Part shown: piece after piece, positions 1-56,411 of the stretch | Position numbering within the stretch: position 1 is the first letter of the stretch | How the letters are laid out: the number at the start of each line of letters is the position of its first letter | Virus record (IMG/VR): IMGVR_UViG_3300031758_000005 | Direction: 5' to 3' (one strand) | From: a virus | Lineage: Duplodnaviria; Heunggongvirae; Uroviricota; Caudoviricetes | Length of the DNA stretch: 56,411 nt | The notes under the pieces: model-generated | The model's input: only the letters and a program-made list of their open reading frames with translations | What the model was told of the DNA's origin: nothing | The model's database searches: none | Program-made: the position numbers and the translations under genes

Positions 1-2
1 TA

Positions 3-167
3 AAGCGGTTGGTAAAACGGTTATATGAAATGCGTCAAGCTGGATTGGATAAGAGTGGGGAGTATAGTACAGAGAACTTGGTATTCAAACTTTTGAGATC
101 CACTGGGTACGTTAATCAACTAAAAGACACTATAACCAATATTACAGATAAAAATTTGAGTAAATGA
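3..167 (+). CDS. 3' end of a gene truncated by the window edge; possibly a nucleotidyltransferase-like phage protein
   Basis: Frame 3 is open from the edge: KRLVKRLYEMRQAGLDKSGEYSTENLVFKLLRSTGY...KNLSK-TGA(165-167). The R.AGL...GE.S.ENL.FK.LR pattern is one I recall from large-phage nucleotidyltransferase-like proteins; function uncertain. Confidence 0.55.
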   Translation, partial: KRLVKRLYEMRQAGLDKSGEYSTENLVFKLLRSTGYVNQLKDTITNITDKNLSK

Positions 168-199
168 TAAAAAACTTTATATAAAACTAAATCATTTAA

Positions 200-207
200 T
201 ATTTATA
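200..207 (+). promoter_or_regulatory. TATTTATA motif, putative late promoter (representative copy)
   Basis: TATTTAT(A) recurs just upstream of starts at 200, 771, 2784, 6193, 13708/13720, 18651, 25615, 26208, 26888, 31166 and 32635/32641. Confidence 0.6.
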
Positions 208-230
208 TTCAAGAACAATAAGGTAAAAAT

Positions 231-722
231 ATGGCAGAACTACTAAATCCAAGTGAAATATTTCAAACAAATTTCGAGCCAAAAGTAAAGAATCGTTTTA
301 TTCTTTATGTTGATGGCATTCCATCATTCATTATTAAAAAGGTCAATCGTCCTAAGCTAACACAAGCTAAGAAAGAACTTGATCATATCAATCTAAAACG
401 TTACTACAAAGGCAAGAGTGTATGGGATGAAATCAGTATGGAACTTTATGATCCAATTGTACCATCTGGCGCTCAAGCTGTAATGGAATGGGTTCGGTTG
501 CATCACGAATCTGTTACTGGTCGTGATGGTTATCAAGACTTTTACAAGAAAGATTTGACCATCAACGTTCTTGGTCCAGTTGGTGATAAAGTAGAAGAAT
601 GGAAGTTGGTAGGTGCATTCATTGTAACTGCTGATTTCCAAGAAATGGATTGGAGTGATGATGGTGCTGCTCAAATGATCAGCCTATCAATTGCAATTGA
701 TTACGCAATTCTTCAATATTAA
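231..722 (+). CDS. Tail tube protein (T4 gp19-like)
   Basis: 163 aa; FEPK..NRF, Y.KGK..W..I...LYDPI.PSGAQAVMEW, YKKD.....LGP.G..VEEW.L.GAF pattern; sits upstream of chaperone and tape measure genes. Confidence 0.85.
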   Translation: MAELLNPSEIFQTNFEPKVKNRFILYVDGIPSFIIKKVNRPKLTQAKKELDHINLKRYYKGKSVWDEISMELYDPIVPSGAQAVMEWVRLHHESVTGRDGYQDFYKKDLTINVLGPVGDKVEEWKLVGAFIVTADFQEMDWSDDGAAQMISLSIAIDYAILQY

Positions 723-743
723 TATTTTTGCCAAATCAAAAAG

Positions 744-770
744 AACCCCACATTTATCTGTGGGGTTTTC
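744..770 (+). terminator. Intrinsic terminator
   Basis: AACCCCACA-N6-TGTGGGGTT followed by T-rich sequence, after the tail tube gene. Confidence 0.75.
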
Positions 771-783
771 TATTTATTAACAT

Positions 784-1692
784 ATGCAAATGGGCAAGAA
801 AGTATTCGTCATTTATCCTGGTAGATTTCACCCCTTTCACACAGGGCACAAAAGTGTATATAATTATTTAAGCACCAAATTTGGTGGTAATGATGTATAC
901 GTAACCACAACGGGGGTAATTAAATTGCCAAAGTCACCTTTTTCATTTGATGAGAAAAAAGAAATGATGATGGCAACTGGCATACCAGCCAACAAAATAC
1001 TAAATGTAAAGAACAACTACAACTTGAAAAGTGTATCAAATCAGATACCAATCAATATAGAACGTGATAGTATCATTTTTGCAGTTAGTCAAAAAGATAT
1101 GGCTGAAGATCCTAGATTCAAGAGATTTGTCAAAAAAGACGGATCTCTTTCGTATTTACAACCAATGCCAAGAAACGAAAGTAAATTGGAACCCGCAATT
1201 AACCGCGGTTACTTAATTACTGTTCCAACAACAGATTTTACAGTATTGGGGTCACCTGTAAGAAGCGCAAGTCAATTGAGATATCAATATTCAACGTTAA
1301 CCCCAGAACAACAAAAATTATTTATTATAGATTTATTTGGAAGTTATAATTCAAAGATACATCGTATATTAAACAACAAGTTGGGTAATACCAGCGGTAA
1401 ATTAACTGAAAAGCAAAAGAAGTTATTAAAGAAGTTGATTGTGGGTATCTTAAAAGAAGATGAAGCTAAAGTTAAATCAGCGACACATAAAGCAAATTTA
1501 GCATTAGTTGTGCAAAGACAAGCTGAATTAGATGACGCTGAAGAAAAATATGATGTTGCAAATGAAAAATATACTGCAGCTACAACTCCAGAAGAAAAGG
1601 CAGCGGCAGACATTTCTTTAAAAAATGCTAAAAAAGTTGTGGATTCAAAAAAATCGATGTATGATGCTGCAAAACATCAAGCAAGTACTTAA
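784..1692 (+). CDS. HIGH-motif (cytidylyltransferase-like) nucleotidyltransferase with Ala/Lys-rich helical C-terminus
   Basis: N-terminal YPGRFHPFHTGH (HxGH), P.SF.EK..M, and a downstream SAS..R motif typical of the CTP_transf-like fold. Confidence 0.7.
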   Translation: MQMGKKVFVIYPGRFHPFHTGHKSVYNYLSTKFGGNDVYVTTTGVIKLPKSPFSFDEKKEMMMATGIPANKILNVKNNYNLKSVSNQIPINIERDSIIFAVSQKDMAEDPRFKRFVKKDGSLSYLQPMPRNESKLEPAINRGYLITVPTTDFTVLGSPVRSASQLRYQYSTLTPEQQKLFIIDLFGSYNSKIHRILNNKLGNTSGKLTEKQKKLLKKLIVGILKEDEAKVKSATHKANLALVVQRQAELDDAEEKYDVANEKYTAATTPEEKAAADISLKNAKKVVDSKKSMYDAAKHQAST

Positions 1693-1741
1693 ATATAATA
1701 ACTAAAAAGTTATATAAAGTTCTATATATTGTTATAAAGTT

Positions 1742-2563
1742 ATGAGTGACGAAATTATTATTCAAAAATTAAAACAACAACATTCAGCTGCTCCTGCTCC
1801 TGTAGCTACGAGTTATCCAGCCGAAACAATTGAGTTGCCATCAAAGGGTTATTTTTACGATGAATCCAATCCACTGAGCAAAGGAACTATTGAATTAAAG
1901 ATGATGACAGCTAGGGAAGAAGATATTCTGACCAATGAAAATTTCATCAAAAACGGTACTGTATTGGACAAATTGTTGGAAGGTCTAATTGTTACGCCTG
2001 GTGTACGTACCCAAGACCTATTAATGATTGATAAAAACGCTTTGTTTATTGCTGCTAGACGATTGGCATATGGTGATAAATATGGACCAGTAAAGATTGA
2101 ATGTAAGAAGTGTAACACCGAAAACAAAACTTATATTGATTTAAGCACACTAAATGAAAAAGAAGTAGATTTCAGTAAGTTTGAAAAAGGTACTAATGAA
2201 TTTGAATTTGAGTTTCCATTTTGTAAGAGACGAATCACATTTAAACTAATTACGTCTGGTGATCAGGAAAGTATTGAACGTGATATTAAAGCATTGACCA
2301 AGATTAAAAAACAATCCAGCGCTGAAGTTACCACCAGACTTAAGAGATTGATTGTTAGCATTGATGGTAAACCTGATATAGCCGCTATCAATAAATTTGT
2401 TGATAATGAATTGTTGTCAAAGGACAGTATGGCGTTGAGATCCTATATTAAAACAATTGCGCCTGAATTGGATATGGGTTTCGACTTTGTTTGTGAACAC
2501 TGTGGTGAGGTGGAAAGGATGGATGTACCGATGACGGTACAGTTTTTTTGGCCTGAGTCCTGA
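1742..2563 (+). CDS. T4 gp26-like baseplate hub assembly / tail assembly chaperone
   Basis: IELPSKG..Y, MTAREEDILT, two CxxC pairs (CKKC, CEHC), C-terminal FFWP; immediately upstream of the tape measure gene. Confidence 0.75.
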   Translation: MSDEIIIQKLKQQHSAAPAPVATSYPAETIELPSKGYFYDESNPLSKGTIELKMMTAREEDILTNENFIKNGTVLDKLLEGLIVTPGVRTQDLLMIDKNALFIAARRLAYGDKYGPVKIECKKCNTENKTYIDLSTLNEKEVDFSKFEKGTNEFEFEFPFCKRRITFKLITSGDQESIERDIKALTKIKKQSSAEVTTRLKRLIVSIDGKPDIAAINKFVDNELLSKDSMALRSYIKTIAPELDMGFDFVCEHCGEVERMDVPMTVQFFWPES

Positions 2564-2762
2564 ATACAAGGTACAAGTTCACAGTCAAATATTTGAATTG
2601 AGTTACTTCTCGCAAGGAGCGGTAAATGTACAAATTGCGTATCAATTGCCTGTATTTTTGCGCAATTTTTATTATGCTCAATTGGCAAATATAAAGAACA
2701 AAGAAAGTGATAGTTACAAAGAACCAGCTAAAAAGTCAGGCAAAGTAGATAAGCCTTTTTAG
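2544..2762 (+). CDS. ATG-less ORF, probable frameshift extension of the chaperone (G/GT-type)
   Basis: The +1 frame is open from 2535 (after TGA 2532-34) to TAG 2760-62: FFGLSPEYKVQVHSQIFELSYFSQGAVNVQIAYQLPVFLRNFYYAQLANIK...; it has no Met and begins at the T7 run 2543-2549. Confidence 0.6.
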   Translation, partial: FFGLSPEYKVQVHSQIFELSYFSQGAVNVQIAYQLPVFLRNFYYAQLANIKNKESDSYKEPAKKSGKVDKPF

Positions 2763-2797
2763 TGTAAAATGATATAGTTGTCATATTTATATATTAT

Positions 2798-5700
2798 ATG
2801 GCAGCACAACCGTTTGATAAAGAAACCGCTAATAAATTAGCAGAGGCGTTTAATAATTTAAGCACCGAAACTAAAAAGACATTATCTGATCTCGCCGCTA
2901 GTGTTGAGGCTGAGAAAAAAATGCTTGATATAGCTAAGCAACTTGGTCAAGTATATAAAACACAACAAGATAAGCTTGATGAACAGTTAAAAGGAAAAAA
3001 TTTACAAGAACAATTGCAAATAAAACTTGAACATTCTGAAAAAAAGTTAGATGAATTGGCGCAGGCACGAATCAACAGTTTTGTGAAGGAAAAAGACATA
3101 CTAGACCAAATACAAACAACATCAGCTAAGCTGAACTTCGAGCAAAGTAAAGATCCAGGGAGTGAACAAGTTAAACTATTGCAAAATCAACTCAATGAAC
3201 AAAAAGCATCGTTAAATTTGGAAAGACAATTGTTGGCAACTAGTGCTTCTCAGTTAGAATTGTTAAAGTTAAAAAATATTGCGTTAAATGCATCAATTAA
3301 TTTGTTAAACGTCTTCAAAAAAGGTTTACAGGAGGCTGAAAAGTTGTTAAATAAGATGGGTGATTTGGCGGGCAGTTTAATGACCAAACTAAATATGCCT
3401 ACTACAATAGTTGGTACTTTTACAAAAATATTAGACATATTTGACCAAATTGATACTGCTGCTACAAATGTAAGACAAAAATTTGGATTGTTGCCTAGCC
3501 AAGGTGCAATTTTTGAAAAAAACATACGAGACGCTTCTATTGAGTTAGCTGAGTTTGGTATAAATGCTGAACAACTTGGTGGTACAATGAAACAAATAGG
3601 TTCGACTTTTACAAGTTTGCAATCTATGGAAAAAGGATTGGTAAAAGATGTTTCAATAATGTCTGCACAATTTGGTGTAGCTTCTGAAACAAGCATTAAA
3701 TTTTTACAAACGTTAGGTGGTGTATCTGGTAAAAGTGTAATAGCCAAACAAAATATGTTGGGATTGGCAAAATTTGCTGCAAATGCTTATGGCGTTGGGT
3801 TGGATGATGTGATGAACGATGTAGCAAATGCATCCGAAGAAGCTAGAATGTTTTCTGGTAAAAATGCAGATGAAATGGTTAGAGCAGCTGCTCAAGCTAG
3901 ACAGATGGGTACTACACTTGATAATATGGCTAAAACTGCAAAAGGTCTTCTTGATTTTGAAAGTAGTATTCAATCAGAATTAAAAGCTAGTGCATTAATT
4001 GGTAAAAATATTAATTTCAATGAAGCTCGTAGATTGGCATTTCAAGGCGATATTGTTGGAGCTAACAAAATAATATTGGATCAAGCTAAGAAAATTAAGT
4101 TCAATCAGTTAAATCCAATTGCACAAGAGGCATTTGCGAAGGCAGCTGGTAAGAGTGTAAAAGAATTACAAGAAATGTTAAACGCTGAAGAAAATCTGAA
4201 AGAAGCATTGAAATCAAAAGATCCATTGGTAAGAGCTGAAGCTGAAAAGAAAAAACAAATGGCGGAGATGATGAAGAAAGATCCTATAGCTGCTAAAAAA
4301 GCTGCTCAGGCCGAATATGAAAAGGGGTTGATTCAAGAAAAAAATCAAACCAGAATGAAACAATTGCAAAATGAAATTAATGCAATTTTTATGGAATTTA
4401 TCGGACCTATATTGGAACAAATAGGGCCAATATTTACAGAGTTATTAAAGTACATAAAAGACAACAGAGAGTCTGTCAAATCATTTGCTCAAGACGTAGG
4501 TAAACTATATATGATGTTTAAAAGTTTAAACATAATTTCAATTGTACTCGGCGGTGTAGGGAAATTAATCAGTGGATTTGGGAAGTTAATCTCCTATGCT
4601 TCTGAATTTTCATCGATTGTACTAAAAATATCAAGTTTTATTATTAGATGGTCAACAAGTACATCTGGTATTATAAACACCTTTGAAGCTATTGCGGTCA
4701 AAAGTGAAAAGGTAGCTAGCGTATTAAAATCGACGGCTGATACATTAAAAGGATTCGGCGCGGGTTTTCAAAACATATCTAATTTTATCGGAAAAGGAGC
4801 TACGCAATTAACAAAACTTTCAAATGGTGCATTGAATGTCGGAATAAATATTGAAAAAGTATTTACAAAATTTCCAGCAATTTCAAAAATTGGAAATATA
4901 ATTTCAAAAGTATTTAGTGGACTAGGTAGTTCGGTGAAAGGAATAGGAAGCTTCGTCGGTGGAATATTTGGTAAACTTGGCGCTGGAGTTGGGATTTTTT
5001 CAAAGTTAGGACCACTTTTTGGAGCAGTAGCTAAATTCTTGGGCCCTATAGGATTAGTTGTATCTGTGATACAAGGCGGCATAGCATTTTTTAAAGCTTT
5101 TAATGACACAACGGGTACTACGAGTCAAAAAGCTGTGGCTGGATTAAAAGCCGTAGTTAATGCTTTGGTAATAGAGCCATTAAAAATGGTTGGGGATTTT
5201 CTTAAAAAGATACCATCGTTTTTAGCAGACATAGATTTTGGATCAATATATAAAGATGTAACTACCTTTTTATTGGATGCATTGACAAGTTTGCCCGATA
5301 AAATCGAAGAGTTGTTTAGTGGTGGAAGTGGTGGGATAGATTGGGGTAAAATTTTCTTTAATATTGGAAATCTTTTTTTTCAAATGATTATGTTTAGTGC
5401 AATTAAATTGCCATTAGCAATTTCTACTGTAGTACTAAAACTAGGAGTATTAATCCTCAAGGGAATTGTCTCAATAGGTCCAGCTCTTCTGTCAGCATTA
5501 ATATGGGCATTTAAAGCGGGTTATGATTGGCTAATGAACCTATGGGGCGGTAAATCTCCATCAAAAATTGGTTTAGCAATCGTTGATGGTATAGAATCAG
5601 TAGTTGATATGTTATTTGATTTAATTACGTATCCATTTAAAAAAGCAGCTCAAATTATACCTGAGTTTATTAATATTTTAAAAACAACATTTGTTGACGC

Positions 5701-6187
5701 TTTTAAATCAGTAGTGGACGTAATATTTGATTTAATTACATATCCATTTAAAAAAGCGTTTCAACTAATAAAGTCTGCTGTATCGGAAGTTGGATCCGTT
5801 CTAAAAGATACATTCAGTGGCGCTTTTACATTTATTATTAATGCGCTTGAAAAAGTATTGGAGAAGTTAAAAGGAGTAGGTGAATTTATAGTCGATTTAG
5901 TAGGAAAAGGATTTAATTTTGTTGGTAAAATACTTGGTGTTACTGATGAACCTACTGATAAATCTACGAAAGTTGATGAAAAATATAAACAACAAGGTTT
6001 ACAAACTGATTCTATTATTAATGCAATTGTAAGTTCCAACAAAGCGGTGGTTGAAAAACTAGATAAACTAACATCGATGATGGCATCTGGTCAAATTGCT
6101 GTATATATTGATGGACAACGTGCAAATCAACTATTGGCAACAAGTAATTCAAAATTCGGTTCATTTGGTCAAGCAACAACCAATTAA
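2798..6187 (+). CDS. Tape measure protein
   Basis: 1129 aa; helical/coiled-coil N-half, Gly/Ala/Phe amphipathic repeats, internal repeat FDLITYPFKKA; tail-module position. Confidence 0.85.
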   Translation: MAAQPFDKETANKLAEAFNNLSTETKKTLSDLAASVEAEKKMLDIAKQLGQVYKTQQDKLDEQLKGKNLQEQLQIKLEHSEKKLDELAQARINSFVKEKDILDQIQTTSAKLNFEQSKDPGSEQVKLLQNQLNEQKASLNLERQLLATSASQLELLKLKNIALNASINLLNVFKKGLQEAEKLLNKMGDLAGSLMTKLNMPTTIVGTFTKILDIFDQIDTAATNVRQKFGLLPSQGAIFEKNIRDASIELAEFGINAEQLGGTMKQIGSTFTSLQSMEKGLVKDVSIMSAQFGVASETSIKFLQTLGGVSGKSVIAKQNMLGLAKFAANAYGVGLDDVMNDVANASEEARMFSGKNADEMVRAAAQARQMGTTLDNMAKTAKGLLDFESSIQSELKASALIGKNINFNEARRLAFQGDIVGANKIILDQAKKIKFNQLNPIAQEAFAKAAGKSVKELQEMLNAEENLKEALKSKDPLVRAEAEKKKQMAEMMKKDPIAAKKAAQAEYEKGLIQEKNQTRMKQLQNEINAIFMEFIGPILEQIGPIFTELLKYIKDNRESVKSFAQDVGKLYMMFKSLNIISIVLGGVGKLISGFGKLISYASEFSSIVLKISSFIIRWSTSTSGIINTFEAIAVKSEKVASVLKSTADTLKGFGAGFQNISNFIGKGATQLTKLSNGALNVGINIEKVFTKFPAISKIGNIISKVFSGLGSSVKGIGSFVGGIFGKLGAGVGIFSKLGPLFGAVAKFLGPIGLVVSVIQGGIAFFKAFNDTTGTTSQKAVAGLKAVVNALVIEPLKMVGDFLKKIPSFLADIDFGSIYKDVTTFLLDALTSLPDKIEELFSGGSGGIDWGKIFFNIGNLFFQMIMFSAIKLPLAISTVVLKLGVLILKGIVSIGPALLSALIWAFKAGYDWLMNLWGGKSPSKIGLAIVDGIESVVDMLFDLITYPFKKAAQIIPEFINILKTTFVDAFKSVVDVIFDLITYPFKKAFQLIKSAVSEVGSVLKDTFSGAFTFIINALEKVLEKLKGVGEFIVDLVGKGFNFVGKILGVTDEPTDKSTKVDEKYKQQGLQTDSIINAIVSSNKAVVEKLDKLTSMMASGQIAVYIDGQRANQLLATSNSKFGSFGQATTN

Positions 6188-6204
6188 TCTAATATTTATA
6201 ATTA

Positions 6205-8826
6205 ATGGCAAATAGTAATACATATTATAGCGCAATAGGCAATGATGGTGCGCAGGTTACCACACTTTCTAATATACAAGGTGCTGGTTTATCTTTACCG
6301 CCAAATACTGAACAGTATATAAACCTAAGAGCGCCTGGTAAATTAGAAACGTTATTCAACACTAATAATAACAGTGAAGTATTGTATAGCAAAAATAAGC
6401 CAACTGATTTATATACCAAAGGATTAATTAGTAGCGAATTAGCACCTCCGTTTTATGCAAATCCTAATCAAGGGCAGCGTCAAAAGATAAACGTTAGCAG
6501 ATCGTTTCCTATACAATCCGCATTAAGAGATGGAACGCGTATCAGAAGATTTTTGGGATCTGGCAAAGGTGCTACGTTTTTAACAAAACAAATAATACTA
6601 CAGGGATTTGCTCCGTTTGACGAAACAAAGATTTATAACCCAGCTAGTCCTCTTTTAGCCGCAGTTAGATTGTCAACATTTGGTGCTATAGAAAGACCAA
6701 CCAGATTTATAGATAGCAGCAACCTTGTGGGTGGTTTAATGGGAGCCGCTGGTCTCGGTGGCATTACCAAAGCTATTGGTGGTTTATTTGGTGCTACTGA
6801 AGGAAATCCATCTCCACCACGTAGTAGTGTGGCTAGTGCTGCTAGTGAGCCAAAAAGCGGACTGGGAGGATTCTTTAATTTTACAGGATTGCTTGGTGGA
6901 GGTGATAAAGCGGATCAAGTAATGCCTATTACAGGTCGAGACGGTGTTAAAGGATTACTAAGAGGTAATACAGCTACCTCTGCTTATAATAACAAACGAT
7001 ACAAGAGTTTGATGAGTAATTCGGCAGCTAAAGGTGGATTTTTCGGTAATCTATTAAAAGCGGCTGGATCATTTTTAAAGAATAATACGATTCTAGGTGG
7101 ATTGTTGCCACCTACTCAACCAATAGCAGGATTAAATTATAGAGCGGACGAAGATACATATCAGCTAATGTTGAATACTAATAGATGGAGTAATTTTATT
7201 ACACAAGACGGTGGAGATCGTGGTGGCAAAAAAAGTCAAAATTTAAATGTTGGCGTAAACCAAGGCAACAATTTATTATTTACAGGTACCCAACCAAAAA
7301 CAAAAGGTGGTTTTATTGGTGGGTTATTGAAAGCTATTGGATTACAAAATATAACAGGCGGTAACAGTAGTGGTACCAGTGGAATGAGATTTTTTGCTAC
7401 ACCGTTAACAAACATAGTTTCAAAAAGATTGAGATTATATGTTCAAAGCAATAAAAATTTAAGAAACAATAGCTTTTTATCGGTTACATATTCGACTACT
7501 CCTGGCGTTGGTAAATTAACCGATTCATATACAATTGATAACGTTGAAATTAGTTCTGTAGACGGAGCTAACACCAACCGATATGGCGACTTGGTTAAAA
7601 TAGATGGTGATGTAGAATACAGCGATCAACTATTAAACTACAAACAATATACAGATCCAAAGTTATCATTAAATTATCAACGTACTCTTTCAGATAAAAC
7701 GGATAAAACTGTACAATATCTCCAAGACTTAAACGTTACTTTAAAAAATACAATTGCTGGAATAGACAATCAAAAATATGATTATTATCCAGCATTTGGA
7801 AAAATACAACAAAATGTTACTGATGATGTAGGTTTTAATTATTTGGCAAAAGTAAAATCGGATAGAACGAATCCCGAGGGATCTGATAGTGCAAATCAGT
7901 ATACATACACAGGAAGAATAAGATCAGATCCAGAAAAAGAAAAATTCCCAACCTTATTGGGTAAACGAGTGGGTAAAGACAGATTTATAAGACCCACCAA
8001 TAACGTTGATTATGTCAACAGTTTGGGTGTGTTAAATGCTGATGAATTTGCTGAAAAATATAACGATCAATTTAATGGATTGGGTCCTGATTTGGTTAAG
8101 TTTTATTTTTATGATATTGTCAACAATAGATTCATACCATTTAATGCTACGGTAAAAGGATTGCAAGAAAATAATACATCAACCTGGGAGCCAATTGAAT
8201 ATCTTGGAAGACCTGACAAGTTATACTATTACAAAGGATTTACAAGAGATGTTAGTTTCAACTTCAAAGTGGTAGCACATTCTGTTAAAGAATTATTGAC
8301 TATGTGGCAACGTGTAAATTACTTGGTAGGATTAACTAGACCTTCTAATTATACGTCTACTGTTAATGGTGGATTTATGATACCGCCTATGGTACAATTT
8401 ACATTTGGTGACTTTTATAAGAACCATTGCGTTGTATTAAATGCTTGCAACGTATCTATACCAGAAGATGCATCTTGGGAACTGATCAATGAAAGTACTG
8501 TAAAAAACCAAGATTGGAGTTATAATTTGGGTAATATATTTACAGAAGGTAAAACCAGTATGAAAGGTAAAGTAGCTCAGTTTCCAAGAGAAGCGGAAAT
8601 TAGTATCACAATGGCTATAATGGAAAAAGACAGACCAAAAACAGGAAGAGCTGTTTGGGGAAATGCTCCTGTTCCAACCTTTACACAAGCAGATATTGGG
8701 GAAACTGCTACTGTATCCACATTTGGTACAACTGATTTATATAATGGCAAAGATTATAATGATGTGGCTAATAATGATTTCTCAACGAATATGAGATATG
8801 ATGTTGATAAACAAGGAAATAAATGA
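6205..8826 (+). CDS. Baseplate / tail-tube initiator-like structural protein
   Basis: Gly-rich N-half; C-terminal domain (F.A...GL.E....W....YLGRPDKLY.Y.GFTR.VSFNFKV...PPMV.FTFGD) resembles tube-initiator/gp48-54-like folds; follows the tape measure gene. Confidence 0.6.
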   Translation: MANSNTYYSAIGNDGAQVTTLSNIQGAGLSLPPNTEQYINLRAPGKLETLFNTNNNSEVLYSKNKPTDLYTKGLISSELAPPFYANPNQGQRQKINVSRSFPIQSALRDGTRIRRFLGSGKGATFLTKQIILQGFAPFDETKIYNPASPLLAAVRLSTFGAIERPTRFIDSSNLVGGLMGAAGLGGITKAIGGLFGATEGNPSPPRSSVASAASEPKSGLGGFFNFTGLLGGGDKADQVMPITGRDGVKGLLRGNTATSAYNNKRYKSLMSNSAAKGGFFGNLLKAAGSFLKNNTILGGLLPPTQPIAGLNYRADEDTYQLMLNTNRWSNFITQDGGDRGGKKSQNLNVGVNQGNNLLFTGTQPKTKGGFIGGLLKAIGLQNITGGNSSGTSGMRFFATPLTNIVSKRLRLYVQSNKNLRNNSFLSVTYSTTPGVGKLTDSYTIDNVEISSVDGANTNRYGDLVKIDGDVEYSDQLLNYKQYTDPKLSLNYQRTLSDKTDKTVQYLQDLNVTLKNTIAGIDNQKYDYYPAFGKIQQNVTDDVGFNYLAKVKSDRTNPEGSDSANQYTYTGRIRSDPEKEKFPTLLGKRVGKDRFIRPTNNVDYVNSLGVLNADEFAEKYNDQFNGLGPDLVKFYFYDIVNNRFIPFNATVKGLQENNTSTWEPIEYLGRPDKLYYYKGFTRDVSFNFKVVAHSVKELLTMWQRVNYLVGLTRPSNYTSTVNGGFMIPPMVQFTFGDFYKNHCVVLNACNVSIPEDASWELINESTVKNQDWSYNLGNIFTEGKTSMKGKVAQFPREAEISITMAIMEKDRPKTGRAVWGNAPVPTFTQADIGETATVSTFGTTDLYNGKDYNDVANNDFSTNMRYDVDKQGNK

Positions 8827-9116
8827 GATATCAATTTACACCAACAGAAAAAAGATATGATGGTAAAATAGTGTTTAAAACAACATATTATCCAAACATA
8901 CCCGAATCTGAAGATGATCTATATATTACAGCGTCTAATGAAGATTATTTAGACAGTTTAGCTAAAAAGTATTATGGTAATGAAATGTATTGGTGGATAA
9001 TCGCATTGGCTAATAATATATCAGATGGTAAATTATCTGTTAATGCAAATAAACAATTGCGAATACCAGGTAACTTACCAAATATATTGCAGAATCTCAA
9101 ACAGATTAATAGTTAA
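8823..9116 (+). CDS. LysM-like baseplate wedge protein (gp53/gpX-like)
   Basis: D.LD.LA.KYYG....WWIIA.AN and QLRIP motifs. Confidence 0.75.
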   Translation: MRYQFTPTEKRYDGKIVFKTTYYPNIPESEDDLYITASNEDYLDSLAKKYYGNEMYWWIIALANNISDGKLSVNANKQLRIPGNLPNILQNLKQINS

Positions 9117-9121
9117 GTTAT

Positions 9122-11986
9122 ATGGCATACGAAGATGAAATTGCAGAAGAACCTAGATGGTGGGAAGTGCAAAATATTCCAGTTGCACTGATTCGTGAGT
9201 TACGGCGTAGAAAAAACACAAATAACGTTGGTTTCAACTATCCAAGTTCAGGAGATCCAAGTGGTGTAGTTTATGACTTTTTCAATAAACACGGTCAGTA
9301 CAAAGGTCCAATGACTCCGTGGATACGTGTATTTTCAAATGGAACTGGTATAGCAGGAAACGGATTGGTGCCACGTAGCACAATATTGAATAAGAATGGT
9401 AAGGAAAAAGAATACGATGGTTTTTTATTTATTCCTGGAAACGGTTTTTATGAATCGTATGGATTCAAACAAGAAGGTAATATATTAAAACAAGATAAGG
9501 CTATTATTGGATATGAAGCCAATGGAGAAGCGCATTATATAGATCTTAAATACCGATCTCAATTTTCTTATAAGTGGCCAAGTACTTTTAACAAAAATGG
9601 TAATATTGTAGAGAGTGTACAGAAATCTGAAGTATCTTCTGTATTACCCCCTCCTAATTTGGATAGCATAGAAATAAAAACTAGCAAAGATATGTTATCT
9701 TTTGCTACGATAAAATTCAAATGTTATGGATTGGCTCAATTGGAATATTTAGCACCATTCTTTTTAACACCCAGAATAAATGTATTCGTTGAAATTGGGT
9801 GGAACTTATTTAATATTAATTCATTAATCGAATTGAGTAATACTAATGAATGTTGGTCTATAATACAAAGCCCTCAAAAAGTGATGGACAAGTGGTATCA
9901 GTCATATGGCAATTATGGATGTATAACGGGCATTATCACAAAATATAACTTTGCTACTCAAGATGGCACGATATATGATTGTAGTGTTGAATTAACTTCT
10001 CGTCAGGCATTGTTTGCTGGTATGCCAGCTGAAAATAACGTAAGTACCGCCGTAGAAACAAAAACGGATGCAAATGGAAAAAAGATTCCAACGGAAACAA
10101 AAGAGTATACTGGCCTAAAGACTTTCTTAAAAACAGCATTACCTAAGTTAAAACAAGTTATTATAGATAGAAAGAATTTTATGGAGTATATCGCAACAAA
10201 CGGTATATCCAATTCAGAAGATTATGATAATTCAATAAATCAACATTTTATACAACAACAAACATTTTACGATGGTAAAGTTGAAAATAGAATTTTTATA
10301 GGCAGAACCGATGCACCTAATGTGTACAAAAAACCGTCTATTCCAGTTGGTGATGATGGTATATCGTACAAGTCTGTTCAAATTGGTGGTGTAAATTATA
10401 AAGCTGTATCATATAAAGATGATAGATGTGATTTTGACACTAAAGGTGATGATGAAGTTTGGATGCAATTGGACTTTCTTTTTGAGGTGGCTAACAAATT
10501 TTGTTCGGTTGTTTCAAATAAAACATTTACTATAAATGTTGATAAGATTATTAACGCACATCCTAACTTAATAAGTTGTGATCCGCATGTATTAATTCCA
10601 AATGGTATTGCTCCTAAATTTAATATTGGCAAGAAATTACCAGACGAAAGTTATTTAAACACTATAAAAAATAATAAACTTGATCCGACTGCGCAAAGTA
10701 GAGTGGAAACAGAGATAAAATCAGGTGGTTATTTGAAAAATGGAGATCCAAATCAAAATAACTTTTTAAAATCCAAATACGATGTAGAAATTACCGATGT
10801 AAATGATGAACTATATAGAGCTGCTAAAAAGGTAGAAACCGTGTTCAAAACAGCTGGTGCTTATAGAGATAATTTAGACACGGTTATAAATAGATTGTAT
10901 TATGATATTGGTGGATTGAGCGAAGATAATCCATCTGACAATATATCATTTCCATTTATTTATGATAAAAATGTTGAATTGAGTGGTCAAGAATTGGTAT
11001 TAACAGATCCACAAAAACAAAGATCTTCTACTATCAAGAGAACATATAAGAAATTTAGATATGGCAATTTAAAAAATATCTATATAAGCAAGACTAAAGT
11101 GCTTGAAATTGTAGAAAATAAAGAAGTTCAAACTTGGCAACAATTTGCAAATGCTGTGTTAAACATTATCAATGAATCTTCAAATGGATTTTGGAAGTTT
11201 CAAATATCACAGGATGATTTGGGTGGGTTATCAATACTAGATAACAATTATATTGATTTGGGTGATAAGGCTCCGAGTTTGAAACAGGTGTATGTATTTG
11301 ATGCGGGTGGAACTGAGTCGTGTATAAAAAATATTAGTCTTGATACGTCTTTAACAAGTGAACAAGCTACATTAACACTATTTCAAGCTGGTATAAATAA
11401 ACCAGATAATTCTGATACATCTATGAGTGCGAAGAATTCAAGTGTACCAGCAACTAGTTTTATAGATAGATTGGACGTTTTTAATAAAGAAGAAACTGGT
11501 ACCGGTGAAAGTAACACTGTACCTTCACAAGATGAAATTACAGTGGATCAAAACCAATTGATTTCTACAATACAAACTCACGGTGCTATAGACAAAGTAT
11601 TAACTATTACCAGTGCTTACATAGCTACAGGTGAAAATGCAAATGATGCTTCAAAGAACTATAAACAATTAAACTTATCTACTGATTTGAAGGATAAGTT
11701 GGGGCAAATTATAGATGATCAAGATATAGAAAACAACTTGTCATTATATAGTGGTATATCGCCAAACTTTTCATTGACTGTAACGTTTGATGGTATATTT
11801 GGATTTAGAATGTTTCAACACTTTGGTATTTCTAATTTTCCAAAACCATATATTCCTGAAAACGTTATATTTATGATTACCGATGTTACACATTACGTAA
11901 CCGCTGGAAATGGTAAATGGGAAACTGTTGTTGGTTGCTTAGCTAGATGTGTAGCAGATCAAAATATTGAATTGGTGCCTGTATGA
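9122..11986 (+). CDS. Large baseplate hub-like structural protein
   Basis: 954 aa after the LysM gene; C-terminal SLTVTFDGIFG...F.ITDVTH.V....WET resembles hub (gp27/VgrG-type) C-termini. Confidence 0.55.
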   Translation: MAYEDEIAEEPRWWEVQNIPVALIRELRRRKNTNNVGFNYPSSGDPSGVVYDFFNKHGQYKGPMTPWIRVFSNGTGIAGNGLVPRSTILNKNGKEKEYDGFLFIPGNGFYESYGFKQEGNILKQDKAIIGYEANGEAHYIDLKYRSQFSYKWPSTFNKNGNIVESVQKSEVSSVLPPPNLDSIEIKTSKDMLSFATIKFKCYGLAQLEYLAPFFLTPRINVFVEIGWNLFNINSLIELSNTNECWSIIQSPQKVMDKWYQSYGNYGCITGIITKYNFATQDGTIYDCSVELTSRQALFAGMPAENNVSTAVETKTDANGKKIPTETKEYTGLKTFLKTALPKLKQVIIDRKNFMEYIATNGISNSEDYDNSINQHFIQQQTFYDGKVENRIFIGRTDAPNVYKKPSIPVGDDGISYKSVQIGGVNYKAVSYKDDRCDFDTKGDDEVWMQLDFLFEVANKFCSVVSNKTFTINVDKIINAHPNLISCDPHVLIPNGIAPKFNIGKKLPDESYLNTIKNNKLDPTAQSRVETEIKSGGYLKNGDPNQNNFLKSKYDVEITDVNDELYRAAKKVETVFKTAGAYRDNLDTVINRLYYDIGGLSEDNPSDNISFPFIYDKNVELSGQELVLTDPQKQRSSTIKRTYKKFRYGNLKNIYISKTKVLEIVENKEVQTWQQFANAVLNIINESSNGFWKFQISQDDLGGLSILDNNYIDLGDKAPSLKQVYVFDAGGTESCIKNISLDTSLTSEQATLTLFQAGINKPDNSDTSMSAKNSSVPATSFIDRLDVFNKEETGTGESNTVPSQDEITVDQNQLISTIQTHGAIDKVLTITSAYIATGENANDASKNYKQLNLSTDLKDKLGQIIDDQDIENNLSLYSGISPNFSLTVTFDGIFGFRMFQHFGISNFPKPYIPENVIFMITDVTHYVTAGNGKWETVVGCLARCVADQNIELVPV

Positions 11987-12375
11987 CAATAAAAGACACA
12001 GATATTATAACCAAGACAAAATTAAATTTGGGTAATTTCAATATTAACCTACCAAATACATTTTTGCCAAATCCGACTGATAAAGACTACAAAGTTGGAT
12101 ATATAGAAAGATATGTGGTTTCTAAAATAAATTACAATGAGATAACTGAAGTTTCATCTGATGTGTATAGTAAAATGGACAGTAACTTTTTTAAAAAGGT
12201 AAAATTCAAATGGAAGATTACAGGCGTATTAAATAGCAAATACGATGGCAAGATGTTATTACAACAGGGAGTAATAGAATTTAATAAAAAACAAGTGGAA
12301 CAAATAAACACCATAATCAGAGGTGCTAATGATGTTTTTTCAAATCTTACTCAATTTTACAAACAAATAAATTGA
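11983..12375 (+). CDS. Hypothetical protein (tail module)
   Basis: 130-aa ORF overlapping the previous stop; P.PT.KDY..GYI.RY motif. Confidence 0.6.
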   Translation: MTIKDTDIITKTKLNLGNFNINLPNTFLPNPTDKDYKVGYIERYVVSKINYNEITEVSSDVYSKMDSNFFKKVKFKWKITGVLNSKYDGKMLLQQGVIEFNKKQVEQINTIIRGANDVFSNLTQFYKQIN

Positions 12376-12399
12376 CTTTTGATGTTGTTGATGTAAAAT
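12372..12399 (+). promoter_or_regulatory. Sigma70-like promoter
   Basis: TTGACT-N16-TAAAAT just upstream of the polA-like gene. Confidence 0.5.
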
Positions 12400-12405
12400 T
12401 AAGTT

Positions 12406-13704
12406 GTGGAGTATTCATCTAAAATTTATTTAAAATTAGTTACAAAACACAATAATTATCATAATGCTTGTAATGATATTATTGCTGCTTTCATTTATAA
12501 TTTTAAAGATGGTACAAAACAGTATTTGAATTTTGCGCATACAGATTTACCTATAGATTGTAGTTTTGAAAAGTTTAAATCTGATATTGAGTCACAAAAT
12601 GTAAGTGTATATGTCAACAACAAGAAGACGTACAAGTACTGGTTAAATTGTAATTTGATAGATGTTAATTTGTTTGGTTTCATTGATAACAATGAAATAC
12701 TCGACGAAGTGGAGTGTTTGACTGAAAACTTCCTAAAATATAGTTATCGTAATATCAATAACTTCAATATGATATTACCTTATGTTATACACCAACGAAT
12801 ATTTGACGTTGAAATAAAGCAAATTGAGTCTTTGGGTGACAAAGACACAGACAATTATTGTTTCAAGTTTTTCAATAATGTTATATCCGATACTTTGTTT
12901 GAGGTGGAGAAAAACGGATTAAAAGTTGATACGGATGTATTTTCAAAATACTTTAAAAGCAAAACGTACAACAAATTCATATATACAAATTATAACATTT
13001 ATAATCCAACGGGTAGACCAAGCAATGCATATGATAATATCAATTATGTAGCGCTTAAAAAAGATGATGGATCTAGAGCTAGTTTTGTGTCTAGATATGG
13101 GGAATCTGGTCACTTAATGATGGTGGATTTCACTGGGTTTCATCCTTATATTGTGGCTAATTTGATTGATTATAAAGTTCCTGAAAAGGAGACCATATAT
13201 GAACATTTAGCGAAACACTATTTTGATATTGAAATCGTAACACCAGATGATATAGTTAAATCGAAGAAACTGACGATGGTTAATCTATATGGACAAATTT
13301 CCCAACAGTATTGTGATATTCCATATTTTGCGAAGGTAAATGAATTAAAGGACAAGTACTGGCAAAAATTTGAAAAGAATGGATACATAACAACTCCTAT
13401 CTATAAACGTAAGATTACAAATAAACACATTGTTGACCCCAACAAAAACAAATTGTTTTCTTATATTATTCAAGCTGCTGAAACTGAATATGGTATTGAT
13501 AGTTTAAGTAAGTGCATTAAGTTTGTTAGTGATAAAAGAATCGTGCCTATACTATATGTGTATGACTCAATTGTATTTGATGTACACAATGATACGAATA
13601 AACAAGAACTAATTGATTTGGTTGATATTATCAAAAACAAACGATTTAAGGTAAAAACCTACACTGGAAATAATTACAATGATTTGAAATTAGTCCAATT
13701 GTAA
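12406..13704 (+). CDS. Divergent, short family-A DNA polymerase
   Basis: GTG start; TGRPSN..N...L, motif A VDFTGFH, motif B KKLTMVNLYG, YIIQAAE, motif C LYVYDSIVFD. Confidence 0.75.
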   Translation: MEYSSKIYLKLVTKHNNYHNACNDIIAAFIYNFKDGTKQYLNFAHTDLPIDCSFEKFKSDIESQNVSVYVNNKKTYKYWLNCNLIDVNLFGFIDNNEILDEVECLTENFLKYSYRNINNFNMILPYVIHQRIFDVEIKQIESLGDKDTDNYCFKFFNNVISDTLFEVEKNGLKVDTDVFSKYFKSKTYNKFIYTNYNIYNPTGRPSNAYDNINYVALKKDDGSRASFVSRYGESGHLMMVDFTGFHPYIVANLIDYKVPEKETIYEHLAKHYFDIEIVTPDDIVKSKKLTMVNLYGQISQQYCDIPYFAKVNELKDKYWQKFEKNGYITTPIYKRKITNKHIVDPNKNKLFSYIIQAAETEYGIDSLSKCIKFVSDKRIVPILYVYDSIVFDVHNDTNKQELIDLVDIIKNKRFKVKTYTGNNYNDLKLVQL

Positions 13705-13731
13705 ATATATTTATATGTATATTTATAACAG

Positions 13732-16053
13732 ATGAACTTTAAATCATTAGTAAACGAAATTGGTTGTGATAGTCGTATTAAAAACGGAACATTGGATCTT
13801 AAAAACGAAGATCACGTTTTTGTATTGCAAGAGTACTTGGAGAAGGCTGGTTATGATATTAATGAAATCGTAGAAAAGACTGCAAAATTATTTGAAGCTG
13901 GTAGATTTCCTGATAGACAAGCATACAACAAAGATGGTATACTTGTAACATTTCCAAACAAACAATATAGAGATAGAGCTGTAAACAAAGGTACTCACTT
14001 TGCAGAAAATCCTAAGAAGGCTCAAGCTAATATTTTTAAAGCAGATGCTGAACAAGGAGCTGATCAAAAAGACGATTCTTCAAAACCAAAAGAAGAACCA
14101 GCTACATTGGATCAAACACTAGAAAAAGATATTGTTAGTGACAAAGATACCGATGATAGAACTCCCAAAGAAAAACAAATTGACGCTGGTGGTGTAGAAG
14201 CAATACTAATTGGACAAACTCCATTAGTAAACTATAGTGTAGACGAGGCTAAAAAATTTGGGTTCTATAAAAAAGGATTTAATTGGTATGATACTGAGGG
14301 TAGTTTTATTGGAGAACAAGTATATGATGAAAGTCAGTCGAAAAATGTGATAGTGTCTGACGCTATATCACCATCATCTTATTTGAAAAAAGCAGAAAGA
14401 ATTTACTCTTTAATGGACAAGGATCTTTTGTCTAAGTTGGAATTTTTAAAAAACGCTGAAAAAAGTCAAAGAACATTAATATTTGAAACTATTCCTATAT
14501 TGTTTGCTAATGGTATAAACGACTTTAAAAACTTAAGTGTGAGCGGCGATTATCACGATTATGCAATCAAATTCTTAAAAGAATGGGGAGATTTAAGAAG
14601 TAAGTTAGAGACAATAGAAAAACAGATTGCAAGAGATGAAAACTTAAAGATTTATGATTTGGTGGATACTGATCTTAAAGAAATAGGGAGTAAGAATGGT
14701 GTATCACTTTCTCAATTGGGATCGCCTACGGACTTTATTCATAAAGACATAAGAAAGTTTTATCAGTATTCAGGTGAATATAATAAAAAATTTGTACAGG
14801 GAAAAGAAACGAAAGAAAACACAGCTGATATTGTTTTGATATATGGCGGAAAAGCTGACGATGTTTATAGAGCTCTTCAATCTGGAGATATATCTCAACA
14901 AGACGAAGACTCAATGGCAAAAGTTAATAGCAAAGATGTTAAATTTGCTTTGATTAGTTTGAAAGCTGGTAGTGCTAGATTGGGACACGTACTACAACAA
15001 TTGGTAAGCTATATTGGACAAGAAATACCAATTTCACCAAAGAAATCAGTAAAAGAAAATACATTGCAAGAAGGAATTGTTGATACGATTGTGTCGAGTA
15101 TTAAAGATTTTACTAAGAAGATTAAACAATTGCCTGAGTATATAAATAATATTTTCCAAAATTTTATTAATCTGATTAAACCATTTGAAATTAAGATAAA
15201 CAACTTTTTATTCAAAGAACTAAACGCGGATGTGCAAAAGATGCAAAGTACCGAATTACGTAATTTGGCTCATTTGGAAAAAGAAATTGAGAAGGATATA
15301 AAATCGGTAAAAGAAGATTATGATGATTGTGATTCTGAATCCGCAGCATTGAAACCACAGCTAATCAAAAATCTAAATAGTTTTAGACAATCTTTAAACT
15401 CTACAAGGGAAGATAGTAGATTAATAGGGCAAATTTATAAATTTGCAGAAAATCCATTACTTGTTCAATATTTTCCAGTCATAATCGATAAATCTCAAGC
15501 AGTAGAAGCTGCGTCTTTAAGAAATACCACATTAGGCACAATTGATCATTTGTTGGATGCGTATGATGAAGGTGAGTGTGTAGACAGATCCGAGCTACAA
15601 CCAATTCTAAAATACAGAAGTAATGTTTTAGCACTTGGTTATATCGAATTGATTTTGAATAATATTTTGAAGGATGTAAGTACATCTAATCCTGAAAAAA
15701 TTAGAGAGGAATTTATCAAGTTATCCAGTGTATTGTCTTCAGAAGCAGTATTTGGAAATAACGTTAGTTTGCCGTTGATTAAATTTACCGGCGATAAAAT
15801 TGAAAAGTTGAGATATAAGAAGGATTATAAATTGGTACTTCCAGAAAAAATAGATGATCTCAAGTTGGGTAAAATAAGAATTAACATATTGCCTAGTCAG
15901 GGATATCTAACTGTCAATTTATATTTGTTCAATGGCATTGCATCTATTGATGATGTGCCAACTCCAACATATGTTTATTATTTGATGGATAGTAGTAGCG
16001 GAAGTAAATTTACATTCAAAGTAGAAGGTCAGAAAGTCGTTGAAAAAATATGA
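13732..16053 (+). CDS. Large hypothetical protein, possible PD-(D/E)xK-like nuclease domain
   Basis: 773 aa preceded by two TATTTATA motifs; TADIVLI...FALISLK pattern. Confidence 0.55.
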   Translation: MNFKSLVNEIGCDSRIKNGTLDLKNEDHVFVLQEYLEKAGYDINEIVEKTAKLFEAGRFPDRQAYNKDGILVTFPNKQYRDRAVNKGTHFAENPKKAQANIFKADAEQGADQKDDSSKPKEEPATLDQTLEKDIVSDKDTDDRTPKEKQIDAGGVEAILIGQTPLVNYSVDEAKKFGFYKKGFNWYDTEGSFIGEQVYDESQSKNVIVSDAISPSSYLKKAERIYSLMDKDLLSKLEFLKNAEKSQRTLIFETIPILFANGINDFKNLSVSGDYHDYAIKFLKEWGDLRSKLETIEKQIARDENLKIYDLVDTDLKEIGSKNGVSLSQLGSPTDFIHKDIRKFYQYSGEYNKKFVQGKETKENTADIVLIYGGKADDVYRALQSGDISQQDEDSMAKVNSKDVKFALISLKAGSARLGHVLQQLVSYIGQEIPISPKKSVKENTLQEGIVDTIVSSIKDFTKKIKQLPEYINNIFQNFINLIKPFEIKINNFLFKELNADVQKMQSTELRNLAHLEKEIEKDIKSVKEDYDDCDSESAALKPQLIKNLNSFRQSLNSTREDSRLIGQIYKFAENPLLVQYFPVIIDKSQAVEAASLRNTTLGTIDHLLDAYDEGECVDRSELQPILKYRSNVLALGYIELILNNILKDVSTSNPEKIREEFIKLSSVLSSEAVFGNNVSLPLIKFTGDKIEKLRYKKDYKLVLPEKIDDLKLGKIRINILPSQGYLTVNLYLFNGIASIDDVPTPTYVYYLMDSSSGSKFTFKVEGQKVVEKI

Positions 16054-16445
16054 TAATACAAAAACAACTACTTTGCACATTCGCAAATAGCTTAAATTAT
16101 ATAGACGTATTAAAAGAAATACCAAATCAATATACTCTTATAGATAATAAGATATTTGTTTTTGCTAATGAAACTAATCTAAGGGAGTTATATCTTACAT
16201 TCAATGTGGAAAAGAATGATCGCAATAATCGATTCAAAGGCACTATTAGCATACATCGTAAGAAGCAAACAAATACACTATATACGCTCAACGCAATGAA
16301 TAAGTTGATTGCTGACGAAAACAATGGTGTATTTGATAAGAGCTTTCAATTAAATTGGGATTTATATAAAAATAGTATCATTTTAACAAATGAAGTTGGG
16401 GTTAAAATAGTTCCATTAAAATTGTTTTCTATCTCCGAAATTTGA
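16050..16445 (+). CDS. Hypothetical phage protein
   Basis: 131 aa, ATGA-coupled; QLLCTF...HRKKQTNTLYTLNAMN motif. Confidence 0.7.
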   Translation: MIIQKQLLCTFANSLNYIDVLKEIPNQYTLIDNKIFVFANETNLRELYLTFNVEKNDRNNRFKGTISIHRKKQTNTLYTLNAMNKLIADENNGVFDKSFQLNWDLYKNSIILTNEVGVKIVPLKLFSISEI

Positions 16446-16510
16446 TATATATTTTTGACTTGATTTTTGTCTGCACCTAGTGTAGACTTAGTTTCGAGTT
16501 GGTTATACAA

Positions 16511-16570
16511 TCTGGTTTGAGTGAACCAGACGAATTAATTAACTAATTAAACATTAAACATTAAATAATT
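16511..16570 (+). promoter_or_regulatory. Putative SSB translational operator (hairpin plus A/U-rich repeats)
   Basis: TCTGGTT-TGAGTG-AACCAGA hairpin, then AATTAATTAACTAATTAAACATTAAACATTAAATAATT directly before the ATG. Confidence 0.45.
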
Positions 16571-17416
16571 ATGGCATTAGATCTAAGTAAGTTAAAGAGC
16601 CGTTTGAGCTCTCTCTCAAACACAAATCAAAAATCTAACTTGATTTGGAAACCAAAGCCTGGAAAACAGGTAGTTCGTATTGTTCCGTACAAGTATGTAC
16701 CGGAGAATCCATTCATCGAACTAAAGTTTCATTACAACATCAACAACAAGACATATCTATCTCCTGATAGTTTTGGTCGTCCAGATCCAATCGTTGAATT
16801 TGCTAACCGTCTGAAGAAGACTGGTTCAAAGGAAGATTGGCAGATGGGTCGTAAGATGGAACCAAAGATGCGTACTTTCGTACCAGTTATCGTTCGTGGT
16901 GAAGAAGGTGAAGGAGTTAAGTTCTGGGGATTTGGTAAACAAGTTTATCAAGAACTTCTATCGATCATCAGTGATCCTGACTTCGGTGATATTACTGATC
17001 TAACCAATGGTCGTGATATTGTTGTAGAATTCAAGACGGCTGAAGGTGGAGCTAGTTTCCCAGAAACCAGTATCCGAGTTAAGCCAAATGTAAGTGTTGC
17101 AGTAGATCCTAAGAACGGACAATTGCTTGAAGCACTAAAGTCTCAAGTAAATATTTTGGATCTATTTGAAGAACTATCCTATAACGATCTAAAAGATGTT
17201 ATGGATAAGTGGTTGAATCCAGAAGCATCTGCCACTGAGATTGCAGCGGAACCAACTACAAGTGGGGATGATGACGAAGCTCCGTTTACAGTTCCATCTA
17301 CTCCATCTACTCCATCGGCAACAGCTCCTGCCAAACCAGTACAGTCACCAAGTACTGCTAAGGCTAAGGGTAAAGACAGTGTAGAACAAGCATTTGATGA
17401 CTTGTTTAACTCCTAA
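16571..17416 (+). CDS. Single-stranded DNA-binding protein (T4 gp32-like)
   Basis: WKP..GKQ.VRIVP, G.KFWGFGK.VY, DITD...GRD; acidic C-tail ending AFDDLFNS. Confidence 0.85.
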   Translation: MALDLSKLKSRLSSLSNTNQKSNLIWKPKPGKQVVRIVPYKYVPENPFIELKFHYNINNKTYLSPDSFGRPDPIVEFANRLKKTGSKEDWQMGRKMEPKMRTFVPVIVRGEEGEGVKFWGFGKQVYQELLSIISDPDFGDITDLTNGRDIVVEFKTAEGGASFPETSIRVKPNVSVAVDPKNGQLLEALKSQVNILDLFEELSYNDLKDVMDKWLNPEASATEIAAEPTTSGDDDEAPFTVPSTPSTPSATAPAKPVQSPSTAKAKGKDSVEQAFDDLFNS

Positions 17417-17427
17417 AAAATAAAAAT

Positions 17428-17462
17428 AAGCCGGTGGAGTTTTTATACCCCACCGGCTTTCT
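17428..17462 (+). terminator. Intrinsic terminator
   Basis: AAGCCGGTGG...CCACCGGCTT followed by T-rich sequence. Confidence 0.7.
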
Positions 17463-17475
17463 AGTTATATACGTT

Positions 17476-18615
17476 ATGGCAAAAAAAAGTGTTAGTAAAG
17501 ATACGGGTCAACGTGACGAGCTTATCGAAATGTTGGCAAATGAATTAAATAAAGCAAATAAAGACGGTGGAAAGATTGCTCATTTTCTAGATGAACAAGA
17601 CAATCCATCTGAAATCACGGATTGGATTAGCACTGGTTCTTCTATTTTGGATTTGGCGATTAGTAATCGTCCTCACGGCGGATTACCAGTTGGTAAAATG
17701 GTAGAATTTAACGGCCTCGAAGGTACTGGTAAAAGTTTGCTATCCGCACACGTTGTTGCCGACACTCAGAAGAAAGGTGGAGTTGCAGTAGTAATTGATA
17801 CTGAAAATGCAGCTGCTCCTGAATTCTGGAGAAGTTTGGGTGTAGATCTATCCAAGTTACTATATGTTCAATGTGAAACCGTTGAAGATATTTTTGCTCA
17901 GATGGAACGAATGATTGCTATTGTTCGTAAGAGCAACAAAGATCGTATTCTAACAATTATCGTTGATTCTGTAGCAGCGGCATCAACCAAGGTAGAACTT
18001 GAAAGTGACCACGGTAAAGATGGTTATGCTACGGGTAAATCAATTATTATCAGTAAAGCAATGCGTAAGATTACCACTATGATTGGTCGTCAGAAGGTTC
18101 TTACTGTATTCACCAACCAATTGCGTCAGAATCTAAATGCTATGGCATTTGGTGACAAGTATGTAGTAAGTGGTGGTAAGGCACTTGCTTATCACTGTAG
18201 TGTTCGTGTTCGTTTGAATAATACTGGTAAACTCAAAAAGGGTGAAGAGATTATTGGAAACGAATGCAAAGCAGTTGTTGTGAAGAATCGTATGGGTCCA
18301 CCACAACGTCAAGCTAGTTTCGATATTTATTTTGATTCTGGAATTGCAGATTATGGTTCTTGGATCAAGGTATTGAAGGAAAATAACTTGGTGAAGCAAG
18401 GTGGTGCTTATTATACATATAAGAAGACCGATGGCAGTGAATGGAAGTTCCAATCCAAAGACTTTGTAAACATTATGCAAAGTGACAAGGAATTGAGTGA
18501 AGAAATTTACTTGAAGATTTGTGACGCTGTAATTATGAAATACAAAGATCCTAATAGTCAAATCATTGACGATGCTGTAGTTGAAACAGAAGAAACTGCA
18601 GGCAACGAGGAATAA
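17476..18615 (+). CDS. uvsX: RecA/UvsX recombinase
   Basis: ISTGSSILDLAI, GGLPVG, Walker A GLEGTGKS, IIVDSVAA, NQLR, GGKALAY; start moved to ATG 17476. Confidence 0.93.
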   Translation: MAKKSVSKDTGQRDELIEMLANELNKANKDGGKIAHFLDEQDNPSEITDWISTGSSILDLAISNRPHGGLPVGKMVEFNGLEGTGKSLLSAHVVADTQKKGGVAVVIDTENAAAPEFWRSLGVDLSKLLYVQCETVEDIFAQMERMIAIVRKSNKDRILTIIVDSVAAASTKVELESDHGKDGYATGKSIIISKAMRKITTMIGRQKVLTVFTNQLRQNLNAMAFGDKYVVSGGKALAYHCSVRVRLNNTGKLKKGEEIIGNECKAVVVKNRMGPPQRQASFDIYFDSGIADYGSWIKVLKENNLVKQGGAYYTYKKTDGSEWKFQSKDFVNIMQSDKELSEEIYLKICDAVIMKYKDPNSQIIDDAVVETEETAGNEE

Positions 18616-18631
18616 AACACATTGATAGGAT

Positions 18632-18691
18632 GTTTTTCCGCATTGCCTACTATTTATTAGTATGGATAACAATGCGGAAAAACTTTTTTTT
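18632..18691 (+). promoter_or_regulatory. Hairpin sequestering the endonuclease start codon and TATTTAT motif, followed by a T-run
   Basis: Perfect 14-bp inverted repeat GTTTTTCCGCATTG (18632-45) / CAATGCGGAAAAAC (18670-83), inner TACTA/TAGTA stem, ATG at 18662. Confidence 0.75.
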
Positions 18692-19594
18692 GAAGATCAA
18701 TCTGAACGATTATATCAAATCTTTATAAAAGATGAATCGATATGTGGATTTGCTTCTTTATTTAAACTAAATAAAATTGGTAGCAAAATCGGATCAAAAA
18801 TAAAAAAATATTTATATGATAAATATGGTGAAACTTATTTGAAAAAAATAAGTGCTGTTAGAACGTCTAAAGTTGCTCATCAAAAAAGATCCAAAGATAG
18901 TTATTTTATTTCTTCGGAAAGAAGACAAAAAATGTCTGTTGGTATTAAAAAATATTATAAAAATAATCAGTCCGCTAAATCTAGATGTAGGGATTTAATG
19001 ATTAAACATTGTTTACCAAAGTGTCAAACAATTGAGAGTAAAATAAAACGAGTAAAAAGTAGAGACTGGTATAAACCCAGTGAAGACACTAAACAAAAAA
19101 TGTCGCAATCACAACTTGGAAAGCCATTAACAGAAGAACATAAGTTAAAATTAAGAAAACCAAAGAAAGCCAAACGATCTAATTTTAGACATACTATTGA
19201 AACAAAACACAAATTATCGTTAATTACTAAAAATCAGTGGAAAAGTGGAATTCATAAACCAATTTTTAAATCTAAAGGCCAGCAGGAAGTAATTAGATTG
19301 TTAAAAGAACAAGGATATTCAATTCAAGATGAATATGTTGTTGGGGGGAAGCCATACGATGTGTTTGTAAAAGAAAAAAATTTATTAATAGAATTTAATG
19401 GTACTTATTGGCACAGAGATCCTAGATTTTTTACATCGTCCGATGAAGTTATTAAAATATGGGAAAAAGATAAAAATAAAATGTTGATTGCTGAATCGAA
19501 TGGGTATATAATAAAAGTTATATGGCAACATGACTGGGAACAATGTAAAGACAAAAATATATACATTAAAAAACTATTAAATGAGCAACTTTGA
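18662..19594 (+). mobile_element. Free-standing homing-type endonuclease (NUMOD3-like repeats plus Vsr/DUF559-like nuclease domain)
   Basis: Basic repeats SEDTKQKMSQSQLGKPLTEEHKLKLR and HTIETKHKLS; C-terminal YDVFVKEKNLLIEFNGTYWH...GY.IKVIWQHDW; more AT-rich than flanking replication genes. Confidence 0.75.
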
Positions 19595-19709
19595 CAACAA
19601 AGAAATGAAGAAATTATTTTCTTTATTTCAAAACATAGAAAGCGATTCCGTCACCGGAGGACTTAAAAAATCACTTAATAGTGATGTCCTTTTGGTTGAC
19701 GGATTGTAG
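19581..19709 (+). CDS. N-terminal 42-aa segment of the 5'-3' exonuclease/RNase H (missing from the ORF track)
   Basis: MSNFDNKEMKKLF...NSDVLLVDGL-TAG; ends in the first catalytic motif (LLVDG) of FEN/T4 RNase H-type nucleases. Confidence 0.75.
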   Translation: MSNFDNKEMKKLFSLFQNIESDSVTGGLKKSLNSDVLLVDGL

Positions 19710-20653
19710 TGAATACTTACATTAGAAGTTTTATGGCCATTCCTTCTCTCAATGAGGATGGATTACATACAGGTGGTATTGCTGGTTTTTTGAAAAGCAT
19801 TGGGTATGCAATTAAATTACTTTCTCCTACCCGAGTTATTATTGTATTTGATGGTAAAGGTGGTAGTCAGAAACGCAGAAAGATTTATCCAGCGTACAAA
19901 AATGGTAGAAAGACAGATATTAGACTCAATCGTAATTACGAAGAACTATCGTCATCTGAAATAGAATCTGTAAATTTTAAAAAAGAATTAATTCGTACTA
20001 TAAATTATTTAGATACATTGCCTGTTACTGTAATGGCGATTGATCAAATAGAAGCAGACGATACAATTGCTTATTTAGCTACAGAAACTTTTAAGGACAG
20101 TAATGTAACAATTATGTCCACTGATAAAGACTTTTTACAATTGGCAAACGATAAAGTCAAAATTTGGAGTCCTGTCAAAAAGAGAATTTTTGGTTGTAAA
20201 GAAATCTTGGATGAATATGGTGTTACATGCAGCAACTATATCTTGTATAGAGTTATGGAAGGTGATGTAAGTGATAATATACCTGGTTTAGATGGTGTAG
20301 GTTTAAAACGTGTAGTAAAATCATTTCCTTTCTTATCAGAAGAACGTCAATATGATCTGAATGAGATTTACAATTACGCGGAGAATAACAAGAGTAAATA
20401 TAAAGTATATCAGACTGTATTAGACAACAAGTTATTACTTGAACGTAATTATAGTTTGATGCAGTTGAAAGATACGCAAGTGCAATCATTTACCCAGTTA
20501 CGTATAGAAGAAATTATAAAATCTCCTGTACGTAGAATTGATAAAATGAGCTTTTCTAAATTAATCACAGAGGACAAAATGTGGAATAATATCCCCAATT
20601 ATCACATTTGGCTCAATGAATGTTTCGGTAAATTAAATAGTTTCGTAGAATAA
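19709..20653 (+). CDS. rnh: 5'-3' exonuclease / flap endonuclease (T4 RNase H-like), main segment
   Basis: NTYIRSF, IVFDGKGG..RR..YP.YK..R, EADD.IA, STDKDFLQ, GD.SDNIPG..GVG.K; the GTG start overlaps the upstream TAG. Confidence 0.85.
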   Translation: MNTYIRSFMAIPSLNEDGLHTGGIAGFLKSIGYAIKLLSPTRVIIVFDGKGGSQKRRKIYPAYKNGRKTDIRLNRNYEELSSSEIESVNFKKELIRTINYLDTLPVTVMAIDQIEADDTIAYLATETFKDSNVTIMSTDKDFLQLANDKVKIWSPVKKRIFGCKEILDEYGVTCSNYILYRVMEGDVSDNIPGLDGVGLKRVVKSFPFLSEERQYDLNEIYNYAENNKSKYKVYQTVLDNKLLLERNYSLMQLKDTQVQSFTQLRIEEIIKSPVRRIDKMSFSKLITEDKMWNNIPNYHIWLNECFGKLNSFVE

Positions 20654-20673
20654 AAAATATCGGTTAATAAAAG

Positions 20674-20702
20674 TTGAAGGCCACTTAATTCAGTGGTATA
20701 GT
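20674..20702 (+). promoter_or_regulatory. Sigma70-like promoter
   Basis: TTGAAG-N17-TATAGT with TGG before the -10. Confidence 0.45.
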
Positions 20703-20713
20703 AGAGTTATCTT

Positions 20714-22096
20714 ATGGAAAACAAAAAAGCAATTGATTCATTAACAAAATACGGTCGTGACTTCCAAATCAAGTGTATTTCGTGCTTAATATCTGATCGT
20801 TCATTTATTGAACGTATTAACGATATTATCGAAGTAGATTTCTTTGAAAGTGATGCAAACAAGTGGGTTGTAAAAGAAAGTATTAAATACTTTAACGAGT
20901 ATAAAGATCTACCAACCTTAACCGTATTTAAAATTAAAGTTGATGAAGTAAATGATGAGCTTCTCAAACGAAGTATCGTAGACAATCTAAAGTTAGTTTA
21001 CCAAAAGGTAAGCGACAATGATTTGAAGTTTGTCAAAGAACAGTTCTTGGAATTCTGCAAAAATCAGAAACTAAAGAATGCTATTATTGAAAGTGCAGAC
21101 CTATTGGCACTTGGTCAATATGAAAAGATCAAGAATGTAGTTGATCACGCAATGAAAGCTGGTATGGAACGTAATATCGGCCACGATTATACTGAAGACG
21201 TTGAAAAACGTATGAGTGTAATGAGTCGTAATTGTGTCAAGACCAATTGGACTGAAATTGATACTATTATGGACGGCGGATTAGCAGCTGGTGAATTGGG
21301 TATTATTACAGCTTGTGCAGGTAGCGGTAAGAGTTGGGTACTATCTAAGTTAGGAGCTGAAGCTATGAAACAAGGTAAGAACGTAGTTCACTTCACTCTA
21401 GAATTGAATGAAAACTATGTGGGTCTTCGTTATGATGCTTGTTTTACTGGAATTGATTTCCAGAACATTCGTAACAACGTAGACATCGTAAAGCAGAAGA
21501 TTGCTGATGTGCCTGGCAAGTTGAAGATCAAGTACTTTCCAATTAAAACTGTAAGTGCTTATAGTCTTAAGGCTCATTGTGAACGATTGGCAGTACTAGG
21601 CACCAAAGTTGATATGATTATTGTTGACTATGCTGATATTCTACGTCCCTCACAGAGTGAACGTAATAGCAATAGTTATAGTGAAGCTGGTGGTATTTAT
21701 GAAGAACTTCGTGGTGTAGCTGGTGAATTACAAGTTCCTATTTGGAGTGCTTCACAGAGTAATCGTGCTGCTATGGATGAAGATATTATTCAGGCTAACA
21801 ACATTGCTGATAGTTATCGTAAGATTATGACCGCTGACTTTGTTATGAGTCTAAGTCGTAAAGTTAACGATAAACAAGCAAATACTGCACGATTCCACGT
21901 AATTAAGAATCGTTTCGGACCAGATGGTTTGACATTCCCAAGTAAAATGAACGCTGGTTGTGGTCACATCGAAATTTATGGCGAAAATAGCCGTGAGGGT
22001 ATGAGCATCTTGAATGAAATGATGGATGGTGAAAATCAAGTCAAAAAGGCTCTAAAATCCAAATGGAACGTTCATAACAACGATGATGAAGAATAA
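20714..22096 (+). CDS. Replicative helicase (DnaB / T4 gp41-like)
   Basis: GGL..GELG, Walker A AGSGKS, TLEL, IIVDYADIL, SASQSNR, KNRFGPDG. Confidence 0.92.
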   Translation: MENKKAIDSLTKYGRDFQIKCISCLISDRSFIERINDIIEVDFFESDANKWVVKESIKYFNEYKDLPTLTVFKIKVDEVNDELLKRSIVDNLKLVYQKVSDNDLKFVKEQFLEFCKNQKLKNAIIESADLLALGQYEKIKNVVDHAMKAGMERNIGHDYTEDVEKRMSVMSRNCVKTNWTEIDTIMDGGLAAGELGIITACAGSGKSWVLSKLGAEAMKQGKNVVHFTLELNENYVGLRYDACFTGIDFQNIRNNVDIVKQKIADVPGKLKIKYFPIKTVSAYSLKAHCERLAVLGTKVDMIIVDYADILRPSQSERNSNSYSEAGGIYEELRGVAGELQVPIWSASQSNRAAMDEDIIQANNIADSYRKIMTADFVMSLSRKVNDKQANTARFHVIKNRFGPDGLTFPSKMNAGCGHIEIYGENSREGMSILNEMMDGENQVKKALKSKWNVHNNDDEE

Positions 22097-22197
22097 TTGA
22101 TAGTATGTAACAGACAAAAAACATACAAAAAAATTATTAAAAAGTTATAATCTAAACACAAAAAGAACTATCCAAAAGATAGTTATTTTTTACCCAT

Positions 22198-24483
22198 ATG
22201 AATAAAGAAATTTTTATAAAGAAACGAAATGGTAATACTGAAAAGTTCAATGCAGACAAAATCAATAAGATTTTACAATGGGCTACAGAAGACATAAAAG
22301 GTGTTGGATTTGAAGAAGTAGCAATGAATGCACATTTGTCATTTTTTGATGGAATGACATCTAAGGACATTCACGCAATGTTAATTGAAGCTTCTGCAAA
22401 TCTTATTACAGAAGAGAAGCCAAACTATCAATTTGTGGCATCTCGTTTGTTGAATTATCAATTGAGAAAAAATGTTTGGGGAGGTAAGAATCCTCCTAAA
22501 CTATATGATCTAGTTAAAACTAATATTGATGCGTTAGTCTATGACTCATCTATTCTTGATTGGTATAGTAAACAAGAGTTTGATAAGCTAGATGAATATC
22601 TAAAGCATGACCGTGATTTTAATTTCACGTATGCCGGTATCAAACAGTTGTGTGATAAGTACTTGGTACAAAACAGAGTTACCAAAGTAATTTATGAAAC
22701 TCCGCAATTTGCATATATGCTTATTGCAATGACATTCTTTAAAGACTATAAAGAAAACCGTATTGAGTACGTAAAGAAAGCTTACAACTACTTTAGTAAA
22801 CATAAGATTAACCTACCCACACCAATTATGGCTGGGGTAAGAACTCCAATGAAGAGTTATGCTAGCTGTTCACTATTCACAGTAGATGATGATCTACGTA
22901 GTATTTTCAGTAACAACAGTGCAGTTGGTTTTGCTACTGCAAGTCGTTATGGTATTGGATTGAATCTATCAAGACTACGTGCTACTAATGCTCCTATTCG
23001 CAATGGTGAAGTAGTACACACAGGTCCAATTCCATTTGCTAAAGCATTTGAATCTACTGTAAAGAGTTGCCATCAAAATGGTATTCGTGGCGGTAGTGCA
23101 ACTGTAAACTTCGCTTGGTTCCATTATGATATTCTAGATATTCTTGTATTAAAGAACAATCAAGGTACCGATGATAATCGTGTACGTAAACTAGATTATT
23201 GTGTGGGGTTAGATAAACTAATCTTTGAACGTTTCTTGAAGAATCAAGATGTAACATTGTTTAGCTATCACGAATGTCCAAGTCTTTGGAATACCTTTGG
23301 CTTGGAAGGATTCAAGGAAAAGTATGAAAAAGCTGAAGCTAACAAGAACATTAAGTTCAAGAAGAAAGTACCTGCTCGTGAATTGATGGGACTTCTTGCT
23401 AAAGAACGTCTTGAGACAGGTCGTATTTATACAATGTTCGTTGATCACGCAAATGAACACGGTAGTTGGTTGGATCAAGTAGATACAAGCAATCTGTGTC
23501 TTGAAGTTAATCATCCGTTGATTCCTATTTATGACGTTAATGATCCAACTGGAGAAATTGGTGTTTGTGTCTTGGCAGCACTAAATTGGTTGGAAATTAA
23601 AGATGACAATGAAATGGAAAACGTTTGTGATATTATTGTTAGAATGTTGGATGCTTTGATTGATCATCAGGAATATTTCGTACCAGGCGCAAAAAACTTT
23701 GCTACTAAACGTCGTAGTCTAGGTGTTGGTGTAAGTAATTTGGCTGCTCTATTGGCTAAAGAAGGATTGAAGTATTGGGATACTAAAGCTCCAAACTTCG
23801 TAGCTCGGTGGATGGAAAAAACCAGTTACTATCTAATCAAGGCTAGTGTTGAAATGGCAAAAGAGTTGGGTAAGTGTGAGAAGTTTGATCGTACAAAATT
23901 CAGTCAAGGCATTCTTCCAATTGATACTTATAAGAGAGACGTTGATGAATTTATCACTGAACCTCTACATATGAATTGGGAAGCTCTAAGAGAAGAAATC
24001 AAGAAGTATGGCATGAGACACAGTACACTTACTGCTTGTATGCCTGTAGAATCAAGTAGTGTAATTCAAAGTAGCACCAATGGTATTGAACCACCTCGTA
24101 GTGCTATTAGTTTCAAAGGAAGCAAGAGTAACATTTTGCCTGTGGTGGTTCCAAATATTGATAAGTACAAGGATAATTATACCTTTGCTTTTGATATGCC
24201 AAGTAATGAAGGATATTTAAAGGTAGCGGCTGCTATTCAGAAATTCACAGATATGAGTATCAGCACTAACACTTACTATATTCCTTCACGTTATGAGAAG
24301 AATAAAGTACCCGTAGAGGTTGTTATTAAAGATATTTTGTTGGCATACAAGTATGGATTGAAGAATCTATATTACGCCAATACAGATGACGGTGATAAGC
24401 AAACAGCTATGGAAACAAAAACTGTTGAAGTGAAACCAGTAGTACAAGAATCCGGTTGTGAAAGCGGTGCTTGTGCTCTATAA
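22198..24483 (+). CDS. nrdA: Class Ia ribonucleotide reductase alpha subunit with N-terminal ATP cone
   Basis: KRNG..E.F...KI ATP cone, PTPIMAG.RT, SC, SNLCLE, MP.ESSS, NGIEP, LYY, C-terminal CESGAC. Confidence 0.96.
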   Translation: MNKEIFIKKRNGNTEKFNADKINKILQWATEDIKGVGFEEVAMNAHLSFFDGMTSKDIHAMLIEASANLITEEKPNYQFVASRLLNYQLRKNVWGGKNPPKLYDLVKTNIDALVYDSSILDWYSKQEFDKLDEYLKHDRDFNFTYAGIKQLCDKYLVQNRVTKVIYETPQFAYMLIAMTFFKDYKENRIEYVKKAYNYFSKHKINLPTPIMAGVRTPMKSYASCSLFTVDDDLRSIFSNNSAVGFATASRYGIGLNLSRLRATNAPIRNGEVVHTGPIPFAKAFESTVKSCHQNGIRGGSATVNFAWFHYDILDILVLKNNQGTDDNRVRKLDYCVGLDKLIFERFLKNQDVTLFSYHECPSLWNTFGLEGFKEKYEKAEANKNIKFKKKVPARELMGLLAKERLETGRIYTMFVDHANEHGSWLDQVDTSNLCLEVNHPLIPIYDVNDPTGEIGVCVLAALNWLEIKDDNEMENVCDIIVRMLDALIDHQEYFVPGAKNFATKRRSLGVGVSNLAALLAKEGLKYWDTKAPNFVARWMEKTSYYLIKASVEMAKELGKCEKFDRTKFSQGILPIDTYKRDVDEFITEPLHMNWEALREEIKKYGMRHSTLTACMPVESSSVIQSSTNGIEPPRSAISFKGSKSNILPVVVPNIDKYKDNYTFAFDMPSNEGYLKVAAAIQKFTDMSISTNTYYIPSRYEKNKVPVEVVIKDILLAYKYGLKNLYYANTDDGDKQTAMETKTVEVKPVVQESGCESGACAL

Positions 24484-24494
24484 TAGGAGGACAT

Positions 24495-25553
24495 ATGAAG
24501 ACAGTACTAAATAAGAAAAACATAGATCAGTTACGTAATCCAATGTTCTTGGGAGAAGATCTTTCGCTACAACGATATGATCAAATTAAGTATCCCAAGT
24601 TTTACGATCTGTATGATCAACAGCTAAACTTCTTTTGGCGACCACAAGAAGTGTCACTGGTAAAAGATATCAGTGATTACAAGAATCTTTCTCCTGAAGA
24701 ACGATTTGTTTTTGATAGTAATTTGAAGTTTCAAACTATGACTGATAGTATGTTGAGTCGTAGTATTCACGAACTGATGAAACATTGCACCAACAGTGAA
24801 TTGGAAATTTGTATGAATGCATGGAGTTTCTTTGAAACTATCCATAGTAACAGTTATACATACATCCTCAACAATGTTTATCCAGATGCTACCAAGTTCT
24901 TTGATAGTGTTTTGGAAGATCAAGAAATTGTTAAGAGGGCTAATGCAATCAGTAAGAAGTATGATGAACTACTAGCACCATCAGATGATGTTAAACAACA
25001 ATTGTTTGATGCGGTATTGGCAACTCAGATTACTGAGGGGTTGATTTTCTATGTATCATTTGCTTGTAGTTTCTACTTTGGATATCGTGGAAAGATGGAG
25101 GGTAACAGTAAGATTATTAAGTTTATCAGTAGAGATGAAAATCTTCACGTTGCTATTACCCAGAACATTATGAAGAACTGGATTAATAACCCAGAAGAGG
25201 GATTCCAAGATGTTGTTAAGAAGAATGAAGACAAGATCTACGCTGCTTATGAAATGGCAGTTAATGCTGAAAAGGATTGGGCAGATTATCTATTCAGTAA
25301 AGGTAGTTTGATTGGATTGACTGCGGAAAGTTTAAAGCATTATGTCGAATGGTTAGCTAATAACAGATTATCAAATATTGGATATAAGAAATTGTATCCA
25401 AACGCTAAGATTAATCCATTGGCTGGATGGTTGGATAGTTACTATGACAGCAAGAAACTACAAGTAGCTCCTCAAGAAACTGAATTGAGTAGTTATGTTA
25501 AAGGAGTCGATAATACCATCAGTGAAGGTGCTTTTGATGACTTCAAATTGTAA
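24495..25553 (+). CDS. nrdB: Class Ia ribonucleotide reductase beta subunit
   Basis: FFWRPQEV, ETIHSNSY, EGLIFYVSFA, RDENLH, APQETE; SD GGAGG precedes ATG 24495. Confidence 0.96.
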   Translation: MKTVLNKKNIDQLRNPMFLGEDLSLQRYDQIKYPKFYDLYDQQLNFFWRPQEVSLVKDISDYKNLSPEERFVFDSNLKFQTMTDSMLSRSIHELMKHCTNSELEICMNAWSFFETIHSNSYTYILNNVYPDATKFFDSVLEDQEIVKRANAISKKYDELLAPSDDVKQQLFDAVLATQITEGLIFYVSFACSFYFGYRGKMEGNSKIIKFISRDENLHVAITQNIMKNWINNPEEGFQDVVKKNEDKIYAAYEMAVNAEKDWADYLFSKGSLIGLTAESLKHYVEWLANNRLSNIGYKKLYPNAKINPLAGWLDSYYDSKKLQVAPQETELSSYVKGVDNTISEGAFDDFKL

Positions 25554-25580
25554 TTACAATTGTAAATAGTTAAAAAATGT

Positions 25581-25610
25581 AACGGGTACTTTAATTAGTA
25601 TCCGTTTTTT
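25581..25610 (+). terminator. Intrinsic terminator
   Basis: AACGGGTACT...AGTATCCGTT followed by a T-run after nrdB. Confidence 0.65.
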
Positions 25611-25634
25611 ATTATATTTATATTCATCTCTATT

Positions 25635-26189
25635 ATGGAAATCATTTTTGAATATCTTGAAAAAATATTGGTAATAAGCGCAGCTGGTGGCGTACTTTTT
25701 GGCGCTTTTAAGTGGATATTTACACTGAATCGGAATGTGAAGGAGATTTTGAAAGAAGTTAAGCCTAATTCTGGAACATCACTAAAAGATCAAGTTGCTA
25801 AGATTGAAAAACAGGTAAGTTGTGATAGTAATTTAATAAATACCATATGTAGAAGACAAAAATGGATATTGGATACTAGACCCGAACCAATATTTGAATG
25901 TGATGTCAATGGTAATTGTACGTGGGTAAATGAAAAATATTGTCAATTATTGAAACACGATGTAGAATATTTCTTGAATAATGGATGGAAAAACGGTGTA
26001 CACGGAGAAGATTTAGAAATGGTGGAAAAAGAGTGGGAAAGAGCTATTAAAGATAAAAGAAGTAGCACCAGTATACACAGAATGATTGATAGAGAAGGAA
26101 ATGTATATAACGTTAAAGTAGTAGCAACCAGAAATAATGGTTATGGGTATATAGGACATATTGAAGTATTAGACGATAAAAAAGATTAA
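25635..26189 (+). CDS. Membrane-anchored PAS-domain protein
   Basis: N-terminal hydrophobic helix, coiled coil, then IFECD.NG.CTWVN..YC.LL......GW...VH.ED...V..EW, a PAS signature. Confidence 0.7.
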   Translation: MEIIFEYLEKILVISAAGGVLFGAFKWIFTLNRNVKEILKEVKPNSGTSLKDQVAKIEKQVSCDSNLINTICRRQKWILDTRPEPIFECDVNGNCTWVNEKYCQLLKHDVEYFLNNGWKNGVHGEDLEMVEKEWERAIKDKRSSTSIHRMIDREGNVYNVKVVATRNNGYGYIGHIEVLDDKKD

Positions 26190-26226
26190 TAATTAGATAC
26201 CCAACACTATTTATATGTATATTAAT

Positions 26227-26862
26227 ATGAAGTCTTCTAAAGAATTAGTCAATAAACTCGTAAAAGAAACATTAGAACAAAAGTACACCAATGCTTCGGC
26301 TTCTTGGAGTGATTTAATCGACGAATTATCCAAAGAAATTAAGAAGCCAATCGAACTTGATGATGCTGGTAATTACAATGTATGTGACTGTGAACCACAT
26401 CATATTAGTATTAGACCAATTGTACACGGTATTTGTGACGTACAAGCATTCAGAGATTATAGCGATAGAACCAAAAAACTCTTTATGAAATTTGAAGATG
26501 TTAAGAAATTCGTAAAAGAATACTTAAAATCTGATATTTTAAATTATGTAGACAGTACTTTAGCCAAAGGTGTTGAAAACAGCAAAGATAAACAAGGTGG
26601 TAAAAAAGCCGATAAACAATCTGAATCTGAAGAAAACGTAGTTGATCCAGAAAAAGGATTTAAGATTGTAAAGAATGTCAAAGTTGATAATATGAACGAT
26701 CCAAAAGACGATCCTACTCAACCAATGCAAGCAGTTGGTAAGTTTGCTAAACAAGGCGATCATAAACCAAAGAAAGCAGAATACGTCCCACCTACATTGC
26801 CAAAGAATCTTCAAAAATTAGTTATTAAATATACCAAGGGTGGTAAAGCTAAAAAGAAGTAA
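26227..26862 (+). CDS. Hypothetical protein
   Basis: Long ORF after TATTTATA; charged C-terminus; start may be 26215. Confidence 0.6.
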   Translation: MKSSKELVNKLVKETLEQKYTNASASWSDLIDELSKEIKKPIELDDAGNYNVCDCEPHHISIRPIVHGICDVQAFRDYSDRTKKLFMKFEDVKKFVKEYLKSDILNYVDSTLAKGVENSKDKQGGKKADKQSESEENVVDPEKGFKIVKNVKVDNMNDPKDDPTQPMQAVGKFAKQGDHKPKKAEYVPPTLPKNLQKLVIKYTKGGKAKKK

Positions 26863-26892
26863 TTTATAAAGTTATAAAAACTGCAACTATTT

Positions 26893-27132
26893 ATGATTCC
26901 GGAATACAACCCAAACGATTATAACGCGGTAATATCACGAATAGATGTAAGTCTAAAAAATATTACCGAAAAATTAACTGCCATAGAATCTAGTGTAAAG
27001 ATAAATGTAGTTCAAGTAGAAAATAGATTGACGTTGTTAGAACAATTTAAATGGAAATTAATAGGTATAAGTACGGGTATAACTACTACATTTGCAGCAT
27101 TAGCGCATTATTTTACAAATAAACAGTCTTGA
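26893..27132 (+). CDS. Small coiled-coil protein with C-terminal TM helix (XhlA/holin-like architecture)
   Basis: 79 aa; RLTLLEQFKWKLIGISTGITTTFAALAHYF. Confidence 0.5.
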   Translation: MIPEYNPNDYNAVISRIDVSLKNITEKLTAIESSVKINVVQVENRLTLLEQFKWKLIGISTGITTTFAALAHYFTNKQS

Positions 27133-27157
27133 CAATTTTTCCATACTAACGTAGTAT
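27129..27157 (+). promoter_or_regulatory. Sigma70-like promoter
   Basis: TTGACA-N17-TAGTAT. Confidence 0.6.
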
Positions 27158-27175
27158 GGATAAGAAAGGTAAAAT

Positions 27176-27493
27176 ATGAAAAAATTAATTACTATCGCAG
27201 CATTGAGTGCAACTCTAGCTTCCCAAACATTTGCTGGCGATAGAGAATGGGCTACGGTTGGCAAAGTATTAACCGGAGTCGCCGTAATTCACGTTATCGA
27301 CAGAATTGTAAATCCCCCAACACACGTTGTATATGTACATCCACAACCAGTGGTTTATGCACAGCCTGTAGTAGTACAACCTCAACCTGTTGTATATTAT
27401 CAACCTGCTCCTGTTGTTTATGTACAACCAGCAGTAGTTGTATATGGATCTTGGGGTCGTCCAGTATACCATTATCATCACCATCATCATTGA
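27176..27493 (+). CDS. Secreted Pro/Val/Tyr-rich repeat protein with His tail
   Basis: Signal-peptide-like MKKLITIAALSATLASQTFA, QPVV(Y) repeats, HYHHHHH end; AAGG SD-like site upstream. Confidence 0.7.
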   Translation: MKKLITIAALSATLASQTFAGDREWATVGKVLTGVAVIHVIDRIVNPPTHVVYVHPQPVVYAQPVVVQPQPVVYYQPAPVVYVQPAVVVYGSWGRPVYHYHHHHH

Positions 27494-27514
27494 TAATATC
27501 ATTTAAAAAAACCC

Positions 27515-27547
27515 AAACCACCGTAACTGGTGGTTTTTTTATTTTTC
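27515..27547 (+). terminator. Intrinsic terminator
   Basis: AAACCACC-GTAACT-GGTGGTTT followed by a long T-run. Confidence 0.8.
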
Positions 27548-27550
27548 CGG

Positions 27551-27578
27551 TTGACTTCTTATAAATCCGTGGTAAGAT
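27551..27578 (+). promoter_or_regulatory. Sigma70-like extended -10 promoter
   Basis: TTGACT-N16-TAAGAT preceded by TGG. Confidence 0.6.
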
Positions 27579-27600
27579 GGTTTTACGGTAAGAAACGCAT

Positions 27601-28572
27601 ATGAAAAATAAAAACTCACTAAATCTGGTTACTGGCAAGGACTTCAATATCAAGGCTTATCTTGACACTTGTGTAAATCTACGTCCATCTTCTTTGATTA
27701 TGGACGATCTCAAGTGGAAGTATATGGTGCGTAGTGCTATTCGTGGCAAGAACATTCTGCTTCTTGGTCCAACTGGTTGTGGTAAGACTCTAGCAGCGCA
27801 AACTGTTGCTAAGGCTATTGGTCGTGAAGATAACTTCTTCTATTTTAATCTGGGTGCTACACAAGATGCTCGTAGTGCTTTGATTGGCAACACTCACTTT
27901 GATAAGAAGACTGGTACTCTATTTAAGGAGTCTAGTTTTATCAAGGCTATTCGTACTCCCAACGCTATCATTCTACTTGACGAAATTAGTCGTAGTCATC
28001 ACGATGGTGTTAATATTCTAATGACTGTTCTTGATGATCTACAACGTTATCTTCGTTTGGATGAAAAGGACGATTGTGAAGTCGTTAAGGTTGCTGAAGG
28101 TGTTACCTTTATCGCTACCGCTAACGTAGGTAACGAATATACCGCTACCCGTGTTATGGATCGTGCTCTACTTTCACGTTTTCCAGTCAAGATTGAAGTA
28201 ACTCCTCTTGACAAGGATAGTGAGTTTAATCTACTAAAAAACCGTTTCGACATTTCAACCGAAAATCAGCTTGATATGCTCAAGGCTGTTTGTGAAATTG
28301 CTGAACATACACGTAAGCAGGTTAAGCAAGATGATAGCAAGCTAACCAATTTTATTCCTACACGTAGTACAGTTGAAATTGCTGAACTTATTGTTGACGG
28401 ATTTAATTTGCTTGAAATTGCGGAGTCAACCATTTATCCTAACTTCAGTGATGATGGAGGTGTAGATAGTGAACGTACTTATATTCGTCAGCTTGTACAA
28501 AAGTACATCAAGGTTGAATCTAAGGAAAAGCTATTTAATGATCCACTAAAGAGTGATCAACCTCCTTTTTAA
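27601..28572 (+). CDS. MoxR/CbbQ/CobS-type AAA+ ATPase
   Basis: GPTGCGKT, ILLDEISR, FIATAN.G.EY, MDRALLSRF. Confidence 0.88.
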   Translation: MKNKNSLNLVTGKDFNIKAYLDTCVNLRPSSLIMDDLKWKYMVRSAIRGKNILLLGPTGCGKTLAAQTVAKAIGREDNFFYFNLGATQDARSALIGNTHFDKKTGTLFKESSFIKAIRTPNAIILLDEISRSHHDGVNILMTVLDDLQRYLRLDEKDDCEVVKVAEGVTFIATANVGNEYTATRVMDRALLSRFPVKIEVTPLDKDSEFNLLKNRFDISTENQLDMLKAVCEIAEHTRKQVKQDDSKLTNFIPTRSTVEIAELIVDGFNLLEIAESTIYPNFSDDGGVDSERTYIRQLVQKYIKVESKEKLFNDPLKSDQPPF

Positions 28573-28597
28573 TAACTAAATAAACAAACAAACTATT

Positions 28598-30676
28598 ATG
28601 AGTAACTACAGTGATTTCTGGCTTAAAGACAACCATTATGAATGGGATTGGGAAGATGAGCTAGATGCGGCTATTGAAGAAGAATCAGGTACAGATGCTA
28701 CAGTTGATGCTGAGGATCGTCTCAGTGATACTACAGCTAGGTTGATTCGTTTATCTTCAGCTCGTCGTGCTGTTGCTAACTATGTTAGTATTCTGACGAA
28801 CCAGAATATTCCTGTAGTATTCAATGATAGTGCTGTAAATTGTACTGATGGTAAGCTAGTCTATATCAGTAGCGATATTACCAAGAAGGATAATTTTGAT
28901 GTGGCTGTCGGACTAGCCTTACACGAAGGCAGCCACATCAAATATTCTGATTTTGAATTGTTTAAGACTGTATGGATGAATGTTCCCCGTGACATTTATA
29001 ACTATACTGAAAAGTTAAGCATTTCAAAAGATGAAGTGGGTAAGACTTGTCAGACTATTCTAAACTATGTAGAAGATCGTTTTATCGATTATACTGTACA
29101 TCGTAATGCTCCTGGCTATCGTGGATACTACGATGCTTTGTACGACGAATACTTTAATAACAAGGTAATTAGTGATGCTTTGGACAGCGATATGTATCGC
29201 ACACTAAGCGTTGAGTCTTATATGTACCGTATTATCAATCTTACAAATCCTAATACCAATCTTAAGGCTTTGCCTGGTTTGTACGATATTGCCAAAGAAT
29301 TGGATCTTACCAATATTAGTCGATTGACTACTCCAAAGGATCGGTTGAATGTTGCTTATAAAATTGCAGAAATTGTATTTAAAAATATCAATGAACACAA
29401 TCAAAAGCAAACTGGGCCTGGATTTGATCAAAATGATAGTGGTGTACCTGACAATTCCAATGGAATGCCTGGTGATGGCGAATCTGGTAAATCAACTGAT
29501 GATGTACTTGGTGGTACTGAGTCTACTGTAACAAGTGATAATGCTGCTGTAACAACTGATGTTGGTACAGATGCAAATATCAGCAAGACCAAACAGAGCA
29601 AGATTGCTAAGAGTTTTGAGAAACAGAAAGACTTTCTTGCTGGTAAGATCAAAAAGAAGAAGGTTTCCAAGCGTGAAAAGACGATGTTGGATGTTCTTGA
29701 AAAGAGTCAGATCGATCTTGTGCCTGTAGCTCAAGATATGATGAAGGCTAGTGGATTTGTTGGAAGTGTAGAATGTATCTTGGTTAAGAATATGACCAAG
29801 GAACTTATTCTATCTGAAGAATTTCCAATGAGCGTTGGTGCTAACAATGAAAGTAGTCGTACTGAACTACAAAAGAATGTGGATGCTGGTATTGTTTTGG
29901 GTACAAAGCTAGGTCGTCGTCTTCAAATTCGTAATGAAATTAATATTGATAAGTTTACCCGTCGTAATTTGGGTAAGATCGATAAGCGTTTGATGCACGA
30001 ATTGGGATTTGAGACTGATACCAATATCTTTTACAGCACATTTACCAATAAATATAAGAAGGTAAACTTCCATATTAGTGTAGATGCTAGTGCTAGTATG
30101 CGTGGACCAAAGTGGAATCGTACAATCAAGTTATGTGTAGCACTAGCAAAGGCTACATCTATGATTGATAATGTTGATCTTACTATTAGTTTTCGTACTA
30201 CTATGAGCTACAATCCATACATTGTGGTTGCTTATAATTCTAAGGTAGATAAGTTCTCAAAGATTAAGAATTTGTTTTCTTATTTAATTCCAGTGAATAC
30301 CACTCCAGAAGGATTGTGTTTTGAAGCACTAATGAAGTTTCTGCCTAAGTCTGATACTAATACAAACAGTTATTTTGTTAATATTAGTGATGGTGAACCG
30401 TGTTTCTATTACAACAACACTTCATCTGGTATTGCATTTTCTTATCGTGACAAATCAGCTTGTGAACATACACGCACTCAAGTAAGAAAGATTAAGGAAT
30501 CTGGTTATAATATTATTTCCTATTTCGTATCTGATTATGATAATTTTGGCATTGAATTGTTACGTCAGAACTTTAAGACAATGTATGGTAGTGACTCACA
30601 TTTTATTAATGTGGAGAATTTGAATCAGATTGTTAAAACGGTCAATAGTAAGATGATGGAAGCTATTGACATATAA
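28598..30676 (+). CDS. VWA-domain protein with N-terminal HExxH domain (CobT-like MoxR partner)
   Basis: TDGK, LALHEGSH, NYVEDRFID; MIDAS DASASM, TPEG, ISDGEP. Confidence 0.8.
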   Translation: MSNYSDFWLKDNHYEWDWEDELDAAIEEESGTDATVDAEDRLSDTTARLIRLSSARRAVANYVSILTNQNIPVVFNDSAVNCTDGKLVYISSDITKKDNFDVAVGLALHEGSHIKYSDFELFKTVWMNVPRDIYNYTEKLSISKDEVGKTCQTILNYVEDRFIDYTVHRNAPGYRGYYDALYDEYFNNKVISDALDSDMYRTLSVESYMYRIINLTNPNTNLKALPGLYDIAKELDLTNISRLTTPKDRLNVAYKIAEIVFKNINEHNQKQTGPGFDQNDSGVPDNSNGMPGDGESGKSTDDVLGGTESTVTSDNAAVTTDVGTDANISKTKQSKIAKSFEKQKDFLAGKIKKKKVSKREKTMLDVLEKSQIDLVPVAQDMMKASGFVGSVECILVKNMTKELILSEEFPMSVGANNESSRTELQKNVDAGIVLGTKLGRRLQIRNEINIDKFTRRNLGKIDKRLMHELGFETDTNIFYSTFTNKYKKVNFHISVDASASMRGPKWNRTIKLCVALAKATSMIDNVDLTISFRTTMSYNPYIVVAYNSKVDKFSKIKNLFSYLIPVNTTPEGLCFEALMKFLPKSDTNTNSYFVNISDGEPCFYYNNTSSGIAFSYRDKSACEHTRTQVRKIKESGYNIISYFVSDYDNFGIELLRQNFKTMYGSDSHFINVENLNQIVKTVNSKMMEAIDI

Positions 30677-30693
30677 TATAAAGATGGTATAAT
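30666..30693 (+). promoter_or_regulatory. Near-consensus sigma70 promoter
   Basis: TTGACA-N16-TATAAT preceded by TGG. Confidence 0.7.
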
Positions 30694-30740
30694 ATATAAA
30701 CGGGGAAATTTATCACAACATAAACAAGAAAGGATAAAAT

Positions 30741-31109
30741 ATGAAAAAGACAGATCGTAAGAATAAGACAAATCAAACAGTAACGTATCCAAGTTGTATT
30801 TTTACAATTAAGGAACTAAACGAACTTAATCCTGATATCGTAACTATTAGTTTACGTGACAAGGTTAAGAAAGCAATTAAACGAGGTGAACTAAATGTAA
30901 TTGGTGTTTTGCCTAATGGTAAAGGTCGTCCAACTTTGGTACACGTATTTGGCTCAATTACCAAGTCTATTATTGATGAGGCTAAGAGCAAGGGTGTACA
31001 TCTCAATCGTGAATTGTTGGTTGAAATGGTTAATATCAATTCATCTGCCAAGGAATCGGTTGTTGTGGTTGATGTTGACACAACAAAGACCAATTCGGTT
31101 AATGTTTAA
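30741..31109 (+). CDS. Hypothetical protein, possible winged-helix DNA binder
   Basis: SD AAGGA; FTIKEL.......ISLR.KV....G.L..IG....GKGRP pattern. Confidence 0.55.
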   Translation: MKKTDRKNKTNQTVTYPSCIFTIKELNELNPDIVTISLRDKVKKAIKRGELNVIGVLPNGKGRPTLVHVFGSITKSIIDEAKSKGVHLNRELLVEMVNINSSAKESVVVVDVDTTKTNSVNV

Positions 31110-31132
31110 ACTAAAAATCATATAATTGAAGC

Positions 31133-31164
31133 ACCGTATATCTTTGATTTGATATGCGGTTTTT
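31133..31164 (+). terminator. Intrinsic terminator
   Basis: ACCGTATATC...GATATGCGGT followed by a T-run. Confidence 0.65.
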
Positions 31165-31180
31165 CTATTTATACTATATT

Positions 31181-31414
31181 ATGGCAAAAAAAAGAGACAA
31201 AGTACTACTATATTTAGACAAACTCAACAAAAAAAACTTTTTGGTATATGAGGAAAAAGATTTACTTGATCTTAAATTGCCTATAGAGTATGTTGATAAC
31301 GGTACCAATTTGTATTTGGATACACTAAAAGAAAAGTGGAAAATAATAGAAGTTAAGAGATCTACAAACGAATTGACGTTAAAATTTTCAATGATTTTAA
31401 GAAAAAAAGAATGA
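31181..31414 (+). CDS. Hypothetical protein
   Basis: ATG after TATTTATA; 77 aa. Confidence 0.55.
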   Translation: MAKKRDKVLLYLDKLNKKNFLVYEEKDLLDLKLPIEYVDNGTNLYLDTLKEKWKIIEVKRSTNELTLKFSMILRKKE

Positions 31415-31415
31415 T

Positions 31416-32600
31416 ATGGATGCGTTACAAGAATACTTTGGAGTAGAAGCATTTGATTTTGAGGGAAACAAACGAAAATTAATTGATAATCTTAATTTGT
31501 TAAAAGCTATGTCTGTAGAAGAACAGACCTTTTACAAAAAGTGGTTGGAAATACAAACTTGTGAAAGTTTATCCAGTAAGGCTAATACAATTAAAGCTAG
31601 AATTTGGACTCCCACTGATATCAATGATGAATCTTTAACTATTAAAGAAATAGAAAGTATAAATCCAACGTTAGTGTATGTTGAAACAAAACAACAAAAT
31701 GAAGACTGGACGATTCTTCGTATTTTTGGTCATACAATGACATTTGACCAAACTCCTGGTAGATTTATTAAATTTCTTGTAACCGATGGTAATGTTGATA
31801 GTCCAAAGTATATTGGTTGTATTAGTGTTTCCAGCGATGTAATTGCTATTACTGATCGTGATAATTATTTGGGGTGGACTACAACTGATAAAATGGATAA
31901 CAAACGATTGGCACATAGTGCAATTGGTAGTTGTATTATGAGTACCCAACCAATTGGTTATAATTTTCTAGGTGGTAAATTAGTAGCTGCTATGATTACC
32001 ACATCAACTGTACGTGATCTTTGGAAACAATTATACGATCAAACTCTTGTGGGTATGACAACTACAAGTTTGTATGGTAGTTATAGTATGTATAACAGTT
32101 TAAAATGGTGGCACAAATGTGGTAGCAGTGCTGGTAAAATTTCAATTAAACCAGATGATAGTATTTATGAAACTTGGCACAATTGGTTGAAAGACATTGA
32201 TGTAACTGCTTATGATAAAGCACTCACTCAAAAAGAAGGAGTAAGTGGACCTGTAACTGGAGCCAAATCTCGTATTCTTGGTATGATATTTAGTAAATGT
32301 GGTATAAAACAATCCAATTATCAACACGGATATGAACGAGGTGTATATTATAGTTGTTTTTATGAAAATACCAAAGAGTTTTTACAAAGCAAAATAGGTA
32401 TTGATCAATTGAATATGAAAGACCTCTTTAAACGTGATATGCAAGGGGTAATTGAGTGGTGGCGACCAAAGGCTGTAGATCGATATAAAAAGCTAAAGAG
32501 TGAATCAAATTTAAAGAATACAGTACATTTTTATAACCAGATGTTTGGGATGTCTTATCAAGAAGCTAAAGACACATATTTCAAAGAAGTTGGTAGATAG
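31416..32600 (+). CDS. DUF4338 / Druantia DruA-like protein
   Basis: PGR...FLV.D, RD.YLGW, QP.GYNFLGGKL.A, W...Y...LVG.TTTSLYG..S.YN motifs. Confidence 0.65.
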   Translation: MDALQEYFGVEAFDFEGNKRKLIDNLNLLKAMSVEEQTFYKKWLEIQTCESLSSKANTIKARIWTPTDINDESLTIKEIESINPTLVYVETKQQNEDWTILRIFGHTMTFDQTPGRFIKFLVTDGNVDSPKYIGCISVSSDVIAITDRDNYLGWTTTDKMDNKRLAHSAIGSCIMSTQPIGYNFLGGKLVAAMITTSTVRDLWKQLYDQTLVGMTTTSLYGSYSMYNSLKWWHKCGSSAGKISIKPDDSIYETWHNWLKDIDVTAYDKALTQKEGVSGPVTGAKSRILGMIFSKCGIKQSNYQHGYERGVYYSCFYENTKEFLQSKIGIDQLNMKDLFKRDMQGVIEWWRPKAVDRYKKLKSESNLKNTVHFYNQMFGMSYQEAKDTYFKEVGR

Positions 32601-32658
32601 AATTATTATAATATAAATTACTTATTATACATACTATTTATATTTATAAGAGTAATTT

Positions 32659-33693
32659 ATGGCAAATACCCCAATTAATGCAATGACCGCTACATTCGGG
32701 TCTGGTGATCAGACTGCGATAAAAATGAATGTAGCGGATTCAGGACCGTCAGATAGTACCAGTAAACTTATTGATTTACAACTTGGGAGTGTCACAAAAT
32801 TCAAAGTTCTCAAAAGAGGTGAAGTAATTGCTACAAATTTTACGGGTAGTTTTAGTGGTAGTACTTTTGTTAAAAATCAATCAAGTGTTGCTGGCACCAA
32901 ATATATAATATTTTCTGATGGAAGTGGTCAAAGAACATTGGGATATGATACTTCATTAAATTATGATGCTTCTTCAAACACATTAAATACCAATGGCAGT
33001 GTTAATATTGGTGGAGATATAGATAGTACAAATGGTTCGCCACTTTTACTATCAAGTCCAACCACAATAGAGTTTGGTGGTGCTGCTACCACAATTCAAA
33101 TAGGAACATTTTCCGTTGGTAGTTATACACGATTCAACTCAAGACAGGTCAGAGGTAATTTCACAGGATCATTTACAGGCAGTTTTAGTGGAAGTCAAGG
33201 TAATTTTACCAAGTTAAGTGGTAGTAATGCTAAAATAACAGGTAGAGTAATAGCCACATCATTTACTGGTAGTATTAGCGGTAGTAGAGCTAGTTTTAAT
33301 AAATTTACCGCAAATTCATTTACAGGAAGTATCAGTGGCGCCTTGGCTACTTTTAATAGTATCAGTGGCGCCTTGGCTACATTTAATAAAATAACCGGTA
33401 GTAGCGGGTTAATAACTGGTAGATTAGTTGCTACTTCGTTTACTGGAAGTATCAGTGGGGGATATGCTGCTTTTGGAAATATTACTGGTGGATATTCTTC
33501 TTTTACAAAAGTAACTGGCAGTAGTGGCAAAATTCAAAATAATTTTATTATAAATGGTACATTAGAATTGAATAATGCTATCACAGGATCAAATTCTATG
33601 TTTATAAGTGGGGCTGGTAGTCCTATTGCTGGTTACATAGGAATTTTAATAGGCGGAACAAAATATAAGTTACCATTGTATCCTTGGACTTAA
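32659..33693 (+). CDS. Ser/Gly/Thr-rich repetitive structural protein (fibre/decoration-like)
   Basis: Many (S/N)FTGS(F/I)SG repeats; double TATTTATA upstream; C-terminal GGTKYKLPLY. Confidence 0.6.
   Translation: MANTPINAMTATFGSGDQTAIKMNVADSGPSDSTSKLIDLQLGSVTKFKVLKRGEVIATNFTGSFSGSTFVKNQSSVAGTKYIIFSDGSGQRTLGYDTSLNYDASSNTLNTNGSVNIGGDIDSTNGSPLLLSSPTTIEFGGAATTIQIGTFSVGSYTRFNSRQVRGNFTGSFTGSFSGSQGNFTKLSGSNAKITGRVIATSFTGSISGSRASFNKFTANSFTGSISGALATFNSISGALATFNKITGSSGLITGRLVATSFTGSISGGYAAFGNITGGYSSFTKVTGSSGKIQNNFIINGTLELNNAITGSNSMFISGAGSPIAGYIGILIGGTKYKLPLYPWT
33328..33387 (+). repeat. 30-nt near-perfect tandem duplication (SISGALATFN x2)
   Basis: AGTATCAGTGGCGCCTTGGCTAC at 33328 and 33358. Confidence 0.9.
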
Positions 33694-33696
33694 GGC

Positions 33697-33725
33697 TTGA
33701 CTTATTATAAATTTGTTGGTAAGAT
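33697..33725 (+). promoter_or_regulatory. Sigma70-like extended -10 promoter
   Basis: TTGACT-N17-TAAGAT preceded by TGG. Confidence 0.65.
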
Positions 33726-33732
33726 GATAGCA

Positions 33733-34644
33733 ATGAAAAAATCATTGTGCTGTATTTCTCTTCAACTTCAAGAAAAAGGACTCAAAGCTAATACTATGAC
33801 CAAGACTAGATTCTTGGCATTGGAACGAAAAAATGCTTTATCTACTGTTTCACAGCGTACCTTGAACAATGTAAATGTTGCGGTAAATACCTTTTCTTTT
33901 TGTATAAGTAAAGGATGGAATTATCGAATTAGCAGTGATTTATTTCCATTGGCTACTTTACCCGAAGCAAATTTATCGTTTGATGTTCTTCCTGACAAAG
34001 ACCGTATTTATGCTGAATTCAAACGTGGTGCTGAAATTATTAAAAAGAACAATTTACGATGTAGTACACATCCCGATCAATTTGTTGTGCCTGCAAGTGC
34101 TACAAAGACTGTTGTGGAAAAGTCTATTATTGAACTAAAAAACCATGCATCTATTATGGATTTATTTGGTTTGCCACAATCATATGAAGCTCCTATTAAT
34201 ATTCATATGAATTGTTATAAAGGCAATGCCAAAGATATTGCTAAACGTTTTATTGATGTGTACAATAATTTTCCTGTAAATGTAAAGTCTCGATTGGTAC
34301 TTGAGAATGAAGACAAGCCAAACAGTTGGAAGGTAGAAGAATTGTATGAATTAATTTATTCAAATACTGGCATTCCTATCACTTACGACAATCTTCACTT
34401 TCGTTGTAACCCAGGCAAATTGTCTGCTAAAGAGGCAGTTAAATTGGCTACGTCCACTTGGGGAAATCATCGTCCGCTATTTCATTTCAGTGACAACGAT
34501 CTAACCAACAAGAATCCACGTGCGCACGGTGATTATGTACGCAGTGTTCCAGATGAATATGTTGATCTTGATGTAGATTTTGAATTTGAATTCAAAGCAA
34601 AGGACTATGCTCTTGATCGGTTTGAAAAAGAATTCAAAAAATAA
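33733..34644 (+). CDS. uvsE: UV-damage endonuclease UvsE
   Basis: YRISSDLFP, R.STHPDQF, INIH, RLVLENED, IPITYDNLH, FHFS, AH.DY, E.KAKD; start moved to ATG 33733. Confidence 0.9.
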   Translation: MKKSLCCISLQLQEKGLKANTMTKTRFLALERKNALSTVSQRTLNNVNVAVNTFSFCISKGWNYRISSDLFPLATLPEANLSFDVLPDKDRIYAEFKRGAEIIKKNNLRCSTHPDQFVVPASATKTVVEKSIIELKNHASIMDLFGLPQSYEAPINIHMNCYKGNAKDIAKRFIDVYNNFPVNVKSRLVLENEDKPNSWKVEELYELIYSNTGIPITYDNLHFRCNPGKLSAKEAVKLATSTWGNHRPLFHFSDNDLTNKNPRAHGDYVRSVPDEYVDLDVDFEFEFKAKDYALDRFEKEFKK

Positions 34645-34655
34645 TTAAAAAGTCA

Positions 34656-34684
34656 TTGACGGTTTGAACATTGGATGGTAAGAT
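34656..34684 (+). promoter_or_regulatory. Sigma70-like extended -10 promoter
   Basis: TTGACG-N17-TAAGAT preceded by TGG. Confidence 0.65.
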
Positions 34685-34749
34685 AAATTTAAGTTAGTGA
34701 TGAAACTAACGAAACAAAAAACAAACAAAAAAAGAAAGTAATAAATAAT

Positions 34750-34953
34750 ATGTATACACGTACAAATGCTCGTAACAAGACTAACTTCGTAGGCCATAAC
34801 TCCACCGGCGTTGAGATTTATCTCTCTACCCCAGTCGCGAAGGCCAAGAAGGCTTCACGTTTGACTCTACGTGCTGGTAAGACCCGCGTTGACCTCAATG
34901 GTCGTCAGATCAAGGCTCTACGTGATGTCTTGAGCGCTGGTTACACTGCTTAA
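34750..34953 (+). CDS. Small basic hypothetical protein
   Basis: 67 aa; own promoter, A-rich leader; CGT/GCT/AAG-biased codons and higher GC than neighbours. Confidence 0.7.
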   Translation: MYTRTNARNKTNFVGHNSTGVEIYLSTPVAKAKKASRLTLRAGKTRVDLNGRQIKALRDVLSAGYTA

Positions 34954-35021
34954 TTGAAATAAATGTTAACTCATATGTGTGCATAGTTATGCATATGAGT
35001 TACATATTCAATAATCAAACG

Positions 35022-35246
35022 ATGATGTGGCTACTACTAATAATAGTAGCCATTTTTACTTTTGCAAACTTTTACTTGTTTATCAAGCTGCTTAGACAGT
35101 TTGACGATCATCAAATTCTAACGGTAGATGCATTGGAATTAATTAATGTTAAAAACAATAAAATATCAAAAGACATTGAAATTTTGCAAAAGCGTAGTAG
35201 AATATTAAATAATGAAAGCAAAGAAAACATCCGAAAACAAAGTTAA
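35022..35246 (+). CDS. Small membrane protein
   Basis: N-terminal hydrophobic helix, then coiled coil; start uncertain (34995 or 35022). Confidence 0.55.
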   Translation: MMWLLLIIVAIFTFANFYLFIKLLRQFDDHQILTVDALELINVKNNKISKDIEILQKRSRILNNESKENIRKQS

Positions 35247-35685
35247 AGTTCGTGGTTTATTTGATCATATAAATCATATTCGTGAGGTAAAGAATAAAGA
35301 TTATTATAAGTCTTTATCCGAGGAAGAAAAGAAATCATTTAACAAGTATATGATAATTAGATTTCTTAGTATGGATGTTGATATTATAGAAGACGTATCA
35401 TTTGTTTCTAAATATTTTCAAAATATACCAGATGAACAATTTTATCAAGTAATGATCGATTTGGTGCCAAAAGGAAGAAAGTTCTGTAAGTATATTAAAA
35501 ATAGTACCGAGGGTATCAATGAAACAATATTAGATTGTATTTGTAAGAAATATAAAATTGGAAAACGGGATGCTATAGATTACTATAACATATATACGTC
35601 TAATGACACTAACTTAAAAGACTTGTGTGAACTAATACAAGGTTTTGGTTATAGTGAAAAAGAAGTAGAGAAGTTATTTAAATAA
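35212..35685 (+). CDS. Clamp-loader small subunit-like (T4 gp62-like) protein
   Basis: LFDHIN.I, F..YMI.RFLSM, PK...F.KYIK pattern. Confidence 0.5.
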   Translation: MKAKKTSENKVKVRGLFDHINHIREVKNKDYYKSLSEEEKKSFNKYMIIRFLSMDVDIIEDVSFVSKYFQNIPDEQFYQVMIDLVPKGRKFCKYIKNSTEGINETILDCICKKYKIGKRDAIDYYNIYTSNDTNLKDLCELIQGFGYSEKEVEKLFK

Positions 35686-35686
35686 T

Positions 35687-36328
35687 ATGAAAATTATAGG
35701 TGTATCTGGTTTTGCTCGTAGTGGCAAAGATTTGTTTGCCAAAGTTGCTCAAAACGTTTTGGAAAAACGTGGACTGAAAGTTGAAAAGTATGCATTAGCA
35801 TATGAGTTAAAAAACGATCTAAAAGACCTTATCAAAACTAAGGTGGGAATTGATGTTTTTACAGAAAACACCGAAGAAAAGAATATTATTAGACCATTGT
35901 TAGTTGCTTATGGCGATGTAATGAGAAAGGTATCAGAAGGTAAATATTGGACGGGTAAGATTGAACAAAAGATCAAACAGTCTAATGCTGATGTAATTTT
36001 TATTACAGATATCAGATATGATGTATATCCCGAGGATGAGTGTACTTGGTTACAAAATAAACAAGACGGTAAATTGGTACACGTTACTAAATTTAAACAA
36101 GAACCAATGCCTTCAGGCAGAAGATTCAGTAATAATAAAATTGTTAAGATTTATAATTCCGCCGCAAACGATCACGAAATGTTAAATGATCCAAAGGTAA
36201 AGGCTAAAGCTGATTGTGCTTTTGAATGGGAAGATTATAGCGATAAGTTAAACGGATTCTCTTTAAGGGAACATCCGTATATCACAGAGAAAGTTACTGA
36301 ATCGTTAAAACTTATTAACGTAATTTGA
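35687..36328 (+). CDS. Deoxynucleoside monophosphate kinase (T4 gp1-like)
   Basis: IIGVSGFARSGKD P-loop, LA..LK, R.LL..YG, ITDIRY. Confidence 0.8.
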   Translation: MKIIGVSGFARSGKDLFAKVAQNVLEKRGLKVEKYALAYELKNDLKDLIKTKVGIDVFTENTEEKNIIRPLLVAYGDVMRKVSEGKYWTGKIEQKIKQSNADVIFITDIRYDVYPEDECTWLQNKQDGKLVHVTKFKQEPMPSGRRFSNNKIVKIYNSAANDHEMLNDPKVKAKADCAFEWEDYSDKLNGFSLREHPYITEKVTESLKLINVI

Positions 36329-36596
36329 GTTTGGTAATCAAGTTATGTCCATTATGATAGAAGATAATTTCTTCATCAGTGGTTTTTGTACGAAAATAAT
36401 CAATTAAAGACGGCGCAACTGAATTAACTAGGTTGATATAAATGTTGTTACATTCGTCGTGTTTTATTGATTTTCTTTGTTTTTGACACGAACAAATCTT
36501 ATCAAACGTTTGTACACAATTTGTTAATATAGCAAATGCGCCAATGTTATCTTTGGATACAAAATTATTGAATGCTACGTAACTTCCTATAATCAT
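36315..36596 (-). CDS. Hypothetical protein
   Basis: 93 aa, coupled to the upstream gene; CSC motif. Confidence 0.55.
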   Translation of the reverse strand: MIIGSYVAFNNFVSKDNIGAFAILTNCVQTFDKICSCQKQRKSIKHDECNNIYINLVNSVAPSLIDYFRTKTTDEEIIFYHNGHNLITKLKLR

Positions 36597-36970
36597 AGTA
36601 ATTTATTTATTAATAAATACAACAACAAACTACAAATGTAGTTAATAGGCATCATTATAATTGTATAATACAGAGGATAATTCAATGTATATAACAATGC
36701 AATAATACTAAATAAAGATGTCCAAAAACATAAGCAAATAACACAACTCAATAACTTAGTTATATAACTCGGGTATTCCGAATATAAGAAATTTGGATAT
36801 GTACTCATTGGATCAACATTACTTTTATACAGTTGATACTCGTCCAATTTAAATAATTTACGGGTATTTGTTAATTTAGCGATTGTTTGTACTATATCGC
36901 TATTTAACCAAATAACCATAATAAATGTTACACTAAATACAATTGGGATGTTATAGTCTGTTAAGTTCAT
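36593..36970 (-). CDS. Membrane protein with CxxC-W motif (DUF1360-like)
   Basis: Three hydrophobic segments; LLSCVICLCFW. Confidence 0.55.
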   Translation of the reverse strand: MNLTDYNIPIVFSVTFIMVIWLNSDIVQTIAKLTNTRKLFKLDEYQLYKSNVDPMSTYPNFLYSEYPSYITKLLSCVICLCFWTSLFSIIALLYTLNYPLYYTIIMMPINYICSLLLYLLINKLL

Positions 36971-37134
36971 TTTATAAGATCGTAAATGTAATTGCCTAGA
37001 ATTTGAAAAAATATATTATATATAAATATAATTGATACTAATATTAACAATTCGAATATATCTAATTTACCATTTTGATTAATATCAAAGTACTTTAAAA
37101 ATGTATTTTTCCAAAGTTCTACTAATCTTTTCAT
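36967..37134 (-). CDS. 55-aa membrane peptide with EF-hand-like loop (missing from the ORF track)
   Basis: MKRLVELWKNTFLKYFDINQNGKLDIFELLILVSIIFIYNIFFQILGNYIYDLIK; ATGA overlaps at both ends. Confidence 0.6.
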   Translation of the reverse strand: MKRLVELWKNTFLKYFDINQNGKLDIFELLILVSIIFIYNIFFQILGNYIYDLIK

Positions 37135-38333
37135 AACAATTTTTTATTGTACCACTCGTCTTTTATTTCTATTAACTGCTTACTATAATCGTTTAACTTA
37201 TTAATAGTAAGTTTAAATATGTCGTATTCAAGTGTTCCTAATTGACCACTGTCTTCCAACATTAATTGAAGCATATTAAAGAATTCAAAACTATCATTCG
37301 ATAATTTAGTACCATCAAATTCGACAATAATATCATTTGTCTTTTGTTCCTCAAATCTCTTCAATTTTTTAGTTAGATTAAACTTGGTATTCTTTTGTTC
37401 AGCTTGAATATATCTTTCATATGGAACATCTGTGTAGATTGTGTCACACCAAGGTTCCAATAGTGCTAATCTGTATTCATCGCAGTTACGTACAACAAAA
37501 CCCACATCATAACGTTTAGGTACAATTGGCTTCATAGTATCATTGTGTTTAACAAAGTGTCCCCATTTACGAATGAAATTTCTGGCACTGCGATTGTTTT
37601 GTTGTAGCCATTCGTCACTTTCTTTTCCAACAGTAGTTAATGTAGGATTGTATCTACTACCTCTACAAGTCATATGATACACACATCCTTCCCACGTTTG
37701 AACAAATTTATATCCATTTGACAAGAATCTATTGAAGATATCACTGTCTTCCTTGCTTTGTGGTGCGTATAGATCGTCGTGACCTCCAATAGATTGGAAA
37801 TCCTTCTTATAAAGGGCCCATGGCGCAAAGATTCCTTCTGTGGTTTTATCTTTTCTTGTCAGACGGGTATCATTGAACCATTTCAATAAACCAGCTTCAT
37901 TAAATTCTTCTGGCTCGGTGCCAAACGCTTGTACGATCTTTTCTGGTCCTGGAGGATGTAGAGGTGGTTCAATTCGGGTAAGACTAACAATAGTACCTGG
38001 TTGAATATACTTTTCTACATATTTGTCGAAGTTGGGACAAGCATACATATCTGCGTGGTAGATCATTACCACATCATTGGTAGCAACTTCGTTTATAAGA
38101 CGATCATATAAAATTGTATGACCCAATCTGGTCGGACCTTCGTTGCGGATAAATTTGAAGTGCGGATCTTTTTGTGATGTTTCTTTGCACCATTCCAATG
38201 TACCGTCATTACTGAAGTCGTCTGCAACACAGATTTCATGTTCTTTGTGACTTAAATTTTTACGAATAGCTTCGTAACTCCATTTAAGATATTTTAGGTT
38301 GTTTCTGCTTGGTTGAATAAAACTAATTTTCAT
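37131..38333 (-). CDS. GT2-family glycosyltransferase
   Basis: ISFIQPSRN, ADDFSNDGT, HADM, GGHD..Y...EDSD. Confidence 0.85.
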   Translation of the reverse strand: MKISFIQPSRNNLKYLKWSYEAIRKNLSHKEHEICVADDFSNDGTLEWCKETSQKDPHFKFIRNEGPTRLGHTILYDRLINEVATNDVVMIYHADMYACPNFDKYVEKYIQPGTIVSLTRIEPPLHPPGPEKIVQAFGTEPEEFNEAGLLKWFNDTRLTRKDKTTEGIFAPWALYKKDFQSIGGHDDLYAPQSKEDSDIFNRFLSNGYKFVQTWEGCVYHMTCRGSRYNPTLTTVGKESDEWLQQNNRSARNFIRKWGHFVKHNDTMKPIVPKRYDVGFVVRNCDEYRLALLEPWCDTIYTDVPYERYIQAEQKNTKFNLTKKLKRFEEQKTNDIIVEFDGTKLSNDSFEFFNMLQLMLEDSGQLGTLEYDIFKLTINKLNDYSKQLIEIKDEWYNKKLL

Positions 38334-38335
38334 AT

Positions 38336-39280
38336 TTAAAACTGTATTTTTACTTGTTCCATCAATTGACTATAATCGTGAATTCCTGTTTTCACAACAC
38401 TATTGTCTATTACAGGAATGATGTTAGCATTTGATAGCTTACGAAAATAACTATTAGGACCAAAGTAATTAGGGCGCAATTCTTTTCCCTTGTGTATATA
38501 ACTAATAACAGTGCCACCGAAAAGTGATGATAATATTGAGTTTCCGCCACAAACTGTAACAAATCTACTACAATTTGCCATTATTTTTAATTGTGTTTCA
38601 TTGTAACTATACTTTGATTCTTTAACCAAATCATCTATCAATATCACATTGTCAAAGTACTTACATAGTTCAAAATCTGTTATAACACCTATTCCATCCA
38701 CATTAGCAGTAATATCGTGATAACCTTGTTCCAATGAATTATACTCATTTTGATCTATAGTAAATTCTTTTTCTTTATTAGTAGCTCTCTTGTATATTAC
38801 AGTATATCCCTTTTCTCTAAAATAATCAAATAGCTCATACAAACAAGGAATGTTAAAATAACCCAATGGAATTTCACCGTGTTCCATATTATACTTATTG
38901 GTGATAAATACTACGGGTTTATCAAATTTATATTCGTCATTTTTATAATATTCTTTGAATGGCGGACACACCCACTTACTATAATCCAATACACCATTGA
39001 CCTGTTCTTGTTCTTCGGTTGTTAGATATTGATATTCTTTGCCTGTCACCGCCAATGCATTGTGATGTATCCATTTATTTGGTACATCAACCATTGCAGC
39101 GTCATTATCAATTGTTCTGCTTTTAAATTCTTCTTTAACGTTATCGCAGAAGAAATAGTAAGGTTTCATTCCTTTACTGGTAACTACACCGTCTAATTGA
39201 TTATTTTGATGTAACCAGTATGCAAATGGTATTGCTAGAGCAAGCTCGATACCAAATTCAGGATTTACTTTGAGTATCAT
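38336..39280 (-). CDS. Hypothetical protein, possibly glycosyltransferase-like
   Basis: EFG.EL...P, FVTVCGGNS..S; lies within the glycan operon. Confidence 0.5.
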   Translation of the reverse strand: MILKVNPEFGIELALAIPFAYWLHQNNQLDGVVTSKGMKPYYFFCDNVKEEFKSRTIDNDAAMVDVPNKWIHHNALAVTGKEYQYLTTEEQEQVNGVLDYSKWVCPPFKEYYKNDEYKFDKPVVFITNKYNMEHGEIPLGYFNIPCLYELFDYFREKGYTVIYKRATNKEKEFTIDQNEYNSLEQGYHDITANVDGIGVITDFELCKYFDNVILIDDLVKESKYSYNETQLKIMANCSRFVTVCGGNSILSSLFGGTVISYIHKGKELRPNYFGPNSYFRKLSNANIIPVIDNSVVKTGIHDYSQLMEQVKIQF

Positions 39281-39282
39281 AA

Positions 39283-39933
39283 TTAATTTACCATTTTGAG
39301 TATTTTGAAAGCTTCTGCATACTTAGATTGACCTTGTATACCTCTAAATCTTGCTAATATCTCTAAATTAGATTTTACATTTAACCCAACTTTTTCATAC
39401 TTTAATATTTGGCTTTTATGACACATTGACGCTTCAATTTTTTTATCAAATGAATTATCTATTTTTTCGTAATAATTAATATCCATTTGATTTTCTGTCA
39501 TTCTTGAAATTGGTATTTGTTCATAACAAAATACATTCGGAACATATCGAGCAGCTGCCATTGTGGTCTTGAATGTTGAAATATGATCTTGATTTGCATC
39601 ACCAGCCCAATGTGTGTAGATTGTATCTACTTTATGTTTTTTGATTAAACTCTCAAGTTTACTTACTGACTCAAAACTAAATGGTACGTGTAAATCTTTG
39701 AAAGGTAAAAACTCTACATCGTCACATTGTAATACTTTAGCCGCATTAATAGTTTCCAATCTATTTTCTTCAGCTGTTCTCAATAATATTCCATTGGTAC
39801 CGTCTACAGATTCTGTATTGGTCATACACACGTATACTACATAATCGCCTTTTAATTTGTGGTTATATAGTGTACCACCACAGCCAAATTCAATATCATC
39901 AGGATGAGCTCCTATTGCCATTACACGTTTCAT
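39283..39933 (-). CDS. PIG-L/LmbE-family deacetylase
   Basis: AIGAHPDDIEFGCGGT, THW..D..QDH, H.SQ, AEAF. Confidence 0.9.
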   Translation of the reverse strand: MKRVMAIGAHPDDIEFGCGGTLYNHKLKGDYVVYVCMTNTESVDGTNGILLRTAEENRLETINAAKVLQCDDVEFLPFKDLHVPFSFESVSKLESLIKKHKVDTIYTHWAGDANQDHISTFKTTMAAARYVPNVFCYEQIPISRMTENQMDINYYEKIDNSFDKKIEASMCHKSQILKYEKVGLNVKSNLEILARFRGIQGQSKYAEAFKILKMVN

Positions 39934-39934
39934 A

Positions 39935-40624
39935 TCAACTTAAAATTATATTTTTGCTATTTGTACCTTCATTGAACAATAAATCTATTATACACATATA
40001 TGGTTTGAAGTCACCATATAACTGTGTGTATTTAGGGTGATTATAATGTTGCCATATCAATTCTATGTTATTATCCTTAAATTCTTGTTCATTAATGTAT
40101 CTCATAGAACCGGGTCCGGTACCAGAAATGTATTTTGTAGCATTTAATTTTTTTAATAGATACATTATACGATCTCCGCCAGAAACCTCATTGGGACATA
40201 TTTCCGAGCAAAATACAACTTGCGTTTTAATATCCATTACATTTAAGAAATATTTAATTAAAGCACTGTTTAAATCTGACAATGTTTTATGATTGACTTT
40301 AAGAATTGATTCTAGATCGCCATAATAAACATTAAAGTATTTTGACTTTTTATAGAAGTTTTTAATCAAATTTAAATGGTTATCATTCCATCCGTTGTGG
40401 TTGATTTCAATTTCATTAAAGTTCTTCAATTCACTTTTTCCATTTAATGGAACGGTTAACCATTTGGGTTCGCCGTCTGTCTTAATTAAATTTCTATGAC
40501 CAAAGTGCTGTTTACCTCGGGGAAATTGTACATTATCAAAAATAACAAAGATATCGCTTCTAGCTATTTTATCAAAAAACCCCATCCAAGGTAAGTAATT
40601 TGGCTGATGAATGCTTATGATCAT
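39935..40624 (-). CDS. WbqC-family protein
   Basis: IHQPNYLPWMGFFDKI...D.FV.FD.VQF, WLTVP, YISG.G, Y.Q....F.P...IIDLLFN.G. Confidence 0.9.
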   Translation of the reverse strand: MIISIHQPNYLPWMGFFDKIARSDIFVIFDNVQFPRGKQHFGHRNLIKTDGEPKWLTVPLNGKSELKNFNEIEINHNGWNDNHLNLIKNFYKKSKYFNVYYGDLESILKVNHKTLSDLNSALIKYFLNVMDIKTQVVFCSEICPNEVSGGDRIMYLLKKLNATKYISGTGPGSMRYINEQEFKDNNIELIWQHYNHPKYTQLYGDFKPYMCIIDLLFNEGTNSKNIILS

Positions 40625-41763
40625 ACAATTTTATTGATTACATCCGCAACATAGTCAGCTTGATCCATAGTCATTTCTACGTACATAGGGATGGACAAAT
40701 GTCGAGATAACAATCCATCTGCTGATTGATAAGACTGATTTACAGTGTATGGTTCAAATACTTTTTGTTGGTGACAAGCTGGCCAATAAGCATTTGCTGT
40801 GGGTATGTTATATTCCAAGAATAGTTTTTTACAAATTTCAGATCTTTCATTCAAAGTTGTAGATCTTGGCAATTCTATAATATAGTGCCACCAAGTATTG
40901 GTTATATTATCTGGAACATCAATAAATTTAATCTTGGGATTTGTAATTTTTTCTCTGTATCTTTTTGCTATAATATTTCTTTTCTCAACAAATTCGTTAA
41001 CTCGTTTCAACTGACTGATACCAAGAGCCGCAACCATTTCTGTCATTTTATAGTTGGATGATATAAATTCACAACTTACACCAAAATCTACACCGTTTAC
41101 TGGGGTTGGATTTCTAACAGCTCCGTGATTTCTCAATGTCTTGCAAGTTTCTGCAAATTTTTCATCATTGGTAGTAATTATTCCACCTTCACCTGTAGTT
41201 ATGATCTTAGTAGCAAATAATGAAAAACACCCTGCGTATCCTAAGTTTCCAGTGTGAAGGTTATCAATAGTAGCTCCTACTGCGTGAGAAGCATCTTCAA
41301 ACAATAGTAGACCGTGTTTGTCACATAGTTTTTTAATGTTATAATAGTCAGGAGTAATATATCCCGCCATATGAACCAACATTACACCGGCTACATCTTT
41401 GTCCAAACTTCTTTCGATTACATCTGCACTTAAACAATGAGTATTTTCATCAATATCTACGATTACTGGAATATTGTTGGAACGAACAATTGCACTTACA
41501 CTTGCTATAAATGTTTGAGTTGGAACAATAATCTTTTTGCCAACCAAACCAGATGCTCTAAGTGCTACTTCCAAACAAGTTCCGCCGGAACAAGTTGCAA
41601 CTGCATATTTTGTTCCACAATACTTTGCGAACAAGTTTTCAAATTCGGACACATACTTTGACTGAACTAGGGACTCTGTATTTAGAATATCAGCAACTCT
41701 ATCCAAGATTTCTTTGTGGTCTTCTTTGGGAATATAAGGCTTTGTTCTTGATAATTTATTCAT
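40621..41763 (-). CDS. DegT/DnrJ/EryC1/StrS PLP-dependent sugar aminotransferase
   Basis: FE..FA.YCG, EDASHA.GA, SLFATKIITTGEGG, NYKMTE. Confidence 0.92.
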   Translation of the reverse strand: MNKLSRTKPYIPKEDHKEILDRVADILNTESLVQSKYVSEFENLFAKYCGTKYAVATCSGGTCLEVALRASGLVGKKIIVPTQTFIASVSAIVRSNNIPVIVDIDENTHCLSADVIERSLDKDVAGVMLVHMAGYITPDYYNIKKLCDKHGLLLFEDASHAVGATIDNLHTGNLGYAGCFSLFATKIITTGEGGIITTNDEKFAETCKTLRNHGAVRNPTPVNGVDFGVSCEFISSNYKMTEMVAALGISQLKRVNEFVEKRNIIAKRYREKITNPKIKFIDVPDNITNTWWHYIIELPRSTTLNERSEICKKLFLEYNIPTANAYWPACHQQKVFEPYTVNQSYQSADGLLSRHLSIPMYVEMTMDQADYVADVINKIV

Positions 41764-42575
41764 AACGTATTTTTAATATAATCGAGAAATTCAGGTAGAT
41801 TCTGTTTGGTACTACTAAACTTTCTTCCTAATTTTAAAGGAGATAACAATAGATGTTCATCGATAAACGGAGAACTGGTACCATTTTCAATAACATTTGC
41901 TTTTTTATTTAAAAACATACTTATTTCTTCAATAAGAGTTTTGGCACTATAAACATCTTCGTTTACAATATTATAACTGTCTTTAGTATTATATTTGTTA
42001 GTAGTAGACATATCCACCAATGTATTAACAATATCATTGACCCATATAAAACTCAATAATTTATTTCCAGATCCAGCAACGTCTACTGGTCTATTATTGA
42101 TTATGTTTCTGATATAGTAACTTATTCTGGGTCTTGGACAATCGTGACCAACAATATATGGCGGTCTAATAATCATATAGTTAGTATCTATTTGTTTAAC
42201 TATATTTTCACAATCTGCCTTTTCCACGCCATAATCGCCAAAGCCAGACAAACCACCAATAGGCATATCTTCGTTATACGACAAACAATTTGCATCTTTA
42301 TACGCAGCTGCGCTACTGATAAAGATATATTTTTGGTTGGGTTTTAACCAATTTTTAAGATGTTGTGCTTGAGATGGTTTAAAAAGACAAAAGTCTAAAA
42401 TGACGTTATAATCATTTTCAATTGTCAATGGTTCATTGCGATCCCATTTAATTACTTTAACTTTATCGGGACCAGTTCCAGATCTGTTGAGTACACTTAC
42501 ACTGGCTAATTTACTTAGTTCATATGCGACTTTTTTGCCAACAAATCGGTTACCGCCTATAACTAATATTTTCAT
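41760..42575 (-). CDS. NAD-dependent epimerase/dehydratase (SDR)
   Basis: GGNRFVG, FISS.AAY, YG..K..CE. Confidence 0.8.
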   Translation of the reverse strand: MKILVIGGNRFVGKKVAYELSKLASVSVLNRSGTGPDKVKVIKWDRNEPLTIENDYNVILDFCLFKPSQAQHLKNWLKPNQKYIFISSAAAYKDANCLSYNEDMPIGGLSGFGDYGVEKADCENIVKQIDTNYMIIRPPYIVGHDCPRPRISYYIRNIINNRPVDVAGSGNKLLSFIWVNDIVNTLVDMSTTNKYNTKDSYNIVNEDVYSAKTLIEEISMFLNKKANVIENGTSSPFIDEHLLLSPLKLGRKFSSTKQNLPEFLDYIKNTL

Positions 42576-43438
42576 TAGATAAGTTGTTTAATTTCTTCAA
42601 TAGTATATTGATCAACTTCATTGCTATATGGACCGTTTTCGAGAATTTTTTCGTGTTTATTTTCGCCAGGTTGTAGTCCAATAACTTTTACATTTGGTCT
42701 GGTATTAGATGGAGCATACTTTTGAATGAGTGCTTCTAGTAGATTTCCTATGCTCATTCCTTTCATAGATGGAACATAAGGAGTGGAATCTGTACAATTT
42801 TCCAAACAGTTATAAATTAAATCAATCGCTTGATCAACTGTCCAAAAGAATCTAGTAGCATCTGGCTCGGTAACAATCAAGTCTTTGCCCTCACTGATTA
42901 AATCTCTCCATTTGCATAAAACGGATCCTGTTGAGTATAACACGTTACCATAACGAACTATACGATAATCTGTATTTGGATTGAGTTGTTCAAATTGTTT
43001 AAACAATCTTTCCATCAATAGTTTAGAAGCCCCATATACACCAGCTACTTGAGCTGCTTTGTCAGTGCTAATACCAATTACGAATTCTAATTTATGGTTA
43101 AGAGACTCTTCCAAAATGTACAACGATCCTAGTGTATTTGATTTGATACATTCACGTACTTGTTTTTCCGCAATGCCAATGTGTTTGGATGCGGCCAAAT
43201 GAAATACACCATTAACATTTTGCATAGCTTGACGAACTTCAAATGGATCTGAAACGTCACCTGTTAAGATCTCAATCGAAGGAAAAGATTGTTTTAGATC
43301 AATCAATTTGCCCTCGTCTCTAGATAAAACACGGACTTTTGCTCCATCGTTTAAAAGACGTTTAACAAGTGGTTTACCTAAAAATCCACTGCCACCTGTG
43401 ACTAAAAATGTTTTGTTTGTGAAGTTATATTTTCTCAT
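42575..43438 (-). CDS. UDP-sugar 4,6-dehydratase (PseB/CapD-like)
   Basis: TGGSGFLG, SRDE.K, HLAASKH, ISTDKA, YGASK, RYGNV.YSTGSV, TRF, G.QPGE.KHE. Confidence 0.9.
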   Translation of the reverse strand: MRKYNFTNKTFLVTGGSGFLGKPLVKRLLNDGAKVRVLSRDEGKLIDLKQSFPSIEILTGDVSDPFEVRQAMQNVNGVFHLAASKHIGIAEKQVRECIKSNTLGSLYILEESLNHKLEFVIGISTDKAAQVAGVYGASKLLMERLFKQFEQLNPNTDYRIVRYGNVLYSTGSVLCKWRDLISEGKDLIVTEPDATRFFWTVDQAIDLIYNCLENCTDSTPYVPSMKGMSIGNLLEALIQKYAPSNTRPNVKVIGLQPGENKHEKILENGPYSNEVDQYTIEEIKQLI

Positions 43439-43479
43439 ACTCTATTATAGATACTATCAAACCAAGTTTTAAATTTTTT

Positions 43480-44037
43480 TTAATTGTTAGATTTTATAAC
43501 TCCTGTTTTTTCATCATCTTCCAAAACAAATGCTGGTCTTCCAACTTTTTCAGATACCTTTTTGATCAATTCCATTTCCGCTTGTCTGTTTAAATCGTGA
43601 AAGACCATATGAGCTTCGGTATTAAATAAATTTAGGTGTGTATAAAATCCACCTCTGCCATAGTTTCCATTTGGTCCGTCAATAATAATTAAATCATATT
43701 TGGGTATCAATTTTAATACACTAGATAGTTTATCTGGATCATACCAAGCAACTTGTTTTTCATAAAATGGAAGACACGATATATCTTGTGGCGTTTTAAA
43801 ATCGGTATCATTATATTGTTTCAATGGCACGTGGTATGCATTGGGATGATTTAACCAATTCATATTATGTTCTATTGAATATACATCATACCAGTTTAAT
43901 AATAATTTCGAAGTAACTCCACATCCAAATTCTAAAATAGACGAGTTTATAGGCAATAATGATCTTATAAGATCAACAGCTTTTTCTCCAATTGAACCTT
44001 TAATCAGAGTTGGATATTTATTACTTATTTGTTGCAT
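43480..44037 (-). CDS. Class I SAM methyltransferase-like protein
   Basis: ILEFGCG, YSIEH, YDLIIIDGP, FHD; start moved to 44037. Confidence 0.7.
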   Translation of the reverse strand: MQQISNKYPTLIKGSIGEKAVDLIRSLLPINSSILEFGCGVTSKLLLNWYDVYSIEHNMNWLNHPNAYHVPLKQYNDTDFKTPQDISCLPFYEKQVAWYDPDKLSSVLKLIPKYDLIIIDGPNGNYGRGGFYTHLNLFNTEAHMVFHDLNRQAEMELIKKVSEKVGRPAFVLEDDEKTGVIKSNN

Positions 44038-44776
44038 ATAATTTATTAAATGTGGTTTCCATCCAATACATAGTTTTGGAGTTATCGCCATTATTTGGTA
44101 TAGCATTAAAATGGAATATATAACCCATATCCAAATAGGGCATATTTTCATTTAGTGCTTCTCTACGATATAAATCTTGCATATTATATTCATATGGTAA
44201 AAATTTCATATTGATATTTTCAATTTGACACATAAAGTTCAACACTGGTTGATCGGTACCTGTGAAAAATGTTTCTTGCATTTTTACCAAATTGTCTTTA
44301 TTTGCGAAATAGAAGTCTTTAACTTTGTTGAAAAAGTCTTTGTGGTTTTTATTTAAAATTAATACCCCAGAGTTAAAGTACTTGGTTATATCGAATTCGT
44401 AATTGCCAAATATGTATTTTTTGTAATTTTCAACACTTCTAAATAACCAATCATACGATCCTATATTATTTACTACGCAAAATTTATCTTCCGCAATATC
44501 AAAGAAATTGGGAGCATCTGGATGAACAATAGTATCAGCATCCACGATTAAAATTTTATCTACATCAATATTTGATTGTTCTAACAAATCAAAGATAAAG
44601 ACTTTGTGCCAGTTAGGACGTAGATCGTCATACGGAAGAATTGGCTCATCCAAAACAACTAATTTAGCATTGTGTTTATTGCAATATCGTTTCCAAGATT
44701 CAATTCCAAATTTATATGGAACTGTTCTACCGGGTTTTTTATCGGTAGCAATGTTGATTATATAAACTACATTCAT
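44021..44776 (-). CDS. GT-A (GT8/GT34-like) glycosyltransferase
   Basis: W.K..IF, VDAD, YFNSGV, DQ..LN, HF; start moved to 44776. Confidence 0.8.
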   Translation of the reverse strand: MNVVYIINIATDKKPGRTVPYKFGIESWKRYCNKHNAKLVVLDEPILPYDDLRPNWHKVFIFDLLEQSNIDVDKILIVDADTIVHPDAPNFFDIAEDKFCVVNNIGSYDWLFRSVENYKKYIFGNYEFDITKYFNSGVLILNKNHKDFFNKVKDFYFANKDNLVKMQETFFTGTDQPVLNFMCQIENINMKFLPYEYNMQDLYRREALNENMPYLDMGYIFHFNAIPNNGDNSKTMYWMETTFNKLYATNK

Positions 44777-45537
44777 ACGTAAAGATGCTTTGTTTGTTCC
44801 CAAATGCTTAACATCAATGAACTTCTTTCTTCTATAGAACAGCCTGTAAAATGCCAGATATAAGAGTACTTTATGAAAAAAGGTGTTTGGTCTTCTTTTA
44901 ATTGCCAGTTATATTGTAACCAGTCATTTTTAATTAACCTCATTGTGTTGAATCTAAAATCAAAGTATTTTTTATTAATGTTTTCTTTTTTAAGATATAA
45001 ATTCAATATCGTTTGTTCTTTTCCTGTGTGCGGAACATTCCAATTATCGAATGTAGATTTATTTCTCAAATAAAAGTCTTTGAGCTTATCAAAAAATCCT
45101 TTGTGTGATTTGTTGAAGAATAAAACTCCCCCATTGATATATTCTGATAATTTAATATCTACATCTTTTAATTCTGAAAAACTCGACTTGAATGCTCTTA
45201 GGCTATTATCTATCCAGAATAGATTTTCATTTTCTAGTACTCCACCGAATTCATTTTCGTACAAGTCAAAGAAATTTGGCGCATTCCAATGTACTAATGT
45301 ATCAAAATCAACCAATGCTATTTTGTCATATTTGTCGCCTATAAAGTCAAACACAAATTCTTTATGCCAGACACAGAATTTTACATCTGGTAATTTTTTA
45401 TCTATTACGATAAAATCGATATTGTTTTTTTTGCAATAAGCTTGCCAACATTGTTTTGATACATTGAAATATTTCTGATGATCAAACTTAGAACCTTCGT
45501 CCTGAATTGCTACCATTACTATACAATTTTTATTCAT
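44773..45537 (-). CDS. GT-A (GT8/GT34-like) glycosyltransferase, paralog of its neighbour
   Basis: WHK, VDFD, APNFFD, YINGGV, EQ..LN, HFTG. Confidence 0.8.
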   Translation of the reverse strand: MNKNCIVMVAIQDEGSKFDHQKYFNVSKQCWQAYCKKNNIDFIVIDKKLPDVKFCVWHKEFVFDFIGDKYDKIALVDFDTLVHWNAPNFFDLYENEFGGVLENENLFWIDNSLRAFKSSFSELKDVDIKLSEYINGGVLFFNKSHKGFFDKLKDFYLRNKSTFDNWNVPHTGKEQTILNLYLKKENINKKYFDFRFNTMRLIKNDWLQYNWQLKEDQTPFFIKYSYIWHFTGCSIEERSSLMLSIWEQTKHLYV

Positions 45538-46333
45538 TCAATTTCAACATTTTTTCATTGCTTTCAATAGCGGACTTTAGTATAGACAGATCCATATTAA
45601 CTTTGTCCCCTAGTTTAACCAGAGCCTTAGTATCTTTTGGAAAACATTTGCCACCAAATCCTCGTTCACCTGTGAATACAGCTGTGTGCGATTTTGTTGT
45701 ACGAGGATCCAATAACCACAAGTCTCTAACTTCGTAGTAATTTGTACCGAGTTTTTGACATAGATCATATATCTCATTACAAAAAGCAACTTTCAATGCT
45801 AAATGAGTATTGACCATATACTTTGCCAATTCTGCGTTTATTGGATCGGTGACTCTATAGGTTTTGCTTGGACCCGTAATTGGCGTATAAATTTCAATGA
45901 TTTTATAACAAAGTTCTTTTTTACCACCGAAAATAAAGAAAGGAGTTTGTTTAACATCGTTTGTGAAAGATTCAGGAGTCCAGTGTTTGGATTCACCTGC
46001 AAATTCAGGACTAAATACAATATTCTTTTTAAATTTCTCAATTAATCTATCAGTGGTACCAACTTCAACTGTTGATTTTAAAAGAATTAGAGGAGTTTGA
46101 ATCCAACTTATACTTTCTTCAACGATAGTGGTATTGCAACTACCATCCTCATTTTCTGGGGTAGGAACGCAAACTACTGCTAAATCGCACTTATTAATGT
46201 CATCTTTGGTATTTGATAATTCATACGCAGGATCATATATAAAAACATCATAGTGGTTCTTAAAAAAATTGTAGAATGCTTTACCTACATATCCATTACC
46301 AACAATTCCAATCTTAGTTTTTAATTTGCTCAT
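45530..46333 (-). CDS. UDP-glucose/GDP-mannose dehydrogenase-like protein (short, lacks C-terminal domain)
   Basis: GNGYVG, CVPTP, KSTV..GT, SPEF, AELAKY..N..LA.KV.F.NE, GFGGKCFPKD. Confidence 0.85.
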   Translation of the reverse strand: MSKLKTKIGIVGNGYVGKAFYNFFKNHYDVFIYDPAYELSNTKDDINKCDLAVVCVPTPENEDGSCNTTIVEESISWIQTPLILLKSTVEVGTTDRLIEKFKKNIVFSPEFAGESKHWTPESFTNDVKQTPFFIFGGKKELCYKIIEIYTPITGPSKTYRVTDPINAELAKYMVNTHLALKVAFCNEIYDLCQKLGTNYYEVRDLWLLDPRTTKSHTAVFTGERGFGGKCFPKDTKALVKLGDKVNMDLSILKSAIESNEKMLKLNE

Positions 46334-47261
46334 AAATTGTATTCCAATTACTCAACCATTTTTCTTCTGTATAATATATTTGATATAAATCTCTAGATGA
46401 TGTTGCACAGTGATTATAAAAAGATTTATCGTCTCGTAATTTAATTGCTAATTCGTTTGCTTTTTGAACATCACCTATATTAACGCTTAATTCAGGATGT
46501 AAGGTTTCCTGTGTATCTAATCCTTTATATCCAATGCAAGGTATACCCAGATAAGCACAGTTGAGAGCGAATGTACCGGCGGCGTGTGTACGCATTAAGT
46601 GTATGCCCACATTAAAATTGGCAAGTGTTTTAATCCACTCATTCCACATCAAATATGGTAGATGATGTAAACTTGGAAACTGATCTTCATTTTCTATCTT
46701 ACGACCCATACTTGGAATAAAGATAGGTTTATTAAAGTTTTGTGCTACAAAATAACTATCTACGCCTCCATACCAACTACAAAAGTTACCGCCTATAATA
46801 GGCATACCATTATTTTCACGGGGTATATTTTTAACAATATCTTCTATCATTAACGATTGAAGATTAAAAGTAGGTTTTTTAAATATACCCTTAAAATATG
46901 AAATATCACTTTTATTATGGACCAACAAGAAATCCATCTCACTTAAAAAGTTAATATAATTAACTTGATCTACATATTTGTAATCTTGATAATACCAAGC
47001 CGGGCCTTCTTGCATTACTGCTACTTTTTTACCAATCGATTTACAAACATCTAGTACCAAGTTTGTATCAATAATTTCTAGTTTTTTTGGCAGTATTACA
47101 ATAGCTAGATCATACGTAGGTACTTTATTTTTACATATATAATCAAATGATAGATGATCTGCATTTAACGCAATTTGCCAAGCAAATTCTGTACGGCAGT
47201 TTGAAAAGTTTCGTGGTATTTTACCGATGTGTCCGTTTTGACTGATAAAACAAATATTCAT
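46314..47261 (-). CDS. Putative GT-B glycosyltransferase
   Basis: GTFALNCAYLGIPCIG-type donor-binding region; operon context. Confidence 0.6.
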   Translation of the reverse strand: MNICFISQNGHIGKIPRNFSNCRTEFAWQIALNADHLSFDYICKNKVPTYDLAIVILPKKLEIIDTNLVLDVCKSIGKKVAVMQEGPAWYYQDYKYVDQVNYINFLSEMDFLLVHNKSDISYFKGIFKKPTFNLQSLMIEDIVKNIPRENNGMPIIGGNFCSWYGGVDSYFVAQNFNKPIFIPSMGRKIENEDQFPSLHHLPYLMWNEWIKTLANFNVGIHLMRTHAAGTFALNCAYLGIPCIGYKGLDTQETLHPELSVNIGDVQKANELAIKLRDDKSFYNHCATSSRDLYQIYYTEEKWLSNWNTIYEQIKN

Positions 47262-48235
47262 ATATTCTTCTTAAAGTCTTCGTATGTATAAAACTTGCCG
47301 GTATTATTAAAAAGCGTATTTAGATTGTGCTGTGACATTTGCTTAAAAACTTGCCACCAATCTCCCTTTTCTTTTCCACAAAATCCTCTGGGGTTGTTTT
47401 CATTCGCAATATACATACGTTTATTTGGATGTCTACGAGCGTGAACCTTCAAGACGTTTTTAAATACTATTTGTAAATAATTTGTTCCTAGTATTTTTTG
47501 TGCCATCATTGATAAACTTTCATCGTCATTATGAATAAAGCAAGGTGGTATATTAACACCGCTCTTAATTAAATCTGATGTTAGCACCAAACAAGAACCA
47601 TCAATCTTTGGATAATTAATAGTTTGTACATCAATTTCTTTTATTTCTGAATTAATCAAATTCATTTGTTCGATTGACATACAAGATTTGGCCTGATTGA
47701 TATTATCTACATCTTTATCATCATATTTATGATTTATAAATTTAGGATGTACAGTAACATCCCAACTGTTGTCCCATAGTTTTCTATCAGCAAAACAAGC
47801 TATAAATCTATATAATCCTTGTTTTCTAACTACAGGTGTTAGTTGTTCCAAAGATACAATAGCTTCTTTTGGAAATAAACTATCAGTTTCTCCCCAGATT
47901 AAATAATCAACTAAGTAACTATACTTGGTATTAAATTCTCTACGGTAGTTAGTCTGAGTATAAAATGAATCATCATTATCTACTATAGTAAATGTAGCGT
48001 TTTTTACTCTATTTACTTGAATTGTGAATTTATTTATCAATTCTTCTTTTGTTATTTTAGAGGTATCAATAGTTTCGAAGAATTGTGAAACATTAAATGC
48101 AAAGTCTATTAAAACATTTTCTTTATTATCTACAGTTGACAATAGATTCAATAATCCATCCACATATGAAGACAACATTTCTATCTCATAGAACATTACG
48201 TGTACACCGATTGCATATTTATTCTGAACGATCAT
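47258..48235 (-). CDS. Putative GT-A glycosyltransferase-like protein
   Basis: YLIWGETD (DxD-like); operon context. Confidence 0.5.
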   Translation of the reverse strand: MIVQNKYAIGVHVMFYEIEMLSSYVDGLLNLLSTVDNKENVLIDFAFNVSQFFETIDTSKITKEELINKFTIQVNRVKNATFTIVDNDDSFYTQTNYRREFNTKYSYLVDYLIWGETDSLFPKEAIVSLEQLTPVVRKQGLYRFIACFADRKLWDNSWDVTVHPKFINHKYDDKDVDNINQAKSCMSIEQMNLINSEIKEIDVQTINYPKIDGSCLVLTSDLIKSGVNIPPCFIHNDDESLSMMAQKILGTNYLQIVFKNVLKVHARRHPNKRMYIANENNPRGFCGKEKGDWWQVFKQMSQHNLNTLFNNTGKFYTYEDFKKNI

Positions 48236-48954
48236 ACTAGTTTATGTTCAACAAATATACTCTGTAATTCGGTATCAATCAAGTTATTATTTAACATTAA
48301 ATTATACCCAACAGAATCGTCTGGTTTAAATGCCAATATACACACTGGTTTTTCTGCCATATCATATCTATACTGAAATCCGGTTACACCAACATTGTAT
48401 TTGGTATTTAGATGAGAAAAGAATGGACTGAGTTCGTTAAAATATTGACCATAAACATAATTAACTATGTTTTCATCTCCGTGATTTTTGAGAAGATCTT
48501 TATTGGCATCCATAAAATCAACAATTAGTCTCCAAATATTAACACTTGACTTTTTTATAAAAATTGATCCTGTGTTCCACTGTGTGTTATTTATATACTT
48601 TGCCATACCAATTACACCGTCAAATTTTGGAAATTCAAATTTGTTAATTTGCCAATCATCAAAATCGTGAAACCAAAAATCATCATCAATTAAGTTTTCT
48701 TCTAATAATTCACAAATTCCATATTGTTTATTAAAATATCTATTGTATCTACACAATCTATTTGTTTTGATAATAGTGACATCTTTATAAGAGAAGTCCA
48801 AATTGGTAACAACTACGATATCACTGGGACTCCAACCAAATCTTAAACTATTATCAATTTGCGCACGAAAGTATTTATACAACTCTTCAATTTTATAATT
48901 TCTACCATATGTGATAGTGTCAACGAAATCTTGAAATATTATTACGTTTTTCAT
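48232..48954 (-). CDS. Putative GT-A glycosyltransferase-like protein
   Basis: HDFD, WNTGSIF, DE..VN. Confidence 0.5.
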   Translation of the reverse strand: MKNVIIFQDFVDTITYGRNYKIEELYKYFRAQIDNSLRFGWSPSDIVVVTNLDFSYKDVTIIKTNRLCRYNRYFNKQYGICELLEENLIDDDFWFHDFDDWQINKFEFPKFDGVIGMAKYINNTQWNTGSIFIKKSSVNIWRLIVDFMDANKDLLKNHGDENIVNYVYGQYFNELSPFFSHLNTKYNVGVTGFQYRYDMAEKPVCILAFKPDDSVGYNLMLNNNLIDTELQSIFVEHKLV

Positions 48955-48960
48955 ATATTT

Positions 48961-49518
48961 TTAATTTCCCATTACCCAAAAAGATTCGTCGATATATGTG
49001 TTTTTGTGTTTATAATTTTTTCTATTCAGTAAATTTTCTTTTAAGAATATATCTTTATGTCCAAATATGCCTGTTATATAAGGTTCACATCCTGTATATA
49101 ACATCAGATTATAATCACTTGGAACCTTAACTGATTGCCATTTGAATTCGTTGGTATGCATATCGTGACAAACAATTATTGGACTTCTATAAAATGCGGA
49201 TTGTAAACATTCTTTTCGGTCATTTCCATCTATAAAAATTAGATCATAATTTTCTTTAGTTTCATTGAAGTATTCATTCATTGGTTTTGTATAATGAACA
49301 ACATCCAAATTATTTTTGTGACTGTATTCTTGTTTTACAAATTTCACCCATTCTTCTACATTTTCGATAGATGTGGTCTGTTTGCTATTTCTAACAAAAC
49401 AACCAGTACTCCATATACCACATCCAAATTCCAATACCGAATTTATTTGGTATACTGCAAATGCAACTTCTAATACTGGTATGCATGTTCCTGGGTCTAA
49501 TAATCCATATTTACTCAT
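48961..49518 (-). CDS. Class I SAM methyltransferase-like protein
   Basis: VLEFGCG..ST, YDLIFIDG, HD. Confidence 0.75.
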   Translation of the reverse strand: MSKYGLLDPGTCIPVLEVAFAVYQINSVLEFGCGIWSTGCFVRNSKQTTSIENVEEWVKFVKQEYSHKNNLDVVHYTKPMNEYFNETKENYDLIFIDGNDRKECLQSAFYRSPIIVCHDMHTNEFKWQSVKVPSDYNLMLYTGCEPYITGIFGHKDIFLKENLLNRKNYKHKNTYIDESFWVMGN

Positions 49519-49522
49519 AACA

Positions 49523-50170
49523 TTATAATTTTTCTACCAGTACTTGCCAGTTTTTATGTAATACTTTTATTTTGTTTTGATAACACAATAAGAAAGATTC
49601 TATTCCATATCTACAATTTCCCCAACCATAATCATCAAATAACATATATCCTCCTGGCTTTAACATTTCAAAACACAGACAAGATTCATAAATTACGTGA
49701 TCTGGTTCGTGACTGCCATCAATATAAACAAAATCTAGAATTTTATCCACATTTGGATTGAATTTTTTTAAAAATAATTTTGAATCTTCCAAAACATATT
49801 CACATTTATTTTGATCTATATAAGGCTGTAAATTTTGTCTAACCGATACCAGTATGTCTTCTTCCAATACCATTCCTTTAAACGAAGCACCTTTTTTGTA
49901 ATGTAGATTTTCTGTTATATCAACAGTTGTTAATTTGGAAGTTGGATGTGTTAAAATATTTTCCAAAGTCCACACGGCGGATCTACCGTTTCCAGTGCCT
50001 ATTTCTAAAAATTGAAGATTGGGAGCATTTTCAAATTTTGATAAAAATGTCAACCAATTTGTGATGTGGATAGTGAATCCATCTTTATTAGCAAAATAAT
50101 GATCTGGATAGGTGTATATCGGGTTTTCTGGATGATCTCCGTATTTTTTTCTTAGTTCAATGTTATTCAT
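49523..50170 (-). CDS. Class I SAM methyltransferase (Methyltransf_24-like)
   Basis: LEIG...GRSA, DFVYIDGSH, LKPGG...FDDY. Confidence 0.85.
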   Translation of the reverse strand: MNNIELRKKYGDHPENPIYTYPDHYFANKDGFTIHITNWLTFLSKFENAPNLQFLEIGTGNGRSAVWTLENILTHPTSKLTTVDITENLHYKKGASFKGMVLEEDILVSVRQNLQPYIDQNKCEYVLEDSKLFLKKFNPNVDKILDFVYIDGSHEPDHVIYESCLCFEMLKPGGYMLFDDYGWGNCRYGIESFLLCYQNKIKVLHKNWQVLVEKL

Positions 50171-50173
50171 AAA

Positions 50174-50749
50174 TTATACCTCAACGCAAATATATCCCTC
50201 ATAAGCACTTAATTTGGGGAGTTTACTAATAAAAGTTTCATCAGGACTATAACCAATTGGTTTTACTATTTTAATGTATTCATTTTTAACCAAATCATCC
50301 ATAGCCTGTTTTAATTCTGGAAATCCTCCAATATCGTCATAAATAAAATACTTCTTTAATCCGTTTGTAGATTTAAATTTAAGAGATCTAATTGTATCAT
50401 CTATAACTGCAAAATAAGTGTGTTGTGCATCGATAAAAAAGACATCTCCATAATCTAATGGCAACTGGGTATTATATACGTCTTGTGTATAATATCTTAC
50501 ATTTGTACGATGTTTATTGAACTCTATAGCTTCTTTAGCACTTTCCAAATTAAAACCTACTACCTCTTTAAACAAATAGCTTAAAATTCTAGTAGAGTAT
50601 CCTAAATTAGCTCCTATTTCCAAACAAACACTTTGTTTAAATTCAGGCTTATCAAAAAACTCAAACACATCACGTTTAAATTTATGACTTGTAGTTGTAC
50701 TATGTTCAAATTTATCTGGTATATCTTTTAAAAGTTCGTCAATAGTCAT
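50174..50749 (-). CDS. Class I SAM methyltransferase-like protein
   Basis: LEIGA..GYST, FFIDAQH, YDD. Confidence 0.75.
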   Translation of the reverse strand: MTIDELLKDIPDKFEHSTTTSHKFKRDVFEFFDKPEFKQSVCLEIGANLGYSTRILSYLFKEVVGFNLESAKEAIEFNKHRTNVRYYTQDVYNTQLPLDYGDVFFIDAQHTYFAVIDDTIRSLKFKSTNGLKKYFIYDDIGGFPELKQAMDDLVKNEYIKIVKPIGYSPDETFISKLPKLSAYEGYICVEV

Positions 50750-50750
50750 A

Positions 50751-51398
50751 TTATTTTACAGCATAACCTTTGTTTTCATTAAGGCTAAAGTTTTTGTTAT
50801 ATTTCATATTTGTTTCTCTTTGTTTTTCAATTGTTTTGTTATGAATCAAAGCAATATCTTTTTGAGGAGGTATAAAGGCATAAGACTTATATCCCTCAAC
50901 CTTTTCGTGTAATCTACGTTCGTATCTAATATGAGGAAGATTTTTATAAAGACGGGATTGGTAATCAGGAAAGTTAATCATACCATCGTGATAATTCCAA
51001 CCCCACATTTCAATATCTGTTTGTGTTACCCCAACAAAATAGTTGAGTCGGGGTAACCACAATGTTTCATTGTTTGCGTTAGATTGTAATAATACATCTA
51101 TATTTTCAAGAAGAACATCGGTTGGCAATTCATCCGCATCAATTTGAAATATCCATTCACCTTTACATAAACTAATGCCATAGTTTTTATGAGCACCATA
51201 ATCATTCTGTAATTTCTTTTGTTGAAAATTAATAGATGACTTATACTTCTCAATAATGGAAATTGTAGTTGGATTATCAGAATAATCATCCAATAAAACA
51301 ATTTCGTGGTTAGTTTTTTTAGTACTGGTCAATTTAGACAATAATGCGTCCAAACAATCAGTTTCATTATGCGTTGTGACTAGATATGATAGAAACAT
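50751..51398 (-). CDS. GT2-family glycosyltransferase
   Basis: TTHNE, LDDYSD, WIFQIDADE, PDYQ.RL, LHE. Confidence 0.85.
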   Translation of the reverse strand: MFLSYLVTTHNETDCLDALLSKLTSTKKTNHEIVLLDDYSDNPTTISIIEKYKSSINFQQKKLQNDYGAHKNYGISLCKGEWIFQIDADELPTDVLLENIDVLLQSNANNETLWLPRLNYFVGVTQTDIEMWGWNYHDGMINFPDYQSRLYKNLPHIRYERRLHEKVEGYKSYAFIPPQKDIALIHNKTIEKQRETNMKYNKNFSLNENKGYAVK

Positions 51399-51399
51399 A

Positions 51400-52743
51400 T
51401 TATAGCATCTTTAGTTTTGGCAGAACAATCTTTTGTTCTTCTTTGTTTTCTGATGTATTAAGTGATTTTAATTTGGGTAATACAAATGAATTTTCTGTAG
51501 CAAACTTCGGTACATACTTATCAAGTATACCCCACAACTTTTGATCCATCGATTGTAAACTGAATTTTTCTTCATTTTCAGCACGAAGTAATTCGGCTGG
51601 TTTAGTAAACTTATCACTCTTACGAGCAAAATACAATTGTTTAAATTTGTCTTCTGCTAGAGAATAAGAAACTTTAAACCACTTACTTTCTTTTAGAATC
51701 CATTGGTTAACAGACTTAGGATCTACATCTACTAGTGTACCTGGCAATAAATTAGCATATTTCTCATTTAGATAATCCAATTGACCACTCCAATTTGGAG
51801 CTAGTAGTGGTTTTCCACTTAATGTAGATAGTAACATTGGATGACCAAATCCTTCACCGTGAGTAAATGATACGTGCGCTAAAATCTTTTCGTGATTTAA
51901 CAATGCATTCATTTCAACGTCACTTAGTTCGCCGTGCAATAGATATACGTTTGGACAATTGTCTCCAAATGCACTTTTGATTCTTTTGATCTTGTCCAAC
52001 ATATCAAAACGATCAACTGTGCTATATCCACTGCCACTTGTTTTTACAATCAAACAAGGTCTATCATTTGGATTATTATTCTTGAATGCTGTGCAGAATG
52101 TTTTGATTAGATTTCCAATATCTTTACGATCATTGTATAGTCCGCCGTGAGTCCATTGACCAACAAATAGAAATGCGTTCTTTTCTGGAATCTTACTTAG
52201 AGATTCATTGACAGTTTCTACGGTTTGATCGGTTTTCTTATAAACATTGGTATCTACCCCCCAGAAACAAACTTCAATTGGTTTATTTACTTGAATTTGT
52301 TCTTTTTGACCATTTTCGTGTTGCTTGACCATCTTGGTATCCACGAATACCTTTTTAACGTGTTCTGATAGACCAATTGTAAGGTCCATTCTATTGATAC
52401 CCTCGATCCAACTTCCAGGTGAAATTGTTGTTTCAATACCAGCTGTCATACCAATATTGTACTTTCCAACTTGTTGGAATTCTTCGGGGATGGTCAATTG
52501 AATAAACAATTCTGGTTGCTTATTCAAGTTTCCTTGTAGAATGCAATTAGCTACCAACTTATCTTCTGGATCTGTTAGATCTTCCAAGAATCGTTTGCTT
52601 GGACACGCTCCCCATCTAGTGGGCGCAATTTTAACATCGTATTTGTTCTGACGAATTAAGCTCTTGGCTACTGTCGTAGCCCAATCGCCATATCCACTTC
52701 GATTAAATACTGGACCTGAAATTAAACATAATGGTTTGCTCAT
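51400..52743 (-). CDS. GT-B (GT4-like) glycosyltransferase
   Basis: SGYG, FLFVGQW, RK, GEGFG.P.L. Confidence 0.85.
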   Translation of the reverse strand: MSKPLCLISGPVFNRSGYGDWATTVAKSLIRQNKYDVKIAPTRWGACPSKRFLEDLTDPEDKLVANCILQGNLNKQPELFIQLTIPEEFQQVGKYNIGMTAGIETTISPGSWIEGINRMDLTIGLSEHVKKVFVDTKMVKQHENGQKEQIQVNKPIEVCFWGVDTNVYKKTDQTVETVNESLSKIPEKNAFLFVGQWTHGGLYNDRKDIGNLIKTFCTAFKNNNPNDRPCLIVKTSGSGYSTVDRFDMLDKIKRIKSAFGDNCPNVYLLHGELSDVEMNALLNHEKILAHVSFTHGEGFGHPMLLSTLSGKPLLAPNWSGQLDYLNEKYANLLPGTLVDVDPKSVNQWILKESKWFKVSYSLAEDKFKQLYFARKSDKFTKPAELLRAENEEKFSLQSMDQKLWGILDKYVPKFATENSFVLPKLKSLNTSENKEEQKIVLPKLKML

Positions 52744-52744
52744 A

Positions 52745-53437
52745 TTATTTTTGATTAAATTGATTGTTGTCTCTTTCTGCGATTAACTGACTATATTTTT
52801 TCGGTGTTTCCGATTTATTTAAATTTGCATATAATGATTCAATTGTATTGGGACTACTTGACTCAGACACTACGTTATCTTTTTTTTTAACATCGGTGCT
52901 GCCAAATCCTCCATCACCTCTATCTGTAGAATCTAATTCGTCTACCAGAATAAATTCTACATTTTCAACTTTGGTTACTTTAAGTTGACAAACCTTATCA
53001 CCTTTGTTGTAGAGTTTACTATAATTTACAGTTCCTTCTAATAGATTATCGGTTCTAATTTTATAGTCTTCTGGTTGCCATTGATATTTAAAACGAAGTA
53101 ATACTTCTCCACGATAATCTGCATCGATCAATCCAATACAATTAGCCAATACTAAATTATATTTACTAACGCTACTACGAGGAAATGCTAGAATGTCATA
53201 GTCTAAATCGGTATGACCAAAATTACTAAACACTTTTTCTTTTTGTACAGCTAGTTTAAGATTGGTCTTATACTGAATATAATCTACTCGTTTGTATGCA
53301 CCGTTATCATATGTTTCCCCAATTATCTCTGGGCCACTTGTAACAATTACATCAAAACCAGTAGCTCTATCAGTACCTTTCTTTGGCAAATTACTTGTTT
53401 CTTTATAATCTTCGTTCTTTAATACTTGAATCTTCAT
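52745..53437 (-). CDS. dut: dUTPase (trimeric type)
   Basis: A.GFD, PRSS, GLID.DYRGE, GDK..QL, RG.GGFGST. Confidence 0.92.
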   Translation of the reverse strand: MKIQVLKNEDYKETSNLPKKGTDRATGFDVIVTSGPEIIGETYDNGAYKRVDYIQYKTNLKLAVQKEKVFSNFGHTDLDYDILAFPRSSVSKYNLVLANCIGLIDADYRGEVLLRFKYQWQPEDYKIRTDNLLEGTVNYSKLYNKGDKVCQLKVTKVENVEFILVDELDSTDRGDGGFGSTDVKKKDNVVSESSSPNTIESLYANLNKSETPKKYSQLIAERDNNQFNQK

Positions 53438-54405
53438 AGAGCCGATACTTCTTGTTTGATCTTATCAATATTAATTTTATGCAAATCTATACCCATCTTT
53501 CCATTGGGTTGACTCTTAATATCATAACCATACTCAGTGAAAATATCAAACTTTTTAGTTGGTTTAAAATTTTCAATAGTGAAATCCATTGCTTTGATGA
53601 ATTGATCGCACATATTCTTTGCATTAATACCACCTTCATTCATTGCCCACAATCTACCTTCCAATCCACATTCTTCACGCTTTTCGGAACCGGCTAGATA
53701 CCAATACATAATTGCATCTGCAATGTCTGAATAATTTGTTAAATCATCCATAATATATGGGGTAGGTGGACTACCTTGCATATTTTGTACTTTGGGCCAT
53801 ACTGGTTTAGCCCATTTGCCGTGATTTGTATATTTTCCAGATGCATTTGTACCAAATTCCAAATTAAATTCAATTGCATTACCATTATCATCTACGATAC
53901 CTAGTTGATCTTGTAGACCACCTGTTACAGTAGCTATGACAGGTGTACCACACATAATAGCTTCTGCAACACTCAAACCAAATCCTTCATTAGAACTTAC
54001 ATTTGACAACACATCGGCTAAGTTATAAAAAGCACACATTTCGTCTGGTGACCAACGAGATTCGTTTAATACGACCTTGTATTCTGGACAAATCGACGCA
54101 ATCGTTGCAACCAAATCTGTACCAGCTTCACATACTTTATCAGTATGCATTACCAATGCACATTTACTAGCTTCTTCTTTTGTCAAAGAATCACAAAATG
54201 TTCTAAATGCTAGAATAAGATTGGCGGGGTGTTTACGATGTGCATTTCGACTATTAAATGCTACAATGAAATTATAATCGCCGTCACCCAACAATTCTTT
54301 TTTAATTTTTTGAACAGCTGGATTATTCTTTTCCAATACTCTAAATTCATTGCTGTTAATACCGTGTGGCACCAAATGCAATAGATGTTTTCCGTTTACT
54401 GGCAT
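53434..54405 (-). CDS. GT4-like glycosyltransferase, C-terminal (donor-binding) half
   Basis: VPHGI, NSRN..RK, SNEGFGLS..EA..CGTP.IA..TGGLQDQ; own SD AAGGAG. Confidence 0.8.
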   Translation of the reverse strand: MPVNGKHLLHLVPHGINSNEFRVLEKNNPAVQKIKKELLGDGDYNFIVAFNSRNAHRKHPANLILAFRTFCDSLTKEEASKCALVMHTDKVCEAGTDLVATIASICPEYKVVLNESRWSPDEMCAFYNLADVLSNVSSNEGFGLSVAEAIMCGTPVIATVTGGLQDQLGIVDDNGNAIEFNLEFGTNASGKYTNHGKWAKPVWPKVQNMQGSPPTPYIMDDLTNYSDIADAIMYWYLAGSEKREECGLEGRLWAMNEGGINAKNMCDQFIKAMDFTIENFKPTKKFDIFTEYGYDIKSQPNGKMGIDLHKINIDKIKQEVSAL

Positions 54406-54406
54406 A

Positions 54407-54961
54407 TTATAGGTTCTCCTTCTTTATAATGTTTCCGTTGTTGTCAAAGTCTCCAAAGATACTGGTACAATTTTCTGGTCCTAGTACCCATTTGTTAATA
54501 TTGTCTGTTTGTTTGCTAATAGCGAACAATGCGTCACAACATTTGTAAAATGGTTTGTTCCACATAGGATATGGTAGATCGTCCCAAATGTCTAAGTAGG
54601 TTAGAGGAATTTTAGAACGAATCTGATTTTCAATATTGTACAACCATCCCCAGAAACGTGGATCTGTAAAGTGCATAATTGCATCTGGTTTTTCTAGAGA
54701 CATGATTTGAAATAGAATTTCTTCATCACCATAACCATCTACAGGATATAATCTGAGATAGTTATCATTTCGTCCATTGAGTTTATCAACAGCTTCTTTC
54801 ATATCAACGATTTTACCTTGTTCAGGGTGTTTAATGGCACCAGCTATTTGCACCCAATCGTAATGCTGTACGGTGCCTAAGACAAGTTCCCTTGACATTG
54901 TTGCGATACCACTATGCATTCTTAGATCGTCGCTCAATAATAATATTTTTTTCTTCTTCAT
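54407..54961 (-). CDS. GT4-like glycosyltransferase, N-terminal half
   Basis: KILLLSDD.R..SG.A, PDAI..FTDPR, IWDD.PYP, ISKQT. Confidence 0.75.
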   Translation of the reverse strand: MKKKKILLLSDDLRMHSGIATMSRELVLGTVQHYDWVQIAGAIKHPEQGKIVDMKEAVDKLNGRNDNYLRLYPVDGYGDEEILFQIMSLEKPDAIMHFTDPRFWGWLYNIENQIRSKIPLTYLDIWDDLPYPMWNKPFYKCCDALFAISKQTDNINKWVLGPENCTSIFGDFDNNGNIIKKENL

Positions 54962-55176
54962 TTAGATTCCTTTGTAGATAGTTGAAATGGTTGATTATAA
55001 CTTAATTTTTGACAAACGCTTTCGCTTATTTCTGTTTGAAAATTCGAATCGGTCAAATATCTTTCCAAACACTTATTTACAAAGTCTTGAAATGATATTC
55101 TACCACGAATATTAAGCTCTTTAAATTGATTATATAACTCTTGATTGAGTTTTACTGTAGTAACAACTTGGTCCAT
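54958..55176 (-). CDS. Small ribbon-helix-helix-like protein
   Basis: VTTVKL..ELY.QFK......ISFQDFVN.CLE.YL beta-alpha-alpha pattern. Confidence 0.55.
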   Translation of the reverse strand: MDQVVTTVKLNQELYNQFKELNIRGRISFQDFVNKCLERYLTDSNFQTEISESVCQKLSYNQPFQLSTKESK

Positions 55177-55210
55177 AACATATGTGTATATGTATATATG
55201 TACATATGTT
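55177..55210. repeat. Inverted repeat / putative operator
   Basis: AACATATGT-N16-ACATATGTT; each arm contains the palindrome ACATATGT. Confidence 0.6.
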
Positions 55211-55221
55211 TTTGTATTATT

Positions 55222-56220
55222 TTAAATTGTTTTTATTGTAACGTGCGTATTTAAAATTAAAGGCCTAATATTAGTTTTGATTTTAGGTTTTTCGTTTGAA
55301 GTCTTTAAAATATTAGTAAATCTATTTGTGACTGATTCATAAGAATATGTTTCAATTACTGATTTGTACGATTTATTTACTATAACATCAAAATAATTAA
55401 TGTCATTTAAAGATTTACAAAATATATTCTCTAATATATTAACATCATTGGTTGATGTCTCTGGATATAAAATTTTATTTGCATCATTTAATCCGCCAAT
55501 AGTCATATTTTTGAATATCGCGTTGTATATTGTTTGTTGTCCTAATTGGGGTTCAGGATCCATATTCAAGATATATTTATATTTTGATACTAAATCTAAA
55601 AAATCGTACATAGAAGAAGTTTCTAACTTAATATAATCAATATTATATTTTTTCGATAAAAACTTACCGAATTTTTCGGCATCTCCTTGTCTCCATGTAC
55701 ATTTAGGCAAATATATTACAATCTTATCTTCTTTTTTTTGTTTTGAAAATAACTTTTCATAGGTATAAACATCAATTGGACAAGGCAACCAATCTACGTT
55801 TTTATTAAATTTGTATGAATAATTCATTGACACGTTAATATTTTTGTACATTGATAAAATTCGATCACATTTATTAAAAAATTTTATACGATCTTCAATC
55901 GATGAGATAAAATATAGTTCTTTTATAATTGCGCAAATTAAAGCATTTGGATAAGCTTTTCTTATTTCGTCTATTTTATCAGTATGCCATTCTAAACAAA
56001 CAAATATAATATCTAAGTCAAATTTTGGTACTGAATTAAATTCTGATAAATTTATAAAAATTCCTTGACACCAATCAGTCCAAGAAAACCATGCTTCTTT
56101 GACTTTAAAAGTATTTTCCATTAATTTGTCATTTTTTAAATAAAACGACTCATTGCCTTTAACATAAAAACTCGGAAGTTGATTGTTTAAAAACTTATCT
56201 AAAAATATTCCTATTTTCAT
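55222..56220 (-). CDS. Hypothetical GT-B-like protein
   Basis: Very AT-rich 332-aa ORF; WLPCPID; C-terminal LYPE...and YSYE.V pattern similar to 46314-47261. Confidence 0.5.
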   Translation of the reverse strand: MKIGIFLDKFLNNQLPSFYVKGNESFYLKNDKLMENTFKVKEAWFSWTDWCQGIFINLSEFNSVPKFDLDIIFVCLEWHTDKIDEIRKAYPNALICAIIKELYFISSIEDRIKFFNKCDRILSMYKNINVSMNYSYKFNKNVDWLPCPIDVYTYEKLFSKQKKEDKIVIYLPKCTWRQGDAEKFGKFLSKKYNIDYIKLETSSMYDFLDLVSKYKYILNMDPEPQLGQQTIYNAIFKNMTIGGLNDANKILYPETSTNDVNILENIFCKSLNDINYFDVIVNKSYKSVIETYSYESVTNRFTNILKTSNEKPKIKTNIRPLILNTHVTIKTI

Positions 56221-56411
56221 TTAGAAGCCTTGGCATCACAGTTTGTTTTGTGGTGAATGCAATATTTACAATTTTTCTTGGCTTTGCCTGGGATTTTGGG
56301 ATATTCTATGGATGTGTTATAAGTTCCATCAGAATTAAATCCAATATCTAAGAATTCAATAAAAGAGTTAATGGATTCCTTTATGATTACAGGTCCGGCA
56401 GCTGGTTTAAA
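56217..56411 (-). CDS. C-terminus of a probable PD-(D/E)xK (Cas4/RecB-like, Fe-S) nuclease, truncated by the window
   Basis: ...YPKIPGKAKKNCKYCIHHKTNCDAKASK-TGA; CxxC-x6-C terminal cluster. Confidence 0.5.
   Translation of the reverse strand, partial: FKPAAGPVIIKESINSFIEFLDIGFNSDGTYNTSIEYPKIPGKAKKNCKYCIHHKTNCDAKASK

Follow-up and report, generated by a model that had tools for sequence, protein, structure and literature searches.

Programmed bypassing is established for gene 60 of phage T4 and its homologues and for the yeast mitochondrial byps, and supporting data exist for phage Hau3. As described in excerpts of a preprint by Manning and Atkins (10.1101/2022.08.31.505936), the T4 system has a gap of about 50 nt in the gene for a topoisomerase large subunit, which is also split in two, and this gap adjoins the free-standing endonuclease MobA at a conserved catalytic motif. 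The stop directly follows a Gly/Asp take-off codon, the landing codon is wobble-matched, a 5′ stem-loop is proposed to push the ribosome, and the gap itself holds a take-off/A-site hairpin and a mini-SD. The T4 gene 60/MobA element also features a nascent-peptide signal, a joined protein product, and a gap that blocks cleavage. Excerpts of the Hau3 report (PMC10732093) describe terminase bypasses of 10 nt (and 7 nt) with proposed 5′ stimulators (a stem-loop and a flanking SD), a junction intolerant of added residues, a hungry UUA codon as trigger and a proposed regulatory role; three genes are known, and the description includes no homing endonuclease. The synthetic "stop-hops" of Weiss et al. 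(1987), recounted in excerpts of a 2016 review (PMC5009743), were low-level events in which a stop lies between matched codons and nine bases yield one residue, and according to the same excerpts no natural in-frame stop-hop was known. Two further systems concern genes that are split rather than bypassed. In Aeh1 nrdA/mobE, the endonuclease lies between halves that bear terminal extensions, the second half having its own start, and the fractured genes of Dassa et al. (2009), in the excerpts used (PMC2677866), also have the endonuclease between the halves.

The locus described here lies in a window of 56,411 nt, the whole stretch of DNA that was analyzed, whose gene content (matches to tail tube, gp32, RecA, and helicase) is that of a large tailed phage of a lake. 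On the plus strand, a recA/uvsX gene (17476 to 18615; PF00154, E value of 1.1e-53) is followed by a putative homing endonuclease gene (18662 to 19594), a 5′-3′ exonuclease/flap endonuclease gene and a DnaB-like helicase gene (20714 to 22096; PF03796, E value of 1.5e-22). The exonuclease reading frame opens at an ATG at 19581 and stops after 42 codons (19581 to 19709), ending in VLLVDGL-stop and including Asp40. The letters read GAC (19698 to 19700), GGA (19701 to 19703), TTG (19704 to 19706), TAGTG (19707 to 19711), and AAT (19712 to 19714), and because intact relatives read DGL-NTYIRSF free of any gap, the window carries exactly 5 nt extra. Within this coding gap, the stop (19707 to 19709) overlaps a GTG (19709 to 19711) that may be a landing triplet or possibly a start codon. 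Judging from the sequence and the family comparison, the UUG of Leu42 (19704 to 19706) would be the take-off codon. The rest of the enzyme spans 313 codons from the resume codon AAT (19712 to 20653; PF02739, E value of 8.9e-27, above the cut-off); the GTG at 19709 opens a 314-amino-acid (aa) open reading frame (ORF) ending at 20653, and the downstream frame is already open four codons ahead of AAT (RIVV). By comparison of the sequences, the gap is the end of a mobile cassette that has taken the place of the first part of the exonuclease gene; we consider it probable that ribosomes hop over it to make one full-length enzyme.

The arrangement resembles T4 gene 60/MobA, as far as the excerpts describe it, in its adjoining free-standing endonuclease and its position at a conserved catalytic motif. 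Nevertheless, we keep the two families apart because gap length, internal hairpin, and host gene all differ: the gaps found here measure 5 to 11 nt, which leaves no room for an internal hairpin or a mini-SD, and the host gene is an unsplit 5′-3′ exonuclease gene (PF02739). Hau3 is similar in its short gap with 5′ stimulators. Unlike the Aeh1 genes, the two parts here are 5 nt apart and without extensions, and the endonuclease lies upstream of both; as to a start for the second part, the window allele has a GTG, and a start codon is offered by 2 of 29 junction types overall. Unlike the fractured genes, the locus has no intein or intron and no endonuclease between halves. In a literature search that covered few subscription papers and no bioRxiv supplements, no description of an exonuclease stop-gap element was found.

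The earlier note on this DNA had reported the 5-nt TAGTG between DGL and NTY, and the insert is real: it stands in the window sequence, in 29 of 80 related loci (79 to 100% protein identity) and in contigs of all four runs, with zero differences and a word depth of 8 to 31. The evidence here is assembled contigs rather than raw reads, and every one of the runs is flagged as one from which the window DNA may have come; with the relatives included, an assembly error was rejected. One run (X13) holds both alleles, and its intact allele resembles the window starting exactly at 19712. RNA runs X15 to X20 contain 6 to 15% of the window's words. An alternative genetic code was also rejected because the TAG has an in-frame TGA behind it and each of the three stops occurs among relatives; the TGA likewise means that stop readthrough alone cannot rescue the window allele. 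Micro-excision in the manner of a group I intron (a U ahead of the excised stretch and a G as its last base) was discarded, as it fits the window allele in one register and not the 6-nt types, and so was an intron or known RNA family, Rfam having returned three chance hairpin matches far below the gathering score. No tRNA genes were found in the window. The best cultured matches were Microcystis phage Mel-JY01 (43%) and Flavobacterium phages (36%), and MAG labels were scattered.

A search of IMG/VR with the downstream protein, in which no stop was forced, yielded 80 loci, comprising 29 with TAGTG, 1 with a 6-nt insert, and 50 intact; among those with TAGTG, the endonuclease was complete in 16, reduced to a remnant in 2, and absent in 11. 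Patterns that required a stop behind D-G-L/F codons produced 138 matches (87 exonuclease genes, 51 dropped), a pattern for 6-nt inserts run on metagenomes produced 67 (41 real, 26 dropped), and a search starting from the endonuclease, again not requiring a stop, produced 78 loci (32 with an adjacent exonuclease gene, 46 dropped); rows dropped before counting had no exonuclease match at the junction. Inserts were present in 29 of the 32 endonuclease-side loci, and all 29 began with a stop, as did all 30 carriers among the 80 loci of the downstream search. A pattern search for inserts of 1 to 12 nt starting with A, C, or G, set against an estimated 2700 intact stretches, returned 61 matches, none of them at an exonuclease junction. 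In total, we collected 188 carrier loci (redundant across searches) with 29 junction types of 5, 6, 7, or 11 nt, all at one codon and together using all three stop codons, in genes spanning 31 to 100% identity to the window protein. A stop directly after the take-off codon, the arrangement described in the T4 excerpts, was present in every type found. Because relatives carry 29 versions of the break behind the same predicted hairpin, ribosomes likely hop over the gap.

In alignments of an intact relative with FenA and with the Pol I enzymes of Taq and mycobacteria, Asp40 corresponds to FenA Asp9 by match coordinates, and since the FenA D9A variant retains 0.2% of flap endonuclease activity (excerpts of PMC5934675), the gap splits an essential Asp from the remaining enzyme. 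The downstream part in the window is 100% identical to the corresponding stretch of the intact allele L001. A full-length downstream ORF was present in 172 of 172 carriers with 1000 nt of downstream sequence, and the motifs EADD, GDxxD, and YKxxR in all 72 distinct carriers; DKD was found in 55 of 72 carriers versus 81 of 90 intact genes. The ratio dN/dS was 0.03 to 0.28 in 12 of 16 pairs, the other 4 being saturated, values that partly reflect history before invasion. A carrier-only clade of 14 members, in which no endonuclease was seen, has diverged to dS 0.5 to 1.25 with dN/dS 0.11 to 0.16 while varying its stop and landing codons. In four of four carrier records, 25 to 89% complete, the gap gene is the sole PF02739 match. 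These sequence comparisons indicate that exonuclease function is kept in carriers. It is accordingly most improbable that the cassette inactivates a dispensable gene and spreads by homing alone, the host Pol I supplying the function: homing can indeed spread costly alleles, and close carriers appear recently invaded, but the unbroken ORFs, the constraint within the diverged carrier clade, and the compensatory hairpin changes described below all speak against it. The TAGTG gene is therefore very probably not a pseudogene, and the insert, which recurs in relatives with intact downstream ORFs, is not a singleton.

The codons on either side of the gap are related. The last gap triplet equals the preceding codon at positions 1 and 2 in 17 of 20 six-nt types and in 19 of 29 types overall (permutation p of 6e-5, the types not being independent). 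At position 3, only 5 of the 20 six-nt types agree, and a matched type is present in 15 of 19 cassette lineages. The landing match tracks the take-off codon (CUN to CUN, UUG to UUA, UUC to UUA, ACC to ACA, and, over a gap of 11 nt, CUU to CUG), the take-off codons of the family being Leu (CUN, UUR), Thr, and Phe, as opposed to the Gly/Asp given in the T4 excerpts. The match at positions 1 and 2 is absent in 10 of 29 types, 5 of which share fewer than two positions. Compared with the wobble-matched landing codon described for T4, the window allele (UUG to GUG) matches at positions 2 and 3 only, with a mismatch at position 1, and such first-position mismatches recur (CUG/GUG, ACU/GCU, CUC/GUC). 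The 6-nt types have exactly the arrangement of the synthetic stop-hops as recounted in the excerpts of PMC5009743; here, a structured stimulator and strong selection on the sequences suggest programmed use.

The earlier note had offered two routes to the enzyme, a hop over the stop and two coupled chains, and only the hop has gained ground, from the stop that always comes first, the codon matching, and the hairpin. On the two-chain route, translation would end at the TAG and restart at the overlapping GTG, and a 42-aa peptide with Asp40 would assemble with a 314-aa chain. TAGTG does have the shape of a one-base stop/start overlap, and Aeh1 nrdA and T4 gene 39/60 are working examples of split genes next to endonucleases (excerpts of 10.1101/2022.08.31.505936). 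A start codon stands at the junction in only 2 of 29 types, though, both of them GTG; no Met occurs within the next 12 residues in 47 of 72 carriers; the closest cassette relatives of the window carry TAGTTA or TAACTT, without a start codon; neither part has gained a terminal extension, and both lie downstream of the endonuclease; and a hairpin in fixed register is left unexplained. An SD-like motif precedes only 5 of 46 window starts, and the window GUG follows a structured, G/U-rich stretch, whereas the starts of other genes are A/U-rich. A split enzyme is thus a weak option for the family and unlikely overall, reinitiation at the GUG being possible in the window allele. A hop with relaxed P-site pairing covers all the first-position mismatches, because ACU/GCU and CUC/GUC cannot reinitiate.

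A shorter slip would add one or two residues (for example DGL-V-NTY) through a −1 frameshift or +2 hop here and through readthrough in the 6-nt types. The frame open for four codons before AAT (RIVV) and the imperfect landing match of the window allele would suit it. On the other hand, the spacing from D-G to R is identical in Taq and mycobacterial Pol I, no sense insertion was found at the junction (0 of the 61 pattern matches), and the 5-, 6-, 7-, and 11-nt types would each require a separate event, with all three stops in use, so that we regard such a slip as quite unlikely. The intolerance of added residues recalls the Hau3 junction as described in the excerpts of PMC10732093.

The hop would have a structural stimulus in a long predicted mRNA stem-loop (19642 to 19707; core 19647 to 19703, plus strand; z of −5.7 for 19636 to 19711), which the earlier note does not mention. 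Its 3′ arm is made up of the LLVDG codons, and its end lies at the take-off codon; a small hairpin is also predicted upstream in the coding sequence (19602 to 19629, plus strand). In the folding model, the long stem-loop is the presumed driver of the hop. The 90 nt ending at the take-off codon gave z below −2 in every one of the 43 carrier haplotypes (median −5.4) compared with 54 of 127 intact genes (median −1.5). In a test independent of folding, an exact complement of the gene's own Asp-Gly 5-mer lay upstream in 48 of 57 carriers versus 9 of 130 intact genes, and the version with the wrong wobble base in 0 of 57 carriers. The Asp wobble base is paired in the predicted fold in all 57 carriers (C-G in 41, U-A in 16), and among 32 stems in the same register, each of the 12 cells that depart from Watson-Crick pairing at three core positions is G-U. 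The predicted carrier hairpin is therefore covarying, with compensatory changes, a conserved element where the 5′ stem of gene 60, according to the preprint excerpts, is not conserved between clades. The end of the stem falls 2 to 7 nt ahead of the landing triplet in 43 of 43 junction contexts (6 nt in 22), the geometry that would be expected if a stalled ribosome is pushed by mRNA that refolds on leaving it, the mechanism put forward for gene 60. The stem takes in bases of the take-off codon in 11 of the 12 contexts that change frame versus 8 of the 31 that keep it, which may, as a lead only, compensate for a poorer match. Stem reach did not scale with gap length (Spearman 0.15, p of 0.32), structure 3′ of the landing site was not stronger in carriers and was slightly weaker than in intact genes, and the whole-stem strand bias of folding energy did not exceed that of intact genes (49 of 57 carriers versus 97 of 130) and was uninformative.

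Codon matching and the stem-loop are, at the sequence level, two signals that point to decoding. They bear on the idea that the gap is removed at the RNA level before translation, by a jump of RNA polymerase or hairpin-guided excision: a stem ending at the junction could conceivably act on the transcribing polymerase, and many gaps are flanked by short direct repeats, yet the matching concerns codon positions 1 and 2 with the third free, the in-frame stop always comes first, and no Rfam family reached threshold. We hold this to be very unlikely. As separate observations, 31 of 57 carriers have an SD-like motif (GGAG/GAGG/AGGA) 2 to 16 nt 5′ of the stem base (in the window, about 19631 to 19645), compared with about 19% of intact genes at like offsets, the carrier sequences being related and window genes rarely using an SD; this recalls the SD flanking the stem in Hau3. 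Some intact genes (L069, L076, L248, L252, L266, and others) also fold strongly in this region (z of −6 to −7) and may descend from carriers.

Comparison with the intact allele L001 delimits the mobile element. Window and L001 share 99% identity up to the recA stop, 57 to 67% across the 60 nt preceding the gap and 97 to 100% beyond 19712; because identity drops and then returns at 19712, we place the cassette, of about 1.1 kb, at 18616 to 19711 (plus strand), with the gap as its end. It comprises the endonuclease gene, the recoded exonuclease start, and the 5-nt gap, so the 42 upstream codons belong to the insertion. The same edge appears in four further close pairs, and the last 29 cassette codons differ by dS 0 to 0.05 between carriers whose downstream genes differ by dS 0.5 to 1.15 or more. 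An endonuclease or its remnant lies between recA and the exonuclease gene in 29 of 72 distinct carriers versus 0 of 124 intact loci, those 124 being the ones found from the nuclease side, so that the proposed association of insert and upstream endonuclease is supported, and the cassette edge coincides exactly with the insert. On a tree of 162 sequences, carriers (which are over-sampled) and intact genes interleave with 34 parsimony changes. In its element-borne recoded flank, its gap outlasting the endonuclease, its use of more than one endonuclease family, and its mobility with an adjacent endonuclease, seen here by comparison only, the cassette parallels T4 gene 60/MobA as described in the excerpts.

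The window endonuclease (18662 to 19594, plus strand; 310 aa) overlaps the exonuclease ATG, as the earlier note had stated, by 14 nt, and has a NUMOD3 motif and a C-terminal Vsr-like nuclease domain. It matches PHROG 559 (HNH endonuclease, E value of 2.5e-16) and PHROG 3339 (homing endonuclease, E value of 1.2e-10), and in Pfam MTES_1575 (E value of 1.2e-7) and NUMOD3 (E value of 0.008), both below the cut-off; we call it Vsr-like partly on the strength of a motif. Among 29 carrier endonucleases, 16 are of this Vsr-like/NUMOD3 kind and 13 are HNH-NUMOD3. A predicted hairpin (18622 to 18693, plus strand; −26.6 kcal/mol, z of −5.8, 0 of 200 shuffles as stable) buries the endonuclease ATG (18662) and likely represses its translation, and hairpins of this sort are described for phage homing endonucleases in excerpts of PMC3014915. 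The endonucleases of fractured genes, in the excerpts of PMC2677866, are similar both in combining NUMOD3 with a Vsr-like domain and in having an upstream hairpin able to outlast the endonuclease. Three endonuclease-bearing loci have an intact exonuclease gene, namely, L438 and L439 (with the motif N-L-F) and L445 (with a frameshifted endonuclease), and the gap is therefore not the sole way to coexist. In L438 and L439, N-L-F replaces N-T-F, possibly an alternative route to immunity. In L002, L004, L013, L057, and L065, the endonuclease is gone and an inverted repeat, recognized by eye, is kept at the place of its repressing hairpin. L063 has a cassette-type gene start with an intact junction, no driver hairpin (z of +0.1), and no endonuclease, its gap likely lost through recombination, and in L184 a Mom-family gene (887 to 1591; PF25680, E value of 1.7e-40) occupies the carrier spacer instead of an endonuclease.

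In the hopping mechanism that we favor, the ribosome would pause when its A site holds UAG and its peptidyl-tRNA-Leu is paired to UUG, and in its wake the mRNA would fold back into the long stem. As the final stem pairs, in the Asp-Gly codons, would need forward movement of the ribosome, folding would push it 3′, and the tRNA would re-pair 5 nt on at GUG, through positions 2 and 3 only, before decoding resumes at AAU to give D-G-L-N-T-Y. In mixed infection, the endonuclease would cut intact alleles near the conserved motif, and recombination would copy the cassette in, the gap and recoded flank then protecting the carrier; later, the endonuclease gene would often be lost, with hairpin and gap persisting. 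By analogy to T4, the gap would destroy the endonuclease target, although the recoded 5′ flank alone could do so. We lean toward the wider view that these are widespread natural minimal programmed bypass elements, each with a single covarying 5′ stem-loop that drives the ribosome 5 to 11 nt past a stop and sets the landing well enough for codon matching to relax (UUG to GUG); that unrelated endonucleases (Vsr-like, HNH) thereby disrupt their target tracelessly inside a catalytic motif; and that the 6-nt members are natural in-frame stop-hops. Wills et al., in excerpts of their 2024 preprint (10.1101/2024.12.09.627546), propose that, as mRNA emerges from the ribosome, its pairing causes forward movement, and that selection should favor a push reaching no farther than the landing site. 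The family provides 29 natural variants whose chief conserved signal is the stem and whose gap is only a few bases long, and this proposal is therefore directly testable in a cassette of roughly 150 nt. In phage annotation, stop-gapped exonuclease genes are likely being mistaken for pseudogenes or for truncated proteins.

Elsewhere in the window, two ORFs on the minus strand (54407 to 54961 and 53434 to 54405) lie one base apart and are possibly a split gene; the second matches glycosyltransferase group 1, and the first, which has no Pfam match, presumably resembles the N-terminal half of a glycosyltransferase, as judged from a motif. The plus strand also encodes a PAS-domain protein (25635 to 26189), a phage-encoded DruA-like protein (31416 to 32600; PF14236, E value of 3.9e-22), and a UvdE UV endonuclease (33724 to 34644).
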